A stretch of 64,000 nucleotides of DNA, taken from assembly GCA_022843945.1 (NCBI GenBank), contig JALHMR010000023.1:7941-71940 (forward strand), given 5' to 3'. The position numbers were made by a program, and so were the translations under genes. Source of the DNA: Rhodospirillaceae bacterium. Its GTDB lineage: Bacteria > Pseudomonadota > Alphaproteobacteria > CACIAM-22H2. Under the pieces are notes generated by a model. That model saw only the letters and a list, made by a program, of their open reading frames with translations. It was not told the DNA's origin and made no database searches. Below are positions 1 through 64,000 of the stretch, piece after piece. The stretch's first letter is position 1. Each line of letters opens with the position of its first letter.

Positions 1-530
1 GCATCCTGCTGCGGATCCTTGCGCACGATGGCGTATTTGATGCCGCAGACCACGCCGGCCTTGACCAGGTTTTCGACGTTCTGCGGGTTCAGGTAGCCCT
101 CGGCCTTGACGTAAACGATGATCTGCTTGCCGTAAGCGTCGGCGAAGCGCTTCAGGCCGGCTTCGGCACCGGCCGGCGTGGAGGGGAAGGTCTGTGGCAG
201 GACCATCGCCGTGGGGAAGCTGCGCGCCTTGAGCACCGCGACCTGGTCCATCATCTTGCCGAAATCCGGCCCGACCGACGGGATCACCCAGGTGTTCGCC
301 GCGGCCAGCTCGGCCAGCATGTCGAGGATCGCGGCGTACTCGCCGACCCCGATGTTGTAGAAATTGGCATTGCCGCCATACATCAGCGTGCTGACGCCGC
401 CATCCTGGAGATGGCGGATGAGCGCCCGGTTCGCCTCCTTGTTGAGGGACAGGTCGGCATTGCGCGCCAGGGGCGGCACGGCCAGGACCGACGAGGCGAG
501 ATCGGCCGGGGTGACGGGGGTGGTCTTCAT
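1..530 (-). CDS. DapA/N-acetylneuraminate-lyase family protein (dihydrodipicolinate synthase family), C-terminal part runs off the left edge
   Basis: No stop codon in the window, so it is not a closed ORF in the track. The reverse complement from CAT 528-530 reads MKTTPVTPADLASSVLAVPPLARNADLSLNKEANRALIRHLQDGGVSTLMYGGNANFYN..., a DapA-family-like N-terminus. GAGGAGG lies upstream. It is the last gene after dctPQM on the minus strand. Confidence 0.6.
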   Translation of the reverse strand, partial: MKTTPVTPADLASSVLAVPPLARNADLSLNKEANRALIRHLQDGGVSTLMYGGNANFYNIGVGEYAAILDMLAELAAANTWVIPSVGPDFGKMMDQVAVLKARSFPTAMVLPQTFPSTPAGAEAGLKRFADAYGKQIIVYVKAEGYLNPQNVENLVKAGVVCGIKYAIVRKDPQQD

Positions 531-557
531 GGGGTCCTCCTCAAACGAACGACAGCG

Positions 558-1841
558 CTAGAGCTTCAGGAAGCTGGGCAGCCAGAGCGAGAACTCCGGC
601 ACATAGGTGACGATCATCAGCACGATGGTCATGACGATGTAAAACGGCCAGAGCTCCCTGGTGATCTGCTCCATCGAGACACGGCCTATGGCGCAGCCGA
701 TGACCATCGTCGGCCCGACCGGCGGTGTCACCAGACCGATGCCGAGGTTGAGCAGCATGATCATGCCGAAGTGGATCGGGTCGATGCCGAACTTCATGAT
801 CACCGGGATCAGGATCGGCGTGCAGATCAGCAGCATCGGCGCCAGATCCATGAACGTGCCCAGGATCAACAGCAGGATGTTGATCAGCATCAGGAACACG
901 TACTTGCTGTCGGAGATCGACAAGAAGAACTCCGTGGCGATCGACGGCAGACGGATCAGCGCCATGATGTAGGCGAAGGCCACCGAGAATCCGACCATGA
1001 TCATGACCATGCCGACGGTGCGCGAGACGCGTGCCAGAAGCTGCGGCAGGTCCTTCCACTTCGCCTCCTTGTAGATGAACATGGAGACTAAGAAGGCGTA
1101 GGCGCAGGCGATCGAGCCCGATTCAGTCGCGGTGAACACGCCAGACAGGATGCCGCCCAGGATGATGACCACCGTCATCAGGCCCCAGATGGATTCGCCG
1201 GCGATCTTCAGCGCCTGCCTGAATGGCACGACCTCGCCCTTGGGATAGCCTCGCTTGTAGGAGATGAGCAGGCAGAGGCCCATGATCGACAGGCCGAGCA
1301 TGACGCCGGGCACGATGCCGGCAAGGAACAGGTGGGCGATCGAGATCGAGCCGCCGGCGGCGAGCGAGTAGATGACCGCGTTGTGCGACGGCGGCAGCAG
1401 GATTGCCTGCAGCGAGCCGCAGATCGTCACGTTGGTCGCGAAGACGCGCGGATAGCCGGCCTTGATCATCTGGGGGATCATCACCGAGCCGATCGAGGCC
1501 GTATCGGCGACCGACGAGCCGGAGATGCAGCCGAACAGCGTCTGGGCCACGACGTTGACCATGGCCAGGCCACCGCGGATGAAGCCGACGAAGACCTGCG
1601 CCAGGGCCACCAGGCGCCGCGCCGTGCCGCCTTCGGCCATCAGGGCGCCGGTCATGACAAAGAAGGGGATGGCCAGCAGCGGGAAATTGTCCACGCCGTC
1701 CGAGGTCTTGAGCATCACCGCCTCGAGCGGGATGTCGATCCAGATCGCTGTGACGATGGCGGAAAGGCCGAGCGCATAGGCGACGGGGACGCCGATGGCG
1801 CAGAACACGGCGAACGAGGCGAGAAGAACGAATGTGTCCAT
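558..1841 (-). CDS. dctM: TRAP transporter large permease subunit (DctM family)
   Basis: 427-aa polytopic membrane ORF with typical DctM sequence (e.g. GSSVADTASIGSVMIPQM). It sits immediately downstream of the small subunit gene. Confidence 0.9.
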   Translation of the reverse strand: MDTFVLLASFAVFCAIGVPVAYALGLSAIVTAIWIDIPLEAVMLKTSDGVDNFPLLAIPFFVMTGALMAEGGTARRLVALAQVFVGFIRGGLAMVNVVAQTLFGCISGSSVADTASIGSVMIPQMIKAGYPRVFATNVTICGSLQAILLPPSHNAVIYSLAAGGSISIAHLFLAGIVPGVMLGLSIMGLCLLISYKRGYPKGEVVPFRQALKIAGESIWGLMTVVIILGGILSGVFTATESGSIACAYAFLVSMFIYKEAKWKDLPQLLARVSRTVGMVMIMVGFSVAFAYIMALIRLPSIATEFFLSISDSKYVFLMLINILLLILGTFMDLAPMLLICTPILIPVIMKFGIDPIHFGMIMLLNLGIGLVTPPVGPTMVIGCAIGRVSMEQITRELWPFYIVMTIVLMIVTYVPEFSLWLPSFLKL

Positions 1842-1850
1842 GGCGGCGCC

Positions 1851-2372
1851 TCAATCCATGACCGAGGAGCCGAGCGTGGCGCCCGCCGGGGTGGGGAAGA
1901 CCTCGCCCTTCCACAGCCGCTCGATGACGAAGAGCAGCGTTATGGTGCCGCCAACGGGGATGGGCAGGTAGGTGACGCCCGCCGTGACCAGCGGGAACTC
2001 GCCGATCACCTGGTGCCAGGTGGTGAGGACGAGTTCGTAGCCCCAGATGAGCATGAAGAGATTGATCGAGACCATGCTGACTTCGGCGAGAAGGCCGAGG
2101 ACGCGGCGGGCGGCGGGCGAGACGATGTCCGCGACCGCCATGACGGCGATATGCAGCCCGTCGCGGTAGCAGGCCGAGGCCGAGAAGAAGGTGAAGACGA
2201 TCATCAGCAGGATCGCCATCGGCTCCGGCCAGCTCGAACCGAAGCCCAGCACGTAGCGGGTGAATACGCCCCAGGGGATGATGATGGTCATGATGACCAG
2301 GCACGACGCGGAAATGAAAACGCACGCCTTGTGCAGCACGTCCATGGCCGCGATGTATTTTTGTTTAGCCAC
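1851..2372 (-). CDS. dctQ: TRAP transporter small permease subunit (DctQ family)
   Basis: 173-aa protein with four hydrophobic segments. Its position between dctP and dctM is the canonical TRAP order. Confidence 0.85.
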   Translation of the reverse strand: MAKQKYIAAMDVLHKACVFISASCLVIMTIIIPWGVFTRYVLGFGSSWPEPMAILLMIVFTFFSASACYRDGLHIAVMAVADIVSPAARRVLGLLAEVSMVSINLFMLIWGYELVLTTWHQVIGEFPLVTAGVTYLPIPVGGTITLLFVIERLWKGEVFPTPAGATLGSSVMD

Positions 2373-2460
2373 CGAAGAATTCCCCCGCCGATAAAGAGCG
2401 GGCCGGCGCGGTGTTCCCTCGGGGAAGACCGGCCGGCCCGCGATGGTCAGTAATGACCGC

Positions 2461-3474
2461 TTAGCTGCTAACGGCCTGAATGCGCTTCACCAAGTCGGCG
2501 TACTTGCCGCCGTACTTCTCCCAGACCGGCTTCACTGAATCCTGGAACTTTTGCTTCTCGGCCGAGGTCAGCGTGATGACGTTGATCCCGGCGTCCTTGA
2601 TCTTCTTCATCGACTGGGCCTCGCGCTCGTCCCACAGCTTACGCTGCTCCAGCTGGGCTTCCTTGGCGAGCTTCTTGATGATGTCCTGGTCGGCCTTCGC
2701 CAGCCCGTCAAAGGTGCGCTTGGAGAACACCAGGATCTCCGGGATGATCAGGTGCTCGGTCAGCGAGTAGTTCTTGGCGATCGGGAAGTGGTTGAACGAG
2801 TCGTAGCTCGGTGGGTTGTTCTCCGCGCCGTCGACGACGCCGGTGGTCATGGCGTTGTAGACCTGGTCCATGCCCATCGAGATGCCGTTGCCGCCCATGG
2901 CGTTCATGGTGTCGACGAACAGCGGGTTGCCCATCATGCGGATCTTCAGGCCCTTGAGGTCGTCGGGCGAGCGGATTGGCCGGACCTTGTTGTAGACGCT
3001 GCGTGCCCCGGCATCCATCCAGCACAGGCCGATCAGGCGCGAGTTGGAAGCATTGGTGATCTTGTTCATCAGCTCTTCGCCGACGGCGCCATCGATGACG
3101 GCCCGCATGTGCTTCACGTCGCGGAACACGAACGGCATGTTGAAGACGTTGAGGTCGTCGACAATCGGGCCGACGACGCCGACGCTAACGCGGGCGTATT
3201 GCAGCGCGCCGACCTGGGCTTGCTCCAAGGCCTCCTTCTCGCCGCCGAGCTGCATCGACGGGAACATCTGGATGGCATAGCGGCCATTGGTCTGCTGCTC
3301 GAGCTTGGTGCCCATGCGCACCACGGCTTCGACCGTCGGATAGCCGAGCGGATGGACGTCGCTGGCCTTGAATATGGTCTTCTGCTGGCCAAATGCCGAG
3401 CCGCCGAAGCCCAGCCCGGTCACGCCGAGAGCCGCGGCAGCAGCGCCCGTACGCAGTACATCACGTCGTTTCAT
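2461..3474 (-). CDS. dctP: TRAP transporter substrate-binding protein (DctP family), Tat-type signal peptide
   Basis: 337 aa. The N-terminus MKRRDVLRTGAAAAALGVTGLGF is a twin-arginine signal. The body is DctP-like (PFVFRD, NPPS). The neighbouring udh/kdgD suggest a uronate or sugar-acid ligand. Confidence 0.9.
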   Translation of the reverse strand: MKRRDVLRTGAAAAALGVTGLGFGGSAFGQQKTIFKASDVHPLGYPTVEAVVRMGTKLEQQTNGRYAIQMFPSMQLGGEKEALEQAQVGALQYARVSVGVVGPIVDDLNVFNMPFVFRDVKHMRAVIDGAVGEELMNKITNASNSRLIGLCWMDAGARSVYNKVRPIRSPDDLKGLKIRMMGNPLFVDTMNAMGGNGISMGMDQVYNAMTTGVVDGAENNPPSYDSFNHFPIAKNYSLTEHLIIPEILVFSKRTFDGLAKADQDIIKKLAKEAQLEQRKLWDEREAQSMKKIKDAGINVITLTSAEKQKFQDSVKPVWEKYGGKYADLVKRIQAVSS

Positions 3475-3680
3475 GGAGAATTCCTCCCTTGTGGTTGCAT
3501 TTGAGTTTTGCAGAATGAGTCCCGACGGGCTCCGGCGAGACGGCGCGGCCGTTGGGAAACGTCAATCACGGCGTTCAGCTCTCCCCTGCGAACCTGCCCG
3601 ATCAAACCCTTTAGGTGGGTTCGTCGCCACAATTCTCCTGCCGGGGCGTGCATTGACCCTGTCACGCCGGCATGATAAGT

Positions 3681-3700
3681 GGTCAGGTCATACGATGACC
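3681..3700. promoter_or_regulatory. Candidate GntR/FadR-type operator overlapping the regulator start codon
   Basis: GGTCAGGTCATACGATGACC contains the inverted repeat GGTCAT-ACG-ATGACC (a GT..AC-type core) preceded by the direct repeat GGTCA GGTCA. The ATG of the GntR gene is inside the right arm. Confidence 0.3.
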
Positions 3701-4474
3701 ATACAACATGGAACCGGACCCGAGTCAAGCGGCGGCGATATGCTCGCCGCGCTCCGGCCCCTGAGTCCACCCCGCAATCTGACGCGCGAACTCGTCGAGC
3801 GCCTCTCCGCCGAGATCACCGGGGGCAAGCTGCTGCCGGGCGCGCGCCTGCCGACCGAGCTCGAGATGATGGCGGCTGCCGGCGTCAGCCGGACGGTCGT
3901 CCGTGAAGCGGTTGCCGCGCTGCGCGCCGAAGGCCTTGTGGTGACGCGCCAGGGTGTCGGCGCGTTCGTCGCCGCCGACGTCCAGCGCCGGCCGTTCCGC
4001 ATCGATCCCGATGGCCTGCGCTCGATCGGCGAGGTGCTCAACGTCGTCGAGCTGCGCATGGGCGTGGAGATCGAATCCGCGGGCCTGGCCGCCGAGCGCG
4101 GGGGTGCCGCCGATGCCAAGCGCATTGGCGCCGCGCTCAGGGCGATCGACGAAGCCTTTGCCCGGAACGAGGCGGGGGTCGATGAGGATGTCGCTTTCCA
4201 CCGCGCCATCGCCAATGCCACGGGCAACCCGCAATTCGCCCGCTTCCTCGAATTTCTCGGCCGTTTCGTCATCCCGCGGCGCACCGTTCGCCCGGTGGCA
4301 GAGCGCACCGAGGAGCAGCGCCTCTACCTGGCCAGCATCCAGGAGGAGCACCGGCTGATCTTCGCGGCGATTCGCGACAAGGATCCGTCGGCGGCGCGGG
4401 CGGCGATGCGCCGCCATCTCAGCCACAGCCGTGAGCGCTATCGCAAGCTCGCGGGAAAAACCGCCAAGAAATAG
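3695..4474 (+). CDS. GntR/FadR-family transcriptional regulator
   Basis: Frame of ORF 3368..4474, with start chosen at ATG 3695 (MTIQHG...). It has a winged-HTH segment LPGARLPTELEMMAAAGVSRTVVREAVAALRAEGLVVTRQGVGAFV and a FadR-type C-terminal helical domain. It is divergent from dctPQM. Confidence 0.85.
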   Translation: MTIQHGTGPESSGGDMLAALRPLSPPRNLTRELVERLSAEITGGKLLPGARLPTELEMMAAAGVSRTVVREAVAALRAEGLVVTRQGVGAFVAADVQRRPFRIDPDGLRSIGEVLNVVELRMGVEIESAGLAAERGGAADAKRIGAALRAIDEAFARNEAGVDEDVAFHRAIANATGNPQFARFLEFLGRFVIPRRTVRPVAERTEEQRLYLASIQEEHRLIFAAIRDKDPSAARAAMRRHLSHSRERYRKLAGKTAKK

Positions 4475-4479
4475 CGGCT

Positions 4480-4500
4480 GCCGGACATCGGATGTCCGGC
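4480..4500. promoter_or_regulatory. Perfect 10-bp-arm palindrome between the regulator and udh (operator or attenuator candidate)
   Basis: GCCGGACATC g GATGTCCGGC lies 19 nt upstream of the udh ATG. The single-nucleotide centre makes protein binding more likely than an RNA hairpin loop. No T-tract follows. Confidence 0.3.
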
Positions 4501-4518
4501 CAGCCAAAGGGAGAGACT

Positions 4519-5331
4519 ATGCGTACAGTTCTTGTCACGGGTGCGGCCGGCGGCATCGGCACCCGGCTCCGCAAGCTGCTCAAAGGCGCCTATCCGCAAC
4601 TGGTGTGGAGCGACATCAAGGCGCCGGCCAATCTCGGCACGGACGAGAAATTCATCCAGGCCGATCTCGCCGACCTGGCGGCTGTCGAAAAGCTGGTCAC
4701 CGGCGTCGACGGCATCGTCCATCTCGGCGGCGTGTCGGTCGAGCGGCCGTGGGAGGAGATCCTGCCGGCCAACATCGTCGGCTGCTACAACCTGTTCGAG
4801 GCGGCGCGTCGCAAGAAGGTGAAGCGCGTCGTGTTTGCCTCCTCCAACCACGCCATCGGCTTCTATCCGCGCACGCGGCGCATCAATGTCGACAACGTCG
4901 TGCGGCCGGACGGCTATTACGGCGTCAGCAAGGCCTTCGGCGAATCCATGGGCGCGCTCTACGCCTACAAGCACGGTCTGCGCGTCACCTGTCTGCGCAT
5001 CGGCAATTTCGACGACATTCCGGTCGATCATCGCCGCATGTCGATCTGGCTCAAGCCCGAGGATTTGGTGCAGCTCATCCGCATCGGCCTCGATCATCCG
5101 GACCTGCGTTTCGAGGTCTTCTACGGCGCCTCCGACAACGAGCGCGGCTGGTGGGACAACAGCGCCGCCTTCCGTTACGGCTACAAGCCGGTGGGGAAGT
5201 CCGAAGCCCACGTCAGGGAAGCGATGGAAGGGCAGGCGAAGCTCAAACCCGATCCGGTGGCCGACTGGTACCAGGGCGGCATGTTCTGCAGCATGGACTA
5301 CGACAGCGACGCCGATCTGGCCCGCTACTGA
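4519..5331 (+). CDS. udh: Uronate dehydrogenase (NAD-dependent, SDR/epimerase fold)
   Basis: Start at ATG 4519 after AAGGGAGAG. It has MRTVLVTGAAGGIG (Rossmann), DGIVHLGG.SVE, FASSNHAIGFYP and RPDGYYGVSKAFGE blocks that closely parallel the Agrobacterium/Pseudomonas Udh sequences as I remember them. The length of about 270 aa fits. Confidence 0.85.
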   Translation: MRTVLVTGAAGGIGTRLRKLLKGAYPQLVWSDIKAPANLGTDEKFIQADLADLAAVEKLVTGVDGIVHLGGVSVERPWEEILPANIVGCYNLFEAARRKKVKRVVFASSNHAIGFYPRTRRINVDNVVRPDGYYGVSKAFGESMGALYAYKHGLRVTCLRIGNFDDIPVDHRRMSIWLKPEDLVQLIRIGLDHPDLRFEVFYGASDNERGWWDNSAAFRYGYKPVGKSEAHVREAMEGQAKLKPDPVADWYQGGMFCSMDYDSDADLARY

Positions 5332-5341
5332 GGACGCCGCG

Positions 5342-6268
5342 ATGACCATGGAACCTGCCCGGCTGAAAACAGTCGTCGGCTCCGGCCTGCTGGCCTTCCC
5401 GGTAACGCATTTTCGTGCCGACGGCACGTTCGACGAAGGCCCGTATCGAGCCAGCATCGCCTCCAACATCGAGAACGAGGCGGTGGCCCTGTTTGCGCCC
5501 GGCGGCACGGGTGAGTTCTTCTCGTTGACCCTCGACGAGTGTCGCAAGGTGGTGAGTGCCGCCGCCGCCGAGGCCAAGGGCAAGCTGCCGATCATTGCCG
5601 GTGTGGGCTACGGCACCGCCATGGCCGTGGAATTCGCGCGCGCCGCGGAACAGGAAGGCGCGGACGGCATCCTCGTCCTGCCGCAGTACCTGCTCAACGT
5701 CGAGCAGGAAGGCCTCTATCGCCATATCGCGGCGATCTGCCAGGCGGTGAAGATCGGCGTCATCGTCTACAACCGCGACAACTGCCTGTTCGCCGCCGAG
5801 ACTTTGGAGAAGCTCGCCGAGAACCATCCGAACCTGATCGGTTTCAAGGACGGGCAGGGGGATGTCGAGCAGCTGGTGCGCGTGCGCCGGCGGCTGGGCG
5901 AGCGCCTCGTCTATGTCGGCGGTATGCCGACGGCCGAAATCTTCGCGGTGCCGTACCTTGCGGCCGGCTTCACCACCTATTCTTCGGCGGTGTTCAATTT
6001 CATCCCGAAGACGGCGCAGCGCTTCTACAAGGCAGTGCGCAGCGGCGACACCAGGACGACCGACGATCTGCTGGAGAAGTTCTTCATCCCCTATATCGCG
6101 CTGCGTAACCGGCGGCGTGGCTATGCGGTGAGCATCGTCAAAGCGGGCCTGCGCGTGGTCGGCAAGTCGGCCGGCCCGGTGCGGTCGCCGCTCACCGATC
6201 TCACCGACGACGAGACGGCGGAGCTCAAGCGGATTCTGGTCGGCGCGCTCGGCGACGCGATACACTGA
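5342..6268 (+). CDS. kdgD: 5-dehydro-4-deoxyglucarate dehydratase (KdgD, DapA superfamily)
   Basis: Start at ATG 5342 within ORF 4835..6268. It contains LLAFPVTHF, GGTGEFFSLT and IGFKDGQGD motifs. It is about 308 aa and lies immediately after udh, as in oxidative uronate clusters. Confidence 0.85.
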   Translation: MTMEPARLKTVVGSGLLAFPVTHFRADGTFDEGPYRASIASNIENEAVALFAPGGTGEFFSLTLDECRKVVSAAAAEAKGKLPIIAGVGYGTAMAVEFARAAEQEGADGILVLPQYLLNVEQEGLYRHIAAICQAVKIGVIVYNRDNCLFAAETLEKLAENHPNLIGFKDGQGDVEQLVRVRRRLGERLVYVGGMPTAEIFAVPYLAAGFTTYSSAVFNFIPKTAQRFYKAVRSGDTRTTDDLLEKFFIPYIALRNRRRGYAVSIVKAGLRVVGKSAGPVRSPLTDLTDDETAELKRILVGALGDAIH

Positions 6269-6293
6269 CGGCTTGAGCAAGGCTGGGGGTCTT

Positions 6294-7292
6294 ATGGCCG
6301 CGAAGGTTCGCGTCTTCCTGACGCATTCGCCCGATATGCTGGCGAACTACTATGGCGAGCGGGCGCTCGCCGAGCTGCGCGCCGTGGCGGAGGTCAAACT
6401 CAATCCGCACGGCCACGTTATCACCATGCCGGAGCTGGTGGCGGCGGCACGCGACTGCCAGATCATCATTTCCGACCGCCAGACGCCGGGCGAAGCCATC
6501 GTTTTCGACAGCCTGCCCGACCTCGTGGTCTTCGAGCGGGTCGCGGTCGACATCCGCAACATCGACGTCGCCGCGGCGAGCCGCAACGGCGTGCTGGTCA
6601 CCCAGGCCAGCCCCGGTTTCGTGCCGGCGGTGGCCGAATGGATCGTGGGTGCCATGGTCGATGCCGGCCGGCACGCGACGCACTACGCGGGCGCCTATCG
6701 CCGCGGCGAGGATCCAGAGCCGATCATGGGGCGGCAGCTGCGGGGAAGCACGCTGGGCGTCATCGGCTACGGCGCCATTGCTGCCTATCTTTGCAGCCTC
6801 GGGCAGGCGCTGGGCATGCGTGTGCTGGTGCACGATCCCTACAAGAAGCTCGAGGAGCCGATCGTGGCGGCGAGCAAGGACCAGGTTCTCGCCGAAGCCG
6901 ATTTCGTGGTGCCGCTGGCGGTCGCGACGCCCGAGACCGAGAACCTGATCAACGCCGCGGCGCTGGCCCGGATGAAGCGCTCCGCCTGGCTGATCAATGC
7001 CTCGCGCGGCAATCTGGTCGACGAGGGTGCGCTGGAGCAGGCGCTCGACGAGAAGCGCATCGCCGGCGCCGTCATGGATGTGGGACGCGCCGCCGACCAG
7101 AAGCCGTCGCTGCACTTGGCGAAGCGGTCGAACGTCATTGCCACGCCGCATATCGCCGGGCTGACGCCCGAGGCCATCGAGCACCAGGCGGTCGAGACCG
7201 CCCGGCAGGCCGCCGCGCTGATCCGCGGCGAGGTTCCACCGGGCGCCGTCAACACCGATAAGGCGACGCGCCTCAGCCGCCTGAAACGCTGA
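6294..7292 (+). CDS. D-isomer-specific 2-hydroxyacid dehydrogenase family protein
   Basis: Start at ATG 6294 after GGGGG. It has an NAD-binding GVIGYGAIA motif and a catalytic region NASRGNLVDE...TPHIAGLT (R/E/H triad pattern). Confidence 0.8.
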   Translation: MAAKVRVFLTHSPDMLANYYGERALAELRAVAEVKLNPHGHVITMPELVAAARDCQIIISDRQTPGEAIVFDSLPDLVVFERVAVDIRNIDVAAASRNGVLVTQASPGFVPAVAEWIVGAMVDAGRHATHYAGAYRRGEDPEPIMGRQLRGSTLGVIGYGAIAAYLCSLGQALGMRVLVHDPYKKLEEPIVAASKDQVLAEADFVVPLAVATPETENLINAAALARMKRSAWLINASRGNLVDEGALEQALDEKRIAGAVMDVGRAADQKPSLHLAKRSNVIATPHIAGLTPEAIEHQAVETARQAAALIRGEVPPGAVNTDKATRLSRLKR

Positions 7293-7313
7293 AAAAGAAT
7301 CCGGGGAAAAGCC

Positions 7314-8159
7314 ATGCCGCCCGCTTTTACGAGTCGTCCGCGCCTGAAGGCGCCGGCGGGCACGTGCGATACGGCCATGCATTTCTATAACAATCGCTAT
7401 CCCTCGGCTCCGACGGCGCTGTTTACGCCGCCCAACGCCTGGGTCGATGACTATCTTCGGATGCGCGAGTGGATCGGCATCGAGCGGACAATCGTGGTCC
7501 AGCCGACGGTCTATGGTTTCGACAATCGTTGCACGCTGGAGGCGGTGGCGGCGCTGGGGAAGCGGGCGCGCGCCATCGTGGTCGTCGACGAGACGGTGAG
7601 CGATGCCGAGCTCGAGCGCCTGACGGCCGCCGGCGCCCGCGGGGTGCGCTTCCAGATGTTCCCCGGCGGTGTCCTGTCCTGGGAGGTCATCGAGACCGTC
7701 GCGGCGCGCATCCAGCCCTTCGGCTGGCACATCCAACTCCAGCTCGATGGGCGGCTGTTGCCCGAGCGCGAGGCCCTGATCCGCCGCCTGCCAGGAACCC
7801 TGGTTATCGACCACACCGGCAAGTTCATCGAGCCGGTTGCCGTCGATGACCCGGCCTTCCGTATCCTGCTCGATCTCGTCGGCAACGGCCGCACCTGGGT
7901 CAAGCTGGCGGCGCCGTACGAGACGTCGAAGGTCGGCCGGCCGCTCTACGACGATGTCGGCGCGCTGGCGAAGGCGCTGGTCAAGGCCGCTCCCGACCGG
8001 ATGCTGTGGGCCAGCAACTGGCCCCATCCGTCACCCACGCTGCGCGTCCCTCCGATCGACGAGGCGGAGCTGCTCGACCTGCTTCTCGACTGGGCGCCCG
8101 ACGACACGACCCGCCGGAAGATTCTTTCGGATAACCCTGCCAAGCTCTACGGGTTCTGA
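7314..8159 (+). CDS. Amidohydrolase-2 superfamily protein (LigI / lactonase / galactarolactone-isomerase-like)
   Basis: 281 aa. Its layout parallels 2-pyrone-4,6-dicarboxylate hydrolase-type proteins (CDTAMHFY..., ARAIVVVD..SDAELERL...GARGVRFQ, WASNWPHP). Confidence 0.8.
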   Translation: MPPAFTSRPRLKAPAGTCDTAMHFYNNRYPSAPTALFTPPNAWVDDYLRMREWIGIERTIVVQPTVYGFDNRCTLEAVAALGKRARAIVVVDETVSDAELERLTAAGARGVRFQMFPGGVLSWEVIETVAARIQPFGWHIQLQLDGRLLPEREALIRRLPGTLVIDHTGKFIEPVAVDDPAFRILLDLVGNGRTWVKLAAPYETSKVGRPLYDDVGALAKALVKAAPDRMLWASNWPHPSPTLRVPPIDEAELLDLLLDWAPDDTTRRKILSDNPAKLYGF

Positions 8160-8161
8160 TC

Positions 8162-9190
8162 ATGGCGAAGCTGCGTCTCGGATTGATCGGTCTCGGCATG
8201 GCGGTCACGCCGCATGCCAGGAGCTTCCTCGACCTCAAGGATCGGGTGGAGGTCGCCTACGCCTTCAGTCCGAGCGAGGCGCGCCGTCGCGCCTTCGCCG
8301 AGAAGTTCCCTTTTCCGCTCTGCGACCGGCTGGAGACGATCCTCGACGACAAGAGCATCGGGGCGGTGTCGATCCTCACGCCACCCAATACGCATCGCGA
8401 GCTGGTGGAGCGCTGTGCGGCCGCCGGCAAGCATGTGCTTCTGGAGAAGCCGCTCGAAGTGTCCACCGCCCAGGCCATCGAAATGGTCCAGGCCTGCCGC
8501 GCCGCCGGGGTGACCTTGGGCGTCGTGCTGCAGCACCGCTTCCGGCCGGCCGGCCTGAAGCTGGCTGCGATGATCGCCGCCGGTGAGCTTGGCACGCTGG
8601 TCGGCTGCTCCACGGTCATCCGGCTGTGGCGGCCGCAGAGCTACTACGACCAGCCGGGCCGCGGCACCCGGTCGCGCGACGGCGGCGGCGTGCTGCTGAC
8701 GCAGGGCATCCATACGCTCGACCTGATGCTCAGCCTGGCCGGGCGGGTCAGCGAGGTCAGCGCCTACGCCACCACCAGCGCCGTCCATCGCATGGAGACG
8801 GAAGATATGGTCGCGGCTGCCGTGCAATTCGCCAACGGCGCCTACGGCACCATCGATGCGACCACCGCGGCCTATCCGGGCTTCGCTGAGCGCATCGAGC
8901 TTATCGGTACGCGCGCCACCGCCTCACTGGCGGGGACTGAGCTCAAGGTCTTCCGGCACGACGGCACGACGGTGGAAATCACTGCGGACGAGAGCAGCGG
9001 CGGTACGGGTGCCGATCCCATGGCCTTCCCGCATGATTATCATCGCGGCGTGATCGCGGATTTCATCGACGCGGTCGAGCGGCACCGGCAGCCGAAGGTC
9101 AGCGGCGAAGAAGCGCTGAAGGTCCACCATCTGATCGATGCGCTGCTGGAAAGCGGCAGAACCGGCAAGCGCGTCAAGGTCACCAGTTAG
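8162..9190 (+). CDS. Gfo/Idh/MocA family oxidoreductase
   Basis: 342 aa. The N-terminal Rossmann segment is LRLGLIGLGMA, and the EKP motif (LLEKPLE) is typical of the family. Confidence 0.85.
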   Translation: MAKLRLGLIGLGMAVTPHARSFLDLKDRVEVAYAFSPSEARRRAFAEKFPFPLCDRLETILDDKSIGAVSILTPPNTHRELVERCAAAGKHVLLEKPLEVSTAQAIEMVQACRAAGVTLGVVLQHRFRPAGLKLAAMIAAGELGTLVGCSTVIRLWRPQSYYDQPGRGTRSRDGGGVLLTQGIHTLDLMLSLAGRVSEVSAYATTSAVHRMETEDMVAAAVQFANGAYGTIDATTAAYPGFAERIELIGTRATASLAGTELKVFRHDGTTVEITADESSGGTGADPMAFPHDYHRGVIADFIDAVERHRQPKVSGEEALKVHHLIDALLESGRTGKRVKVTS

Positions 9191-10057
9191 CTAGACCGGC
9201 ACATCGCCTTTTACAACGGTGCGATGGATAACGCGGCGTTCCCCCGCCGCATCATATTCGGTAGCCCGGTGCATGGTGCAGCGATTATCCCATATCACCA
9301 CGTCGCCGCTCTGCCAGGTGTTGCGGTAGACGAACTGCTCCTGCGTCGCGTGCGCCATGAGCTCGTCGAGTAGCGCACGACCCTCGTCCACCGGCATCCC
9401 CTCCATATGCGATACGTGGTGGCTGATATAGAGCAGCTTGCGGCCCGTGTCCGGATGGGTGCGCACCAAGGGATGGTCGACCGGCGGCGCCTCGGCCCGC
9501 TGCGCCGGGGTCATCGGCGGCTCCCCCGCGCGGGTGCGCGAATAATCGAGGTCGTGGACGGCGCGCACCCCGGCGATCCGCCGCTTCATGGTTTCCGGCA
9601 GCGCCTCGTAGGCGGCGACCATGTCGGCGAACAGGGTCTCGCCCCCGCGGCGCGGCACCTCGATCCCGTAAAGAATGGTCGCCAGGGCCGGGCGGCGCTG
9701 GAACGAGAGGTCTGAGTGCCAGACCAATGTGCCACGATCCGGGTGCCGGCCGGTGGTCCGGCCGGTCTTGTCGACATTGGACAGGACGTAGATCTCGGGG
9801 TGCTGCGGATGGCGGAACTGGTCAAGGACATGGATCTGTAAGTCACCGAGGCACCGGCTGAAGGCCACCTGCTGCGCTTCGCTCAGCCGCTGAGCCGGGA
9901 AGCGCAGCAGCTTGTGCGTATGGAAGGCGGCCTGGATGGCGGACAACACGACATCGGTCAACGGCCGCGACAAGTCGACGCCGCGTACCTCGCCTCCCAT
10001 GAGAGAGGAGATCGGTGTGACGGCAATCCCGCTGACAGCCGGCCGGACCGCGACCAT
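9191..10057 (-). CDS. TauD/TfdA-family Fe(II)/2-oxoglutarate dioxygenase
   Basis: 288 aa with the HSD facial-triad motif (WHSDLSF), a distal H (CTMHRA) and overall TauD-like sequence. Confidence 0.85.
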   Translation of the reverse strand: MVAVRPAVSGIAVTPISSLMGGEVRGVDLSRPLTDVVLSAIQAAFHTHKLLRFPAQRLSEAQQVAFSRCLGDLQIHVLDQFRHPQHPEIYVLSNVDKTGRTTGRHPDRGTLVWHSDLSFQRRPALATILYGIEVPRRGGETLFADMVAAYEALPETMKRRIAGVRAVHDLDYSRTRAGEPPMTPAQRAEAPPVDHPLVRTHPDTGRKLLYISHHVSHMEGMPVDEGRALLDELMAHATQEQFVYRNTWQSGDVVIWDNRCTMHRATEYDAAGERRVIHRTVVKGDVPV

Positions 10058-10208
10058 GGCCCATACTAGCGCCGGGGGCGTTCAATCTGAACGGCCTTTG
10101 AAGGGGTGAAATTCCTGCTCGCTTGCGGGCCGCTTTTAGCTAAACTCGAAAATTCAAGGGATCAGGGGCGTTCAAAGCCCCGGTCGTGGACAGTCAAGGG
10201 AGGAACCT

Positions 10209-11300
10209 ATGACGATCTTTCGCCCCGCTCGCATGCTTGGGGCCGCGTTGGCTTTGTCCGCTGCGGTCCTGCCTGGTACGGCTCCGGCCGCCGATTTCGC
10301 CGGCAAGACGATCGAATGGACGATCCCGTTTTCGACCGGTGGCGGTTCGGACGTCTGGGCGCGTTTCTTCGCGCCGCTGATTGCCGCCGAGCTGCCCGGC
10401 AAACCAACCATCGTGGTCAAGAACGTGGGCGGCGGCGGCTCCATCACCGGCACCAATCAGTTCTTCACCCGGGCCAAGCCCGACGGCCTGTCGATCCTGG
10501 GGACGTCTGCCACGACCCAGTTCCCCTACATGCTCGACGATCCGCGGGTGCGCTACGACTACAAAAACCTCATCCCGATCATGCTGTCGCCGACCGGCGG
10601 CGTGGTCTACGTCAACCCGAGCCTCGGCGCCAAGGATGCGCGCGACATCGGCAAGATGAAGGGCAAGGAGATGAAGTACGGCAGCCAGGGGCCGACCTCG
10701 CTCGATCTCGTGCCGCTTCTCGCCTTCGAGCTCCTGGAACTCGACGTCAAGCCGGTGTTCGGCATGCAGGGCCGCGGCGACGGCCGGCTGGCCTTCGAGC
10801 GCGGCGAAGCGCTGATTGATTACCAGACTTCGTCGGCCTATCTGCGCAACGTCGTGCCGCTGGTCAAGCAGGGCAAGGCGGTGCCGCTGTTCTCCTGGGG
10901 CATCATCGATGACAACGGCGCCTTCGCCCGCGACCCCACGTTCCCGGAGCTGCCGCATTTCGTCGAAGCCTATGAGCAGGCGTACGGCAAGAAACCCTCG
11001 GGGCCGGCCTTCGACGCCTTCAAGTCGTTCGTGATCGCCGGCTACGCGGCGCAGAAGCCGCTTTTCCTGCCCAAGGGCACATCGAAGGACATCGTCGACG
11101 CCTATGTCGCGGCGATCCAGAAAGTCGTCAGCGCGCCGGATTTCAAGGACCGGGCCGGCGACGAGATCGGCGAGTACAAGCAGCAGGCCGGCGTTACGGC
11201 AGAGCGGACGCTCAACGCCGCGCTCGACATCAATCCGGCGGCCAAGGCCTGGGTGAAGAACTGGCTGACCACCAAGTACAACGTCAAGCTCGGAAACTGA
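10209..11300 (+). CDS. tctC: Tripartite tricarboxylate transporter substrate-binding protein (TctC/Bug family)
   Basis: 363 aa with a signal peptide ending AAD. The Bug-family core is PFSTGGGSDVWARFF...VKNVGGGGS. AAGGGAGG RBS. It is followed by the TTT permease gene. Confidence 0.85.
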   Translation: MTIFRPARMLGAALALSAAVLPGTAPAADFAGKTIEWTIPFSTGGGSDVWARFFAPLIAAELPGKPTIVVKNVGGGGSITGTNQFFTRAKPDGLSILGTSATTQFPYMLDDPRVRYDYKNLIPIMLSPTGGVVYVNPSLGAKDARDIGKMKGKEMKYGSQGPTSLDLVPLLAFELLELDVKPVFGMQGRGDGRLAFERGEALIDYQTSSAYLRNVVPLVKQGKAVPLFSWGIIDDNGAFARDPTFPELPHFVEAYEQAYGKKPSGPAFDAFKSFVIAGYAAQKPLFLPKGTSKDIVDAYVAAIQKVVSAPDFKDRAGDEIGEYKQQAGVTAERTLNAALDINPAAKAWVKNWLTTKYNVKLGN

Positions 11301-11356
11301 TCGTCTGATCGGCGGCGGGCCGGCCGGCCCGCCGGGTCCTCCTGCCGGCTGTCCCC

Positions 11357-13318
11357 GTGATCGATATCATCCTCTCTGCCCTGGTCAACCTGCTGACCGG
11401 ATGGCATCTCTTCTACATGATGGTCGGCGTTTTCGTCGGCCTGATCATTGGCATCCTTCCGGGCCTGGGCAGCATCGCGGGCATGTCGATCCTGCTGCCG
11501 TTCATCTACGGCATGGATCCGGTTTCTGCCCTCGGCATGCTCATCGGCCTGCTGGCTGTGGTACCGACCGGGGATACCTTCACGTCGGTCCTGATGGGCA
11601 TTCCGGGCGGTGCCGCCTCACAGGCGACGATTCTCGACGGCTTCCCGATGGCCAAGCGCGGCGAAGCGGCACGAGCCTTGTCGGCGGCGTTCTTCTCATC
11701 GATGGTCGGCGGTCTGGTAGGCGCTGTCGTGCTGTCCGTCTTCGTCGTCATCGCGCGACCGATCATCCTGGCGTTTTCCTCCGGCGAGCTGTTCATGCTC
11801 ACCGTCCTCGGCCTCAGCATGGTCGGGGTTCTGGCAGGCACGAGCCTCATCAAAGGGCTTCTCGCCTGCGGCTTCGGGCTGCTGCTGGGTTCGGTCGGGG
11901 CCGCGCCCGCGACCAGCGAGTGGCGGCTGGTGCTTGGCACCGACTATCTGATCGACGGCATCCCGATCGTGGTCATCGCGCTCGGCATCTTTGCCATTCC
12001 CGAGATCGTCGATCTGCTGCGCCAAAACAAGGCGATCGCCGCCGCCAGCCGCCTCGGGACCGGCTGGCTTCAGGGCATCCGCGACACATTCACCCATTGG
12101 GGTCTCGTGATGCGCTGCTCGGCGATCGGCTGCATCATCGGTGCCATGCCCGGCCTCGGCGGCTCGGTCGCCGACTGGCTGGCCTACGGCCACGTCGTCC
12201 AGATTGCCAAGGACAAATCGCAGTTCGGCAAGGGCGACGTCCGCGGCGTTTTGGCGCCGGAATCGGCGAACAACTCGGTGCAGGGCGGAGCGCTGATCCC
12301 GACCCTTCTGTTCGGCATCCCCGGCTCCGGCAGCACGGCGATCTTTCTCGGCGGCATGATCCTTCTCGGCATGCAGCCGGGCATCACCATGGTCGAGACC
12401 CGGCTCGATCTCGTCTACACGATCATCTGGTCGCTGGCGATCGCCAACGTCCTGGGCGCCGGGCTGTGCATTCTGATCTCGCCCTTCGTCGCCCGCCTGA
12501 CGACCCTGCCTTACGTCTACGTCGCGCCTTTCATGCTGATGATCATCTTCTTCGCCGCCTACCAGGCGACGACGAACTGGGGTGACATCGTCACGCTGCT
12601 GGCGATCGGCGTACTGGGTATCTACATGCGCCGCTTCGGCTGGCCGCGGCCGCCGCTGCTGATCGGCTTTGTGCTGGCGAAGGGTGCGGAAACCTACCTT
12701 TACCAGGCGATCCAGTTTCACGAATGGGCGTGGCTCTGGCGGCCAGGGGTGCTGATTATAGCGGCGTTTACGATCGTCTCGATCTGGGTCGGAACGCGCT
12801 TCGGGCGCACGGGCATCGATGAAGGGGGCGAGACCGGACGGGTCCGCGACACCCGGCCTCAGCTCCTGTTCGGCGCCTTTGTCGCCATTGCCTTCGCCTA
12901 TGGCATTTACGATTCGCTGCAGCATTCCTACCTGGCCAAGATCTTTCCACTTGGTCTGTCGATCTCCGCGCTGGCGGGGTCTCTCGTCGTTCTGGCCCTG
13001 GTGCAGTGGGGGCCGACGGCCGGCTCATCGGTCTTTGACACGGAGGCCGACACGCCGCCGGGCATGCGGTCGATGGAGTATTACCTGGCGTGGCTGCTCG
13101 GACTGATGGCTGTCAGCGCCGTGACCGGATTCCTGATCGGCCTGGGCTTGTTCTTCGTCGTGTTTCTGCATGTCGAGGCGCGGGCGCCTCTCTGGCGCAA
13201 CGCAGTCCTGACCGCATCGGCGATGCTGTTCCTGATCGGGATGGCCTATATCTTCGTGCTCGACTTCCCCGGCGGCCTGCTACAGGACCTCGTCGACATG
13301 CCCTGGCCCTTGAGGTAG
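11357..13318 (+). CDS. tctA: Tripartite tricarboxylate transporter permease, TctA domain fused to a C-terminal TctB-like 4-TM module
   Basis: 653 aa with a GTG start. The first ~480 aa are TctA-like (GILPGLGSIAGMSILLPF...). The last ~150 aa form four more hydrophobic helices resembling TctB. No separate tctB gene is present. Confidence 0.8.
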   Translation: MIDIILSALVNLLTGWHLFYMMVGVFVGLIIGILPGLGSIAGMSILLPFIYGMDPVSALGMLIGLLAVVPTGDTFTSVLMGIPGGAASQATILDGFPMAKRGEAARALSAAFFSSMVGGLVGAVVLSVFVVIARPIILAFSSGELFMLTVLGLSMVGVLAGTSLIKGLLACGFGLLLGSVGAAPATSEWRLVLGTDYLIDGIPIVVIALGIFAIPEIVDLLRQNKAIAAASRLGTGWLQGIRDTFTHWGLVMRCSAIGCIIGAMPGLGGSVADWLAYGHVVQIAKDKSQFGKGDVRGVLAPESANNSVQGGALIPTLLFGIPGSGSTAIFLGGMILLGMQPGITMVETRLDLVYTIIWSLAIANVLGAGLCILISPFVARLTTLPYVYVAPFMLMIIFFAAYQATTNWGDIVTLLAIGVLGIYMRRFGWPRPPLLIGFVLAKGAETYLYQAIQFHEWAWLWRPGVLIIAAFTIVSIWVGTRFGRTGIDEGGETGRVRDTRPQLLFGAFVAIAFAYGIYDSLQHSYLAKIFPLGLSISALAGSLVVLALVQWGPTAGSSVFDTEADTPPGMRSMEYYLAWLLGLMAVSAVTGFLIGLGLFFVVFLHVEARAPLWRNAVLTASAMLFLIGMAYIFVLDFPGGLLQDLVDMPWPLR

Positions 13319-13322
13319 AGCC

Positions 13323-14441
13323 TCACTCTGCCGCTGCGGCGCGCGTCTTCGCTTGCTTTCCGGCCCACACCGATTGCGGCACGAGGATGCTTCCCTCGAA
13401 CAGCCGGCGCGCCGTGCGGATGAACGCAGCGCGGCGGATATCGGGCTTCTCGGCCGTGCCGTGGAACTCGAATTCCGTGCCGAGCTTGCCCGAGGGGTGC
13501 TCGATGATGATGGTGCGGCGCGGGCCCGGCGGCAGGACGGCGATGCCTTCGGCAACCGTGCCGGGGATGACGCAGGCCGCGGCGAGGCACAGACCACCGG
13601 TCACCGCGTGGGTGGCGTGGCAGTTCTGCGGCACGAAATAGCGCGAGGTAATGGCGCCGCCGTCCCGTGGCGGGGCGATCAGGCAGAATTTCGGCACGAC
13701 CTTGCCGGTGGCATCGCCCATGCCCATGAGCACCGAGGCCTTCAGCCGAACGGCCTCCATGCGCGCCAGCATGTCCTTGTCGGCGTCGAGCTCGGCCTTG
13801 GTCTCGGTGCCGGTCTTGCCGAACGCCTCGGCGCGCGCCACGACCATGGGCATGGCCACGTCGACGCAGGAGACGGCGATGCCGTCGATCATGTCGAGCG
13901 GCTTGCCGGTAGGTAGCAGCTTGCCGGTCTTCGAGCCGACGGCGCTGACGAAGTTGAGCGAGATGGGGGCTGCCGTGCCCGGCACGCCGTCGATCGCCGT
14001 GTCGCCGTCATAGGTGACGAGGCCGCCGGGGGTGCGGACCACGGCGTGGACGATGGCGTTGGTATTGACGTTGAAGATCCGGACGATGGTCTCGCCGTCG
14101 CTCGCCTTGACCAGTCCTGATTCGATGGCGAACGGGCCCACGCCCGAGATGATGTTGCCGCAGTTCGGATTGGTGTCGACGAAGGCTTTCTCGATGCTCA
14201 CCTGGGCGAACAGGTAGTCGACGTCGGCGTCGGGCCGAGCCGACTTGCTGACCATCGCCACCTTGCTGGTCAGCGTATCGGCGCCGCCCACGCCGTCGAT
14301 CTGGCGTTTGTCCGGCGAGCCCATGGCGGCGAGCAGCACCTTGTCGCGCGTCGGGACGTCGTCCGGCAGGTCGGAGGTCAGGAAATAGGGGCCCTTCGAG
14401 GTGCCGCCGCGCATCAGGACGCAGGGGATACGGGTCTGCAT
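13323..14441 (-). CDS. PrpF-family isomerase (4-oxalomesaconate tautomerase / aconitate isomerase-like)
   Basis: Start at ATG 14441 within ORF 13323..14825. The N-terminus MQTRIPCVLMRGGTSKGPYFL is the PrpF/GalD/LigU family hallmark. 372 aa. Confidence 0.8.
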   Translation of the reverse strand: MQTRIPCVLMRGGTSKGPYFLTSDLPDDVPTRDKVLLAAMGSPDKRQIDGVGGADTLTSKVAMVSKSARPDADVDYLFAQVSIEKAFVDTNPNCGNIISGVGPFAIESGLVKASDGETIVRIFNVNTNAIVHAVVRTPGGLVTYDGDTAIDGVPGTAAPISLNFVSAVGSKTGKLLPTGKPLDMIDGIAVSCVDVAMPMVVARAEAFGKTGTETKAELDADKDMLARMEAVRLKASVLMGMGDATGKVVPKFCLIAPPRDGGAITSRYFVPQNCHATHAVTGGLCLAAACVIPGTVAEGIAVLPPGPRRTIIIEHPSGKLGTEFEFHGTAEKPDIRRAAFIRTARRLFEGSILVPQSVWAGKQAKTRAAAAE

Positions 14442-14452
14442 TTGTGTCGCCT

Positions 14453-15334
14453 TCAGTTCGGGAAAAACTTCATGAACCAGTCGTAGAGGCCGTCGGGTGC
14501 CTCTTCGGAGACATAGTGGCCGCAGGGCAGCGGTCCGCCGGTCAGGTTCTCGGCGTAGTCGCTCCAGATCTTCAGAAGGTCGCCGTAGACCGTGCCGGTG
14601 TGGCTGCGCCCGCCCCAGACGACCAGGGCCGGCATCTTGATCTTGTGGCCGGCCTTGCGGTCGGCGGTGTCCATGTCGAGGTCGCAGGTGGCGCAGGCGC
14701 GGTAGTCGTAGCAGCTGCCGCGGATCGTCTTCTCGTTGAAGCAGCGCACATACTCGGCGAAGGCTTCCGGATCGAAGAAGCCGAGGCCGATGCCGGGCTT
14801 CGACAGCTTGCGCTCCATGTACCACTGCGCCGGTACCGAGCCCATCATGCGCTCCGGCAGGTCGGGTGGCTGGGCCATGAACAGCCAGTGCCAGGACTTC
14901 ATCGCCCAGTTCTTCGAGGCGTTGGTCCAGATGTGGTAGTTGGGCAGGATGTCGACGATGGCGACCTTCTTCACCCGCTGGGGATGGTCGACCGCCATGC
15001 GGTGCGCCACGCGGGCCCCGCGGTCCTGGCCGGCGACGAAGAACTCCTTGTAGCCGAGCTTCTCCATCACCTCGACCTGGTCCTGGGCCATGGCCCGGAA
15101 CGAGTAGTTGATGTTGTTCTCGCCCGGCTCGGGCGCCGAACTGTCGCCGTAACCCCGCAGGTCGGCGGCCACGACATGGAAGTCCTTGGCCAGACGATTG
15201 GCGATCCGGTGCCAGATGCAGTGGGTCTGGGGGTTGCCGTGCAGCAGGAGGAGCGGCGGCCCCTTGCCGCCGTGGCGCAGATGGATGCGGGCGCCGCTGG
15301 TATCGATATCCGTACGCGTGAAGCCTTCGAACAT
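14453..15334 (-). CDS. Alpha/beta hydrolase, haloacetate (fluoroacetate) dehalogenase-like
   Basis: 293 aa. It contains LLLLHGNPQTH, GQDRGARVAHR (nucleophile Asp followed by the RxxR pair), SWHWLF, CYDYRA and CGHYVSEE. These match the catalytic and halide-pocket pattern of haloacetate dehalogenases as I recall them. Confidence 0.75.
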   Translation of the reverse strand: MFEGFTRTDIDTSGARIHLRHGGKGPPLLLLHGNPQTHCIWHRIANRLAKDFHVVAADLRGYGDSSAPEPGENNINYSFRAMAQDQVEVMEKLGYKEFFVAGQDRGARVAHRMAVDHPQRVKKVAIVDILPNYHIWTNASKNWAMKSWHWLFMAQPPDLPERMMGSVPAQWYMERKLSKPGIGLGFFDPEAFAEYVRCFNEKTIRGSCYDYRACATCDLDMDTADRKAGHKIKMPALVVWGGRSHTGTVYGDLLKIWSDYAENLTGGPLPCGHYVSEEAPDGLYDWFMKFFPN

Positions 15335-15411
15335 GCTTTTCCTCGCTTGTCTGGGCGCGAATTTAACAGAAACGCGCCGGCGTGTAATATCCCGGCCCCA
15401 CAGGAGTACGC

Positions 15412-16488
15412 ATGGTCATGAAGCTTATGGTGCTGCCGGGCGACGGTATCGGCCCGGAAATCACGGCGGTGACAGTCGAGGTCCTGCAGGCGGCCGACAA
15501 GGCCTTCGGCCTGGGCCTGCGTTTCGAGAGCGCGGAAATCGGCTTTGCCACGCTGAAAAGCCACGGCACCACTCTGCGGCCGGAGGTCAAGGAAGCGGCC
15601 GCGGCCGCCGACGGCGTGATTCTGGGCCCGGTCTCCCACAACGACTACCCGCCGCGCGCCGAGGGTGGGATCAATCCCTCGGGCGAGTTGCGTATCGCCT
15701 TCGACCTCTACGCCAATATCCGGCCGAGCCGGGCGCGGCCCGGCCTGGCGCGCACCCCGCACGCCATGGACCTAGTGATCGTGCGCGAGAACACCGAAGG
15801 CTTCTATGCCGACCGCAACATGTTCATGGGCATCGGCGAGTTCATGCCGGATGAGAACATGGCGCTCGCCGTGCGCAAGATCACGGCCAAGGCCAGCGAG
15901 CGCATCGCGCGCGCCGCCTTCGAGCTGGCCCGCACCCGGCGCAAGCATGTGACCGTGGTGCACAAGGCCAACGTGCTGCGCATCTCCGACGGCTTGTTCC
16001 TGCGCGAGACGCGCAAGGTGGCTCAGCAGTTTCCCGACGTGACGATGAACGAGGTGATCATCGACGCTATGGCGGCGCTGCTGATCCGCGACCCGTCGAA
16101 GTTCGACGTGGTCGTCACCACCAACATGTACGGTGACATCCTGTCGGACGAGGCGGCGGAGCTCTCGGGCAGCCTCGGACTGGGCGGCAGCATCAACCGC
16201 AGCGACACGCGGGCGCTCGCCCAGGCGCAGCACGGCTCCGCCCCGGACATAGCCAACCAGGACAAAGCCAACCCGACCTCGCTGATCCTCTCGGCGGCGA
16301 TGCTGCTCGACTGGCTCGGCCACAAGCATGCCAAGCCGGCGCTGGGCAAGGCCGGGGCGACGATCACCGCGGCGGTCGATGCCGTCCTGCTCGAGCCGGC
16401 CCGCCGCACGCCGGATCTCGGCGGCAAGTCGGGAACCCGGGGCTTCACGGCCGCGGTCATCGAGGAATTCGGCAAGCGGGCGCGTTGA
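15412..16488 (+). CDS. Isocitrate/isopropylmalate dehydrogenase family protein (tartrate/D-malate/IPM dehydrogenase-like)
   Basis: 358 aa with LPGDGIGPE, VRENTEGFY and NMYGDILSDE motifs diagnostic of the beta-decarboxylating dehydrogenase family. AGGAG RBS. Confidence 0.85.
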   Translation: MVMKLMVLPGDGIGPEITAVTVEVLQAADKAFGLGLRFESAEIGFATLKSHGTTLRPEVKEAAAAADGVILGPVSHNDYPPRAEGGINPSGELRIAFDLYANIRPSRARPGLARTPHAMDLVIVRENTEGFYADRNMFMGIGEFMPDENMALAVRKITAKASERIARAAFELARTRRKHVTVVHKANVLRISDGLFLRETRKVAQQFPDVTMNEVIIDAMAALLIRDPSKFDVVVTTNMYGDILSDEAAELSGSLGLGGSINRSDTRALAQAQHGSAPDIANQDKANPTSLILSAAMLLDWLGHKHAKPALGKAGATITAAVDAVLLEPARRTPDLGGKSGTRGFTAAVIEEFGKRAR

Positions 16489-16490
16489 CC

Positions 16491-19400
16491 ATGATCTTTG
16501 CGGCAACGCCACCGGCGGTCGACGCCACGCGCAAGCGCCTGCGCGCCGCCTTCCTGGCCGACGAGGGCCAGATCGTGCGCGGCCTCGCCGAGGCCGCTGG
16601 GCTGGATGCGAAGGCCCGCGCGGCGATCAAGGCCGACGCCACGAAGCTGGTGGCCGAGGTGCGGGCCCGCCCGGCGCCGGCGCTGGGCATCGAGACCCTG
16701 CTGCAGGAATACGAACTCAGCACCGCCGAGGGCATCGCCCTCATGTGCTTGGCCGAGGCGCTGCTGCGCATCCCCGACGCCGACACCGCCAACCGGCTGA
16801 TCCGCGACAAGCTGGCGCATGCCGACTGGGAGAAGCACTCAGGCAACAGTCCGTCGGTGCTGGTCAATGCCGCGACCTGGGGGCTGGCGCTGACCGGGCG
16901 GCTGCTGCGCGAGGAGGACCTGGGACAGGCCGGCCTGTCGGCGGCGCTGCTGCGCATCGTGGCCCGCCAGAGCGAGCCGCTGATGCGCGAGGCCATGGAA
17001 GCCGCCATGCGCATCATGGGCCGCCAGTTCGTCATGGGCCGGACCATCGACGAGGCGCTGAAGCGGGCCGGCGAAGGGACGGAATGGCGCTATTCCTTCG
17101 ACATGCTCGGCGAGGCGGCGCGCACCGCCGCCGATGCAGCGCGCTATCTCGAAGCCTATCACCGCGCCATCGAGGCGATTGGCCGCGCCTCGGGCGACAA
17201 AGGACCTTTCGCCGCCAACGGCATCTCGATCAAGCTGTCGGCGCTCCATCCCCGCTACGAGTTCGCGCAAGGCGAGCGGGTGATGAAGGAGCTGGTGCCG
17301 CGCCTCGTCGGTCTCGCCGAGGCGGCGAAGCGCTGGGATATCGGCTTGACCATCGACGCCGAGGAAGCCGACCGGCTGGAGCTGTCGATGGATGTGATCG
17401 CCGCGGCATTGGCCCAGCCCTCGCTCGGCGGCTGGGACGGGTTCGGCCTCGCCATCCAGGGCTATCAGAAACGCACCCTGCCGCTGATCGACTGGCTGAT
17501 CGAGACGGCTCGTTCACGCAGGCGGCGGCTGATGGTGCGGCTGGTCAAGGGCGCGTATTGGGATGCCGAGATCAAGCGCGGACAGGAGCGGGGCCTCGCC
17601 GGCTATCCGGTGTTCACCCGCAAGGCGTGGACCGACCTGTCGTACCTGGCGAGCGCGCGCCGGCTGCTGTCGGCGCCCGATGCCCTCTATCCGCAATTCG
17701 CCACCCACAACGCGCACACGCTCGCGGCGATGCATCGGCTGGCCGGCGGCAAGGGCGAGTTCGAGTTCCAGCGCCTGCACGGCATGGGCGAATCCCTGCA
17801 CCGGGTGGCGGCCGAGCTGCTGCAGCCCAGCCGGCCGTGCCGCGTCTACTGCCCGGTCGGCAGCCACGAAGATCTGCTGCCTTACCTCGTGCGCCGCCTG
17901 CTGGAGAACGGAGCCAACACCTCCTTCGTGCACAAAGTTTCCGATCCACGCACACCGATGAGCAAGGTGGTCGAGGACCCACTCGACGCGCTGGCAGCGC
18001 GCGGGTCCACTCCGCATCCGAAGATCCCGCTGCCGCGCGACCTCTATGGCAATCGGCCTAACAGCGTGGGAATCGATTTCAGCGACATGAACGAGCTGGC
18101 GCGCCTGGCCGCCGACATGACGCGCGCCCGCGGTCAATCCTGGCAGGCGGCGCCGCTGGTGGGCGGCAGGCCGCTGCAAGGACCGGCACAGGACCGCGTC
18201 GAACCGGCCAATCGCACGCGCGCCCTGGGCAAGGTGGTGGAGGCGACTGCGGTGCAGGCGGACCAGGCCCTGGCGGCGGCCGCTGCCGCGCAGCCGGGCT
18301 GGGATGCGCGGGGTGTGGAGGCGCGCGCTGCGGCCCTCGATCGCGCTGCCGAGCTGTTCGAGAAGAACCGCGCCGGGCTGATCGCGCGCATCGTCGCCGA
18401 GGGCGGGCGCACCGTGCCCGACGCCCTGATGGAGGTGCGCGAGGCCGTTGATTTCCTGCGTTACTACGCGGTCGAGGCGCGCCGCCATTTTGCTTCTGCT
18501 GAACTGAGCGGGCCGACGGGCGAGCGCAATACCCTGAACCTCCACGGCCGCGGCGTGTTCCTGGGCATCAGCCCGTGGAACTTCCCGCTGGCCATCTTCA
18601 CCGGCCAGATCGCCGCAGCGCTGGTCGCCGGCAACGCGGTGATCGCCAAACCGGCGGAGCAGACGCCGCTGGTCGGCGCGGAAGCCGTACGCCTGTTGCA
18701 CGAGGCCGGTGTCGATCCGACGGCGCTGCACTTCCTGCCGGGCGACGGCAAGCTGGGCGCGCACCTGGTGAAGGACCGGCGCGTGGCGGGCGTGGCCTTC
18801 ACCGGCTCGACCCAGACGGCCTGGGCGATCAACCGGGCGCTGGCGGCGCGCGACGCGCCGATCGCCAGCCTGATCGCCGAGACCGGCGGCCAGAATGCCA
18901 TGATTGTCGATTCCTCCGCCCTGCCGGAGCAGGTGGTGGCCGACGTGCTGGCCTCGTCGTTCAACAGCGCCGGGCAGCGCTGCTCGGCCCTGCGTGTGCT
19001 CTGCGTGCAGGAGGACATCGCCGACAAGGTCGAGACCATGCTGGCCGGGGCTTTGGACGAGCTGCGTATTGGCGAGCCGCAGTACCTGTCCACCGATGTC
19101 GGGCCGGTGATCGATGCCGAGGCGCGGGCGATGCTGGAAGGCCATGTCGCCCGGCTGCGGCGCGCGGCCCGGCCGATCCGCGAGCTGGCGTTGCCCAAGG
19201 ACCTGCCGCCCGGCGAGTATGTCGCGCCGGCGGCCTTTGGCATCGACACCATCGCTTTCCTCGAGGGCGAGGTGTTCGGCCCGGTGCTGCACGTGGTGCG
19301 CTATTCGGCGGACAGGCTCGATGCGATCCTCGACGCGATCAACGCCACCGGCTTCGGCCTGACCCTGGGCATCCACAGCCGCATCGACGATACGATCGAG

Positions 19401-19622
19401 CATGTCGTCGCCCGGGCGCGCGCCGGCAACATCTACGTCAACCGCAACATGATCGGCGCGGTGGTCGGCGTGCAGCCCTTCGGTGGCGAGGGCCTGTCGG
19501 GCACCGGCCCCAAGGCCGGCGGCCCGCACTACCTGGCGCGCTTCGCCACCGAGCGCACGCTCTCGGTCAACACCACGGCGGCCGGCGGCAACGCCACCCT
19601 GGTCTCGCTCGACGACGGCTAA
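16491..19622 (+). CDS. putA: Bifunctional proline dehydrogenase / L-glutamate-gamma-semialdehyde dehydrogenase (PutA, short form without an N-terminal DNA-binding domain)
   Basis: About 1043 aa. It has a PRODH barrel region (RLMVRLVKGAYWD, FATHNAH) followed by an ALDH domain (FTGST, ETGGQNA, QRCSA, EVFGPVL). ATG 16491 is 2 nt after the preceding stop; a TTG at 16485 is an alternative start. Confidence 0.9.
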   Translation: MIFAATPPAVDATRKRLRAAFLADEGQIVRGLAEAAGLDAKARAAIKADATKLVAEVRARPAPALGIETLLQEYELSTAEGIALMCLAEALLRIPDADTANRLIRDKLAHADWEKHSGNSPSVLVNAATWGLALTGRLLREEDLGQAGLSAALLRIVARQSEPLMREAMEAAMRIMGRQFVMGRTIDEALKRAGEGTEWRYSFDMLGEAARTAADAARYLEAYHRAIEAIGRASGDKGPFAANGISIKLSALHPRYEFAQGERVMKELVPRLVGLAEAAKRWDIGLTIDAEEADRLELSMDVIAAALAQPSLGGWDGFGLAIQGYQKRTLPLIDWLIETARSRRRRLMVRLVKGAYWDAEIKRGQERGLAGYPVFTRKAWTDLSYLASARRLLSAPDALYPQFATHNAHTLAAMHRLAGGKGEFEFQRLHGMGESLHRVAAELLQPSRPCRVYCPVGSHEDLLPYLVRRLLENGANTSFVHKVSDPRTPMSKVVEDPLDALAARGSTPHPKIPLPRDLYGNRPNSVGIDFSDMNELARLAADMTRARGQSWQAAPLVGGRPLQGPAQDRVEPANRTRALGKVVEATAVQADQALAAAAAAQPGWDARGVEARAAALDRAAELFEKNRAGLIARIVAEGGRTVPDALMEVREAVDFLRYYAVEARRHFASAELSGPTGERNTLNLHGRGVFLGISPWNFPLAIFTGQIAAALVAGNAVIAKPAEQTPLVGAEAVRLLHEAGVDPTALHFLPGDGKLGAHLVKDRRVAGVAFTGSTQTAWAINRALAARDAPIASLIAETGGQNAMIVDSSALPEQVVADVLASSFNSAGQRCSALRVLCVQEDIADKVETMLAGALDELRIGEPQYLSTDVGPVIDAEARAMLEGHVARLRRAARPIRELALPKDLPPGEYVAPAAFGIDTIAFLEGEVFGPVLHVVRYSADRLDAILDAINATGFGLTLGIHSRIDDTIEHVVARARAGNIYVNRNMIGAVVGVQPFGGEGLSGTGPKAGGPHYLARFATERTLSVNTTAAGGNATLVSLDDG

Positions 19623-19627
19623 GGGGG

Positions 19628-20098
19628 TTAGAGCACCCGGAAATAGCGCACGTGCACCTCGGACGCGTACCGCGCCCCGGTACCGACGAAGACCGAGCGG
19701 TTGAGCCAGTCATGCGGGCCCGCCGCCACCTCGAAGCTCGGCGTGGTGCGAAAGTAATACGTGGCGGGGTCGACGCTCTCGCCCCGGGCCAGACGCTGCA
19801 TGACCTCTGGAGGGCCGTGGCGCAGCCCACGATTGACCACATAGATCAGCGTGCCGTCATCGACCTGCAGGGTGTAGCGCGCCACCAGGTCGGTGACGCC
19901 GTCCGGCCGCACGATCTGCGCATCGGCGCCGCCCGGCAGGACGATACCCTTGAGACCCATGCCTTTGAACCCGGGGCCTTCGAAGCTGCCGCCGGTGATC
20001 GGGATGAAGCGGCGCCGCCCCGAAGGCGTCTCTCCGACTTCCTGCGCTGTATCGACGCCGGCCCGCAATTCGAAGGCGAACTCGGTGGCGATGCTCAT
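19628..20098 (-). CDS. DUF3237 (UPF0311) family protein
   Basis: 156 aa. It has GRRRFIPITGGSFEGP...GIVLPGGADAQ...YFRTTPSFE...WLN, the pattern I associate with DUF3237. Its ATG overlaps the stop of the upstream TAXI gene (ATGA). Confidence 0.7.
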   Translation of the reverse strand: MSIATEFAFELRAGVDTAQEVGETPSGRRRFIPITGGSFEGPGFKGMGLKGIVLPGGADAQIVRPDGVTDLVARYTLQVDDGTLIYVVNRGLRHGPPEVMQRLARGESVDPATYYFRTTPSFEVAAGPHDWLNRSVFVGTGARYASEVHVRYFRVL

Positions 20099-21357
20099 GG
20101 GCTCGCCAGGCGCGCCCGCACGAAGTCGAGATGCATCCGCAGCTCGAAGAGCTGCTCGGCGTAGGAGTCCGGAACCTTGAGCATCGTCAGCTGCGGATGC
20201 AGGGCATCGAGCTCATCGCGGATCGCGCGGCGGCGCTCCGCATCCGCCGCGGCCGCTTCGGCTTCGAGCTGCCGGATGCTGTTGTACCAGCGGTAGATCT
20301 TGCGCCGCACCTGCCAGCGATAGGCCGACGGGGCGAAGCGGACGATCGGCAGCAGGATGGTGATCAGCGGGATGATGAGGACCGTCATGCGGTCGATCCA
20401 GACCGCCACACCGAAGGGCAGGTAGCGGAACAGGAACGAGGGCCCGCGCTCCAGGTAGCGCTCGGCGTCCTCGTGCAGCGGCACGTCGAGCCGCTCCTTG
20501 GTCGGGAAGGCACCGGGCGCCGCAAAAAGCTGCCGGCCGCCATGCACCTCGCGGGCGATCTTGAGCAGCAGGTTGACCAGGGCCGGATGGATGTCCTCTC
20601 GGGCGACCAGAGCCGTCGTGGGGGCGACCAGTTGTATGTCGCTCGAGGGGATGTTCCGGGCGAGACTTACCGCGCCGGCCGGAAGGCGCACGACGCTGAG
20701 GAAAGGCAGGCGCATGGCATACGCTTCGGCTTGCGGGAAGGGAAGCAGCCGTACCGTGCCGTTGGCGATCAGGCCGATCATTCCCGGCGAGGGTTCGGCG
20801 ACAACGAAGATGGCGGCATCGATGTCTCCGCGTTCGAGCGCGGCGCGGGCCTCGGGCCCGGTCAGATCGCTGAGCACCGTCGGGGCGCCATCGATCTCGT
20901 TGGCGGCCAGGAGCTGGCGCGCCAGGACCCGCGTGCCGCTGCCCTCGGGTCCGATGGCGATCCGCCGGCCGCGCAGCTCCGCGATGCGGGTGGCCCGCAG
21001 GCTGGAGCGGGCCAGCAGCCAGACCGGCTCGTAGAACACGCCAGCCAGGGCGACGACGTGGGGAGCGGACTCCTCGCTGGCCAGCCCGCCCTGGACCAGC
21101 GCCACATCGGCCTCGCCCCGCGCCAGCAGGCGTAGATTCTCGACCGAGCCGGGCGTCTCCAGCACGCGGGTCTGGATCTTGTCGTTGGCCAGCTCGTCGC
21201 GGTAGCGCCCGGCCAGCGTCTCGTAGAAGCTCCCGGAGGGGCCGGCGGCGAAACGGATTTCCTTGGGCGGCGGCGGATCGACGAAGCGCAAGGCGACGGC
21301 AACGACCGCCACCACCACGACGGCAACCAGTCCGTAGACTTTAACAAATTCGCGCAA
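20095..21357 (-). CDS. TAXI-family TRAP-type solute-binding protein with N-terminal membrane anchor, C-terminal transmembrane segment(s) and a cytoplasmic helical tail
   Basis: 420 aa with an apparent TTG start. The N-terminal TM is VYGLVAVVVVAVVAVAL. The TAXI-like core is ETPGSVENLRLLARGEADVALVQGG. A hydrophobic stretch LPFGVAVWIDRMTVLIIPLITILLPIV is followed by a charged, Ala/Arg/Glu-rich tail. The start position is uncertain. Confidence 0.7.
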   Translation of the reverse strand: MREFVKVYGLVAVVVVAVVAVALRFVDPPPPKEIRFAAGPSGSFYETLAGRYRDELANDKIQTRVLETPGSVENLRLLARGEADVALVQGGLASEESAPHVVALAGVFYEPVWLLARSSLRATRIAELRGRRIAIGPEGSGTRVLARQLLAANEIDGAPTVLSDLTGPEARAALERGDIDAAIFVVAEPSPGMIGLIANGTVRLLPFPQAEAYAMRLPFLSVVRLPAGAVSLARNIPSSDIQLVAPTTALVAREDIHPALVNLLLKIAREVHGGRQLFAAPGAFPTKERLDVPLHEDAERYLERGPSFLFRYLPFGVAVWIDRMTVLIIPLITILLPIVRFAPSAYRWQVRRKIYRWYNSIRQLEAEAAAADAERRRAIRDELDALHPQLTMLKVPDSYAEQLFELRMHLDFVRARLASP

Positions 21358-21359
21358 AA

Positions 21360-21413
21360 CCCCACCCCTCAGTTCTGCCTCGCTCTAGCTTAGCAGAAGG
21401 AGGGGCGGGTGGG
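21360..21413 (-). terminator. Long imperfect GC-rich hairpin followed by TTTTG on the minus strand (attenuator or RNA-stabilising element between two minus-strand genes)
   Basis: CCCACCCCTCAGTTCTGC...GCAGAAGGAGGGGCGGGTGGG. On the minus strand it is followed by GTTTTG, whose TTG is the annotated TAXI start. The right arm also carries the only purine-rich RBS candidate. Confidence 0.35.
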
Positions 21414-21427
21414 AGCGGCGCCGGCCT

Positions 21428-21916
21428 CTACTGCTGTGGCAGGCTCTCGGTCAGGGCGCGCGCTTCGCCCAGCTGCTTGAAGCACTCGGCTTCGCGCTGC
21501 TGGCGGGCGGCGGCCTTGGCGGCCGTCAGCAGGGACTGGAGCTGCGTGCGTTTGACAGCACTCAGCTCGCCACTCTTGGTCACCGGGCGCTCGGCCGTCT
21601 GCGGCGGGACGTTCGGGGTCGTCGGCATCGGGCTGCCGGTCGAAGTGGGCGGCTCAATCACGCGGGTGCGCCCTTCATTTGGCGGAGCGATGACGCCTCC
21701 CGATTCCTGCATGGCTTCCGGTGGAATCCCGCGTGATTCGGTGGTGGCCGGGACCTCGCCGCGGGCGTCGGGACGGGGCGGCGCTGCCCGTGGCAGATCC
21801 GCTGCGACTTGGTAGCGACTGGCCAGTCGGTCGACCTCGGCGGCGCAGTCGGCCGCGGCAAGATCGGGTGCTGCCACAAGCGTGGCGAGCGCGGCGAGGA
21901 GAAGGGTCGATCTCAT
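21428..21916 (-). CDS. Hypothetical secreted protein, proline-rich low-complexity middle
   Basis: Start at ATG 21916 (MRSTLLLAALATLVAAPDLAAADC...), a clear signal peptide. The centre is Pro/Thr-rich and there is one Cys near each end. GC3 bias is coding-like. No family recognised. Confidence 0.55.
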   Translation of the reverse strand: MRSTLLLAALATLVAAPDLAAADCAAEVDRLASRYQVAADLPRAAPPRPDARGEVPATTESRGIPPEAMQESGGVIAPPNEGRTRVIEPPTSTGSPMPTTPNVPPQTAERPVTKSGELSAVKRTQLQSLLTAAKAAARQQREAECFKQLGEARALTESLPQQ

Positions 21917-21949
21917 GAATGCCTCCGTGCGCCCCGCCACCCCTGACTC

Positions 21950-22387
21950 TCAAGGACTCTGCGAATGCTTGCCGCCGGGCTTGGAGATGCCCCGCAGACT
22001 GTCTGCCGCGGCCTCGGGCTCAGCCTCGTGCGCGAGGTCACCCAGCGCGACGATGCCGACCAGCCGCTTCTCGCGGTTGACCACGGGCAGGCGCCGGACC
22101 TGAAGCTCGGCCATATTCTCGGCCACGTGTGTCACTGGCTCGTCGTCGTAGCAGTATTTGACCTCGGCGCTCATAACGTCCCGTACCTTCGTCTCGCAGC
22201 CACGGCCCCTGGCCACGGCGCGCACGGCGATGTCGCGGTCGGTGATCATGCCCACCAGTCGGTCATCTTCGCCGACCGGCAGCACCCCGGTATCCAGCTC
22301 CATCATCCGCGAAGCGGCGTGCTGGATGGTGTCGTCTGGATTCTCGATGCGCACGTCGCGTGTCATCACATCCCGGATGAATCGCAT
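21950..22387 (-). CDS. CBS-domain pair protein
   Basis: Start at ATG 22387 (GGGAGA RBS) within ORF 21950..22402. It has two CBS repeats (VMTRDVRIENPDDTIQHAASRMMELDTGVLPV...; VMSAEVKYCYDDEPVTHVAENMAELQVRRLPVV...). Confidence 0.8.
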   Translation of the reverse strand: MRFIRDVMTRDVRIENPDDTIQHAASRMMELDTGVLPVGEDDRLVGMITDRDIAVRAVARGRGCETKVRDVMSAEVKYCYDDEPVTHVAENMAELQVRRLPVVNREKRLVGIVALGDLAHEAEPEAAADSLRGISKPGGKHSQSP

Positions 22388-22579
22388 GACCCGGTCTCCC
22401 ACCGCATAGCCTTGGTAAGAGCGGAACGGCGGGGCCGTGGAGCGGTTCCGGTTGGTCCGCCGGGGTAGCGGTATTTCGCTATCGAGCGCTTTTTTTACCG
22501 CGACGCTTGAACCTTTCAGCGAGGTTCAGCGTTGTATCGATGTTACGGAAGACGGGCGAAAGCCGGTCGAACGCAACAG

Positions 22580-22608
22580 AGGCCGTCCGGATCACATCCG
22601 GGCGGCCT
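22580..22608 (-). terminator. Hairpin terminator candidate downstream of the aldo/keto reductase gene
   Basis: AGGCCGTCCGGAT cac ATCCGGGCGGCCT has 13-nt arms with one mismatch. It starts 8 nt after the minus-strand stop at 22616-22618. The T-tract is poor (CTGTTGCGTT). Confidence 0.5.
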
Positions 22609-22615
22609 TTGCGTT

Positions 22616-23416
22616 TCAGTCGAGCGCGATAACGCGCGTATCGCCGGGCAAACGGTCCAACTCCGCCCTCTCGGCGGCGTCCAGCGCAAAATCGAAAATC
22701 TCGAGATTGGCGCGCAGATTGGGCTCGCGCGTTGCCTTGGGGATGGCAGCGACGCCGGGCTGCTGGACGAGCCAGCGCAAGGCGACCTGCGCGGCCGTCT
22801 TGCCGTGCCTGGCGCCGATCCTGGTCAATACCCCATTGTCGGTGAGCTGCCCGCGCGCCAGCGGGCAATAGGCCACCACCGCCATGCCGTGACCACGGGC
22901 GTAGTCGAGAATCGGCCGCTGGTTGAGCAGCAGGTGATATTCCACCTGGTTACAGGCGATCGGCGCCTTGTGCTTGGTCAGCGCCTCGGTCATCTGGCCG
23001 ACCGAGAAATTGCTGACGCCGATGGCCCTGGCCTTTCCGGCCTCCTTGAGCTTCATCATGGCGCCCAGGGTCTCGGCCAGCGGCACGGTGGTGTTGGGCC
23101 AGTGGATCAGCAGCAGGTCGACGTAGTCCGTCTTCAGTTTCCGGCGCGACGTCTCGGCCGTGGGGCCGACATCCTGGGCGCGCAGATGGTTGGTCCAGAT
23201 CTTGGTCGTGATGAAGAGCGATGCGCGGTCCACGCCTGATGCCTGGACGGCGCGGCCGATCTCCGCCTCATTGCCATACATCTCCGCCGTGTCGATATGC
23301 CGGTAGCCGAGATCGAGCGCCAGGCGCACGGACTTCTCGCAGGCGGCCCCCGAGAGTTGCCAGGTCCCCAGGCCCAAGGCCGGCATCTTGGCGCCCTGAA
23401 TGTCCACGAACAGCAT
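22616..23416 (-). CDS. Aldo/keto reductase (2,5-diketo-D-gluconate reductase-like)
   Basis: Start at ATG 23416 after GGGAGG. It has MPALGLGTW, GYRHIDTAEMYGNE, DLLLIHWP and IPKATREPN motifs typical of AKR-family enzymes. Confidence 0.85.
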   Translation of the reverse strand: MLFVDIQGAKMPALGLGTWQLSGAACEKSVRLALDLGYRHIDTAEMYGNEAEIGRAVQASGVDRASLFITTKIWTNHLRAQDVGPTAETSRRKLKTDYVDLLLIHWPNTTVPLAETLGAMMKLKEAGKARAIGVSNFSVGQMTEALTKHKAPIACNQVEYHLLLNQRPILDYARGHGMAVVAYCPLARGQLTDNGVLTRIGARHGKTAAQVALRWLVQQPGVAAIPKATREPNLRANLEIFDFALDAAERAELDRLPGDTRVIALD

Positions 23417-23499
23417 AGGAAATCCTCCCGCCAGGGCCGGCACTGTAGCGCAAAAAGCGGGCTTGCTGCAGTGCGATACCGCCTATAGCATCCGGCCCC

Positions 23500-24180
23500 A
23501 TGGCTGAATTCAACCAAGACGACCGCACCCTCTCGCGCCTGCTCGAGAATAATCGGGCCTGGGCCGAGCGTATCAGCACCGAGCATCCCGGGTTCTTCGA
23601 GAAGCTGGCGAAGCAGCAGGCGCCCGAGGTCCTGTGGATCGGCTGCTCCGACAGCCGCGTCCCGGCCAACGAGATCATCGGCATGATGCCGGGCGAGGTC
23701 TTTGTCCATCGCAACGTGGCCAACCAGGTCATGCATGTCGATTTCAACTGCCTGGCCGTCATCCAGTACGCGGTTGAGGCGCTGCGCGTGAAGCACGTCA
23801 TCGTCTGCGGCCACTACGGCTGCGGCGGCGTCAAGGCGGCGCTCCGGCGGCACGAGCTCGGCCTTCTGGACAACTGGCTCTATTCCATTGCCGCGATACG
23901 CGACAAGTACAAGACCAAGATCGAGGCCGCGGGCAAGGATTCCAGCACCGACGTGCTCTGCGAGCTCAACGTGATCGAGCAGGTGCACAATGTCTCCAAC
24001 ACCTCGATCCTGCAGCAGGCCTGGCGCCGGGGCCAGGACATCGCCGTCCATGGCTGGATCTACGGCATCAATGACGGCCACCTTCACGACCTCAACGTGA
24101 CCGTCGCCTCGCCCGACGACGTGGAGCCGATCTTCAGCGCCGCGCTTGCCGGGCCGCGCCTCGCCAACCGGAAAAAATAG
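23500..24180 (+). CDS. can: Beta-class carbonic anhydrase (Can/CynT type)
   Basis: 226 aa. The zinc-ligand motifs CSDSR and GHYGCGG are present, and it is similar to E. coli Can-type enzymes over the whole length. Confidence 0.9.
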   Translation: MAEFNQDDRTLSRLLENNRAWAERISTEHPGFFEKLAKQQAPEVLWIGCSDSRVPANEIIGMMPGEVFVHRNVANQVMHVDFNCLAVIQYAVEALRVKHVIVCGHYGCGGVKAALRRHELGLLDNWLYSIAAIRDKYKTKIEAAGKDSSTDVLCELNVIEQVHNVSNTSILQQAWRRGQDIAVHGWIYGINDGHLHDLNVTVASPDDVEPIFSAALAGPRLANRKK

Positions 24181-24181
24181 G

Positions 24182-25156
24182 ATGCGGTGGTGGGGGCGGT
24201 TTACTGCGGCATTGTGGATGCTGCTGGCGGCCGTCTGCTCACCGACGCCAGCCGCCGCCCAGCCCGAGGAGGCCAAGATCGGCCTCTATCTGACGGCGCT
24301 GAGCGGCTTCAACCTGGGCGCGGGCACCTTCAACGCGGACTTCTGGCTGTGGAGCAATACGCGCTCCGCGAAGCTGACGCCGCTCGACACGCTCGACATC
24401 GTCAACGCCGCTTCGCGGCAGGGTGAGCTCCTCGGGTCACGGCGGGTCGATGGCATCCGTTGGGATCAACAACGGGTGCGCATTACCGCGCGCAACAATT
24501 TCCAGGCGTATCATTTCCCCTTCGATAGGCAGACGCTGCAGCTGATCTTCGAGGACAGTTTCCTGTCCACCAAGGATCTGGTCTATGTCGCGGACCACGA
24601 AAACTCGCGCGTCTCAAGGGCTCTGAACATCCCGGGCTGGAAGGTGCTGGGCTGGAACCTCGCCATCACGCAGCATGACTACATCACCAATTTCGGCGAC
24701 CCTGTAACCTCTGGGCCGACGCCGGTCTCGCGGCTGGTCTTCTCCGTGGATATCGAACGCACGGGGCTCGACGAATTCATCGAGCTGACGCTCGGCGCTT
24801 TCGTGTCTTTCGCCATCCTGGCGCTGAGCTTCCGGATGAATCCGACACTGCCGCCGATCTTCGCCGGTCGCATGGGCGTGATCGTGGCCAGCGTCTTCAC
24901 CGTGGTAATCAGCCTGCGCAGCGCCAACACGGTGACATCCCTGCCGGTCGGCGCGACCCTGGTCGACAGGATCCATCTCTGGACATTGGCGGCGGGGTTT
25001 GCCGCCGCGGTGGCCGCCGCCGCGGTCCGCTACGTGGCGGAGTCCGGGCACGAAGCCAAGGCGCTGGCGGCCGATCGCTGGATTATGCCGGTCTACATCG
25101 CGGTCTACGTGGTGATCGTGACGGTCATGATCGTCGCGGCCGTGCTGCCGGATTGA
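24182..25156 (+). CDS. Prokaryotic pentameric ligand-gated ion channel (Cys-loop receptor superfamily) homologue
   Basis: Start at ATG 24182, 1 nt after the can stop. It has a signal peptide (ALWMLLAAVCSPTPAAA), a beta-rich ectodomain with FNADFWLWSNT and the Cys-loop-equivalent signature YHFPFDRQTLQLIFE, pre-M1 VDIERTG, four TM helices, and an M2-M3 SLPVGATLVDRIHLW segment resembling the LPxxxYxxxID motif. Confidence 0.65.
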   Translation: MRWWGRFTAALWMLLAAVCSPTPAAAQPEEAKIGLYLTALSGFNLGAGTFNADFWLWSNTRSAKLTPLDTLDIVNAASRQGELLGSRRVDGIRWDQQRVRITARNNFQAYHFPFDRQTLQLIFEDSFLSTKDLVYVADHENSRVSRALNIPGWKVLGWNLAITQHDYITNFGDPVTSGPTPVSRLVFSVDIERTGLDEFIELTLGAFVSFAILALSFRMNPTLPPIFAGRMGVIVASVFTVVISLRSANTVTSLPVGATLVDRIHLWTLAAGFAAAVAAAAVRYVAESGHEAKALAADRWIMPVYIAVYVVIVTVMIVAAVLPD

Positions 25157-25161
25157 GCCGT

Positions 25162-26130
25162 TTACTGCTCGATCTTGATGTTGGCCGCCTTGGCCACGGT
25201 CGTCCAACGCTCGATGTCGGCAGAGATCACCTTCGCGAATTCCTCTGACGAGCTGGCCGAGGGCTCGACCGACAGGCCGAGCAGGCGGTCATGGACCTCC
25301 GGCAGGCGCAGCACGCGCCGGGCCTCGGCCTCGAGCTTGCGCACGACCGGCGCCGGCGTGCCGGCCGGCGCGAAGATGCCGCTCCACAGGCCAACCTCGG
25401 CGTTCGCCACGCCGGCTTCCTGCAGCGTCGGCAGATTGGGGAAGTCGGGAGAGCGCCTGGCCGAGGTCACGGCGAGCGCACGCACCTGGCCGCCGCGGAT
25501 GTGGCCGGAGACCGCCGGCGCATCGACGATGCTCATGATCACTTCGCCCTTGATCACCGCGGTCACGGATTCACCGCTGCTCTTGTAGCCGATGTATTCC
25601 AGCGGCGCGCCGGTGCGGATCTTGAACAGCTCGGTCGCCAGCTGGAAGGCCGGCGACGAGCCGGCGTAGTTGGCCTTGCCCGGATTGGCCTTGGCGAAGG
25701 TCACGAGGTCCTGGACCGTGCCCAGCGGCATGGTCGGGGTGGCGACCACGAACAACGGGAACGAGGCGATCATGGTGATCGGGATGAAATCGCGGCGTGT
25801 GTCGTAGGACAGGCGGGTATAGATCGCCTGGTTGATCGCCATGGCCCCGCTGGCGCCGATCAGCAGCGTGTAGCCGTCGGGCGGCGACTTGGCCACGTAT
25901 TCAGTGGCGACCACGGCACCGGCGCCGGGCTTGTTCTCGACGACGACCGGCTGGCCGAGCGCTTCGCCGAGCTTCGTGTTGAACAGCCGGGCAAGGATGT
26001 CGTTGCCGCCGCCGGCGGCAAAGCCGACGACCAGGCGGATCGGTTTGCTGGGGTAGTTGTCCTGTGCCTGAACGGCCGTGGAGCCCAGCAGAGTGGCGAC
26101 GGCGAGCAGAGTCGTGCCGATGATCTTCAT
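25162..26130 (-). CDS. Bug/TctC-family tripartite tricarboxylate transporter substrate-binding protein (orphan)
   Basis: 322 aa with a signal peptide ending AQA. It has PIRLVVGFAAGGGNDILARL and ENKPGAGA motifs. Confidence 0.85.
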   Translation of the reverse strand: MKIIGTTLLAVATLLGSTAVQAQDNYPSKPIRLVVGFAAGGGNDILARLFNTKLGEALGQPVVVENKPGAGAVVATEYVAKSPPDGYTLLIGASGAMAINQAIYTRLSYDTRRDFIPITMIASFPLFVVATPTMPLGTVQDLVTFAKANPGKANYAGSSPAFQLATELFKIRTGAPLEYIGYKSSGESVTAVIKGEVIMSIVDAPAVSGHIRGGQVRALAVTSARRSPDFPNLPTLQEAGVANAEVGLWSGIFAPAGTPAPVVRKLEAEARRVLRLPEVHDRLLGLSVEPSASSSEEFAKVISADIERWTTVAKAANIKIEQ

Positions 26131-27089
26131 GACGTTCCTCCCTTGATCGCGGCGGCCCGTTCCAGGCCTTTGACCAGTCGGTAGACAGTCTTGCAGGTCG
26201 GCACGGAAATTCCCAGCCGGTCCGCCTCCCGGACGATGTAGCCGGTGAGCTCGTCGATTTCGGTGGGCACGCCGCGGGCGATGTCGAGCGCCATGGACCC
26301 GCCATGCCGGGACATGGGCACCCGGCCATCACGGATCTTGCGCACGGGCTCCAGCGGGTCGTAGGCGAGGGGCGCGCCCAGCGCCCGGACGACGGCCAGG
26401 CATTCCTCGCCCATGGCGTCGATGAGATCGCGGATCTCCGCCACCTCGTAGCGGGCGGCATTGACCCCGAGCAGCAGCGCGCCGACGGGGTTCATGACGC
26501 TGTTGAAGACGAACTTCGACCACACGGCACCCATCGGGTCGGGCATGAACTCGGTCACCATGCCCGCCCGGGTCAGGAGCTCGGCGAACCAGCGCACCTC
26601 GTCGGCCGCGCCCCGGCGGGGGCCTAGCCAGGTCTGGCTGCGCATCAGGTGCTCGACATGACCCGGGCCGACATAGCGCCCGGCTTCCATCATGGCGCCA
26701 CGGGCCACCGGCAGGGTCGTCTCCCGCAGGAGAACCTCGTCGTTGCCCATGCCGTTCTGCAGCGTGACCAGCAGGGGTTTCCCCCGAAGCACCGGGCGCA
26801 GGCTGATTACGGCATCGGCGGTTGCCTTCGATTTCACGAGAAAGACGACGGCCTCGAAGCTGCGCTCCGCCAGCGTCTCCACGCGATCGGTGGCGCTGAG
26901 GCGAGCCAGGCGCTCGCCGATCCCGGTGACACGCAGGCCCTGCGACTGGATGGCGCGGACGTGTTCGGTGTTGATATCGTAGATCGTGACGGCGGCCTCG
27001 GCGGACAGCGCGGCGGCAACGATCCCACCCATGGCTCCCGCGCCGGTCACCAGAATCTGCCGCCCGGTCTTTGAAGGGGAGCCTGTCAT
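26127..27089 (-). CDS. 2-dehydropantoate 2-reductase family protein (PanE/ApbA)
   Basis: Start at ATG 27089 within ORF 26127..27293. It has Rossmann ILVTGAGAMGG and a ketopantoate-reductase-like body. Its stop overlaps the Bug gene start (ATGA). Confidence 0.8.
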   Translation of the reverse strand: MTGSPSKTGRQILVTGAGAMGGIVAAALSAEAAVTIYDINTEHVRAIQSQGLRVTGIGERLARLSATDRVETLAERSFEAVVFLVKSKATADAVISLRPVLRGKPLLVTLQNGMGNDEVLLRETTLPVARGAMMEAGRYVGPGHVEHLMRSQTWLGPRRGAADEVRWFAELLTRAGMVTEFMPDPMGAVWSKFVFNSVMNPVGALLLGVNAARYEVAEIRDLIDAMGEECLAVVRALGAPLAYDPLEPVRKIRDGRVPMSRHGGSMALDIARGVPTEIDELTGYIVREADRLGISVPTCKTVYRLVKGLERAAAIKGGTS

Positions 27090-27143
27090 CAAGATGAGCC
27101 TTGATCGCGGATTGGTTGCATCGCACGCTACAGACCGAGGACG

Positions 27144-27635
27144 ATGACCGCAACCGATCCCCACACTACCGACCGGCGGGCCATCAAGACCCTGCTCGAA
27201 GGGCTGGCCGAAGCCTGGAACCGGCACGACGCCGCGGCCTATGCCGGCGCCTTCACCGAGGACGCGGACTATGTGCTGTTCGACGGCACCCATTCACGGG
27301 GCCGTCGGGCAATCCTGCGGCTGCACCGCTATCTGTTCGAGACCGTGCTGCGCAGCTCGCGCCTGATCCTCGAAGGCAGTCCACGAACGCGTTTCGTCGG
27401 CGGCGACGTCGCCGTGGTCATCATCGAGGGGGCGGTCGTCATGCCCTGGCAGCGCCGCAGCAAGCGCCGCAAGCGCTCGATCCAGACCTACCTGCTGGTC
27501 CGGCACAAGGGCGACTGGCAGGTCGCGGCCTACAGCACCACCCGCATCCGGCCCATCCCCGAAAGCGGCATCGGCTTCGGCATGGCGCAGCTCGTCGTGC
27601 GCATGCGCACGGCGGTGGCCAAGTCGTTCCATTAG
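27144..27635 (+). CDS. SgcJ/EcaC-family (NTF2/SnoaL-like, DUF4440) protein
   Basis: 163 aa. The N-terminal block IKTLLEGLAEAWNRHDAAAYAGAFTEDADYV is typical of SgcJ/EcaC NTF2-like proteins. Confidence 0.6.
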   Translation: MTATDPHTTDRRAIKTLLEGLAEAWNRHDAAAYAGAFTEDADYVLFDGTHSRGRRAILRLHRYLFETVLRSSRLILEGSPRTRFVGGDVAVVIIEGAVVMPWQRRSKRRKRSIQTYLLVRHKGDWQVAAYSTTRIRPIPESGIGFGMAQLVVRMRTAVAKSFH

Positions 27636-27651
27636 CTGCTAAGAACCCGGG

Positions 27652-28581
27652 ATGAACGATTTATCGGGCGATCATCTGGCGCCGATCAGCAATCTCGCGC
27701 GGCTGCTGGCCGGCGGGCGTTTCGCCGTCACCGCCGAGCTGACCCCGCCGGTCTCCACCGATCCTGCCGATTTCGTGGCCCGCGCCGCGCCGCTCAAAGG
27801 GCTGGCCACAGCGGTCAACGTCACCGACGGGGCCGGCGCCAAGGCGCATCTCTCGGCGCTGGTCGCGGCCCATGCCCTGCAGCAGTCGGGCATCGAGCCG
27901 ATCCTGCAGATGACCTGCCGCGACCGCAACCGCATCGCGCTCCAGGCCGATCTGCTGGGCGCCATGGCGCTCGGCATCCGCAACATCCTGGTCCTGGGCG
28001 GCGACGATCCCAAGGCCGGGGACCAGCCGGACGCCAAGCCGGTTTTCGACCTCAAGAGCCGCGACCTGATCGCCACCGCCCACCGCATGCGCGAGCGCCG
28101 GCAGCTGCCGACCGGCACGGAGATCAAGGGCGATCCGGGGCTGGTCATCGGCGGCGCGGACATGCCCATCGATCCGCCGCTCGACTGGAAGCCGGTGGCG
28201 CTGCTGGACAAGATCGAGGCGGGCGCCGATTTCGTGCAGACCCAGTTCTGCATGGATACGGGCGTGGTGCGGCGCTATGCCGCGCGCCTGGTCGAGCTGG
28301 GCATTGCGCCGCGGCTCAAGGTGCTGATCGGTATCGCGCCCATCCCATCGGCCAAGTCCGCGCGCTGGATGCGCGAGAAACTCTTCGGTACGCTCATCCC
28401 CGATGTCATCGTCGACCGGCTCGAAAAAGCGGCCGATCCGAAGCAGGAAGGCCGGGCGATCGCCGTCGAGCTGCTGCAGGAGCTGGCGACCATTCCCGGC
28501 ATTGCCGGCGCCCATATCATGGCGCCGCAGAACCCCTCCGCCATCCCCGCGGTGATCGAGGCTTCGGGGCTCGTCCGCTAG
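27652..28581 (+). CDS. Methylenetetrahydrofolate reductase family protein
   Basis: 309 aa. It contains AVTAELTPP, VNVTDGAGA and ILQMTCRDRNR...NILVLGGD, characteristic of MetF-like TIM-barrel flavoproteins. Confidence 0.8.
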   Translation: MNDLSGDHLAPISNLARLLAGGRFAVTAELTPPVSTDPADFVARAAPLKGLATAVNVTDGAGAKAHLSALVAAHALQQSGIEPILQMTCRDRNRIALQADLLGAMALGIRNILVLGGDDPKAGDQPDAKPVFDLKSRDLIATAHRMRERRQLPTGTEIKGDPGLVIGGADMPIDPPLDWKPVALLDKIEAGADFVQTQFCMDTGVVRRYAARLVELGIAPRLKVLIGIAPIPSAKSARWMREKLFGTLIPDVIVDRLEKAADPKQEGRAIAVELLQELATIPGIAGAHIMAPQNPSAIPAVIEASGLVR

Positions 28582-29555
28582 AGCGTGATCACCACGTTGC
28601 CCATCGCCTTGCCGCTCTCGACGGCCTGGTGTGCGGCGACGACCTGATCGAGCGTGTAGGTCGAGGCCACGGCGTGTTTGAGCGAGCCGGCGGTCAGCAT
28701 TGCCGTCAGATCCTTGAGGGCGGTGTCGCGCGCCGTGTCGTCCAGGTCGTAGACCAGGAAGAATTTGAGCTGGATCTGGCTGGTCAGGCAGTACTGCGCG
28801 GGGATCGTCGCCTCCGGCCCGCCGATGCCGTAGATCACCACCGTGCCCCGGGGTTTCAGCACCGCCGGGATCAGTTTGGCGTTGGCGGTGACGTCCATGT
28901 CGATGATCCGGTCGACGCCGGTACCGCCCGTGAGTTCCTTGACCCGCGCGCCGACGTCCTCGGTCCGGTAGTTGATCGTGTGGTCGGCGCCGGCCGCCTT
29001 GGCGTGGGCGGCCTTCTCCGGCGAGCTGACCGTGGCGATGACCTTCGCGCCCTTGGCCTTGGCGATCTGCACGACATAGTGGCCGACCGCGCCGGCGCCG
29101 GCATGAACGAGGATCGTCTGGCCGTTGACCGCCCCGTCGAGGGTCACGGCGTGGTAGGCGGTGAGGGCCGGGATGCCGAGGCAGGCACCGGCTTCGAAAC
29201 TGACCCCGGCGGGCAGCGGCACGGCCTGCCGGGCGGGCAGGGCGATGTATTCCGCGGCCGTGCCGAAGGGCCGTTTCCAGGCGCCGTTCCAGATCCACAC
29301 CCGTTCGCCGACGCGCGATGGGCTGACGCCCTCGCCAACCGCCTCGATGGTGCCGGCCCCGTCGCTATGCGGGATGACGCGCGGGAAGGCGATCTTGCGC
29401 ACCGTGCCGGCGCGGGTCTTGACGTCCGAGGGGTTGACGCCGGAGGTCGCCAGGCGCACGCGCACCTCGCCGGGACCGGGCTTGGGCGTTTCGACCTCGC
29501 CGATCGTCAGCACCTTGTCTGCCGCTCCGTTCGCCTCGTAATACGCCGCCCGCAT
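28578..29555 (-). CDS. NADPH:quinone reductase / zinc-independent medium-chain dehydrogenase (MDR) family
   Basis: 325 aa. It has GEVRVRL...GVNPSD, GAGAVGH nucleotide-binding motifs and quinone-oxidoreductase-like sequence. Confidence 0.85.
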   Translation of the reverse strand: MRAAYYEANGAADKVLTIGEVETPKPGPGEVRVRLATSGVNPSDVKTRAGTVRKIAFPRVIPHSDGAGTIEAVGEGVSPSRVGERVWIWNGAWKRPFGTAAEYIALPARQAVPLPAGVSFEAGACLGIPALTAYHAVTLDGAVNGQTILVHAGAGAVGHYVVQIAKAKGAKVIATVSSPEKAAHAKAAGADHTINYRTEDVGARVKELTGGTGVDRIIDMDVTANAKLIPAVLKPRGTVVIYGIGGPEATIPAQYCLTSQIQLKFFLVYDLDDTARDTALKDLTAMLTAGSLKHAVASTYTLDQVVAAHQAVESGKAMGNVVITL

Positions 29556-29717
29556 GGGTCATCCTGGGTTCGAGAGGGGTAGTCCGGTCGGCCACTCTAT
29601 TCGCATTGGGGGTGTTGCGGAACTTGTCACGGCGTCCCACGCGAACCGGCACGATATCCGTCGTGGGACGACTCTTTTCACCCGCTGGCGTTGCCGCGGG
29701 CACCCTGGAGACCGGAA

Positions 29718-30785
29718 ATGGGATACGCGCGCCACGACGACCGCCTGGCCTGGGTCGACTACGCCAAGGGCATCTGCATCGTCGCGGTGGTCTGCATGTA
29801 TGCCGGCTACTACGTCCAGCCGGCCGAGGGCGGCGGGGCGGGCTGGATGCAGCTCTGGATGGACTTCGCGCGGCCCTTCCGCATGCCGGATTTCTTCCTG
29901 CTCGCCGGCCTGTTCCTGGCGCGCACCATCGACCGGCCGTGGCGCGAGTATCTCGACAAGAAGGTCGTCCACTTCGCCTATTTCCTGGTCCTCTGGACGA
30001 CGATCTACTTCGTCGCCGAGGCGCTGCTGACCCGCAACCTCGCCGGCGGCACGCCGCTCTGGCTGCAGTACCTGGCCTGGCTGACCGTCGACCCGTACCA
30101 CATGCTCTGGTTCGTCGCGATGCTGCCGGTCTACTTCCTGGTGACGCGGGCCGTGCGCGGCGTGCCGTGGTGGATCATCCTGCCGCTCGCGGCCTTGCTG
30201 CAGATCGCCGCCTTCGAATCCGGCTGGCGCCATTTCGATCGTTTCGGCGAGCGCTACGTCTACTTCTACGCCGGCTACGCCTTCGCGCCGCTGGTCTTCC
30301 AGTTCGCCGACTGGGTGCGCGAGAACAAGGGCAAGGCGCTCGGCCTGCTGGCGCTCTGGGCAGTGGTCAACGAAGGCTTCGTTCTGGCCCGCCTGCACGA
30401 GGCGCCGGGCCTCAGCCTGGTCCTGGGCTTTGTCGGGGTCGGCGGCGTGATCGCCGTCGCAGCCCTGCTCCAGGATACGCGTCGGATGCAGTGGCTGCGC
30501 TATCTGGGCCGCAATTCGATCGTTGTCTTCCTGGCCTTTTATATCCCGATGGTGGTGGCGGCGAAGCTGCTCTGGCGCTTCGGCCCGCCGCTCGATCTCG
30601 GCACCCAGGCACTGGTGATCACCATCGCCGCCATCGTCGTGCCGGTGATCGCCTACGCCGTGCTGCGCCACTCCCCGGCGCGGATCCTGTTCGAGCGCCC
30701 GCGCTGGGCCCAACTCGGCAGTGTCCGTCAGCCGGCTAAAACGCGGCAGGAACCCGTGTTCGGCGCCCAGCCTTCGGCGTCCTGA
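29718..30785 (+). CDS. Acyltransferase-3 (OpgC/OafA-like) family membrane protein
   Basis: Start at ATG 29718. The N-terminus is RLAWVDYAKGICIVAVV, with RMPDFFLLAGLF and about 10 hydrophobic helices. Confidence 0.7.
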   Translation: MGYARHDDRLAWVDYAKGICIVAVVCMYAGYYVQPAEGGGAGWMQLWMDFARPFRMPDFFLLAGLFLARTIDRPWREYLDKKVVHFAYFLVLWTTIYFVAEALLTRNLAGGTPLWLQYLAWLTVDPYHMLWFVAMLPVYFLVTRAVRGVPWWIILPLAALLQIAAFESGWRHFDRFGERYVYFYAGYAFAPLVFQFADWVRENKGKALGLLALWAVVNEGFVLARLHEAPGLSLVLGFVGVGGVIAVAALLQDTRRMQWLRYLGRNSIVVFLAFYIPMVVAAKLLWRFGPPLDLGTQALVITIAAIVVPVIAYAVLRHSPARILFERPRWAQLGSVRQPAKTRQEPVFGAQPSAS

Positions 30786-30789
30786 GCGG

Positions 30790-31197
30790 TCAGCCAACCC
30801 CGCGCAGCCAGTCGCCGGCTGCCGCGGGGCTCTCGAAATACTCGACGCTCAGCCGGCTGCTGTCGAGGCGCTGGACCACTTCGCTGACCGCCACCCGGTT
30901 GAAGAAATAGAGCGGTGTCACGATCGCCGCATGGCGCAGGCCGGCATCCATGGCGCGCGGCAGCCAGTTTCCATTGAGCCAAGCCTGGTCCTCGGAGCCG
31001 ATCAGCAGGAAGTGGCCGATGTCGCAGAGGATCTTGGTCGCCCGGTGGGCGGCGAGGGTGGTCAGCACGCTCTCGTTCTGGGCGCGGAACGAGGCGCTGG
31101 TGTGATAACCGCGCCAGGTCATGACGATGCCCGGCAGCTCGGGCGCGTAGCTGACGCTGAACTCCGACGCGATGTGGAAAAGGGATTCGCCGTCCAT
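30790..31197 (-). CDS. Hypothetical protein (possibly SpoIIAA/STAS-like fold)
   Basis: Start at ATG 31197 within ORF 30790..31758. 135 aa with coding-like GC3. It is divergent from a TetR gene with a palindrome between them. The family assignment is tentative. Confidence 0.45.
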   Translation of the reverse strand: MDGESLFHIASEFSVSYAPELPGIVMTWRGYHTSASFRAQNESVLTTLAAHRATKILCDIGHFLLIGSEDQAWLNGNWLPRAMDAGLRHAAIVTPLYFFNRVAVSEVVQRLDSSRLSVEYFESPAAAGDWLRGVG

Positions 31198-31223
31198 GGT
31201 GCTCGTCGGGCTTGTTCGGAATA

Positions 31224-31245
31224 AACTGTACTGTATAGTACAGTT
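31224..31245. promoter_or_regulatory. Operator-like palindrome in the divergent TetR intergenic region
   Basis: AACTGTACT gtat AGTACAGTT has perfect 9-bp arms in an AT-rich patch. It ends exactly at the nucleotide before the TetR ATG (31246). Confidence 0.5.
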
Positions 31246-31860
31246 ATGCCGGATGTCAAGCAGACGCGGGGCGAGAAACGGCGGGCCCGCCTGCTGGAGG
31301 CGGCGCGCGCCGTCTTCCTCGAGCGCGGCTTCGAGGGAGCGACTCTCGATCAGGTGATCGCCGTCTCCGGTGGCTCGCGCGCCACGCTCTACGAGCAGTT
31401 CGGCGACAAGGAAGGCCTGTTCGCCGCCATCGTCGGCGAGATCTGCGACGACATCCAGCTGCCGCTGGCCGGCGGCCTGGGCAGCGATCCCGATCCGGGC
31501 ACGGTGCTGCAGGCCTTCGCTCTGCGCTTCATGACACGCCTGATGGACGCGGAAAGTCTGGCGCTCTACCGCCTGGTGATCGCCGAAAGCCGGCGGCTTC
31601 CCGGGCTGGGCGAGCGGGTGTTTGCCGCCGGTCCCGAGCGCGGCGCCCGGGCGCTGAGCGACTATCTGCGGGCCCAGAGCCGGGCGGGCAGGATGCGCGT
31701 GCGCGATCCGGACCTCTCGGTGCGCATCTTCCTGGAGATGATCAAGGGCGATCTCCACACCCGCGCCCTGTTCCGGGCCGGCCCGCCGCCCACGGCCCGC
31801 GAGATCGAGGCTACCGTGCGCGGCGCCGTGGGAATTTTCCTGCGCGGCGTGAGTGCCTGA
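31246..31860 (+). CDS. TetR/AcrR-family transcriptional regulator
   Basis: 204 aa. The N-terminal HTH is LLEAARAVFLERGFEGATLDQVIAVSGGSRATLYEQFGDKEGLF. Confidence 0.85.
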   Translation: MPDVKQTRGEKRRARLLEAARAVFLERGFEGATLDQVIAVSGGSRATLYEQFGDKEGLFAAIVGEICDDIQLPLAGGLGSDPDPGTVLQAFALRFMTRLMDAESLALYRLVIAESRRLPGLGERVFAAGPERGARALSDYLRAQSRAGRMRVRDPDLSVRIFLEMIKGDLHTRALFRAGPPPTAREIEATVRGAVGIFLRGVSA

Positions 31861-31893
31861 CCGGCGTCAGGCGGCCGGTCGTCAGAAAGCCGC

Positions 31894-33948
<2,055 letters not shown>

Positions 33949-34139
33949 TGTATTCCCCGTCGTGGCGTCGTCGATGTGTCGGTCCGGCGGTCTCGTCCGG
34001 CGGCGGATGATTGAATCTTATCCGTCGCCCCAGGCGGTCGCAAGGCGGCGGGGCCAGCGGCGCCTACCTCCAATTGGGTAAGCGCCAACCGGAAAACTAG
34101 TCTAAGAAGAGCGGGTTACCGGAAGCAACGAGACGAGCC

Positions 34140-34670
34140 ATGCCTCTCTATTCCCTCGACGAGCACCGCCCGAACCTGCCCGAGAACGGGCGCTACTGGA
34201 TCGCGCCGGGCGCCCAGGTGATCGGCCGCGTGACCCTGGGCGTCGATGTCGGCGTCTGGTTCAACGCGGTGATCCGCGCCGACAACGACACTATCACCAT
34301 TGGGGAGCGCACCAACATCCAGGAAGGCTGCCTGCTGCACGCCGATCCCGGCTTCCCGATCAACATCGGCGCGGGCTGCATCATCGGGCATAAAGCCATC
34401 GTCCATGGCTGCACGATCGGCGCCGGCTCGCTGGTCGGCATGGGCGCCACGGTCCTCAACGGGGCGAAGATCGGCGCCAACTGCCTGATCGGCGCCAATG
34501 CGCTGGTCACCGAGGGCAAGGAATTCCCCGAGGGCACGCTGATCGTCGGCAGCCCCGCCAAGGGGATCCGGCAACTCACCCCCGAAGCCATCGCCGCCAT
34601 CGCCAAGGATGCCGACGGCTACGTGAAGAAATGGCAGCGCTACGCCAAGGGGCTCAAACCTCTTGGCTAA
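34140..34670 (+). CDS. Gamma-class carbonic anhydrase family protein (left-handed beta-helix, YrdA/PaaY-like)
   Basis: 176 aa with hexapeptide repeats and WIAPGAQVIGRVTLG..., NIQEGCLLH, GHKAIVHGC motifs. Confidence 0.85.
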   Translation: MPLYSLDEHRPNLPENGRYWIAPGAQVIGRVTLGVDVGVWFNAVIRADNDTITIGERTNIQEGCLLHADPGFPINIGAGCIIGHKAIVHGCTIGAGSLVGMGATVLNGAKIGANCLIGANALVTEGKEFPEGTLIVGSPAKGIRQLTPEAIAAIAKDADGYVKKWQRYAKGLKPLG

Positions 34671-35358
34671 GCTCAAGGTCCTGTCGACGCTCGCCATCGC
34701 CGGGCCGATGCGCGAGCTGGCCGGCCGCTTCGAGCAGTCGGCAGGCATCGAGCTCGACGCCGAATACGGCCCGACCGTGCTGCTGATGAAGCGCCTCGAA
34801 GCCGGCGAGCGGCCGGACGTGGTCGCCCTGACCCAGGACGCCCTGGCCGGACTGGTGAAGAAGGGCGACGTGGCGCCGGAGAGCGCCGTCGACCTGGTGC
34901 GCTCCTTCGTCGGGGTGGCGGTGAAGGCCGGCGCGCCGAAGCCGGCCATCGCCACGGCGGAGCAGTTCAAGCAGGCGCTCCTCGCGGCGCGCTCGATCGC
35001 CTATTCGCGGGCCGGGGCCAGCGGCTTGTTCTTCACGGCGCTGCTGCAGAGTCTCGGCATCGCCGATGCGGTCAACGCCAAGGCCACGGTCATACCCCAG
35101 GGCTTCACCGCGGAGCTCGCGGCCTCGGGGAAGGTCGAGCTCGCCGTCCAGCAGGTCAGCGAGCTGATGGCCGTGTCCGGTGTCGATATCGTCGGCCCGC
35201 TGCCGCGCGAGATCGAGCCCGGCACGGTGTTCTCGGCCGGCCTCTTTGCCGCGTCGCCCCGCCGCGCCGAGGGCGAGCGCCTGCTCGCTTTCCTGTCCTC
35301 GAAGGAAGTCGCGCCGCGCATCCGCGCCTTCGGACTGGAGCCGCTGACCGCCGGCTGA
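34663..35358 (+). CDS. Periplasmic-binding-protein fold protein, ModA/molybdate-binding-like, without a recognisable signal peptide
   Basis: 231 aa with an apparent TTG start overlapping the gamma-CA gene end by 8 nt. It resembles ModA-like PBPs (DVVALTQDALAGLVKKG, GVAVKAG). No hydrophobic N-terminal leader. Confidence 0.55.
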   Translation: MAKLKVLSTLAIAGPMRELAGRFEQSAGIELDAEYGPTVLLMKRLEAGERPDVVALTQDALAGLVKKGDVAPESAVDLVRSFVGVAVKAGAPKPAIATAEQFKQALLAARSIAYSRAGASGLFFTALLQSLGIADAVNAKATVIPQGFTAELAASGKVELAVQQVSELMAVSGVDIVGPLPREIEPGTVFSAGLFAASPRRAEGERLLAFLSSKEVAPRIRAFGLEPLTAG

Positions 35359-35407
35359 TGCACCGGAACGAAAACCCCACCGCGCGGTTTCGTACCGGCA
35401 TCGCGCG

Positions 35408-35433
35408 CCACCTCTCGCACCCACCTCTCGCAC
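35408..35433. repeat. Tandem direct repeat, 2 x 13 bp (CCACCTCTCGCAC)
   Basis: Two exact adjacent copies, 13 nt upstream of the ATG at 35446. Read directly from the sequence. Confidence 0.7.
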
Positions 35434-35445
35434 AAGGACTTCCCG

Positions 35446-35937
35446 ATGAGGCGCAAACGCGCTCTTCAGAAAACGGCCACTATCGCCTACAGCGCCGGCC
35501 GCTCGGCGATCGCCACGGCTGAACTCTCGGCCGCCGCCGGGCAGGTCATCGCCCGGCGCATGGCCCTGGGAGTCTCGGCCCTGGCCGATCCCCTGGGCGC
35601 CGATCACGCCGAGTTCGGCCGCATGGTGCCGGAGAAGGTCGACGCGCTGACCTCGGCCTCGACCGCGATGGCCAAGGTGTCGCTGGCGATGGTCGGCGAG
35701 AGCGCGCGCCGCTCGGCCGATGACGCCATGCAGGCGTCGCGGGCGATGGTGGATCTCGCGCTTTGCCGCTCGCCGGCGGCCTTCATGGCGATCCAGAACC
35801 GGCTGGCTCAAAGCTGGCTGACGCAGTCCTACGCCCAGTCGATAGCGCTCTGGGCCACCGGGTTGAGGTTCCACGAAGCCGCCATGGCCCCCTATCACCG
35901 CGCCGCAATCCGCAACGCCAGGCGGCTGAGCAAATGA
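35446..35937 (+). CDS. Hypothetical helical protein (phasin-like?)
   Basis: 163 aa, Ala-rich and predicted all-helical, with coding-like GC3. It has a weak RBS and vaguely resembles phasin-family proteins. Low certainty on function. Confidence 0.4.
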   Translation: MRRKRALQKTATIAYSAGRSAIATAELSAAAGQVIARRMALGVSALADPLGADHAEFGRMVPEKVDALTSASTAMAKVSLAMVGESARRSADDAMQASRAMVDLALCRSPAAFMAIQNRLAQSWLTQSYAQSIALWATGLRFHEAAMAPYHRAAIRNARRLSK

Positions 35938-35988
35938 CGGAGGCTTTCCGACGGATTTGATGGGCAGCTAGAGTGGCTTTCCTTTCTT

Positions 35989-36026
35989 CCCCCTCCCCCT
36001 TGATGGGGGAGGGTGGGGAGGGGGTG
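35989..36026. repeat. REP/BIME-like G/C-rich palindromic element
   Basis: CCCCCTCCCCCTTGATGGGGGAGGGTGGGGAGGGGGTG lies between convergent genes. It is nearly the same unit as at 52458-52497. Confidence 0.6.
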
Positions 36027-36037
36027 CTCCTGAGAAC

Positions 36038-37375
36038 CTAGCCCGTCGCCGCGGCGCGCAGGTCCAGGCCGTCGGCCACCACGCGGTTGCGTCCGCCGGA
36101 CTTGGCCCGGTAGAGCGCCTGGTCGGCGGCGTCGATCACGGCGTCCAGCGTATCGAGGCGATTGCTGAACGTGGCCACCCCGATGCTGGCGGTGACGCCG
36201 CGCTCCGCCCCGTCGTGGAGCAGGCGGATGGCGGCGATGGCCGCCCGCAGGCGCTCGGCCGCGATCAAGGCGCCGGGCGCGTCGCTCTCCGACAGGGCGA
36301 CGATGAATTCCTCGCCGCCGTAGCGGCAGAACAGGTCCTCGGTGCGCAGCCGGGAGCCGACCGCCTGCGCCACCGCGACCAGGAACCGGTCGCCCATGGC
36401 GTGGCCCATGGTGTCGTTCAGGCGCTTGAAATGGTCGATGTCGATCATGGCGATCGACAGGCTGCGGGTGTGCCGTTTGGCCCGTGACACGTCGCGCTCG
36501 ATCCGCTCGCGGAAGGCCCGGCGGTTGAGCGCGCCGGTCAGCGGATCGATCGCCGCCTGGCGCTGCAGCTCGGCGGCGAGCTGCTCGCGCTCCACCAGAC
36601 CGTGCTTGAAGACCTGCACCGCCTTGGCCATGGCGCCGATCTCGTCGCGCCGCGCAGCGCCATCGACGGACACCGTCAGGTCGTTGGTGGCCAGGCGGTT
36701 CATCAGCAGGGTGAGGCGCCGCACCGGCCGCGAGATCGAGGTCACGATGAAGAGGCCGGCGAGGCCGCTCAGCGCGACCGCCAGTCCGATTGCCGTATAG
36801 ATCCAGGTCCGGGCCGACCGATAGGCTTCCTCGCCGGCGCGGAAATTACTGTCGCCCTCGCGCATCTGCAGCTCGAGGAGCCGCTCCAGCACCTCGCGCC
36901 ACTCGGCATAGGCGCGGCGCATGTCGCCGGCATAGAAGGCGAAGACCGCCTCGCGGCCGGCCCGCTCGGCGAGCATCGCGCGCAGTCGCATGTCGAGCGC
37001 CAGGTAGCCTTCCCAGCCCGCGGCGATGCGGTCGGCCAGCGCCCGCGCTTCGGGCGTCAGGTCGCGCTCGTAGCGGGCCCAGGCGCGCTGGGCATCGCCG
37101 GCGATCTTGAGCAGCAGGCGGAGCTCGTCGGCCGCCACATCCGGTGGGGCGGTGATGACCACGGCCTCCATCTGCCGCACGCGCATGGTCTCGAAGGCGT
37201 AGTCGCCCAGCGCCCGGCTCGCCGGGAACCAGTTGTCGCGCGCCACGGCGGCGCGCTCGTGAACCAGGGCGAGGCGGTCGACGGCGAACAGGCCGAGCGC
37301 CAGCGTCACCGCCAGCACGAGGCCGAAGGCGGCAGCGACCTTGGTCCGGATCTTCCAGTCGTGAATGGTCCGCAA
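36038..37375 (-). CDS. Diguanylate cyclase (GGDEF) with N-terminal 4-helix-bundle MCP-like sensor and HAMP
   Basis: 445 aa. It has TM1, a periplasmic helical bundle, TM2, HAMP and a GGDEF domain with an intact GGEEF site (RYGGEEF). An RxxD I-site (RTED) lies five residues upstream. Confidence 0.85.
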   Translation of the reverse strand: MRTIHDWKIRTKVAAAFGLVLAVTLALGLFAVDRLALVHERAAVARDNWFPASRALGDYAFETMRVRQMEAVVITAPPDVAADELRLLLKIAGDAQRAWARYERDLTPEARALADRIAAGWEGYLALDMRLRAMLAERAGREAVFAFYAGDMRRAYAEWREVLERLLELQMREGDSNFRAGEEAYRSARTWIYTAIGLAVALSGLAGLFIVTSISRPVRRLTLLMNRLATNDLTVSVDGAARRDEIGAMAKAVQVFKHGLVEREQLAAELQRQAAIDPLTGALNRRAFRERIERDVSRAKRHTRSLSIAMIDIDHFKRLNDTMGHAMGDRFLVAVAQAVGSRLRTEDLFCRYGGEEFIVALSESDAPGALIAAERLRAAIAAIRLLHDGAERGVTASIGVATFSNRLDTLDAVIDAADQALYRAKSGGRNRVVADGLDLRAAATG

Positions 37376-37463
37376 GTGATGCCCCCCGGCCGGCAGACTG
37401 TTCCAGTGGACAGCCTAGGGAAACAGCCTTAGCGAGGGGTTAATGCCGGGCGGCACTCCTAAT

Positions 37464-37507
37464 CTTCCCCTCGCCCCGCTTGCGGGGGAGAGGGCAGGGT
37501 GAGGGGG
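37464..37507. repeat. REP/BIME-like palindromic element
   Basis: CTTCCCCTCGCCCCGCTTGCGGGGGAGAGGGCAGGGTGAGGGGG has the same architecture and the same GGGTGAGGGG tail as the other copies. Confidence 0.5.
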
Positions 37508-37780
37508 CGGATACCGGATGAGGGTGAGGAGGTGGATACGAGTGTAATGGCCGCTGCGTTGACGCTCACCTATACGGACGAATGCGTGCGCCTGCGCCCC
37601 ACGGTTGGCCATGACGCCGAGGCGACAGTGCAGGTGACCAAGGCGGTCACCGAGTTCTTGAAAGCGACGTTCAGGATGTGACGTCGGGTGCCGGCTCGCT
37701 TAGCGCGCCGCCGGCACGCCGAGATCCCAGTGCCTCTACGGGGGAGACGGATCAAGGGTGCTAGTGAAGGCAAGTTTTGT

Positions 37781-38524
37781 CTAACGACGCAGCGCTCTGG
37801 CCAGCCCAAATGACAGTCCGACGGTCTCGACCGACGGCGTCGGCCCCAGCGGATCGCGTGTTCCCTTCTTGCCAACGAGCGCTTCCGCCGCCTTCACCAC
37901 GGCTATAGTGGAATCGATCACCGGTACCGGCACGCGCGGCTGGATGACCGCGGCCAGCCCGGCCAGGCCGGCGCCGCCGAGGATCACCGATTTGGCGCCG
38001 TCCTTCTTTGCTGCATCCCGGCAGGCGCGGACCAGCAGGTGATGGGCCGCCTCGGGATCACGCGCGATCTCGGCGCCGGTCGGTGCCACGGTGCGTACCC
38101 GCGCCAGGCGCTTGTCGAGGCCGAGCAGTACCGCCAGCTCCTCCAGCATCGCTCCCCAGCGTTCGCCGCCGGTGACGATGCCGAAGCGCCCATGCTTCGC
38201 GGCCGCCCGCATCGAGGCCTCAGCCATGCCGATCACCGGCCGGGGCGAAAGCTCGCGCAGCGCCAGCAGACCGGGGTCGCCGAAGCAGGCAAGCACCACG
38301 ACATCATGGGCGCCACGATAGTTCGCCAATGCGTCGAGTGCCGCGTGACCGGCGACGGCCGCGGCGGCGCGACTGGCGATGTAGCGCGCGCCGAACCGTC
38401 CGGTGACCGCGGCAAGCCGCGTGCGCGGGCCCGCGGCCTCGCGCGCCACCCTCATCATCAGGCGGGTCATGGCGGCCGTGGTGTTGGGATTGATGAGCAG
38501 GAGCCGGGGGGCTCTGGACGACAT
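37781..38524 (-). CDS. Asp/Glu/hydantoin racemase family protein
   Basis: 247 aa. It contains LLLINPNTT and VLACFGDPGL (first catalytic Cys region). The second Cys region reads ILGGAGLAG (Gly in place of Cys). Confidence 0.8.
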   Translation of the reverse strand: MSSRAPRLLLINPNTTAAMTRLMMRVAREAAGPRTRLAAVTGRFGARYIASRAAAAVAGHAALDALANYRGAHDVVVLACFGDPGLLALRELSPRPVIGMAEASMRAAAKHGRFGIVTGGERWGAMLEELAVLLGLDKRLARVRTVAPTGAEIARDPEAAHHLLVRACRDAAKKDGAKSVILGGAGLAGLAAVIQPRVPVPVIDSTIAVVKAAEALVGKKGTRDPLGPTPSVETVGLSFGLARALRR

Positions 38525-38693
38525 GGCAGCGAATGCCCTTTAATTGAGCAAGGGAGGCCGATGAAGCCCCCCTGAATCAAGGAAAGGCAGAGTATCGCGC
38601 GGTTTCACGCCCCGGTACGGCAATTGCTTTCTACCCCTCCGGGCGTCCTGCCGCAGATGCAGGAACTCCAACGTCTATCAGGAGGCTTAGCCA

Positions 38694-40355
38694 ATGACGA
38701 TTTCGAAGAATTTCCGCCGCGCCCTGCTGGGAGCGGCGATAGCCGTCGCCCTGCCGGGCCTGGTCCCGGAGATGGCCTGGGCGCAGGGCACGCTGCGCAT
38801 TGCCATGACCGCCGCCGATATCCCGCGCACCCTCGGCCAGCCCGACCAGGGCTTCGAGGGCAACCGCTTCACCGGCATCCCGATGTATGACGGGCTGACC
38901 CAATGGGACCTGTCGTCGGCCGACAAGGCCAGCGTGGTCATTCCCGGCCTGGCCACCGAATGGGCGGTCGACGCGACGGACAAGACCAAGTGGACGTTCA
39001 AGCTGCGTCCCGGCGTGAAGTTCCATGACGGCTCGACCTTCAACGCCGATGCCGTGGTGTGGAACGTCGAGAAGGTGCTCAACCAGAACGCGCTGCATTT
39101 CGACGCCAGCCAGGTCGGCGTCACCGCCTCGCGCATGCCCACCCTGCGCACGGCGCGCAAGATCGACGACATGACGGTGGAGATGACGACGGCGCAGCCG
39201 GACTCGTTCCTGCCGATCAACCTGACCAACCTGTTCATGGCCAGCCCGGCGCATTGGCAGAAGCTGTTCGAGGCGGTGCCGGCCTCGGTCAGCGATCCCA
39301 AGCAGCGCGCCGCCCAGGCCTGGACGGCCTTCGCCGCCAATGCCTCGGGCACCGGCCCGTTCAAGATGGATCGTTTTGTCCCCCGTGAGCGGCTCGAGGT
39401 GGTGAAGTTCCCCGACTACTGGGACAAGCCGAAGGTGGCGAAGCTCGACCGCATCGTCATGATCCCGATGCCGGAGGCGAGTGCCCGCACCGCCGCCCTG
39501 CTCTCGGGCCAGGTCGACTGGATCGAGGCGCCGGCGCCCGACGCTGTCGCCCAGATCAAGAGCCGCGGCTTTCAGATCAGCGCCAACGCCCAGCCGCATG
39601 TCTGGCCGTGGCAGTTCTCCTTCGCCGAGGGCTCGCCCTGGCTCGACAAGCGGGTGCGCCAGGCGGCAAACCTGTGCGTCGACCGCGAGGGCATGAAGCA
39701 GCTCCTGGCCGGGCTGATGGAGCCGGCCGTCGGCACGGTGGCCCCCGGCCATCCGTGGTGGGGCAACCCGTCCTTCCAGATCAAGTATGACCCCGCGGCG
39801 GCGAAGAAGCTGATGGCCGAGGCCGGCTACTCGGCGGCGAAGCCGATCAAGGTCAAGACGCAGACGTCTGCTTCCGGTTCTGGCCAGATGATGCCGCTGC
39901 CGATGAACGAGTTCATCCAGCAGAGCCTCAAGGAGTGCTTCTTCGACGTCGAGCTCGATGTCATCGAGTGGAACACGCTGTTCACCAACTGGCGCAAGGG
40001 CTCCAAGGACGACAGCGCGCGCGGCTCGCATGCCATCAACGTGACCTACGCGGCCATGGACCCGTTCTTCGCCATGGTCCGCTTCCTCGATTCGAAGGCG
40101 GCCCCGCCGGTCTCCAACAACTGGGGCTACTTCAACATGCCGGAGTTCGACGCGCTGGTCGCGACGGCGCGCTCGACCTTCGACGCCGGCGAGCGCGACA
40201 AGGCGCTGGCCAAGCTGCACGCGCGGTCGGTCGAGGAGGCGCCGTTCCTGTGGGTGGCGCACGATGTCGGCCCGCGCGCCATGGCGCCGAAGGTCAAGGG
40301 ACTGGTCCAGCCGAAGAGCTGGTTCATCGACCTGACCACGGTCTACATCCAGTAG
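38694..40355 (+). CDS. ABC transporter substrate-binding protein, family 5 (peptide/nickel/opine type)
   Basis: 553 aa with a signal peptide ending AWAQ and DppA/OppA-like sequence. It is the first gene of a five-gene ABC operon. Confidence 0.9.
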   Translation: MTISKNFRRALLGAAIAVALPGLVPEMAWAQGTLRIAMTAADIPRTLGQPDQGFEGNRFTGIPMYDGLTQWDLSSADKASVVIPGLATEWAVDATDKTKWTFKLRPGVKFHDGSTFNADAVVWNVEKVLNQNALHFDASQVGVTASRMPTLRTARKIDDMTVEMTTAQPDSFLPINLTNLFMASPAHWQKLFEAVPASVSDPKQRAAQAWTAFAANASGTGPFKMDRFVPRERLEVVKFPDYWDKPKVAKLDRIVMIPMPEASARTAALLSGQVDWIEAPAPDAVAQIKSRGFQISANAQPHVWPWQFSFAEGSPWLDKRVRQAANLCVDREGMKQLLAGLMEPAVGTVAPGHPWWGNPSFQIKYDPAAAKKLMAEAGYSAAKPIKVKTQTSASGSGQMMPLPMNEFIQQSLKECFFDVELDVIEWNTLFTNWRKGSKDDSARGSHAINVTYAAMDPFFAMVRFLDSKAAPPVSNNWGYFNMPEFDALVATARSTFDAGERDKALAKLHARSVEEAPFLWVAHDVGPRAMAPKVKGLVQPKSWFIDLTTVYIQ

Positions 40356-40365
40356 GACCGCTCTC

Positions 40366-40402
40366 GAGGGGCCGCTTTAGGGCGGCCCCTCTTTCCTTTT
40401 CC
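40366..40402 (+). terminator. Intrinsic terminator/attenuator after the binding-protein gene
   Basis: GAGGGGCCGC tttagg GCGGCCCCTC has a perfect 10-bp stem followed by TTTCCTTTTCC. This is the typical SBP-versus-permease expression-ratio attenuator position. Confidence 0.6.
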
Positions 40403-40461
40403 ACCGGGGGAACTCAGACTGGTTGCAAGGTCGTGAAAAGACCGGGTAACGCTGGGACCGC

Positions 40462-41412
40462 ATGCTCGTCTATCTGATCCGCCGGCTTTTGTACGTGGTG
40501 CCGATCGCGCTCGCCGTCAGCGTGGTCTGCTTCTCGCTGGTGCATATCGCGCCAGGCGACCCGCTGGTCTCCATCCTGCCACCCGACGCCTCGCTGCAAC
40601 TCGTCGAGCAGATGCGCAAGAGCTACGGCTTCGACCAGCCGATCCCGGTGCAGTTCGGCATCTGGCTCGGCAAGGCGATCCAGGGCGATTTCGGCACCTC
40701 GATCGCCACCTCGCGGCCCGTCTCCCAGGAGATCTACAAGGCTGTCGGCAACACGCTGATGCTGGCCATGGCCGCGACCTTGATCGGCTTCACGCTGGGC
40801 TGCTTCTTCGGCTTCGTCGCCGGCTATTTCCGCGACACCTGGATCGACCGCGTGGCGGTGACAGTCTCGATCCTCGGCGTCAGCGTGCCGCATTACTGGC
40901 TGGGCATGGTCCTGGTCATCGTTTTCGCCGTGCTCCTGCCTTGGCTGCCGCCCACCGGAGCCGGCCCGGGGTCGAGCGCCGACTGGGCCTGGGACTGGGC
41001 GCACATGCAGTACCTGATCCTGCCGGCGGTCACCATGTCGGTGATCCCGATGGGCATCGTCACCCGCACGGTGCGCGCACTGGTGGGCGACATCCTCTCC
41101 CAGGAATTCGTCGACGCGCTGCGCGCCAAGGGCCTGACCGACTGGGGCGTGTTTCAGCACGTGGTCAAGAACGCCGCGCCCACCGCGCTCACCGTCATCG
41201 GCCTGCAGCTCGGCTACCTGCTCGGCGGCTCGATCCTGATCGAGACCGTGTTCTCCTGGCCGGGCACCGGGTCTTTGCTGAACGCGGCGATCTTCCAGCG
41301 CGACCTGCCGCTGCTCCAGGGCACGATCCTGGTGCTGGCCATGTTCTTCGTCGTCTTGAATCTCCTGGTCGACGTGGCGCAGACCGCCATCGACCCCCGC
41401 ATCAGACGCTGA
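40462..41412 (+). CDS. ABC transporter permease (DppB/OppB type)
   Basis: 316 aa. The N-terminus is MLVYLIRRLLYVVPIALAVSVVCF. It has an EAA-loop region and a C-terminal DPRIR. Confidence 0.9.
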   Translation: MLVYLIRRLLYVVPIALAVSVVCFSLVHIAPGDPLVSILPPDASLQLVEQMRKSYGFDQPIPVQFGIWLGKAIQGDFGTSIATSRPVSQEIYKAVGNTLMLAMAATLIGFTLGCFFGFVAGYFRDTWIDRVAVTVSILGVSVPHYWLGMVLVIVFAVLLPWLPPTGAGPGSSADWAWDWAHMQYLILPAVTMSVIPMGIVTRTVRALVGDILSQEFVDALRAKGLTDWGVFQHVVKNAAPTALTVIGLQLGYLLGGSILIETVFSWPGTGSLLNAAIFQRDLPLLQGTILVLAMFFVVLNLLVDVAQTAIDPRIRR

Positions 41413-41413
41413 A

Positions 41414-42295
41414 ATGGTCAGCCTCGCCGAGCCCGTCCCGCTGATCATCGCGCCGTCGCGCGGCTACTGGGCGTCGGTCGGCCAGCGCCTGCTGCGCGAC
41501 AAGGTGACCATGGTCTGCGTCGTCATCCTGCTGACCATCATCCTGGCGGCGATCTTCGCCCCCTATCTCGGCCTGGCCGATCCCTACCGCGGCAGCATCA
41601 TCCGCCGCCTGCGCCCCATCGGAACGCCGGGCTACCTGCTGGGCACCGACGAGCAGGGCCGCGACATGCTGGCCCGCCTGATCTACGGCGGCCGCCTCTC
41701 CCTCTTCATCGGCCTCCTCCCCGTGTTCAACGCCTTCGTCATCGGCTCGCTGCTCGGCATTACCGCCGGCTTCGTCGGCGGCAAGGTCAACGCCGCGATC
41801 ATGCGCACCAGCGACGTGTTCCTCGCCTTCCCTTCGGTGCTGCTGGCCGTCGCCATCTCCGGCGCGCTGGGGGCCGGCATCCTCAACTCCATCGTCTCGC
41901 TGACCATCGTCTTCGTCCCGCCCATCGCGCGCATCGCCGAGAGCGTCACCACGCAGGTGCGCAGCCTCGACTTCGTGGACGCCGCGCGGGCCTCGGGGGC
42001 CAGCTCGTGGACCATCATCCGCGTCCACATCCTCAACAACGTGCTCGGCCCGATCTTCGTCTACGCCACCAGCCTGATCAGCGTCAGCATGATCCTCGGC
42101 GCGGGCCTCTCGTTTCTCGGCCTGGGCACCAAGCCGCCGGAGCCGGAATGGGGCCTGATGCTCAACACCCTGCGCACGGCGATCTACGTCCAGCCGTGGA
42201 TCGCGGCCCTGCCCGGCGCCATGATCTTCATGGTCTCGATCGGCTTCAACCTGGTGAGCGACGGTTTGCGGAGTGCGATGGATGTCCGGCGGTGA
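41414..42295 (+). CDS. ABC transporter permease (DppC/OppC type)
   Basis: 293 aa with DppC-like sequence ([18 protein letters not shown]). The ATG is 1 nt after the preceding stop. Confidence 0.9.
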
Positions 42296-42303
42296 GGGAT
42301 ATA

Positions 42304-42344
42304 GGCATCCTTCGAGGCTCGCTCCGCTCGCACCTCAGGATGAG
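42304..42344. repeat. Intercistronic imperfect hairpin resembling a second REP family
   Basis: GCATCCTTCGAGGCTCGCTCCGCTCGCACCTCAGGATGAGG (arms CATCCTTCGAGG / CCTCAGGATG). It overlaps the purine-rich RBS of the next gene. Only a single copy is seen in this window. Confidence 0.35.
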
Positions 42345-42355
42345 GTTTGGTTGTT

Positions 42356-43393
42356 ATGAGCGCTGAACTCCTCGCCCCTCTTCCTGACGTAGGCGGCCCG
42401 GCGCAGCCGCTGCTCGAGATCAGGAACCTTACCAAGCATTTCCCGATCAAGGGCGGGATGCTCAACCGCACCGTGGCCAGGGTCAACGCGGTGGACGGCG
42501 TCACCTTCGACGTCGCCAAAGGCGAGACCCTGGGTATCGTCGGCGAATCCGGCTGCGGCAAGTCGACCACGGCGCGCCTGCTCATCCGCCTGATTGAGCC
42601 CGACCAGGGCGAGGTGCGTTTCGACGGGCAGACCGTGGGCACCGACATCTCGGTCGCCGAGCTGCGGCGCGGCGTACAGATGGTCTTCCAGGATTCCTTT
42701 GCTTCGTTGAATCCCCGGCTCACTATCGAGGATTCGATCGCCTTCGGCCCGCGCGTGCGCGGGGTCGCCAACACCGATGCGGTCAACAAGGCGCACGACC
42801 TGCTGCGCCGCGTCGGCATGGCGCCCGAGCAGTACGCCAGGCGCTACCCGCACGAGCTCTCCGGCGGCCAGCGCCAGCGGGTCAACATCGCCCGGGCGCT
42901 CGCCCTCGCCCCGCGCCTGCTGATCCTCGACGAGCCGGTCTCGGCCCTGGACAAGTCGGTCGAGGCCCAGGTGCTCAACCTGCTGGTCGATCTTAAGGCG
43001 AGCCTCGGCCTCACCTATATCTTCGTCAGCCACGACCTCAACGTCGTGCAGTACATCAGCGACCGCGTGCTGGTCATGTATCTCGGCCGCGTGGCCGAGA
43101 TCGGCCCCGTGGAATCGATCTATACGGATGCCCGGCACCCGTATACGCGCGCGCTGCTCTCGGCCATGCCCAGCATGGATCCCGACCGGCGCACGCAGGA
43201 GGCGCCGATCGCCGGCGACCCGCCCAATCCGATCAACCCGCCCTCCGGCTGCCTGTTCCACACGCGTTGCCCCTTCGCCGAAGCCGTCTGTAAGACGACG
43301 GCCCCGGCCCTGGCGCCGGTCGGCGAGAGCCACAACGCGGCGTGCCACATGGAGATCGCCGGCTCCGGCCACTCCAGGGCCGCGCGCGCATGA
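42356..43393 (+). CDS. ABC transporter ATP-binding protein (DppF/OppF type)
   Basis: Start at ATG 42356. It has Walker [10 protein letters not shown], signature LSGGQRQR, Walker B LLILDEP and a C-terminal oligopeptide-type extension (GCLFHTRCP). Confidence 0.9.
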
Positions 43394-44373
43394 CCGCCAC
43401 TCATCGCCCTCTCGTCGAGGTGAAAGACCTCCACGTGCGCTTCCGCGGCGAGCGCAACGTGCACGCGGTGAACGGCGTCGATTTTGCCCTCGACCGCGGC
43501 GAGGTCCTGGGCATCCTCGGCGAATCAGGCTCGGGCAAGAGCGTCACGCTCAAGGCGCTGCTGCGCCTGCTGCCCGAGAAGCGTACGGTGATCAGCGGCC
43601 AGATCCGCGTGGGCAACGAGGACGTGCTGGCGCTGGAGCCCGAGGCGCTGGCCGATTTCCGCGGCAAGACCGCCTCGATGATCTTCCAGGAGCCGATGCT
43701 GGCCCTCGATCCGGTCTACACCATCGGCTGGCAGATCGCCGAGGCGGTGGAGCGGCACGAGAAATGCGGCCGCGACGCGGCGCGCCAGCGGGCGCTGGAG
43801 ATGCTGGAGCGGGTGCGCATCCCCTCGCCGGCGCGCCGGCTCGATGCCTATCCGCACGAGATGTCGGGTGGCATGCGCCAGCGCGCCATGATCGCCCTCG
43901 CTTTGGCCTGCAAGCCGCAGGTGCTGCTGGCCGACGAGCCGACCACGGCCCTGGACGCAACGGTTCAAATTCAGATTCTGCTGCTGCTCCGCGAGCTGCA
44001 GCGCGAGCTCGGCATGGCGGCGATCTTCGTCACCCACGACATCGGCGTGGCGGTCGAGGTCTCGGACCGCATCGCGGTGATGTATGCCGGGCGGATCGTC
44101 GAGACCGGCAAGGTGGCCGATATCGTGCGCCGACCCTCGCACCCCTACACCCGCGGGCTGCTCGCCTCGACCGTGCACGGCGCGATGCGCGGCAAGCGGC
44201 TCGACGCCATCCCGGGCGCGCCGCCCTCGCTCAACGAGGCACCGAGCGGTTGCTCCTTCGCACCGCGCTGCAAGGAAGTGCTGCCGGAATGCAGCCAGTC
44301 TCTGCCCCAGGCGGTGACGGTGAGCCCAGCGCATCTGTCGCGGTGCGTGCGGAGCACGCCGGTGACGGCTTAA
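43390..44373 (+). CDS. ABC transporter ATP-binding protein (DppD/OppD type)
   Basis: Start at ATG 43390 overlapping the previous stop (ATGA). It has Walker A GESGSGKS, signature MSGGMRQR, Walker B LLADEP and GCSFAPRC. Confidence 0.9.
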
Positions 44374-44376
44374 CGT

Positions 44377-45764
44377 CTAGCGCGACGCCGGCACGCCCTT
44401 CTCCCCCAGGTCCCACCACAGCCCGGCCATCATCTGCAGGCCTTCGCGCGCCACCGAGGCGAGCAGGTGCTCGTTGGGCGCGTGCTGCGAGCAGGAGGGG
44501 TAGGAGTGCGGCACCCACACCGTGGGCAGGCCGAGGATGTCGGCGAAGATATCGTTGGGCAGCGAGCCGCCGAGGTTCGGCAGGATCGCCGGCTTGGTGC
44601 CCGTCGTCTGCCTCACCGATTCAGCCGCCCACTGCACCCACGGATGATCGGGATCGAGGCGCGTGGCGTGGAAGAACTCGTCGCGCGCCGGCGTGATCTT
44701 GACCATGGAAAAGCCGTGGCGGTCGAGATGGCGGCGCAGGGCCGGCAGCACGTTGTCGGCGTCGATGCCGACCACCGTGCGCAGCTGGCAGCGCGCCGTC
44801 GCCTTGGGCGGGATGGCGTTGACCGGCTGGTCCGGGTTGCCGGTGCGGTAGGCCAGCGTCTCGAAGCTGCACCAGCCGAAGACGCGCTCGGCCGGCGTCA
44901 GGCCCGGCTCGCCCCAGTCCTCGTCGATGGTCGGGCCGCTCGGCCCGCCATCGACCACGCAATCGGCCAGCGCCTTGCGCACGCTCTCCGGGATCTCCTT
45001 CGGCACCCATTCGGCGATGCGGATCTGGCCGTTGGGGCCGACGATCGAGGCGATGGCATGGGCCATGAGGATGCCGGGCGAGGCGAGCAGGCCGCCCCAG
45101 TTGCCGGAATGGTGGCCGCCGTCACGCAGGTTCACTTCGAGGTCGAAGGAGATGCCGCCGCGCGAGCCGAGGAAGAGGGTGGGGCGCTCGGCGGTGAGGC
45201 GCGGGCCGTCGGAGGCGATCAGCACGTCCGCTTTGAACTGCCTGGCGTGCTTGGTGCACAGCTCGCGCAGGCCGGGCGAGCCGACCTCCTCGCCGGTCTC
45301 GATCAGCAGCTTCACATTGAAGCCTAATTTGCCGCGGGTTCTGAGCACGGCGTCGAGCGCGCCGATATTGATCGTGTGCTGGCCCTTGTTATCGGCCGTG
45401 CCGCGGCCGTAGAGCCGGTCGCCGTCGGGCGTCACCCGCCAGGGCGAGAGGCCTTGCGACCACTGGCTCTCCTGGCCGCGGATCACGTCGCCATGGCCGT
45501 AGGAGAACACGGTCGTCGCCTGGGGGTCCTCGATGCGCTCGGCGTAGAGGAACGGGCCCTTGCCGCGCGGCTCGCTCATCGAGGTGCAGGTGAAGCCGAG
45601 CTTGGTGAGAGTGTTCCGCATCTCGCCCTCGGTGTAGTCCTTGAGGGCGCCGGCGCGCTCGGGGTTCTGGCTCTCGGTCGGGATGGCGACGCGGCGCTGC
45701 AGGTCGGCGAGGAAGGAGCCGTCGTCGAAATACTTGGTGGCGGCGTCGATGGCTTTCTGGCGGC

Positions 45765-45768
<4 letters not shown>
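44377..45768 (-). CDS. M20/M25/M40-family metallopeptidase (dipeptidase-like)
   Basis: GTG start at 45768 (GGGGAGAG RBS, GTGA overlap with the upstream ATPase stop). It contains [15 protein letters not shown] and ETGEEVGSP, the typical M20 metal-ligand blocks. 463 aa. Confidence 0.8.
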
Positions 45769-47676
<1,908 letters not shown>

Positions 47677-47680
<4 letters not shown>

Positions 47681-48585
47681 GCGCGGTTCTCCGGCGCGGT
47701 GACGTCGCGGATCCCGTCGCCCACCAGGTTGATGGCCAGCACCAGCAGCGACAGGGCGACACCGGGGATGGCGATGAGCCAGAACGAGAAGAACATGTAG
47801 CTCTTGGCCTCGGCGATCATCAGGCCCCAGGAGGGCAGGGGTGGCTGCACGCCCAGGCCAAGGAAGGACAGCGCCGCCTCGAGGAGGATGGCGCTGGCCA
47901 TCTCCAGGGTCGCCACCACGATCAGGTGGTTCATGATATTGGGCAGGATCTCTGCGAACAGGATCCTCAGATTGGAGGCGCCCGCGGCCTCGGCCGCCGC
48001 GACATAGTCGAGGGCGCGCACCTGCATCGTGGCGCCGCGGATCACCACGGCGAACCGATCCCACTTCAGCAGGCCGAGCACCAGGATGACCACGGTGAGC
48101 GAGCCGCCGAGCAGCGCCACCACGGCGAGCGCCACCAGCACCACCGGCATGGAGAGGCGGGTGGTGACCAGGAAGGTCACCGCCATGTCGACCTTGCCGC
48201 CGAAGTAGCCGGCGCTGATGCCGAGCAGCAGGCCGATGACCCCGGAGATCGCCATCACCGCGAAGCCGATGAGCAGCGAGATCTGCGAGCCGTAGATCAG
48301 CCGGCTGAGATAGTCGCGGCCCAGCCCGTCGGTGCCGAAGGGATGGATCCAGGTGCCGCGCTCGTGCCAGATCGGCGGGATCAGGCGGCGCGCCAGGTCC
48401 TGGTCATAGGGATCATGGGGAGCAAGAAGCGGGGCGGCGAAGGCGAGGAAGAACATCGCCGCCAGGATGGCGAGGCCGACCATCAGGCCGGCATGGCCGA
48501 AGACCCGCCGCCGCAGCAGCGCGCCCGGGCCGGGCGTGAGGGCGATATCGAGGGCGCCGATCTCGGTGAGCGGGACGGTGGCCAT
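47677..48585 (-). CDS. ABC transporter permease (DppC/OppC type)
   Basis: 302 aa, with LGRDYLSRLIYG and six hydrophobic helices. Confidence 0.9.
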
Positions 48586-48596
48586 TCTCTTAGAGA

Positions 48597-48763
48597 CCCC
48601 TCACCCGGACGCTTCGCGTCCACCCTCTCGCCGGCGAAAGCTCCACTGGAGCTTTCGCTCTTTCGGCTTCGAGCCCGCAAGGGGAGAGGGTTAGTGAAGC
48701 GCGCCTCCATTTGACCTCTCCCCTGACGGGAGAGGTCGCGAGCGGCAGCGAGCGGGTGAGGGG
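48597..48763. repeat. Composite nested REP/BIME-like element filling the gap between two permease genes
   Basis: The outer arms are CCCCTCACCCG (48597-48607) and CGGGTGAGGGG (48753-48763). The inner pairs are ACCCTCTC/GAGAGGGT, GAAAGCTCC act GGAGCTTTC (48636-48656) and GACCTCTCCC ctgac GGGAGAGGTC (48713-48737). Confidence 0.65.
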
Positions 48764-48771
48764 TTCCCCCA

Positions 48772-49689
48772 TCACTGCACCCTTATGCGCGGGTCGAGCC
48801 AGCCGTTGAGCAGGTCGGCCAGCAGGGTGAGGCCGATATAGACGACGGAGAGCAGCAGCACGATCGCCTGGGTCACCGGGAAATCGTTGTGACGGATGCT
48901 CTGCCAGGCGAGATAGCCGAGCCCGTCGAGCGCGAACACCGTCTCGATGACGATCGAGCCGCCGAGCATGAAGCCGAGCTGCACGGCGGCCAGGGCCATG
49001 ACCGGGATGATGGCGTTGCGCAGCGCGTGCTTGAACACCACGCTGGTGGGCGAGAGGCCCTTGGCGCGGGCGGTGCGCACGAAATCGGCGCTCAGCACGT
49101 CCATCATGCCGGCCCGGGTCAGGCGCATGAACGCGGGGGCGGCGTAGTAACCCAGGGCGATCGCCGGCATGACGAAATGCGCCCAGCTGTCGCTGCCGGA
49201 GACCGGCAACCACCGCAGGGTGAGAGAAAAGAGCATGATCAGCACCAGCGCGAACCAGAAGCTGGGCAGAGCCTGGCCGATCACCGCCAGGAAGAGGGCG
49301 AGGCGGTCGATCCAGGTATTGGGATAGACGGCGGCGAGCACACCCAGCGGGATCGACAGCAGCACCGCGAAAGCGAGCGAGATGGCGCCGAGGATCAGGG
49401 TCACCGGCAGCTTCGAGAGCACGATGTCGGCGACGTCCTTCTTGTAGTAGAGCGACTGGCCGAGATCGCCGGTCAGGGTGCGGCCGAGCCAGTCGAAATA
49501 CTGGACGATCAGCGGCCGGTCGAAGCCGTAGGCCTTGCGGATGAACTCGATATCGGCGGCGGTCGCCGCCTCGCCGGCGATGGCTGCGGCGACGTCGCTC
49601 GACACGTGCAGCAGGGTGAAGGCGATGACGGACACCGCCAGCGCCACCAGCAGGGCGAGACCGAGGCGCTTGGCGGCGTAGGTCAGCAT
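48772..49689 (-). CDS. ABC transporter permease (DppB/OppB type)
   Basis: Start at ATG 49689 within ORF 48772..49962. The N-terminus is MLTYAAKRLGLALLVALAVSVIAF and the C-terminus has DPRIR. Confidence 0.9.
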   Translation of the reverse strand: MLTYAAKRLGLALLVALAVSVIAFTLLHVSSDVAAAIAGEAATAADIEFIRKAYGFDRPLIVQYFDWLGRTLTGDLGQSLYYKKDVADIVLSKLPVTLILGAISLAFAVLLSIPLGVLAAVYPNTWIDRLALFLAVIGQALPSFWFALVLIMLFSLTLRWLPVSGSDSWAHFVMPAIALGYYAAPAFMRLTRAGMMDVLSADFVRTARAKGLSPTSVVFKHALRNAIIPVMALAAVQLGFMLGGSIVIETVFALDGLGYLAWQSIRHNDFPVTQAIVLLLSVVYIGLTLLADLLNGWLDPRIRVQ

Positions 49690-49792
49690 GGCGCAACTGT
49701 AGCGCTGGGCGAAAGCGAGGGCCAGTGCGACAGGGTGACGTGACACCGGCTGCAAAGCGCCATTGACAGGGCCGATCTCGCCTCGCACAAGC

Positions 49793-50260
49793 ATGGCAGG
49801 ACGACCTTCATCGATCCGGAGAGGTACTTTGACCAACCGAACCTTGTTTCCCGGGTGTGCCGCCCTGGCTGTCCTGGTCCTCTTCGGTCCGGCGTGGGCC
49901 GTTGACGGGCCTGGCGCCACCAGCGAGGTCCTGCTCAAGACCGAATCGTCCTGGGACGGCACGCGCTATCAGGGCTACGCGACCGGGCAGCCGGAGGTGA
50001 CGGTACTGAAGATCACCATCCCGCCGATGACCGAGCTGCCCTGGCACACCCATCCGATGATTAACGTGGCTTACGTCCTGTCGGGCGAGCTGACGGTACA
50101 GAAGCGCGAGAGCGGCCTGACCCACCAGCTCAAGACCGGCGACGTGCTGCCGGAGATGGTGAACGCCGTCCATACCGGACGCACCGGCGACAATCCGGTG
50201 GTGCTGATCGTGTTTTACGCCGGGGCCAAGGGTCTGCCGCTGGCGGAAGTGGTGAAGTAG
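49793..50260 (+). CDS. Secreted cupin-domain protein
   Basis: Signal peptide ...CAALAVLVLFGPAWA and cupin motifs PWHTHP...GD...VHTG. The start is uncertain. A TTG at 49829 preceded by GGAGAGG is an attractive alternative to ATG 49793. Confidence 0.7.
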   Translation: MAGRPSSIRRGTLTNRTLFPGCAALAVLVLFGPAWAVDGPGATSEVLLKTESSWDGTRYQGYATGQPEVTVLKITIPPMTELPWHTHPMINVAYVLSGELTVQKRESGLTHQLKTGDVLPEMVNAVHTGRTGDNPVVLIVFYAGAKGLPLAEVVK

Positions 50261-50270
50261 TTCAAGGCTG

Positions 50271-50471
50271 AACCCTCTCCGCCACGAAGTGGGGGAGAGG
50301 GAAGGGGCCCATCGCGCAGCAATGGGAAGGGTGAGGTGGTCTTTGCGGCAATACCCACCTCACCCGCCCGCCCAGTCTTTTTCCTCGCGCGCGTAGCCGC
50401 CACACCAACCCTACGCGCGCGAGAATGGCCGGAGGCTCGCACCCTCTCCCCCCGAAGCGGGCGGAGAGGGT
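50271..50471. repeat. Array of four consecutive perfect-stem hairpins (REP/BIME-like cluster) between convergent genes
   Basis: H1 is CCCTCTCC...GGAGAGGG (50273-50301). H2 is GGGTGAGGTGG n15 CCACCTCACCC (50329-50365). H3 is CTCGCGCGCGTAG n14 CTACGCGCGCGAG (50384-50423). H4 is ACCCTCTCC...GGAGAGGGT (50441-50471). Confidence 0.65.
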
Positions 50472-50486
50472 TGTTAGCGACATTGC

Positions 50487-51206
50487 TCAATCATCCCGAT
50501 CGTTCGCCGTCGACGGGTCAAAGGCGAGATCCGGGTTGACCTTGACCAGCGGCATCGGCGTGAAGATGCCAAGGTCATAGCCGGTGCGGCCGGCGATCTT
50601 CTCGCATTGCTCGTAGCGATTGATGCGGCTCTCGCTGCCGTCGCAGAGGAAGATCGAGACACGGTCGCGCCGGCGCAGGCGCTCGGAGTCGAAGAAATAG
50701 GCGAAGGCCGTGCGCTCGGGCAGGGTGGTCCAGCGCTCGACCAGCGCCGGGTCGGCCTTGCCGTCGGAATGGGTGACGATCCACCGCTGCAGGATCGGGA
50801 CCATGCGGGTCATCAGCTGCCCGCTCTCCTCGTAGTTACCGTGGAAGGCGACATAGGTTCTGCCGGGACGCTGCTCGTCGGTGAAGCCGCGCTCCACGCC
50901 GCCGAGGAACATGCGCGAGCATGACGAGCGGCAATAGCCCGAGAGCGCGGTGCGCAGGCCCTTCTGGCGGATATGCTCACCGATCTCGTAGCCGACGGTG
51001 GCATCGCCGCCCGGCGAATCCCGCAGGATGACCGTCCGGACCGCGGGGCTTGCCGCGAGCAGTTCGCGGAAGCGCTGGCCGTCGCCGTTGTGCACCGGGC
51101 CGGACAGAACCATCTGATCGCCGGCGACCAGCATGGTCATCGCCGAGGCGGAGGGGGCGGCTGCGGTGAGCAGAAGGGCCAGCGACGCGGCGACGCGAAA
51201 GGACAT
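50487..51206 (-). CDS. Hypothetical secreted protein, ClpP/SppA-fold-like periplasmic protein (COG3904-like)
   Basis: 239 aa with signal peptide MSFRVAASLALLLTAAAPSASA. It contains VILRDSPGGDATVGYEIGEHIRQKGL...CRSSCSRMFLGG, resembling the predicted periplasmic ClpP-like family. Tentative. Confidence 0.5.
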   Translation of the reverse strand: MSFRVAASLALLLTAAAPSASAMTMLVAGDQMVLSGPVHNGDGQRFRELLAASPAVRTVILRDSPGGDATVGYEIGEHIRQKGLRTALSGYCRSSCSRMFLGGVERGFTDEQRPGRTYVAFHGNYEESGQLMTRMVPILQRWIVTHSDGKADPALVERWTTLPERTAFAYFFDSERLRRRDRVSIFLCDGSESRINRYEQCEKIAGRTGYDLGIFTPMPLVKVNPDLAFDPSTANDRDD

Positions 51207-51256
51207 GGTGCGATTTTAGCGGCCGGCGGGCCGAGCTTCCACGGTCTCCGCCAGCC

Positions 51257-51619
51257 CTAGGGACGTGGACCCCAGCGCCGGGTGTCGGAGACGCGGATCG
51301 TGGCGCTCCGGGTCGTGGCATTGGTGCGCAGTCGCAGCTCGAAGGTGTGGGTGGCGCCAGCGGGAATGTCGCGCTGGTTGGCCAGCCAGGTATCGTCGAC
51401 GGTCACGACCCGCCCCGCCTCGTCGCGGAACGTCAGCTGCAGCTGAACGCCGGCCGGCTCGGCGCAGCGGTTGACCAGCTCGCCGGCCACGGTGGTCCAG
51501 CCCCGGTCGCGCTCCCAGGTCCAGCGGGTGATCTGGATATCATCCACCGTGCAGGCGGCCGAGGCCGGTGTCACGGCGGCGAGAAGCGCAGGCACGGCAA
51601 GCAAGGCGCAAAGGCGCAT
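51257..51619 (-). CDS. Hypothetical small secreted protein (beta-rich)
   Basis: 120 aa with signal peptide MRLCALLAVPALLAAVTPASA, two Cys and a coding-like GC3 pattern. No family recognised with confidence. Confidence 0.5.
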   Translation of the reverse strand: MRLCALLAVPALLAAVTPASAACTVDDIQITRWTWERDRGWTTVAGELVNRCAEPAGVQLQLTFRDEAGRVVTVDDTWLANQRDIPAGATHTFELRLRTNATTRSATIRVSDTRRWGPRP

Positions 51620-51925
51620 GGCCCGACTCTACACGAAAGCGGAAAGCGGAGGGCCTAACGGAGGATCCCAAGAAGCGAGAACAGGGCGAGAAGCGCGGCA
51701 ATGGTAACGGCGCCGCGCAGGAGAAGGCCGGCCCAGTCGCTGAGAATGGTCGAGTTCATGGCGCCGCACCATCGACGGAGCGCCGGCGGGCGGCAATTGA
51801 GAGATTTTACCGCCTCGCCTCAGAAATTTTGTCGTTTTGTGCCAAGCGACTAAAGACCGCAAGAACCGGGTCGCTGCGGCGGCGGCGAGTTGCCAGAGTC
51901 GGGGCCAACAAACCTGGAGGTTGCC

Positions 51926-52393
51926 ATGAACTTTCGCATCACCGGCCTGCCGGCCGAGAATTTCCGCCCGCTCTTCGCGCTGTCGGATGCCGAGCTGGCC
52001 GCGCGCGGCGCCGTGCGCCGGATCGCCGATGACCGTAAGCCCGGCTATCCCTGCCGCGTCAGCCTGACCGACTCAAAGGTTGGCGATCACCTGATCCTGG
52101 TGAACTACGAGCATCACGCGGTGGATTCGCCCTATCGCATGCGTTTCGCCGTCTACGTGCGCGAAGGCGAGGAGACCTACGAGGCCGTCGACGAGGTGCC
52201 GGAGCAGCTGCGCAAGCGCACCCTGGCGCTGCGCGCCTTCGATGCCAACGCCATGATGGTCGGCCACCAGCTCACGGAAGGGACGGGTCTGGAAGCTGCC
52301 CTCGAGATGCTGTTCGGCGATCCGCGCACCGCCTACATCCACGCCCACTACGCCGCGGCCGGCTGCTACGCGGCGAAGATCACGCGGGCGTAG
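51926..52393 (+). CDS. DUF1203 family protein
   Basis: Start at ATG 51926 after GGAGG. It reads MNFRITGLPAENFRPLFALSDAELAARGAVRRIADDRKPGYPCRVSL..., matching the DUF1203 pattern as I recall it. Confidence 0.65.
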   Translation: MNFRITGLPAENFRPLFALSDAELAARGAVRRIADDRKPGYPCRVSLTDSKVGDHLILVNYEHHAVDSPYRMRFAVYVREGEETYEAVDEVPEQLRKRTLALRAFDANAMMVGHQLTEGTGLEAALEMLFGDPRTAYIHAHYAAAGCYAAKITRA

Positions 52394-52410
52394 AGAGACA
52401 GGTTCGGAGT

Positions 52411-52497
52411 ACCCCTCACCCTAACCCTCCCCCACGAGGGGGAGGGGACTCAAAATCTCCCTTCCCCTTGATGGGGGAGGGTTGGGGTGGGGGTGAC
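52411..52497. repeat. Inverted pair of REP units (BIME-like) between convergent genes
   Basis: The unit ACCCCTCACCCTAACCCTCCCCCACGAGGGGGAGGGG (52411-52447) is an imperfect reverse complement of CCCTTCCCCTTGATGGGGGAGGGTTGGGGTGGGGGTGAC (52458-52497). The second unit is near-identical to the one at 35989-36026. Confidence 0.6.
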
Positions 52498-52513
52498 TTG
52501 GTTCTGGGAACAG

Positions 52514-53839
52514 TCAGGCCGCAACCGCCATCGCGCTGGAGCCGCGCCGGCGCCGCTGCAGCAGCCAGTAGGCGATGGCCATGTTGACCAGGTTCCAGGC
52601 GATGCCGTGCACCAGGGCAGCCGAATAGGAGCCGGTCCAGTCGTAGATCTCGCCGGAGAGCCAGCCGCCCAAGGCCATGCCGGCGAGGGTGGTCGAGATG
52701 GCCAGGCTGACGCGGAAGCCGGCTTCCTTGGCGGGGAACAGCTCGCGGATGATCACCGCGTAGCTCGGCACGATGCCACCCTGCACCAGGCCGAACACGG
52801 CGGAGATGACGAAGAGCGAGACCAGCCCCTCGAAAGGCAGATAGAGAGCGAGCGCGATCGCCTGCAGGGTCGAGCTGAGCAGCAGGGTGGGCAGGCCGCC
52901 GAGGCGGTTGAGCACGTAACCGAAGATCAGGCGGCTGGCCACGCCGAAGCCGAGCATCAGGGAAAGCATCTCGGCGCCGCGTGCCGGGCCGTAGCCGAGA
53001 TCGACGCACCAGGCGACGAGATGGACCTGCGGCATCGACATGGCGACGCAGCAGCACAACCCGGCGAAGGTCAGCAGGCCGTGGGTGACGTTGGGCGGCA
53101 GGCCGATCGCCTGGTTGGCGTTGCCGGTCGAAGCCAGCTCGACAGCCGGCTTGTGGAAGACCGGGCGGCGGCGCAGCACCAGGGCCAGCGGCAGCATGGT
53201 GGCCAGGCAGAAGATGCCGATGCCGATATGGGTCTGGCGCCAGCCGACGCTGGAGATGAAATGCTCGAGGAAGGGCGGCCAGACCACGCCGGCGACGTAG
53301 CTGCCGGCGGCGGCGAAGGACATGGCGAGGCCGCGGTGCCGGTCGAACCAGAGGGAAACATCGGCCACCATCGGGGCGAAACTCGCCGAGCTGCCGATGC
53401 CGATGGTCAGGCCTGAGATGATGGCGAACGACGCCAGGCCGGGGGCGAAGGCGGTGATGATGTAGCCGAAGCTCATCAGCACCGTGCCGCCGATGAAAGG
53501 CGGCAGGATGCCGAAGCGGTCGGCCAGCCGGCCGACCGCGATGCCGCCGACCATGAAGCCCAGCGTGGTCAGCGTGTAGGGCAGGGAGGCGCCGCCGCGC
53601 CCGACACCGAAATCCGCCTGCACGGCAGGCAGCGCCACGACCAGCGACCACAGCCCGACGCAGCCGAGGGTGCTCAGGGTGATGGAGACGACGAGGCGGA
53701 CCCAGGAGTAAGAAGTCTCGATCGATGCTTCAGGCGGCACTGGTGATGGTCCTCGGAACTCTGTTCTTGGAGTAGTTATCGCTTGTTCTTCGAGGTCGAC
53801 AAAGCAGGAATTCTCTTTTGTGTGACGATCCGGTCTCAT
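52514..53839 (-). CDS. MFS transporter
   Basis: 441 aa with about 12 hydrophobic helices and the MFS motif GRLADRFG after TM2. The N-terminal ~45 aa are hydrophilic, so the start could be further in. It is divergent from a LysR gene. Confidence 0.8.
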   Translation of the reverse strand: MRPDRHTKENSCFVDLEEQAITTPRTEFRGPSPVPPEASIETSYSWVRLVVSITLSTLGCVGLWSLVVALPAVQADFGVGRGGASLPYTLTTLGFMVGGIAVGRLADRFGILPPFIGGTVLMSFGYIITAFAPGLASFAIISGLTIGIGSSASFAPMVADVSLWFDRHRGLAMSFAAAGSYVAGVVWPPFLEHFISSVGWRQTHIGIGIFCLATMLPLALVLRRRPVFHKPAVELASTGNANQAIGLPPNVTHGLLTFAGLCCCVAMSMPQVHLVAWCVDLGYGPARGAEMLSLMLGFGVASRLIFGYVLNRLGGLPTLLLSSTLQAIALALYLPFEGLVSLFVISAVFGLVQGGIVPSYAVIIRELFPAKEAGFRVSLAISTTLAGMALGGWLSGEIYDWTGSYSAALVHGIAWNLVNMAIAYWLLQRRRRGSSAMAVAA

Positions 53840-53899
53840 GCACCTTAGGGATCGCCGCCCTTCAGTTAATGTATCGATACAAGTTCACCGGAGCTCGCC

Positions 53900-54514
53900 A
53901 TGACCTATCTCCTGCCGCCGCTGAATGCCCTGCGTGCCTTCGAGGCGGCGGCCCGCCATCTGAGCTTCAAACAGGCCGCGCACGAGCTGCATGTCATCGC
54001 CGGGGCGATCAGCCAGCAGGTACGACTGCTGGAAGACAGGCTCGGCGTGAAGCTCTTCGAGCGGCTGGCACGACAGGTGATCCTGACGCAGGCCGGCAAG
54101 GACTATCTCGGGCCCGTCCGCGACGCCTTCCGCCGCATCACCGAAGCGACAGTCGAGCTCAAGGCGGAAGGCATCACCACCGTCCTGCATGTCGGCGTGC
54201 ATCCCGGCATTGACCTGGAGGCGCTGCGCGAGCGCCTCGATCAATTCCGGCGACGGCAGCCGGAGGTCACGTTACGGATCAGCCAGCCCGCGGGACTGCT
54301 CGAGCTGCTCGAGGGCAAGGTCGACGTGGCGATCGAGCGCAGCCCGCGCCGTCATCCGGGCTATCGCTGCGATCCGCTGGACGATGGCTCCCTGATCGGC
54401 CCGGTCGGCACGGCCGATTGTCCCGAGGTCGACGCCTTGCGGGCCTGTTTCCTGTCCGTCAGCCCGCCGGCCGCGGCGCCACGTCGAGCCGCACAATCGC
54501 GCCTTCCAGCCTAG
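53900..54514 (+). CDS. LysR-family transcriptional regulator, truncated (HTH plus about half of the effector domain; possible pseudogene)
   Basis: 204 aa against about 300 for the family. It has a GcvA-like HTH LNALRAFEAAARHLSFKQAAHELHVIAGAISQQVRLLE. Recognisable similarity fades after about residue 165. The last 56 nt overlap the convergent MBL gene. Confidence 0.55.
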   Translation: MTYLLPPLNALRAFEAAARHLSFKQAAHELHVIAGAISQQVRLLEDRLGVKLFERLARQVILTQAGKDYLGPVRDAFRRITEATVELKAEGITTVLHVGVHPGIDLEALRERLDQFRRRQPEVTLRISQPAGLLELLEGKVDVAIERSPRRHPGYRCDPLDDGSLIGPVGTADCPEVDALRACFLSVSPPAAAPRRAAQSRLPA

Positions 54515-55265
54515 GGCTGGCTGCCGGGTAGAGCTTCATCACCAGCGGATCGTGGCCGGGGATGATGTGGTCGGATGATTCGGCCAGGCGCTCGATCTTG
54601 CGATAGGCCTGGACCATGTCGTCGAGCCGGTAGGCGATGGTGAACAGGCGGTTCTTCTGGAAATGCTCGTAGTAGTGGCTGGCATCCGAAGCCAGGACCA
54701 TCCAGCCGCGCGAAGTGTGCACGCGCACCACCTGCAACCCGGCGGTGTGGCCACCCATGTGGTGGACGGTGATGCCCGGCGCGATCTCGCCCTCGCCGTC
54801 GTGGAATTCCACCCGGCCCTTGAAGTTGAGCCGCACCATGCCGACGACGTCATCGGGCTCGAAGCCGCCGCCGAAGAACGGATAGCGCATGTGCCGGCCG
54901 GTGGCGTACTGCATCTCCTTGTCCTGGAGATGGAAGCGCGCCGCCGGCAGCTTGTGGGCGTTGCCCACGTGGTCGTAATGCAGGTGGGTGAGGATGGCGT
55001 CCTTGACCTCCGCCGGGCGGATGTCGAGCTGGGTGAGGCTGTCGATTGGGCAGCGCAGGAACTCGCGCTTGCGCTGGGCGGCCATCTCTGCGGTGTAGCC
55101 CAGGTCGACCACGATCTCGCGGCCGGCCCCCCTGATCACCCAGACGAAGTAGTCCATGGGCATCGGCCCATCGTGCGGGTCGCCGCCGATGAAGTGCTCG
55201 GCCCGCGTGCCGTCGCGCGTGGCGTAGCGGATGGCGTAGACCTCGTAAGTGGGTAGAGCGGCCAT
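54459..55265 (-). CDS. Metallo-beta-lactamase-fold hydrolase (N-acyl-homoserine-lactonase-like family)
   Basis: Start at ATG 55265 after GGGGAGG. It has the HLHYDH zinc motif, later His/Asp ligands (GGHTAG, ASDASH, PGHD), and an N-terminus YEVYAIRYA typical of the lactonase-like subgroup. Confidence 0.8.
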   Translation of the reverse strand: MAALPTYEVYAIRYATRDGTRAEHFIGGDPHDGPMPMDYFVWVIRGAGREIVVDLGYTAEMAAQRKREFLRCPIDSLTQLDIRPAEVKDAILTHLHYDHVGNAHKLPAARFHLQDKEMQYATGRHMRYPFFGGGFEPDDVVGMVRLNFKGRVEFHDGEGEIAPGITVHHMGGHTAGLQVVRVHTSRGWMVLASDASHYYEHFQKNRLFTIAYRLDDMVQAYRKIERLAESSDHIIPGHDPLVMKLYPAASPRLEGAIVRLDVAPRPAG

Positions 55266-55336
55266 GTCCTCCCCGTCGGCTTTGCTCCGATCATAGACCA
55301 GCGATAAGGTGGCGCGCCAACAGGGAGAGTGCAGCG

Positions 55337-56236
55337 ATGGCGGGTCAGACAATCGGCTTTATCGGGCTGGGTCGGATGGGCGGCCCCATGGCGGGGCGGC
55401 TGCTCGATGCTGGCCACACGCTGCATCTCTACGACACCAGCAAGAAGGCGCTGGAGCCGCTGCTGGCGCGCGGCGTCACCAGCCATAGCTCGCCGGCGGG
55501 CGTCGCTGCGGTGGCGCCGCTGGTCCTGCTGAGCCTGCCCACGCCGGATATCGTCCAGGCCGTGGCGCTGGGCGAGCAGGGGCTGGCGCAGGGCAAGGTG
55601 GTCAAGACAGTGATCGATCTCTCGACCACCGGCCCGCGTGTCGCCGCCATTGTCGCGGCCGGGCTAGCGGAGAAGAAGATCGGCTGGGTCGACGCGCCGG
55701 TGAGCGGCGGCGTGCCCGGGGCCAGGGCCGGGACGCTGTCCGTCATGGTCTCCTGCCCGAAGGCCACCTACACGGCGGTGGAACCGATCCTCAAGACCTT
55801 CGGCAAGCTGTTCTTCTGCGGCGAGAAGCCGGGCCTGGGCCAGTCGGCGAAGCTGGCCAACAACCTGCTGGGGGCGGCGGCCATCGCCGTCTCGGCCGAG
55901 GCCATGGCCATGGCGGTCAAGGCCGGGCTCGACGCCCAGGTGATGCTCGACATCATCAATGTCAGCAGCGGCCGCAACAGCGCCACGCTCGACAAGTTCC
56001 CCAAGTCGATCCTCACCGGAAAATTCGACTGGGGCTTCTCCACCGGCCTGTCCTACAAGGACGTGCGGCTGTGCGTCGACGAGGCCGAGGCGCTGGGCGT
56101 GCCCATGGTGATCGGCGCCGCGGTGCGCCAGATCCTGGCCATCACCCACGCCAAGTACGGGCCGGATTCGGATTTCACCGAGATGGCGCGGCTGGTCGAG
56201 GAATGGGCTGGGGTCGAGATCCGGAGCAAGGGATGA
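55337..56236 (+). CDS. NAD(P)-dependent beta-hydroxyacid dehydrogenase (3-hydroxyisobutyrate dehydrogenase family)
   Basis: 299 aa with IGFIGLGRMGGPMA (Rossmann), DAPVSGG and GQSAKLANN motifs. Confidence 0.85.
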   Translation: MAGQTIGFIGLGRMGGPMAGRLLDAGHTLHLYDTSKKALEPLLARGVTSHSSPAGVAAVAPLVLLSLPTPDIVQAVALGEQGLAQGKVVKTVIDLSTTGPRVAAIVAAGLAEKKIGWVDAPVSGGVPGARAGTLSVMVSCPKATYTAVEPILKTFGKLFFCGEKPGLGQSAKLANNLLGAAAIAVSAEAMAMAVKAGLDAQVMLDIINVSSGRNSATLDKFPKSILTGKFDWGFSTGLSYKDVRLCVDEAEALGVPMVIGAAVRQILAITHAKYGPDSDFTEMARLVEEWAGVEIRSKG

Positions 56237-57126
56237 TCATCGGCAACCAGCAGGAGCTGACCGAGCAGGTGCTGCGCGTGATGGCGCAGACGGAGGATCC
56301 GCGCCTGCGTGAGATCATGACGGCCCTGGTCAAGCATCTGCACAGTTTTGTGCGCGAGGTGAAGCTGACCGAGGAGGAGTTCCGCACGGCGGCGGCGATC
56401 ATCGCACGCATGGGCCACCTCACCACCGATACGCATAACGAGGTGATCCTGATGGCGGGATCGCTGGGCGTGTCCTCGCTGGTCTGCCTGCTCAACAACG
56501 GCAATAACGGCACGACCGAGACCTCGCAGAACCTGCTCGGCCCGTTCTGGCGGCTGAACTCGCCGCGCCTGGAGAACGGCGCCTCGATCGTGCGCTCGCC
56601 CACGCCGGGCCCGGCGCTGTTCATGACGGCGCGGGTGGTGGACCAGAAGAAGAAGCCGGTGGCCGGCGCCGAGGTCGATATCTGGCAGTCGGCGCCGACC
56701 GGCTATTACGAGAACCAGGACGAGAGCCAGGTCGACATGAACCTGCGCGGCAAGTTCACCACCGACACGCAAGGCCGCTTCTGGTTCCGCTCGGTGAAGC
56801 CCGCCGGTTATCCCATCCCGACCGACGGCGTGGTGGGTAACCTCCTGAAGCTGCAGAAGCGCCATCCCTACCGGCCGGCGCACGTTCACGCGCTGATCTT
56901 CAAGCCGGGCTTCAAGACGGTGATCTCGCAGGTCTATGCCGACGACGATCCCAACCTCGAGACCGACACGCAATTTGGTGTAACTCGCGCCCTCGTCGGG
57001 CGCTTCGTGCGCCATGACGCGCCAAATCCGGCCGCGCCCGATGCCGGCACGCCGTGGTATTCCCTCGACTACACCTTCATCATGGAGCCGGGGGAGGCGA
57101 AACTGCCCCGCCCGCCGATCAAATAG
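56233..57126 (+). CDS. Intradiol ring-cleavage dioxygenase, hydroxyquinol 1,2-dioxygenase-like
   Basis: Start at ATG 56233 overlapping the previous stop (ATGA). It has the N-terminal catechol-dioxygenase helical domain, LLGPFWR, the Tyr/Tyr/His/His ligand context (GYYENQD, KPAGYPIP, RPAHVH) and is 297 aa. Confidence 0.8.
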   Translation: MIIGNQQELTEQVLRVMAQTEDPRLREIMTALVKHLHSFVREVKLTEEEFRTAAAIIARMGHLTTDTHNEVILMAGSLGVSSLVCLLNNGNNGTTETSQNLLGPFWRLNSPRLENGASIVRSPTPGPALFMTARVVDQKKKPVAGAEVDIWQSAPTGYYENQDESQVDMNLRGKFTTDTQGRFWFRSVKPAGYPIPTDGVVGNLLKLQKRHPYRPAHVHALIFKPGFKTVISQVYADDDPNLETDTQFGVTRALVGRFVRHDAPNPAAPDAGTPWYSLDYTFIMEPGEAKLPRPPIK

Positions 57127-57136
57127 CCCCGATCCG

Positions 57137-57787
57137 ATGAAAACCCGAAAGAAGAAGCGCGGGGCCCCGCAGCGCACCAACGATCCCGAGCGCACCAAGC
57201 GCGACATCGTCGCGGTGGCAACGCACGAGATCGCCGAGAACGGCCTGAGCGGGGCGCGGGTCGACGAGATCGCCGCGCGCACCAAGACCAGCAAGCGGAT
57301 GATCTACTACTACTTCGGCAGCAAGGAGGGGCTCTACCTCGCCGTGCTGGAGGACGCCTATCGCCACATCCGCAGCATCGAGGGCGAGCTCAAGGTCGAT
57401 CACCTGTCCCCCGAGGAGGGGTTGGCCCAGCTCGTGCGCTCGACCTTCGACTATCACCTGGCCAATCCCGATTTCGCCCGGCTGGTGATGAACGAGAACA
57501 TGCATCGCGGCGAGTTCATCGGCCAGTCGACGATCATCCAGAAGCTCAACGTGCCGGCCATCCAGTCGGTGCGCAGCCTCTACGAGCGCGGCCGCAAGGC
57601 CGGGGTGTTCCGCGACGGCGTCGATCCGGTGGAGCTGCACTGGACCATCAGCGCGCTCTGCCTGTTCAACGTCTCCAACCGCTACACGTTTTCGGTGATC
57701 TTCAAGCGCGACGTCGGTTCCGCCTCGGTGCTCGCCGCACGCCGCCAGACCGTCATCGACACGATCCTCAGCTCCGTGCGCCGGTAA
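57137..57787 (+). CDS. TetR/AcrR-family transcriptional regulator
   Basis: Start at ATG 57137. The HTH is IVAVATHEIAENGLSGARVDEIAARTKTSKRMIYYYFGSKEGLY. Confidence 0.85.
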   Translation: MKTRKKKRGAPQRTNDPERTKRDIVAVATHEIAENGLSGARVDEIAARTKTSKRMIYYYFGSKEGLYLAVLEDAYRHIRSIEGELKVDHLSPEEGLAQLVRSTFDYHLANPDFARLVMNENMHRGEFIGQSTIIQKLNVPAIQSVRSLYERGRKAGVFRDGVDPVELHWTISALCLFNVSNRYTFSVIFKRDVGSASVLAARRQTVIDTILSSVRR

Positions 57788-57812
57788 ACGAACGCCGGCG
57801 CGGGCCGGGTTT

Positions 57813-57844
57813 CGTTGACAGATTAACCGTTTGGTACATTATGG
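57813..57844 (+). promoter_or_regulatory. Promoter/operator box, copy 1 (TTGACA-n16-CATTAT)
   Basis: CGTTGACAGATTAACCGTTTGGTACATTATGG matches the box at 58926-58957 at 27 of 32 positions. It lies about 36 nt upstream of the dctP-1 start and is flanked by the inverted CGTTGAC / GTCAACG. Confidence 0.45.
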
Positions 57845-57879
57845 GGTCAACGCTTCCCATAAGAACCAGTGGAGGAAAC

Positions 57880-58884
57880 ATGCGCGCCGTCTCCCGCCGT
57901 TCCATCCTTGCCGCCGGCGCCGCTTCCGCCGCCGTGCTGTCGGCCCCCGCTGTGTTTAGTTCGAAGAGCTGGGCCCAGGCGAAACCAAAGCTGCGCTGCG
58001 CCGCGGTGTTCACCGAGCAGGATATCCGCGCCGAGGCGTTCAAGATGTTCGGCAAGGATCTCGGCGAGCGCTACGATATCGAGTTCTTCTTCGGCGGCAC
58101 GCTGTTCAAGCAGGGCGCCGAGCTCGTCGCCATGCAGCGCGGCAACATCGAGATGTCCAATCTGGCACCCCAGGACATCTCGGGTCAGATCCCGGCCTGG
58201 TCGATCCTGACCTCGGCCTACATATTCCGCGATGTCGATCATCTGAATAAGGTATTCAACGGCCCGGTCGGCGCCGAATTCAAGAAGTCGGCGCGCGACC
58301 AGCTCGGCGTGCACATCCTCACCCCGGTCTATTTCGGCACGCGCCAGGTCAACCTGCGCTCGACCAAGAAGATCAGTACCCCGGCCGACATGGCGGGTAC
58401 CAAGCTGCGCATGCCGCCGGGCGAGGCCTGGCAGCTGCTGGGCGAGGCGATGGGGGCCAACCCGACGCCGGTGGCCTTCGCCGAGCTCTACACCGCCCTG
58501 CAGTCGGGCGCGGTGGATGGCCAGGACAATCCGCTGCCCACCAGCCGCACCATGAAGTTCCATGAGGTGACCAAGCAGTTCATCCTGACCAACCACCTCG
58601 TTGGCTACAACGTGCTGGCGGTCACCACCAAGGTCTGGGACGTGATGCCGGCGGCGCAGCAGCAGGCCTTCCAGGCTTCGGTGGAGAAGGCGATGGCCTG
58701 GAACACGGCCAAGCACCTGGAGCAGGAGAAGGAGATGGTGGACTTCTTCAAGGCGCAGGGGCTGGAGGTCTACGCGCCCAACGTCGCGGCCTTCCGCGAG
58801 GCCGCCCAGAAGAAGTACCTCGCCTCCAGCCTCGCCAAGGACTGGCCGCCGGGCATGTTGGAGCGCATCAACGCGGTTCGTTGA
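57880..58884 (+). CDS. dctP: TRAP transporter substrate-binding protein (DctP family), paralogue 1
   Basis: Start at ATG 57880 after GGAGGA. It has the Tat-type signal MRAVSRRSILAAGAASAAVL and a DctP-like body. Confidence 0.9.
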   Translation: MRAVSRRSILAAGAASAAVLSAPAVFSSKSWAQAKPKLRCAAVFTEQDIRAEAFKMFGKDLGERYDIEFFFGGTLFKQGAELVAMQRGNIEMSNLAPQDISGQIPAWSILTSAYIFRDVDHLNKVFNGPVGAEFKKSARDQLGVHILTPVYFGTRQVNLRSTKKISTPADMAGTKLRMPPGEAWQLLGEAMGANPTPVAFAELYTALQSGAVDGQDNPLPTSRTMKFHEVTKQFILTNHLVGYNVLAVTTKVWDVMPAAQQQAFQASVEKAMAWNTAKHLEQEKEMVDFFKAQGLEVYAPNVAAFREAAQKKYLASSLAKDWPPGMLERINAVR

Positions 58885-58925
58885 TCCGCGTCGCCGTTGA
58901 CGTTAATCCCCGTCCGCGGGGGCCA

Positions 58926-58957
58926 CGTTGACAAACTAACCATTTAGTACATTATGC
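58926..58957 (+). promoter_or_regulatory. Promoter/operator box, copy 2 (TTGACA-n16-CATTAT)
   Basis: CGTTGACAAACTAACCATTTAGTACATTATGC contains the inverted repeat ACTAA ccat TTAGT. It lies about 48 nt upstream of the dctP-2 start. Confidence 0.45.
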
Positions 58958-59004
58958 CGGCAACACCGAATCAAAAACCGTCAACGAACCATCCAGGAGG
59001 AACC

Positions 59005-59994
59005 ATGCGCTCATTCACCCGTCGATCCGTGCTGGCCGCCGGCGCCGCGTCCGCGGCCCTGCTGTCCGCTCCCGCCGTGTTCGCCCAGGCGAAGCCGAAG
59101 CTGCGCTTCACCACCGTGGCCACCGAGCAGGACATCCGCGCCGAATCGTTCAAGGCCTTCGGCGAGGCGGTCAAGGACCGCTATGACTTCGAGGCGTTCT
59201 TCGGCGGCAACCTGTTCAAGCAGGGGACGGAGCTGGTGGCCATGCAGCGCGGCAACGTCGAGATGGCCAACCTCTCGCCGCAGGACATCTCCAAGCAGAT
59301 CCCGGCCTGGTCGATCCTGACCTCGGCCTACCTGTTCCGCGATGCCGATCACGTGAAGAAGACCTTCGACGGTCCGGTCGGCGCCGAGTTCAAGAAGATG
59401 GCGCGCGACCAGCTCGGCGTGCACATCCTCACCCCGGTCTATTTCGGCACCCGCCAGGTCAACCTGCGCTCGACCAAGAAGATCAACACGCCCGCGGACA
59501 TGGCGGGCACCAAGCTGCGCATGCCGCCGGGCGAGGCCTGGCAGCTGCTGGGCGAGGCGATGGGCGCCAACCCGACGCCGGTGGCCTTCGCCGAGCTCTA
59601 CACTGCGCTCCAGTCGGGCGCGGTCGACGGCCAGGACAATCCGCTGCCGACCAGCCGCACCATGAAGTTCCACGAGGTGACCAAGCAGTTCGTGCTCACC
59701 AACCATCTCGTCGGCTATGACTGCTTCTCGGTCTCGACCAAGATCTGGGACGCCATGTCGCCGGCCCAGCAGCAGGCCTTCCAGGCGGCGGCCGACCGGT
59801 CGATCGCCGTGAGCACGGCCAAGCACCTGGCGCAGGAGAAGGAGATGGTCGACTTCTTCAAGGCGCAGGGTCTGGAAGTCTACTCGCCCAATGTTGCGGC
59901 CTTCCGCGAGAGCGCCCAGAAGAAGTACCTGGCCTCGGCCCTGGCCAAGGACTGGCCGAAGGGCATGCTTGAGCGTATCAACGCGGTCCAGTAA
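59005..59994 (+). CDS. dctP: TRAP transporter substrate-binding protein (DctP family), paralogue 2
   Basis: Start at ATG 59005 after AGGAGG. It has the Tat-type signal MRSFTRRSVLAAGAASAALL and is highly similar to paralogue 1. Confidence 0.9.
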   Translation: MRSFTRRSVLAAGAASAALLSAPAVFAQAKPKLRFTTVATEQDIRAESFKAFGEAVKDRYDFEAFFGGNLFKQGTELVAMQRGNVEMANLSPQDISKQIPAWSILTSAYLFRDADHVKKTFDGPVGAEFKKMARDQLGVHILTPVYFGTRQVNLRSTKKINTPADMAGTKLRMPPGEAWQLLGEAMGANPTPVAFAELYTALQSGAVDGQDNPLPTSRTMKFHEVTKQFVLTNHLVGYDCFSVSTKIWDAMSPAQQQAFQAAADRSIAVSTAKHLAQEKEMVDFFKAQGLEVYSPNVAAFRESAQKKYLASALAKDWPKGMLERINAVQ

Positions 59995-60008
59995 GGACCG
60001 CCGCTTTC

Positions 60009-60045
60009 GGCCGGCCGGTCCCCGCAGGGGCCGGCCGGTTTCCTA
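60009..60045 (+). terminator. GC-rich hairpin plus T-run between the dctP genes and dctQ (attenuator)
   Basis: GGCCGGCCGGTCCCC gca GGGGCCGGCCGG forms 12 bp with one bulge and is followed by TTTCCT. Confidence 0.5.
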
Positions 60046-60057
60046 TCGGGAACAGGT

Positions 60058-60564
60058 ATGCACGCGACTCTGATCACGGCCGGACGATGGCTGCGCCGGC
60101 GGGCGGAGAACATTGCCGCCCTGCTGCTGGGCACGATGTTCATCGCCTTCCTGGTGCAGATCGTCTTCCGCTACGTCTTCAACTGGCCGGCGGGCTGGGC
60201 CTTCGAGCTCACCATCATCTGCTGGCTGTGGGGCGTGCTCTTCGGTGCGGCCTTCATCGTCGATGAAAAGGACGAGATCCGTTTCGACGTGATCTACGGC
60301 TCCGTGCGTCCGGGCGTGCGCCGGATGATGGTGATCGTCGGCGGCCTGGCGCTGCTGGCCCTTTACGGCATGTCGCTCCCGGCGGTCTACGAGTACGTCG
60401 CTTTCATGAAGGTCGAGCGCACGGCCTATCTGAAGATCCCGTTCAACTGGCTGTACTCGGTCTACGTCATCTTCGCGGTGGCGATTCTCGTGCGTTATGT
60501 CTGGCTGGTCTGGCGGGCGGTGCGTGGCGAAACGAGCACCACGCAGGGAAGCTCCGCGTTATGA
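60058..60564 (+). CDS. dctQ: TRAP transporter small permease subunit (DctQ family)
   Basis: 168 aa with four hydrophobic helices. Its stop overlaps the dctM start (ATGA). Confidence 0.85.
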   Translation: MHATLITAGRWLRRRAENIAALLLGTMFIAFLVQIVFRYVFNWPAGWAFELTIICWLWGVLFGAAFIVDEKDEIRFDVIYGSVRPGVRRMMVIVGGLALLALYGMSLPAVYEYVAFMKVERTAYLKIPFNWLYSVYVIFAVAILVRYVWLVWRAVRGETSTTQGSSAL

Positions 60565-61862
60565 ATCTGACCAGCCCTTTCGCGCTCACCGTCTGGGCGA
60601 TCGTCGCGCTGTCGTTCCTCGGCCTGCCCATCGGCCATTCCATGATTGCGGCCTCGATCCTCTACCTGTTCCTTGCCGGGCAGGATATGGGCCTGGCCGC
60701 CGAGCAGCTGCTCAACGGCCTTTACAACAGCTACGTGCTGCTCGCCGTGCCGCTGTTCCTGTTCGCGGCCGAGCTGATGAGCATCGGCAGCATGTCGGAC
60801 CGGCTGCTGCGCTTCTGCAACGCGCTGGTCGGCCGCTTCCGCGGCGGCCTGGCGCAGGTCAACATCGTCCAGAGCGTGATCTTTGCCGGCATCTCGGGCT
60901 CGGCCATCGCCGACGTGGCCGGCACGGGCCGGGTGATCATCGACATGATGACCCGCAACGGGCGTTACACCGTGAGCTACGCCGCCGCGGTCACCGCCGC
61001 CTCGGCGGTCATCGGCCCGATCATCCCGCCCTCGATCCCGATGGTGCTCTACGCTCTCGTCTCCGACGCCTCGATCGGCTACCTGTTCCTCGGCGGCGTC
61101 ATCCCCGGCCTGATCATGGCCGGGGCGCAGATGGCCGTGATCGGCATTCAGGCCAAGCAGCGTAACTTTCCCGTCGAGGAGGCGGTGCCGCTGCGCCAGT
61201 GGCCGGCGCTCATCGTCGAAGCCTTTCCGGCGCTGATGATGCCGGTGATCCTGCTGGGCGGTATCCGAATTGGCGTCACCACGCCGACCGAGGCGGCCGC
61301 CATCGCCGCGGCCTATGCCTACCTGATCTCGCTTTTCCTCTATCGCAGCATCACGGCGCGACAGACCTACGACGCCGTGCTGGGCAGCGCGCGCGCCACC
61401 GCCTCGATCGGCATGCTGATCGCCGGGGCGCTCGCCTTCAATTACGTGGTGACGATCGAGAACATCCCGCGGACCGTGCAGACGATGCTCAGCGCCTACG
61501 ACCTGACGCCGGCGATGTTCCTGCTCGCGGTCAACATCATCCTACTGGTCCTCGGCTGCCTGCTCGAGGGCAGCACCATCCTGCTGGTCATCGTGCCCAT
61601 CCTCGTGCCGACCGCGCAGGCGCTGGGCATCGACCTCGTGCATTTCGGCGTGGTCGTGGTGTTCAACATCATGATCGGACTGGTGACGCCGCCCTACGGT
61701 CTGCTGCTGTTCATCGTCTCGCGGATCTCCGGCGCCTCGTTCAGCGCCGTAACGCGCGATACGATGCCCTTCGTCGTGGCGATGATCGTGGCGCTGGCTA
61801 TCATCACCTATATCCCCGAGACCGTGCTGTGGATCCCGCGCGCGTCCGGCTACAAGGGCTGA
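60561..61862 (+). CDS. dctM: TRAP transporter large permease subunit (DctM family)
   Basis: 433 aa with DctM-like sequence (ISGSAIADVAGTGRVIIDMM). Confidence 0.9.
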   Translation: MNLTSPFALTVWAIVALSFLGLPIGHSMIAASILYLFLAGQDMGLAAEQLLNGLYNSYVLLAVPLFLFAAELMSIGSMSDRLLRFCNALVGRFRGGLAQVNIVQSVIFAGISGSAIADVAGTGRVIIDMMTRNGRYTVSYAAAVTAASAVIGPIIPPSIPMVLYALVSDASIGYLFLGGVIPGLIMAGAQMAVIGIQAKQRNFPVEEAVPLRQWPALIVEAFPALMMPVILLGGIRIGVTTPTEAAAIAAAYAYLISLFLYRSITARQTYDAVLGSARATASIGMLIAGALAFNYVVTIENIPRTVQTMLSAYDLTPAMFLLAVNIILLVLGCLLEGSTILLVIVPILVPTAQALGIDLVHFGVVVVFNIMIGLVTPPYGLLLFIVSRISGASFSAVTRDTMPFVVAMIVALAIITYIPETVLWIPRASGYKG

Positions 61863-61863
61863 G

Positions 61864-62292
61864 ATGAAACCGATCTACATCCTCAACGGTCCCAACCTCA
61901 ATCGCCTGGGCACCCGCGAGCCGGAGATCTACGGCACCACGACCCTGGCCGAGATCGAGGCCATGTGCCGCGAGGCGGCGGGCGGCCAGCCACTCAAGTT
62001 CCTCCAGTCCAATCACGAGGGGCAGATCGTGGAGTGGATCCACGAAGCCATCGACGGCGGCAGCGGCATTATCATCAACCCGGCCGCGCTGTCGTTCACC
62101 TCGATCGCCGTGCTCGACGCGCTGAAGATGTTCAAGGGGCCGATCATCGAGTTGCACATCTCCAACATCCACGCGCGCGATGAGGCGCATCGCCACTCCC
62201 GCATCTCGGCGGGCGTGACCGCGGTCATCGCCGGTCTGGGAGCGAAGGGCTATCCGGTCGCGGTGCGTGCTTTGCTCGACAGGCTCAAATGA
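61864..62292 (+). CDS. aroQ: Type II 3-dehydroquinate dehydratase
   Basis: 142 aa. It has ILNGPNLNRLGTREPEIYG, QSNHEGQIVEWIH, INPAA.S.TS and HISNIHARD, the full set of AroQ signature blocks. Confidence 0.9.
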   Translation: MKPIYILNGPNLNRLGTREPEIYGTTTLAEIEAMCREAAGGQPLKFLQSNHEGQIVEWIHEAIDGGSGIIINPAALSFTSIAVLDALKMFKGPIIELHISNIHARDEAHRHSRISAGVTAVIAGLGAKGYPVAVRALLDRLK

Positions 62293-63185
62293 CGACGATC
62301 GACCGAGTTCCGGCAGCCTCCGTGTTTGCGCCCGTCGTCGCGCCGACGGTGCTGCTCGGCCTGATCGGCGCTGGAATCCAGCTTTCGCGTACTCCCCGCA
62401 TGCACGAGGCGGAGGCCGCGGCGCAGGGGCTGCGGCTCGTCTATCGGCTTATCGATCTCGATGTCCTGGGCGTCGGGCCCGAGGCGCTTGCCGATCTTCT
62501 GGCATCGGCGCAGGCGGCGGGCTTCGCCGGGCTCAATATCACCTATCCCTGCAAGCAGGCGGCGATCCCGCTGCTCGACGACCTGTCGGACGATGCGCGG
62601 GCGCTGGGTGCGGTCAACACCATCGTCTTCCACGGGGGCAAGCGTATCGGACATAACACCGACTGGTGGGGATTCGCCGAAAGCTTCAAACGCGGCCTGC
62701 CGGAGGCGCGGATGAAGCGCGTGACGCAGCTCGGCGCCGGCGGGGCGGGGTCGGCCGTCGCCCACGCCCTGCTGACACTCGGTGCGGAACGACTGACCAT
62801 CGTCGATACGGATGGCGGCAAGGCAGAGGCGCTGGCGCGGTCACTGCGCCAGCGCTTTGGCGCGGACCGCGTGGCGGCATCGCCTGATGTCGCGGCCGCG
62901 ATGACGGAGACCGATGGCCTGGTCAATACGACGCCCGTGGGCATGGCCAAGCATCCGGGCTTGCCGCTGCCGGTGGCGCTACTCGGTCGCGCCCTGTGGG
63001 TCAGCGATATCGTCTATTTTCCCCTGGAGACGGCGCTGCTGCGGGCCGCCCGCCTGCTGGGCTGCCGAACCCTCGATGGCGGCGGCATGGCGGTATTCCA
63101 GGCGGTGGAAGCGTTCCGTCTGTTCACCGGCCGCCTCCCGGATGCGGACCGCATGACGGCGGAGTTCGCGGCACAGGGAGTGTAG
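62289..63185 (+). CDS. aroE: Shikimate/quinate 5-dehydrogenase (AroE/YdiB family)
   Basis: 298 aa with GLNITYPCKQ, GAVNT and LGAGGAGSAVAHAL (Rossmann). It overlaps the aroQ stop (ATGA). The context suggests a catabolic role. Confidence 0.8.
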   Translation: MTTIDRVPAASVFAPVVAPTVLLGLIGAGIQLSRTPRMHEAEAAAQGLRLVYRLIDLDVLGVGPEALADLLASAQAAGFAGLNITYPCKQAAIPLLDDLSDDARALGAVNTIVFHGGKRIGHNTDWWGFAESFKRGLPEARMKRVTQLGAGGAGSAVAHALLTLGAERLTIVDTDGGKAEALARSLRQRFGADRVAASPDVAAAMTETDGLVNTTPVGMAKHPGLPLPVALLGRALWVSDIVYFPLETALLRAARLLGCRTLDGGGMAVFQAVEAFRLFTGRLPDADRMTAEFAAQGV

Positions 63186-63376
63186 GTCCCGAACTGGAGG
63201 ACGATGACGGTGCTGCATACGCCGAGAAACCCGCCTCTAGACAGCGTCGCGCTGGCCCGGCGTCTCGGCGAGTTTCTCGACGGCATCGCTGACACTATCC
63301 GCCGCTTGCGCCGGCTGGCGCAGGACATCAGCGGACAGAGTGAAGCCATGAATGCACAAACCGGAACGGAGGCGGC

Positions 63377-64000
63377 ATGCGAAAAGCCATCGCAACGGTC
63401 TCGCTGAGCGGCACCTTGGACGAGAAGCTGGCGGCCATCGCGGCCGCCAAGTTCCGCGGTGTCGAGATTTTCGAGAACGACCTGCTGTCGTTCAACGGCA
63501 AGCCGGCTGACGTGCGACGCATGGCCGCCGATCTTGGCCTCGACATCATTGCCTTCCAGCCGTTCCGCGATTTCGAAGGCATGCCCCCCGAGCGCCGCGC
63601 CAAGGTCTTCGATCGGGCGGAGAGAAAATTCGACCTGATGCAGGAGCTCGGCTGTGATCTGCTGCTGATCTGCTCCAATGTCTCGCCTGAATCCCTGGGC
63701 GGCATCGACCGCGCCGCCGCCGATCTGCGCGAGCTGGGCGAGCGCGCGGCCAGGCGCGGCTATCGCGTCGGTTTCGAGGCGCTGGCCTGGGGCCGCCACA
63801 TCAACGACTACCGCGATTCCTGGGAGGCGGTGCGCCGCGCCGACCACAAGGCGATCGGCCTGGTGCTCGACAGTTTCCACATCCTGGTGCGCAAGTCGCC
63901 GCTGGAGGCCATCCGCTCGATCCCGCGCGACCGCATCTTCATCGTCCAGGTCGCTGATGCGCCGCTGCTCGACATGGATTACCTGTCATGGAGCCGCCAT
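63377..64000 (+). CDS. quiC: 3-dehydroshikimate dehydratase (QuiC/QsuB-type: xylose-isomerase-like TIM barrel, usually fused to an HPPD-like domain), N-terminal part only
   Basis: It runs off the right edge, so it is not in the ORF track. ATG 63377 follows GGAGG. The translation MRKAIATVSLSGTLDEKLAAIAAAKFRGVEIFENDLLSFNG...FQPFRDFEGMPP...KFDLMQELGCDLLLICSNVS matches the QuiC-type N-terminus I know from Pseudomonas-type quinate clusters. Confidence 0.75.
   Translation, partial: MRKAIATVSLSGTLDEKLAAIAAAKFRGVEIFENDLLSFNGKPADVRRMAADLGLDIIAFQPFRDFEGMPPERRAKVFDRAERKFDLMQELGCDLLLICSNVSPESLGGIDRAAADLRELGERAARRGYRVGFEALAWGRHINDYRDSWEAVRRADHKAIGLVLDSFHILVRKSPLEAIRSIPRDRIFIVQVADAPLLDMDYLSWSRH

Follow-up and report, generated by a model that had tools for sequence, protein, structure and literature searches.

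Why should the gene for what looks like a ligand-gated ion channel of the pentameric class (pLGIC) begin one nucleotide after the stop codon of a carbonic anhydrase (CA) gene? The question is raised by a 64,000-nucleotide stretch of DNA from a Rhodospirillaceae bacterium (contig JALHMR010000023.1; the whole stretch is hereafter the window), for which a sequence-only reading had proposed a beta-class CA translationally coupled to a pLGIC homologue. The neurotransmitter-receptor field leans heavily on the prokaryotic pLGICs GLIC, ELIC, sTeLIC and DeCLIC for its structural work. In unicellular organisms no pLGIC has a known biological role (PMC4795631), and the physiological role of the N-terminal domain of DeCLIC is still open in a 2026 preprint (10.1101/2025.02.27.640520).

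The gene pair and its surroundings

The CA open reading frame (ORF) occupies positions 23500-24180 of the forward strand (226 aa, stop TAG) and the channel ORF, which encodes a membrane protein, positions 24182-25156 of the same strand (324 aa, start ATG). The junction between them, TAG-G-ATG (24178-24184, forward strand), was read directly and contains a single intervening nucleotide (G, 24181). Both ORFs thus lie where the sequence-only reading had placed them, and each of the motifs it had listed (CSDSR, GHYGCGG, FNADFWLWSNT, YHFPFDRQTLQLIFE, VDIERTG and SLPVGATLVDRIHLW) is present in the translations. Neither is a chance ORF: the CA is vouched for by its Pfam and NCBIfam scores, and the channel by 13 relatives with E-values from 1e-183 to 1e-24. 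A longer reading of the channel from a TTG at 24146 was rejected, as homologues begin at the aligned M-R-R, in which M1 and R3 are nearly invariant. The tight spacing fits translational coupling, and the pair is probably expressed as a single transcript with coupling of this kind.

Upstream, 56 nt (23444-23499; ORF map) separate the CA gene from a divergent aldo-keto reductase gene (22616-23443, reverse strand; ORF map), and this interval is presumed to be the promoter region of the pair. A promoter scan of 23444-23499 returned no sigma-70-like match and an alignment of upstream regions revealed no motif conserved past the closest relative. Promoter and terminator scans otherwise gave nothing useful, and Rfam nothing. 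A cyanate (cynTSX-like) context was dropped, since no cyanase lies in the vicinity and the scores mark the CA as an equivalog of Escherichia coli Can; the ORF map and gene neighbourhood contain no carboxylase gene near the pair. Elsewhere in the window, positions 29691-30785 encode an acyltransferase-like membrane protein. A neighbour with Hexapep repeats at L001 is a possible gamma-CA-like protein and is not syntenic in the window.

The membrane protein is a divergent pLGIC

The most direct test of channel identity, proposed with the original reading, was a search with the Pfam models Neur_chan_LBD (PF02931) and Neur_chan_memb (PF02932). This test fails: both models are absent at E<=1, and scans of Pfam and NCBIfam return only noise (NHL, 0.064; chorismate mutase, 0.19). 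Relatives of the channel reach just 13-21 bits against the Pfam pLGIC models, for which the cut-off is 26, and a few distant family members have a precomputed PF02931 match. The Pfam models being blind to this protein, its assignment rests instead on profile and fold evidence.

A single-sequence comparison of the window channel with established pLGICs is marginal (E 0.003). A profile built from 14 family sequences, searched against the PDB, matches a chimera of the GLIC extracellular domain (ECD) and GABA-A alpha1 over its full length (E 1.3e-11), native GLIC at approximately 1e-7 and the honeybee RDL receptor at 5.6e-8; matches to GLIC and to GABA-A/GlyR chimeras span E 1e-11 to 1e-7. An AlphaFold2 model of the channel (pLDDT 82, pTM 0.71) has an N-terminal helix, a beta-rich domain of some 10 strands and four long helices at residues 196-218, 226-252, 260-287 and 291-321. 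When this single-chain model was compared to the PDB using Foldseek, the top match was GLIC (E 6.5e-18 to 1e-16, TM 0.72-0.79, about 320 aligned columns), among 1106 matches at E<=1e-3. The full-length profile match to solved pLGICs (1.3e-11) and the GLIC-like predicted fold (approximately 1e-17) together bear out the proposed homology and run counter to the possibility, raised at the outset, of a different beta-sandwich membrane protein. Among Pro-loop pLGICs the window channel is divergent and its ectodomain short; it is predicted to form a homopentamer.

The resemblance is not uniform along the protein. A profile restricted to the transmembrane domain (TMD) finds no pLGIC in the PDB; resemblance of the TMD to anionic receptors is therefore weak (chimeras gain about 12 bits in the full profile), and we make no claim of kinship between the two at the sequence level. 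The family to which the channel belongs is large, with 568 representatives (50% identity) at E<1e-30, and the member records that were seen carry the label 'hypothetical protein'.

Ectodomain and transmembrane helices

All features described here are on the forward strand. Residues 1-26 (24182-24259; ...PAAA/QPEE) form a predicted Sec signal peptide, on the basis of the hydrophobic N-terminal helix (residues 3-18 of the model, at low pLDDT) and of the family alignment, in which the N-terminal segment is variable and is followed by a conserved P-x-A-x-P-E. A lipoprotein reading of A-V-C19 was set aside, since the family does not conserve the Cys and Val occupies the -1 position.

The short beta-sandwich ectodomain comprises residues 27-193 (24260-24760), as delimited by the modelled strands and by alignment to GLIC, in agreement with the beta-rich domain of about 170 aa that had been recognized from the sequence. 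Relative to GLIC the alignment shows a deletion of approximately 20 residues between beta2 and beta3. Landmarks include W57, the Pro-loop, G152-W153, a loop-C region with Y167..N-F171-G172-D-P, and the pre-M1 R193. The Pro-loop, F112-P113-F114-D115 in the beta6-beta7 loop (24515-24526), aligns to YPFD of GLIC, as its earlier designation as the loop-7 signature implied, and also, in GlyR and ELIC chimeras, to FPMD/FPFD; P113 and D115 show no variation among 49-220 family members. No cysteines flank this loop in ...NNFQAYHFPFDRQTLQLIFE..., and the protein is not a Cys-loop receptor in the metazoan sense; other prokaryotic pLGICs likewise have no Cys-loop cysteines (PMC4795631). R193 (VDIERTG), proposed as the pre-M1 Arg, aligns to the Arg of GLIC ...RISRQ and is invariant in the family.

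Four long helices follow, as anticipated. M1 (residues 196-218; 24767-24835) aligns to M1 of GLIC and of GABA-A alpha1, and M2 (226-252; 24857-24937), the pore helix, is continuous in the model. M3 (260-287; 24959-25042) is preceded by the M2-M3 loop S-L-P-V-G-A and carries L260, D262 and H265, which are conserved across the family. The modelled link between M3 and M4 (291-321; 25052-25144) is only 3 residues long, so the channel has no intracellular domain.

The enzyme is a Can-type carbonic anhydrase

The partner gene presents no comparable difficulty. Its product matches Pfam Pro_CA at E 1.2e-52, scores 280 bits against the E. coli Can equivalog model NF007756 (cut-off 251) and aligns with E. 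coli Can (1i6o) over residues 11-219 on 4-212 at E 4.8e-77. It is a Can-type (type II) beta-carbonic anhydrase, and as it carries no recognizable signal peptide it is predicted to be cytoplasmic. The channel-linked CAs of L004, L035, L071 and L079 also exceed the NF007756 cut-off (273-288 bits). The zinc ligands and catalytic dyad (C49, D51, R53, H105 and C108) are invariant in 9/9 channel-linked CAs, as are W46, R71 and Y188. We take these last three to be W39, R64 and Y181 of E. coli Can, the triad of the allosteric bicarbonate site; the offset of 7 agrees with the 1i6o alignment.

The pairing recurs in two clades

The arrangement in the window is not peculiar to one genome. Here, as in all five relatives examined from the same clade (clade 1), the CA gene lies directly upstream of the channel gene and shares its strand. 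These relatives are 45-67% identical to the window in the channel and 67-89% in the CA. The six gaps are +1, +1, +1, -4, -4 and +17 nt; in relatives the junction reads TAG-C-GTG (+1), is an overlap of GTGA or ATGA (-4) or, in one case, spans 17 nt. The genes outside the pair vary (TctC, PhoD-like and others) while the pair itself stays.

A survey of gene neighbourhoods, as the initial reading had suggested, extends the association beyond this clade. Clade 2 comprises channels 26% identical to that of the window (BLASTP E 9e-36), and in 4/5 of its lineages the channel gene is followed, at a distance of 9-24 nt, by a Can-type CA gene, the reverse of the order in clade 1. The four CA-bearing lineages are 41-70% identical among themselves. 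One of them (L071/L043) has an additional beta-CA with a Tat motif upstream of the channel, whereas the remaining clade-2 member (P0183/L078) has neither a CA nor a CA remnant at the locus. For the window, the earlier argument stands that any coupling would have to proceed by way of ion flux or local pH, the enzyme being cytoplasmic and the ectodomain periplasmic; in one lineage of clade 2, however, a periplasmic CA is encoded in addition.

When 220 family members are placed in a neighbor-joining (NJ) tree, bootstrap support is 98-99% for clade 1 and 100% for clade 2, and the two form a single clan in just 0-1% of replicates; that is, they are not sisters. The pairing has apparently evolved twice. 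Over both clades the gap ranges from -4 to +24 nt, and no channel-CA fusion was seen.

Outside these clades no CA was found: none at the nearest clade-1 outgroup examined (P0020), none beside the 8 additional relatives for which a gene map was read, none in the vicinity of plasmid-borne relatives in Azospirillum and Streptomyces, and none at 57 other family loci, of which 34 have at least 600 bp of upstream and 32 at least 600 bp of downstream sequence. The distant loci were found using a hand-built degenerate DNA pattern, which favors GC-rich members with FPFD[R/S][Q/H]...FGDP and recovered no clade-1 metagenome members. In the 67 flanking ORFs, no Pfam family apart from Pro_CA occurs more than twice. 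The CA-linked clades are themselves rare, with 13 (clade 1) and approximately 25 (clade 2) sequences among 5.8 billion clusters; a scan of genome contigs found only one alphaproteobacterial MAG (clade 1) and Streptomyces gamaensis. Most of the family being without a CA, the enzyme is not needed for channel function in general.

These distributions bear on a rival explanation, namely that there is no mechanistic coupling: a channel of unrelated function has lodged beside a housekeeping can gene and is co-expressed and co-inherited with it. The gene is indeed a common housekeeping one, both CA-linked clades are narrow as well as rare, the CA is missing from one member of clade 2 and from the closest outgroup of clade 1, and across clade 1 the identities of CA and channel drop together, as in vertical co-inheritance; within-clade conservation of the pair could partly reflect operon inheritance. 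Such an origin is harder to reconcile with adjacency in two clades that are non-sister in 99-100% of NJ bootstraps and have opposite gene orders, with spacing held within narrow limits, with persistence of the pair as outer flanks change, with the addition of a third, exported CA in one lineage, and with the lack of any other family recurrent beside these channels. We judge it rather improbable. The recurrent pairing points to a CO2- or bicarbonate-linked job for this class of pLGIC.

Chemistry of the pore

What, then, might the channel conduct? The loop between M1 and M2, with the cytoplasmic mouth of the pore, M-N-P-T-L-P-P-I-F-A(-2')-G(-1')-R230(0') (24836-24871, forward strand; alignment), has no acidic residue, and its A-G-R aligns to P-A-R of GlyR and GABA-A alpha1. 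Prime numbering was taken from alignment to M2 of these receptors, in which R230 falls on R0' and F239 on L9', the 9' residue thus being Phe and not the usual Leu. By helical periodicity the lining comprises G232 (2'), A236 (6'), F239 (9'), I243 (13'), R246 (16') and T250 (20'); R246 and the other lining residues are predicted to face the pore, an orientation which for R246 comes from this periodicity and not from coordinates.

The two CA-linked clades share a profile of A/S at -2', G at -1', R at 0', G at 2', A at 6', F at 9' and R at 16', so that both lack an acidic -1' and have Arg at 0' and at 16'. Some of this is general to the family, since members without a linked CA have Arg at 0' in 163/180 cases and Phe at 9' in 171/180. 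The 16' Arg is different: it occurs in 15/15 clade-1 and 24/25 clade-2 channels, but in only 62 of the 180 others. P224, P225, F227, G229 and M231 are likewise common to both CA-linked clades and rare elsewhere in the family.

A pore without an acidic -1' residue and with Arg rings at 0' and 16' would favor anions, bicarbonate included. To our knowledge, every prokaryotic pLGIC characterised to date (GLIC, ELIC, sTeLIC and DeCLIC) is cation-selective. M2 motifs have been deemed insufficient for predicting selectivity in prokaryotic pLGICs (PMC4795631).

The channel could instead be a sensor, cation-conducting or weakly selective and gated by periplasmic pH, by CO2 or bicarbonate, or by another small ligand, in the manner of GLIC or sTeLIC, with the CA shaping stimulus or response: it might, for instance, buffer the pH of the cytoplasm once protons or cations have flowed in, or fix the bicarbonate level locally. 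The bacterial pLGICs known so far conduct cations and respond to pH or to small amines. ELIC is a case in point (PMC3119659), chemoreceptor roles were predicted by earlier genomic work (PMC549065), and one member of the present family, in Azospirillum, sits in a CheW-MCP-MscS gene string. Moreover, Y..NFGDP in the loop-C region is conserved family-wide, beyond the CA-linked clades, which suggests a common ligand or gating site independent of CA. Two observations weigh on the other side: the pore is devoid of the acidic ring found at -1'/-2' in cation-selective members and has Arg at 0' and 16', and an arrangement in which the channel is flanked by CAs encoded for the periplasm and the cytoplasm fits a permeant CO2-derived species better than a generic sensor. 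On balance we regard a sensor of this kind as unlikely.

Anion preference itself is unreadable from sequence, and the channel might carry chloride, nitrite or formate, or not conduct at all, its link to CA then being indirect. The 9' Phe and 16' Arg rings could give a narrow or permanently closed pore, and there is neither a cyanase nor a carboxylase gene nearby to narrow the substrate. Against this, CA yields only CO2, HCO3- and H+, and the complete four-helix TMD with its conserved M2 argues for a functional pore; we give the idea little credence.

A proposed function

The reading we favor, tentatively and at somewhat less than an even chance, is that the channel is a gated, bicarbonate-permeable anion channel that serves, together with the cytoplasmic CA, the homeostasis of pH and inorganic carbon. 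Given a membrane potential that is negative inside, bicarbonate would leave the cell whenever the anion pore opened, and CA would continually remake HCO3- and H+ from CO2. The pair would carry a potential-driven efflux of bicarbonate, the protons being kept in the cytoplasm, and this efflux could ease alkaline stress or bicarbonate overload and could also lift the inhibition of type II CA by bicarbonate. In the clade-2 lineage with the Tat-exported CA, bicarbonate that has left the cytoplasm would come back into equilibrium with CO2 in the periplasm. Candidate gating stimuli are periplasmic pH, bicarbonate or a small ligand. The venting of bicarbonate opposes the usual role of Can, which is to supply bicarbonate in air; tight gating would thus be needed.

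A bolder version holds that these are the first anion-selective, bicarbonate-conducting prokaryotic pLGICs and that they form a working unit, possibly a physical complex, with CA on the cytoplasmic face. The residues common to both CA-linked clades do cluster at the cytoplasmic face of the channel, and we consider this version possible, if somewhat doubtful. No prior description of a CA-pLGIC pairing was found in the literature searched, in line with what the sequence-only reading had stated.

Comparison with known systems

GLIC, ELIC, sTeLIC and DeCLIC share with the window channel their fold and topology, the F/YPxD Pro-loop, the pre-M1 Arg, four transmembrane helices and a minimal M3-M4 link, and are alike in having no Cys-loop disulfide and no intracellular domain. 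The window channel differs from these proteins in an ectodomain shorter by about 20-25 residues, in its 9' Phe and 16' Arg, and in the A-G-R that replaces the acidic selectivity ring; its identity to solved pLGIC structures is only 15-20%, below Pfam detection. For none of the four was a CA encoded in the same unit reported in the literature searched.

Acid acclimation in Helicobacter pylori depends on urease and involves a periplasmic alpha-CA and a cytoplasmic beta-CA. The presence of CAs on both sides of the inner membrane recalls the clade-2 cluster that encodes a channel along with a periplasmic and a cytoplasmic CA, but H. pylori has no dedicated channel gene between its CA genes and its periplasmic enzyme is of a different CA class.

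A parallel in genome organization is found in can-sulP pairs and SulP-CA fusions (M. tuberculosis Rv3273; A. ferrooxidans can2-sulP), in which a cytoplasmic beta-CA likewise lies beside a membrane anion transporter; this microsynteny and these fusions have been read as bicarbonate transport, possibly pH homeostasis (PMC6458275). The juxtaposition is present here, in two clades, but the partner is a pentameric, passive, gated channel and not an SLC26/SulP secondary transporter, the gene order differs between clades, and fusions were not seen. As the partner has a pLGIC fold, the pair is an analogue of can-sulP modules and not a member. DAB (DabBA) and MpsAB also couple a CA-type protein to a membrane ion translocator in order to move or trap inorganic carbon (10.1101/476713, PMC8552792, PMC13144422). 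Their CA-like subunit is, however, dedicated and non-canonical, sits on a NuoL/Mrp-like cation translocator and drives uptake, whereas the present pair combines a standard Can equivalog with a passive channel.

The proposed logic is that of neurons, in which GABA-A receptors pass bicarbonate outward and cytosolic CA replenishes it, so that the current is depolarising and the cell interior is acidified (PMC12292292, PMC10831359). The likeness to GABA-A and glycine receptors includes the alignment of A-G-R with P-A-R. In neurons the coupling is physiological and involves no genetic linkage; here the linkage is genomic and the physiology a prediction, and there is no Cys-loop.

Significance

A large pLGIC family, mostly overlooked by annotation pipelines, is now flagged. 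For one of its subfamilies the CA pairing provides a concrete hypothesis, cheap to test, about which ion permeates (bicarbonate or another anion) and which physiology to examine (CO2 and pH shifts). If true, these channels would be the first anion-selective prokaryotic pLGICs and a model for the pores of GABA-A and glycine receptors, and the pair would join SulP-CA, SbtA, BicA, DAB and MpsAB as a bicarbonate pathway of a new type in bacteria. The logic by which a neuronal channel and CA sustain a bicarbonate current would then have a bacterial counterpart, and bicarbonate and proton homeostasis driven by the membrane potential would be the first physiological role for any bacterial pLGIC.

Organization of the two-gene unit

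The carbonic anhydrase (CA) gene (23500–24180, + strand; 226 aa, TAG stop) and the channel gene (24182–25156, + strand; 324 aa, ATG start at 24182) are separated by a single nucleotide: the TAG of the first is followed by one G and then by the ATG of the second. Both open reading frames lie where the sequence-only reading had placed them, and all motifs quoted in it are present in the translations. A divergent aldo-keto reductase gene lies upstream on the opposite strand, 56 nt from the CA gene; downstream, a TctC-family gene, also on the opposite strand, converges on the channel gene. The two converging stops (channel TGA, 25154–25156; TctC-family stop, 25162–25164) are separated by 5 nt, with no terminator-like hairpin between them (25154–25164). 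Because both neighbors are encoded on the opposite strand, CA and channel form a stand-alone bicistronic unit. Scans of the unit for a sigma-70-like promoter, a terminator and Rfam elements were all negative; across the window (1–64000) nothing reached the Rfam gathering score, and no second copy of a CA or of a pLGIC (pentameric ligand-gated ion channel) is present within the 64 kb.

Judged by its sequence, the product of the upstream gene is a standard beta-CA of the E. coli Can type, cytoplasmic in location. It matches Pfam Pro_CA (E 1.2e-52), NCBIfam NF007756 (280 bits, cut-off 251) and E. coli Can itself (1i6o; E 4.8e-77). The zinc-binding and catalytic residues C49, D51, R53, H105 and C108 are conserved, as are W46, R71 and Y188, which we take to be W39, R64 and Y181 of Can, the allosteric site for bicarbonate in enzymes of type II; the offset of seven between the two numberings is borne out by the 1i6o alignment.

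The second protein as a divergent pLGIC homologue

The two Pfam models by which the sequence-only reading proposed to recognize a pLGIC, PF02931 and PF02932, give no match to the 324-aa protein at E≤1, nor does an NCBIfam scan. A single-sequence search barely reached chimeras of the bacterial channel GLIC (E 0.003). A profile built from the 14-member family of the window protein and searched against the PDB matched a GLIC-ECD/GABA-A alpha1-TMD chimera (E 1.3e-11, aligned over 24–311), a second GABA-A alpha1 chimera (6cdu; E 8e-10), a GLIC/GlyR chimera (E 2.7e-9), the honeybee RDL receptor (E 5.6e-8) and native GLIC (E about 1e-7). In these alignments FPFD pairs with YPFD, R193 with the pre-M1 Arg, and A-G-R230 with the P-A-R of anionic receptors. 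An AlphaFold2 model from the family alignment (pLDDT 82, pTM 0.71) places an N-terminal signal-like helix before a beta-sandwich, which is followed by four long helices, M3 and M4 being linked by three residues; Foldseek retrieved GLIC and animal pLGICs from the PDB (best E 6.5e-18, TM 0.72–0.79; 1106 matches at E≤1e-3). Profile and predicted fold together bear out the pLGIC assignment: the protein is, from sequence and model, a divergent Pro-loop pLGIC, putatively pentameric and conducting. It is without the Cys-loop disulfide and the intracellular domain, and a deletion between beta2 and beta3 makes its ectodomain shorter than the GLIC ectodomain by some 20–25 residues.

The predicted relatives of the channel are a large bacterial subfamily: an exhaustive profile search recovered 3988 representatives (50% identity) at E<1e-3, and 568 at E<1e-30. 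Its hallmarks are DFWxW, FPFDR[HQ], GW, Y-x-T-N/T-FGDP and the pre-M1 R in the ectodomain, and R-x-G-x-L-V-G/A-x-L-F...N/S-x-R in M2. Pfam misses most of the family, and members are annotated as 'hypothetical protein'. Sel1/TPR repeats are a second recurring association: some members carry a fusion to six Sel1 repeats, or their genes come immediately after those of Sel1/TPR repeat proteins (P0031, 872 aa; L080 1821–4871; L082 3916–4623). On Azospirillum sp. B510 plasmid pAB510b (L084 3782–8633) genes for CheW, an MCP and an MscS-type channel come after that of a 'hypothetical protein' member on the same strand, a context suggesting that another branch has a use linked to chemotaxis. In Streptomyces gamaensis (JBHSPB010000003.1; L006 3949–5771) P0014, a distant member (28% identity) without a CA, is encoded 229 nt downstream of genes for a PLP-dependent decarboxylase (PF00282) and a GNAT acetyltransferase; this decarboxylase family yields CO2 and an amine, which brings the amine-gated ELIC to mind.

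Conservation of the pairing in two clades

The window channel and its close relatives (clade 1) are a tight and rare group, the window channel plus 13 others among 5.8 billion clusters, from alphaproteobacterial MAGs where the source is named and otherwise from metagenome contigs. In every clade-1 relative with a readable contig (5/5) a Can-type CA lies directly upstream on the same strand. Channel identity to the window and the junction are 67% and TAG-C-GTG, +1 nt, for P0005; 57% and +1 nt for P0007; 48% with a GTGA overlap (−4 nt) for P0009; 48% with an ATGA overlap (−4 nt) for P0010; and 47% and +17 nt for P0013. CA identity declines alongside, from 89% to 67%, while the outer genes vary (TctC in one, a PhoD-like protein in another, others elsewhere). 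The nearest examinable outgroup, P0020, is without a CA.

A scan of metagenome contigs with a degenerate DNA pattern gave 66 loci, 61 of which encode family members (21–37% identity). At four of the 61, comprising two lineages of 70% mutual identity, a Can-type CA 55–57% identical to that of the window lies directly downstream of the channel, in reverse of the window order. A further homologue search enlarged this second clade to about 25 sequences, including P0187 and P0099 (63% and 41% identical to the channel of locus L035), both with the channel first and the CA following after 19 and 9 nt, respectively. A third, P0183 (52% identical to the L035 channel; L078 5001–6571), has neither a CA nor, by tblastn, a remnant of one; a 636-nt stretch without a called gene follows its channel gene, the CA having been lost or never present. 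In the L071/L043 lineage an additional same-strand gene, encoding a 269-aa beta-CA with the twin-arginine motif RRNFLKLLG, lies upstream of the channel (L071 2062–2868, − strand, by 238 nt; the same gene is in L043). The cluster thus would read exported (periplasmic) CA, channel, cytoplasmic Can-type CA, export being predicted from the motif.

Two further features accompany the pairs. Aldo-keto reductase genes lie beside or near them in several otherwise unlike contexts and in varying orientation (window 22616–23443, −; L001 4439–5245, −; L004 4326–5267, +), and also near the CA-less P0183 (L078 2721–3695, +); this may be chance. Clade-1 CAs carry a basic C-terminal tail, A-x-x-x-x-P-R-L-x-x-R/K (window 24130–24177, CA residues about 211–226; equivalents in L001, L004, L009 and L010), not found in clade-2 CAs, and its coding sequence overlaps the stretch that must hold the ribosome-binding signal of the channel.

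Is the linkage selected?

At the 57 other family loci no CA was found, with at least 600 bp of upstream sequence available in 34 and at least 600 bp downstream in 32. Gene maps of seven further relatives (P0014 of S. gamaensis, P0061, P0185, P0183, two Streptomyces plasmid copies and Azospirillum sp. B510) likewise show none. Among 67 ORFs next to family channels, tallied by Pfam family, Pro_CA alone was seen more than twice; all five occurrences are in clade 2. A neighbor-joining tree of 220 members, a rough guide only given how divergent the sequences are, supports clade 1 at 98–99% and clade 2 at 100% of bootstrap replicates, and joins the two as a clan in just 0–1%; the smallest clan containing both holds a median of 27 other sequences. 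The pairing could also have arisen just once, long ago, and then have undergone an inversion and several losses. The adjacency extends beyond this genome, to all five readable clade-1 relatives and, in reversed order, to clade 2, and the linkage looks selected, not accidental. Co-inheritance of the two genes with no mechanistic coupling between their products is unlikely in our estimation.

The pore and a possible mechanism

By classical determinants, an acidic ring at −1' confers cation selectivity and P-A-R anion selectivity. Numbered from HMMER alignments to GlyR and GABA-A M2, the pore of both CA-linked clades has A/S at −2', G at −1', R at 0' (R230), G at 2', A at 6', F at 9' (F239), I at 13' and R at 16' (R246), with acidic residues absent from the M1–M2 loop. 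The 16' Arg occurs in 15/15 clade-1 and 24/25 clade-2 sequences versus 62/180 in the remaining family, where Q or Y is usual. On these determinants the predicted pore is of anion type, R246 being a predicted pore-facing residue. PMC4795631, where the determinants are summarised, warns that the charge-selectivity motif is insufficient in prokaryotes, and a TMD-only profile found no match in the PDB. That the protein conducts an anion other than bicarbonate, or does not conduct, seems to us decidedly improbable.

Residues common to both CA-linked clades and rare elsewhere (P224, P225, F227, G229, M231, R283 and E287; window 24851–24874 and 25028–25042, channel residues 224–231, 283 and 287) cluster on the cytoplasmic face, where they might form either a selectivity filter or a surface for docking. 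Part of this motif is present in the nearest outgroups, and so we treat the cluster as a lead, not as evidence of docking. A pH- or ligand-gated sensor channel, the signal of which is shaped by the CA, is a rather unlikely reading.

We incline, tentatively and at somewhat less than even confidence, toward a gated, bicarbonate-permeable anion pore, and infer every step of what it would do. By the Nernst relation, a membrane potential of about −120 mV (inside negative) would hold a monovalent anion at equilibrium when its internal concentration is roughly 1% of the external one, so that opening of the pore would mean bicarbonate efflux. Hydration of CO2 by the cytoplasmic CA would keep the efflux going, and the net outcome would be H+ retained on the cytoplasmic side together with a depolarising current. 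Such a flux could plausibly relieve alkaline stress, vent excess bicarbonate, or free the type II CA from inhibition by bicarbonate; with the exported CA of L071, bicarbonate would be re-equilibrated in the periplasm.

Relation to known systems

GABA-A receptors and cytosolic CA show such CA-sustained bicarbonate efflux in neurons (PMC12292292, PMC10831359), and the likeness lies in the proposed efflux, H+ retention and depolarisation. Functionally, the nearest parallel is with the conserved can-sulP microsynteny and with SulP-CA fusions, which have been interpreted as serving bicarbonate transport or the homeostasis of pH (PMC6458275); since a pLGIC is not a SulP protein, the window pair is analogous to that family and does not belong to it. 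The uptake systems DAB and MpsAB, which couple CA-like subunits with cation translocators (10.1101/476713, PMC8552792, PMC13144422), are unlike the window pair in both components. Partners noted earlier in bacterial pLGIC neighborhoods are PBP-II, Cache and a Na+/H+ symporter, CA not being among them (PMC549065), and a full-text literature search returned no paper connecting a prokaryotic pLGIC with a carbonic anhydrase.

As far as sequence analysis can reach, these data support the proposal of a CA translationally coupled to a pLGIC homologue as a CO2-, bicarbonate- or pH-linked module; it is strengthened because the second clade reverses the gene order and the three-gene variant encodes CAs for both sides of the membrane. 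The pair would join known kinds, the pLGIC and the module of a CA plus an anion pathway, and its function is a hypothesis that is sharply testable.
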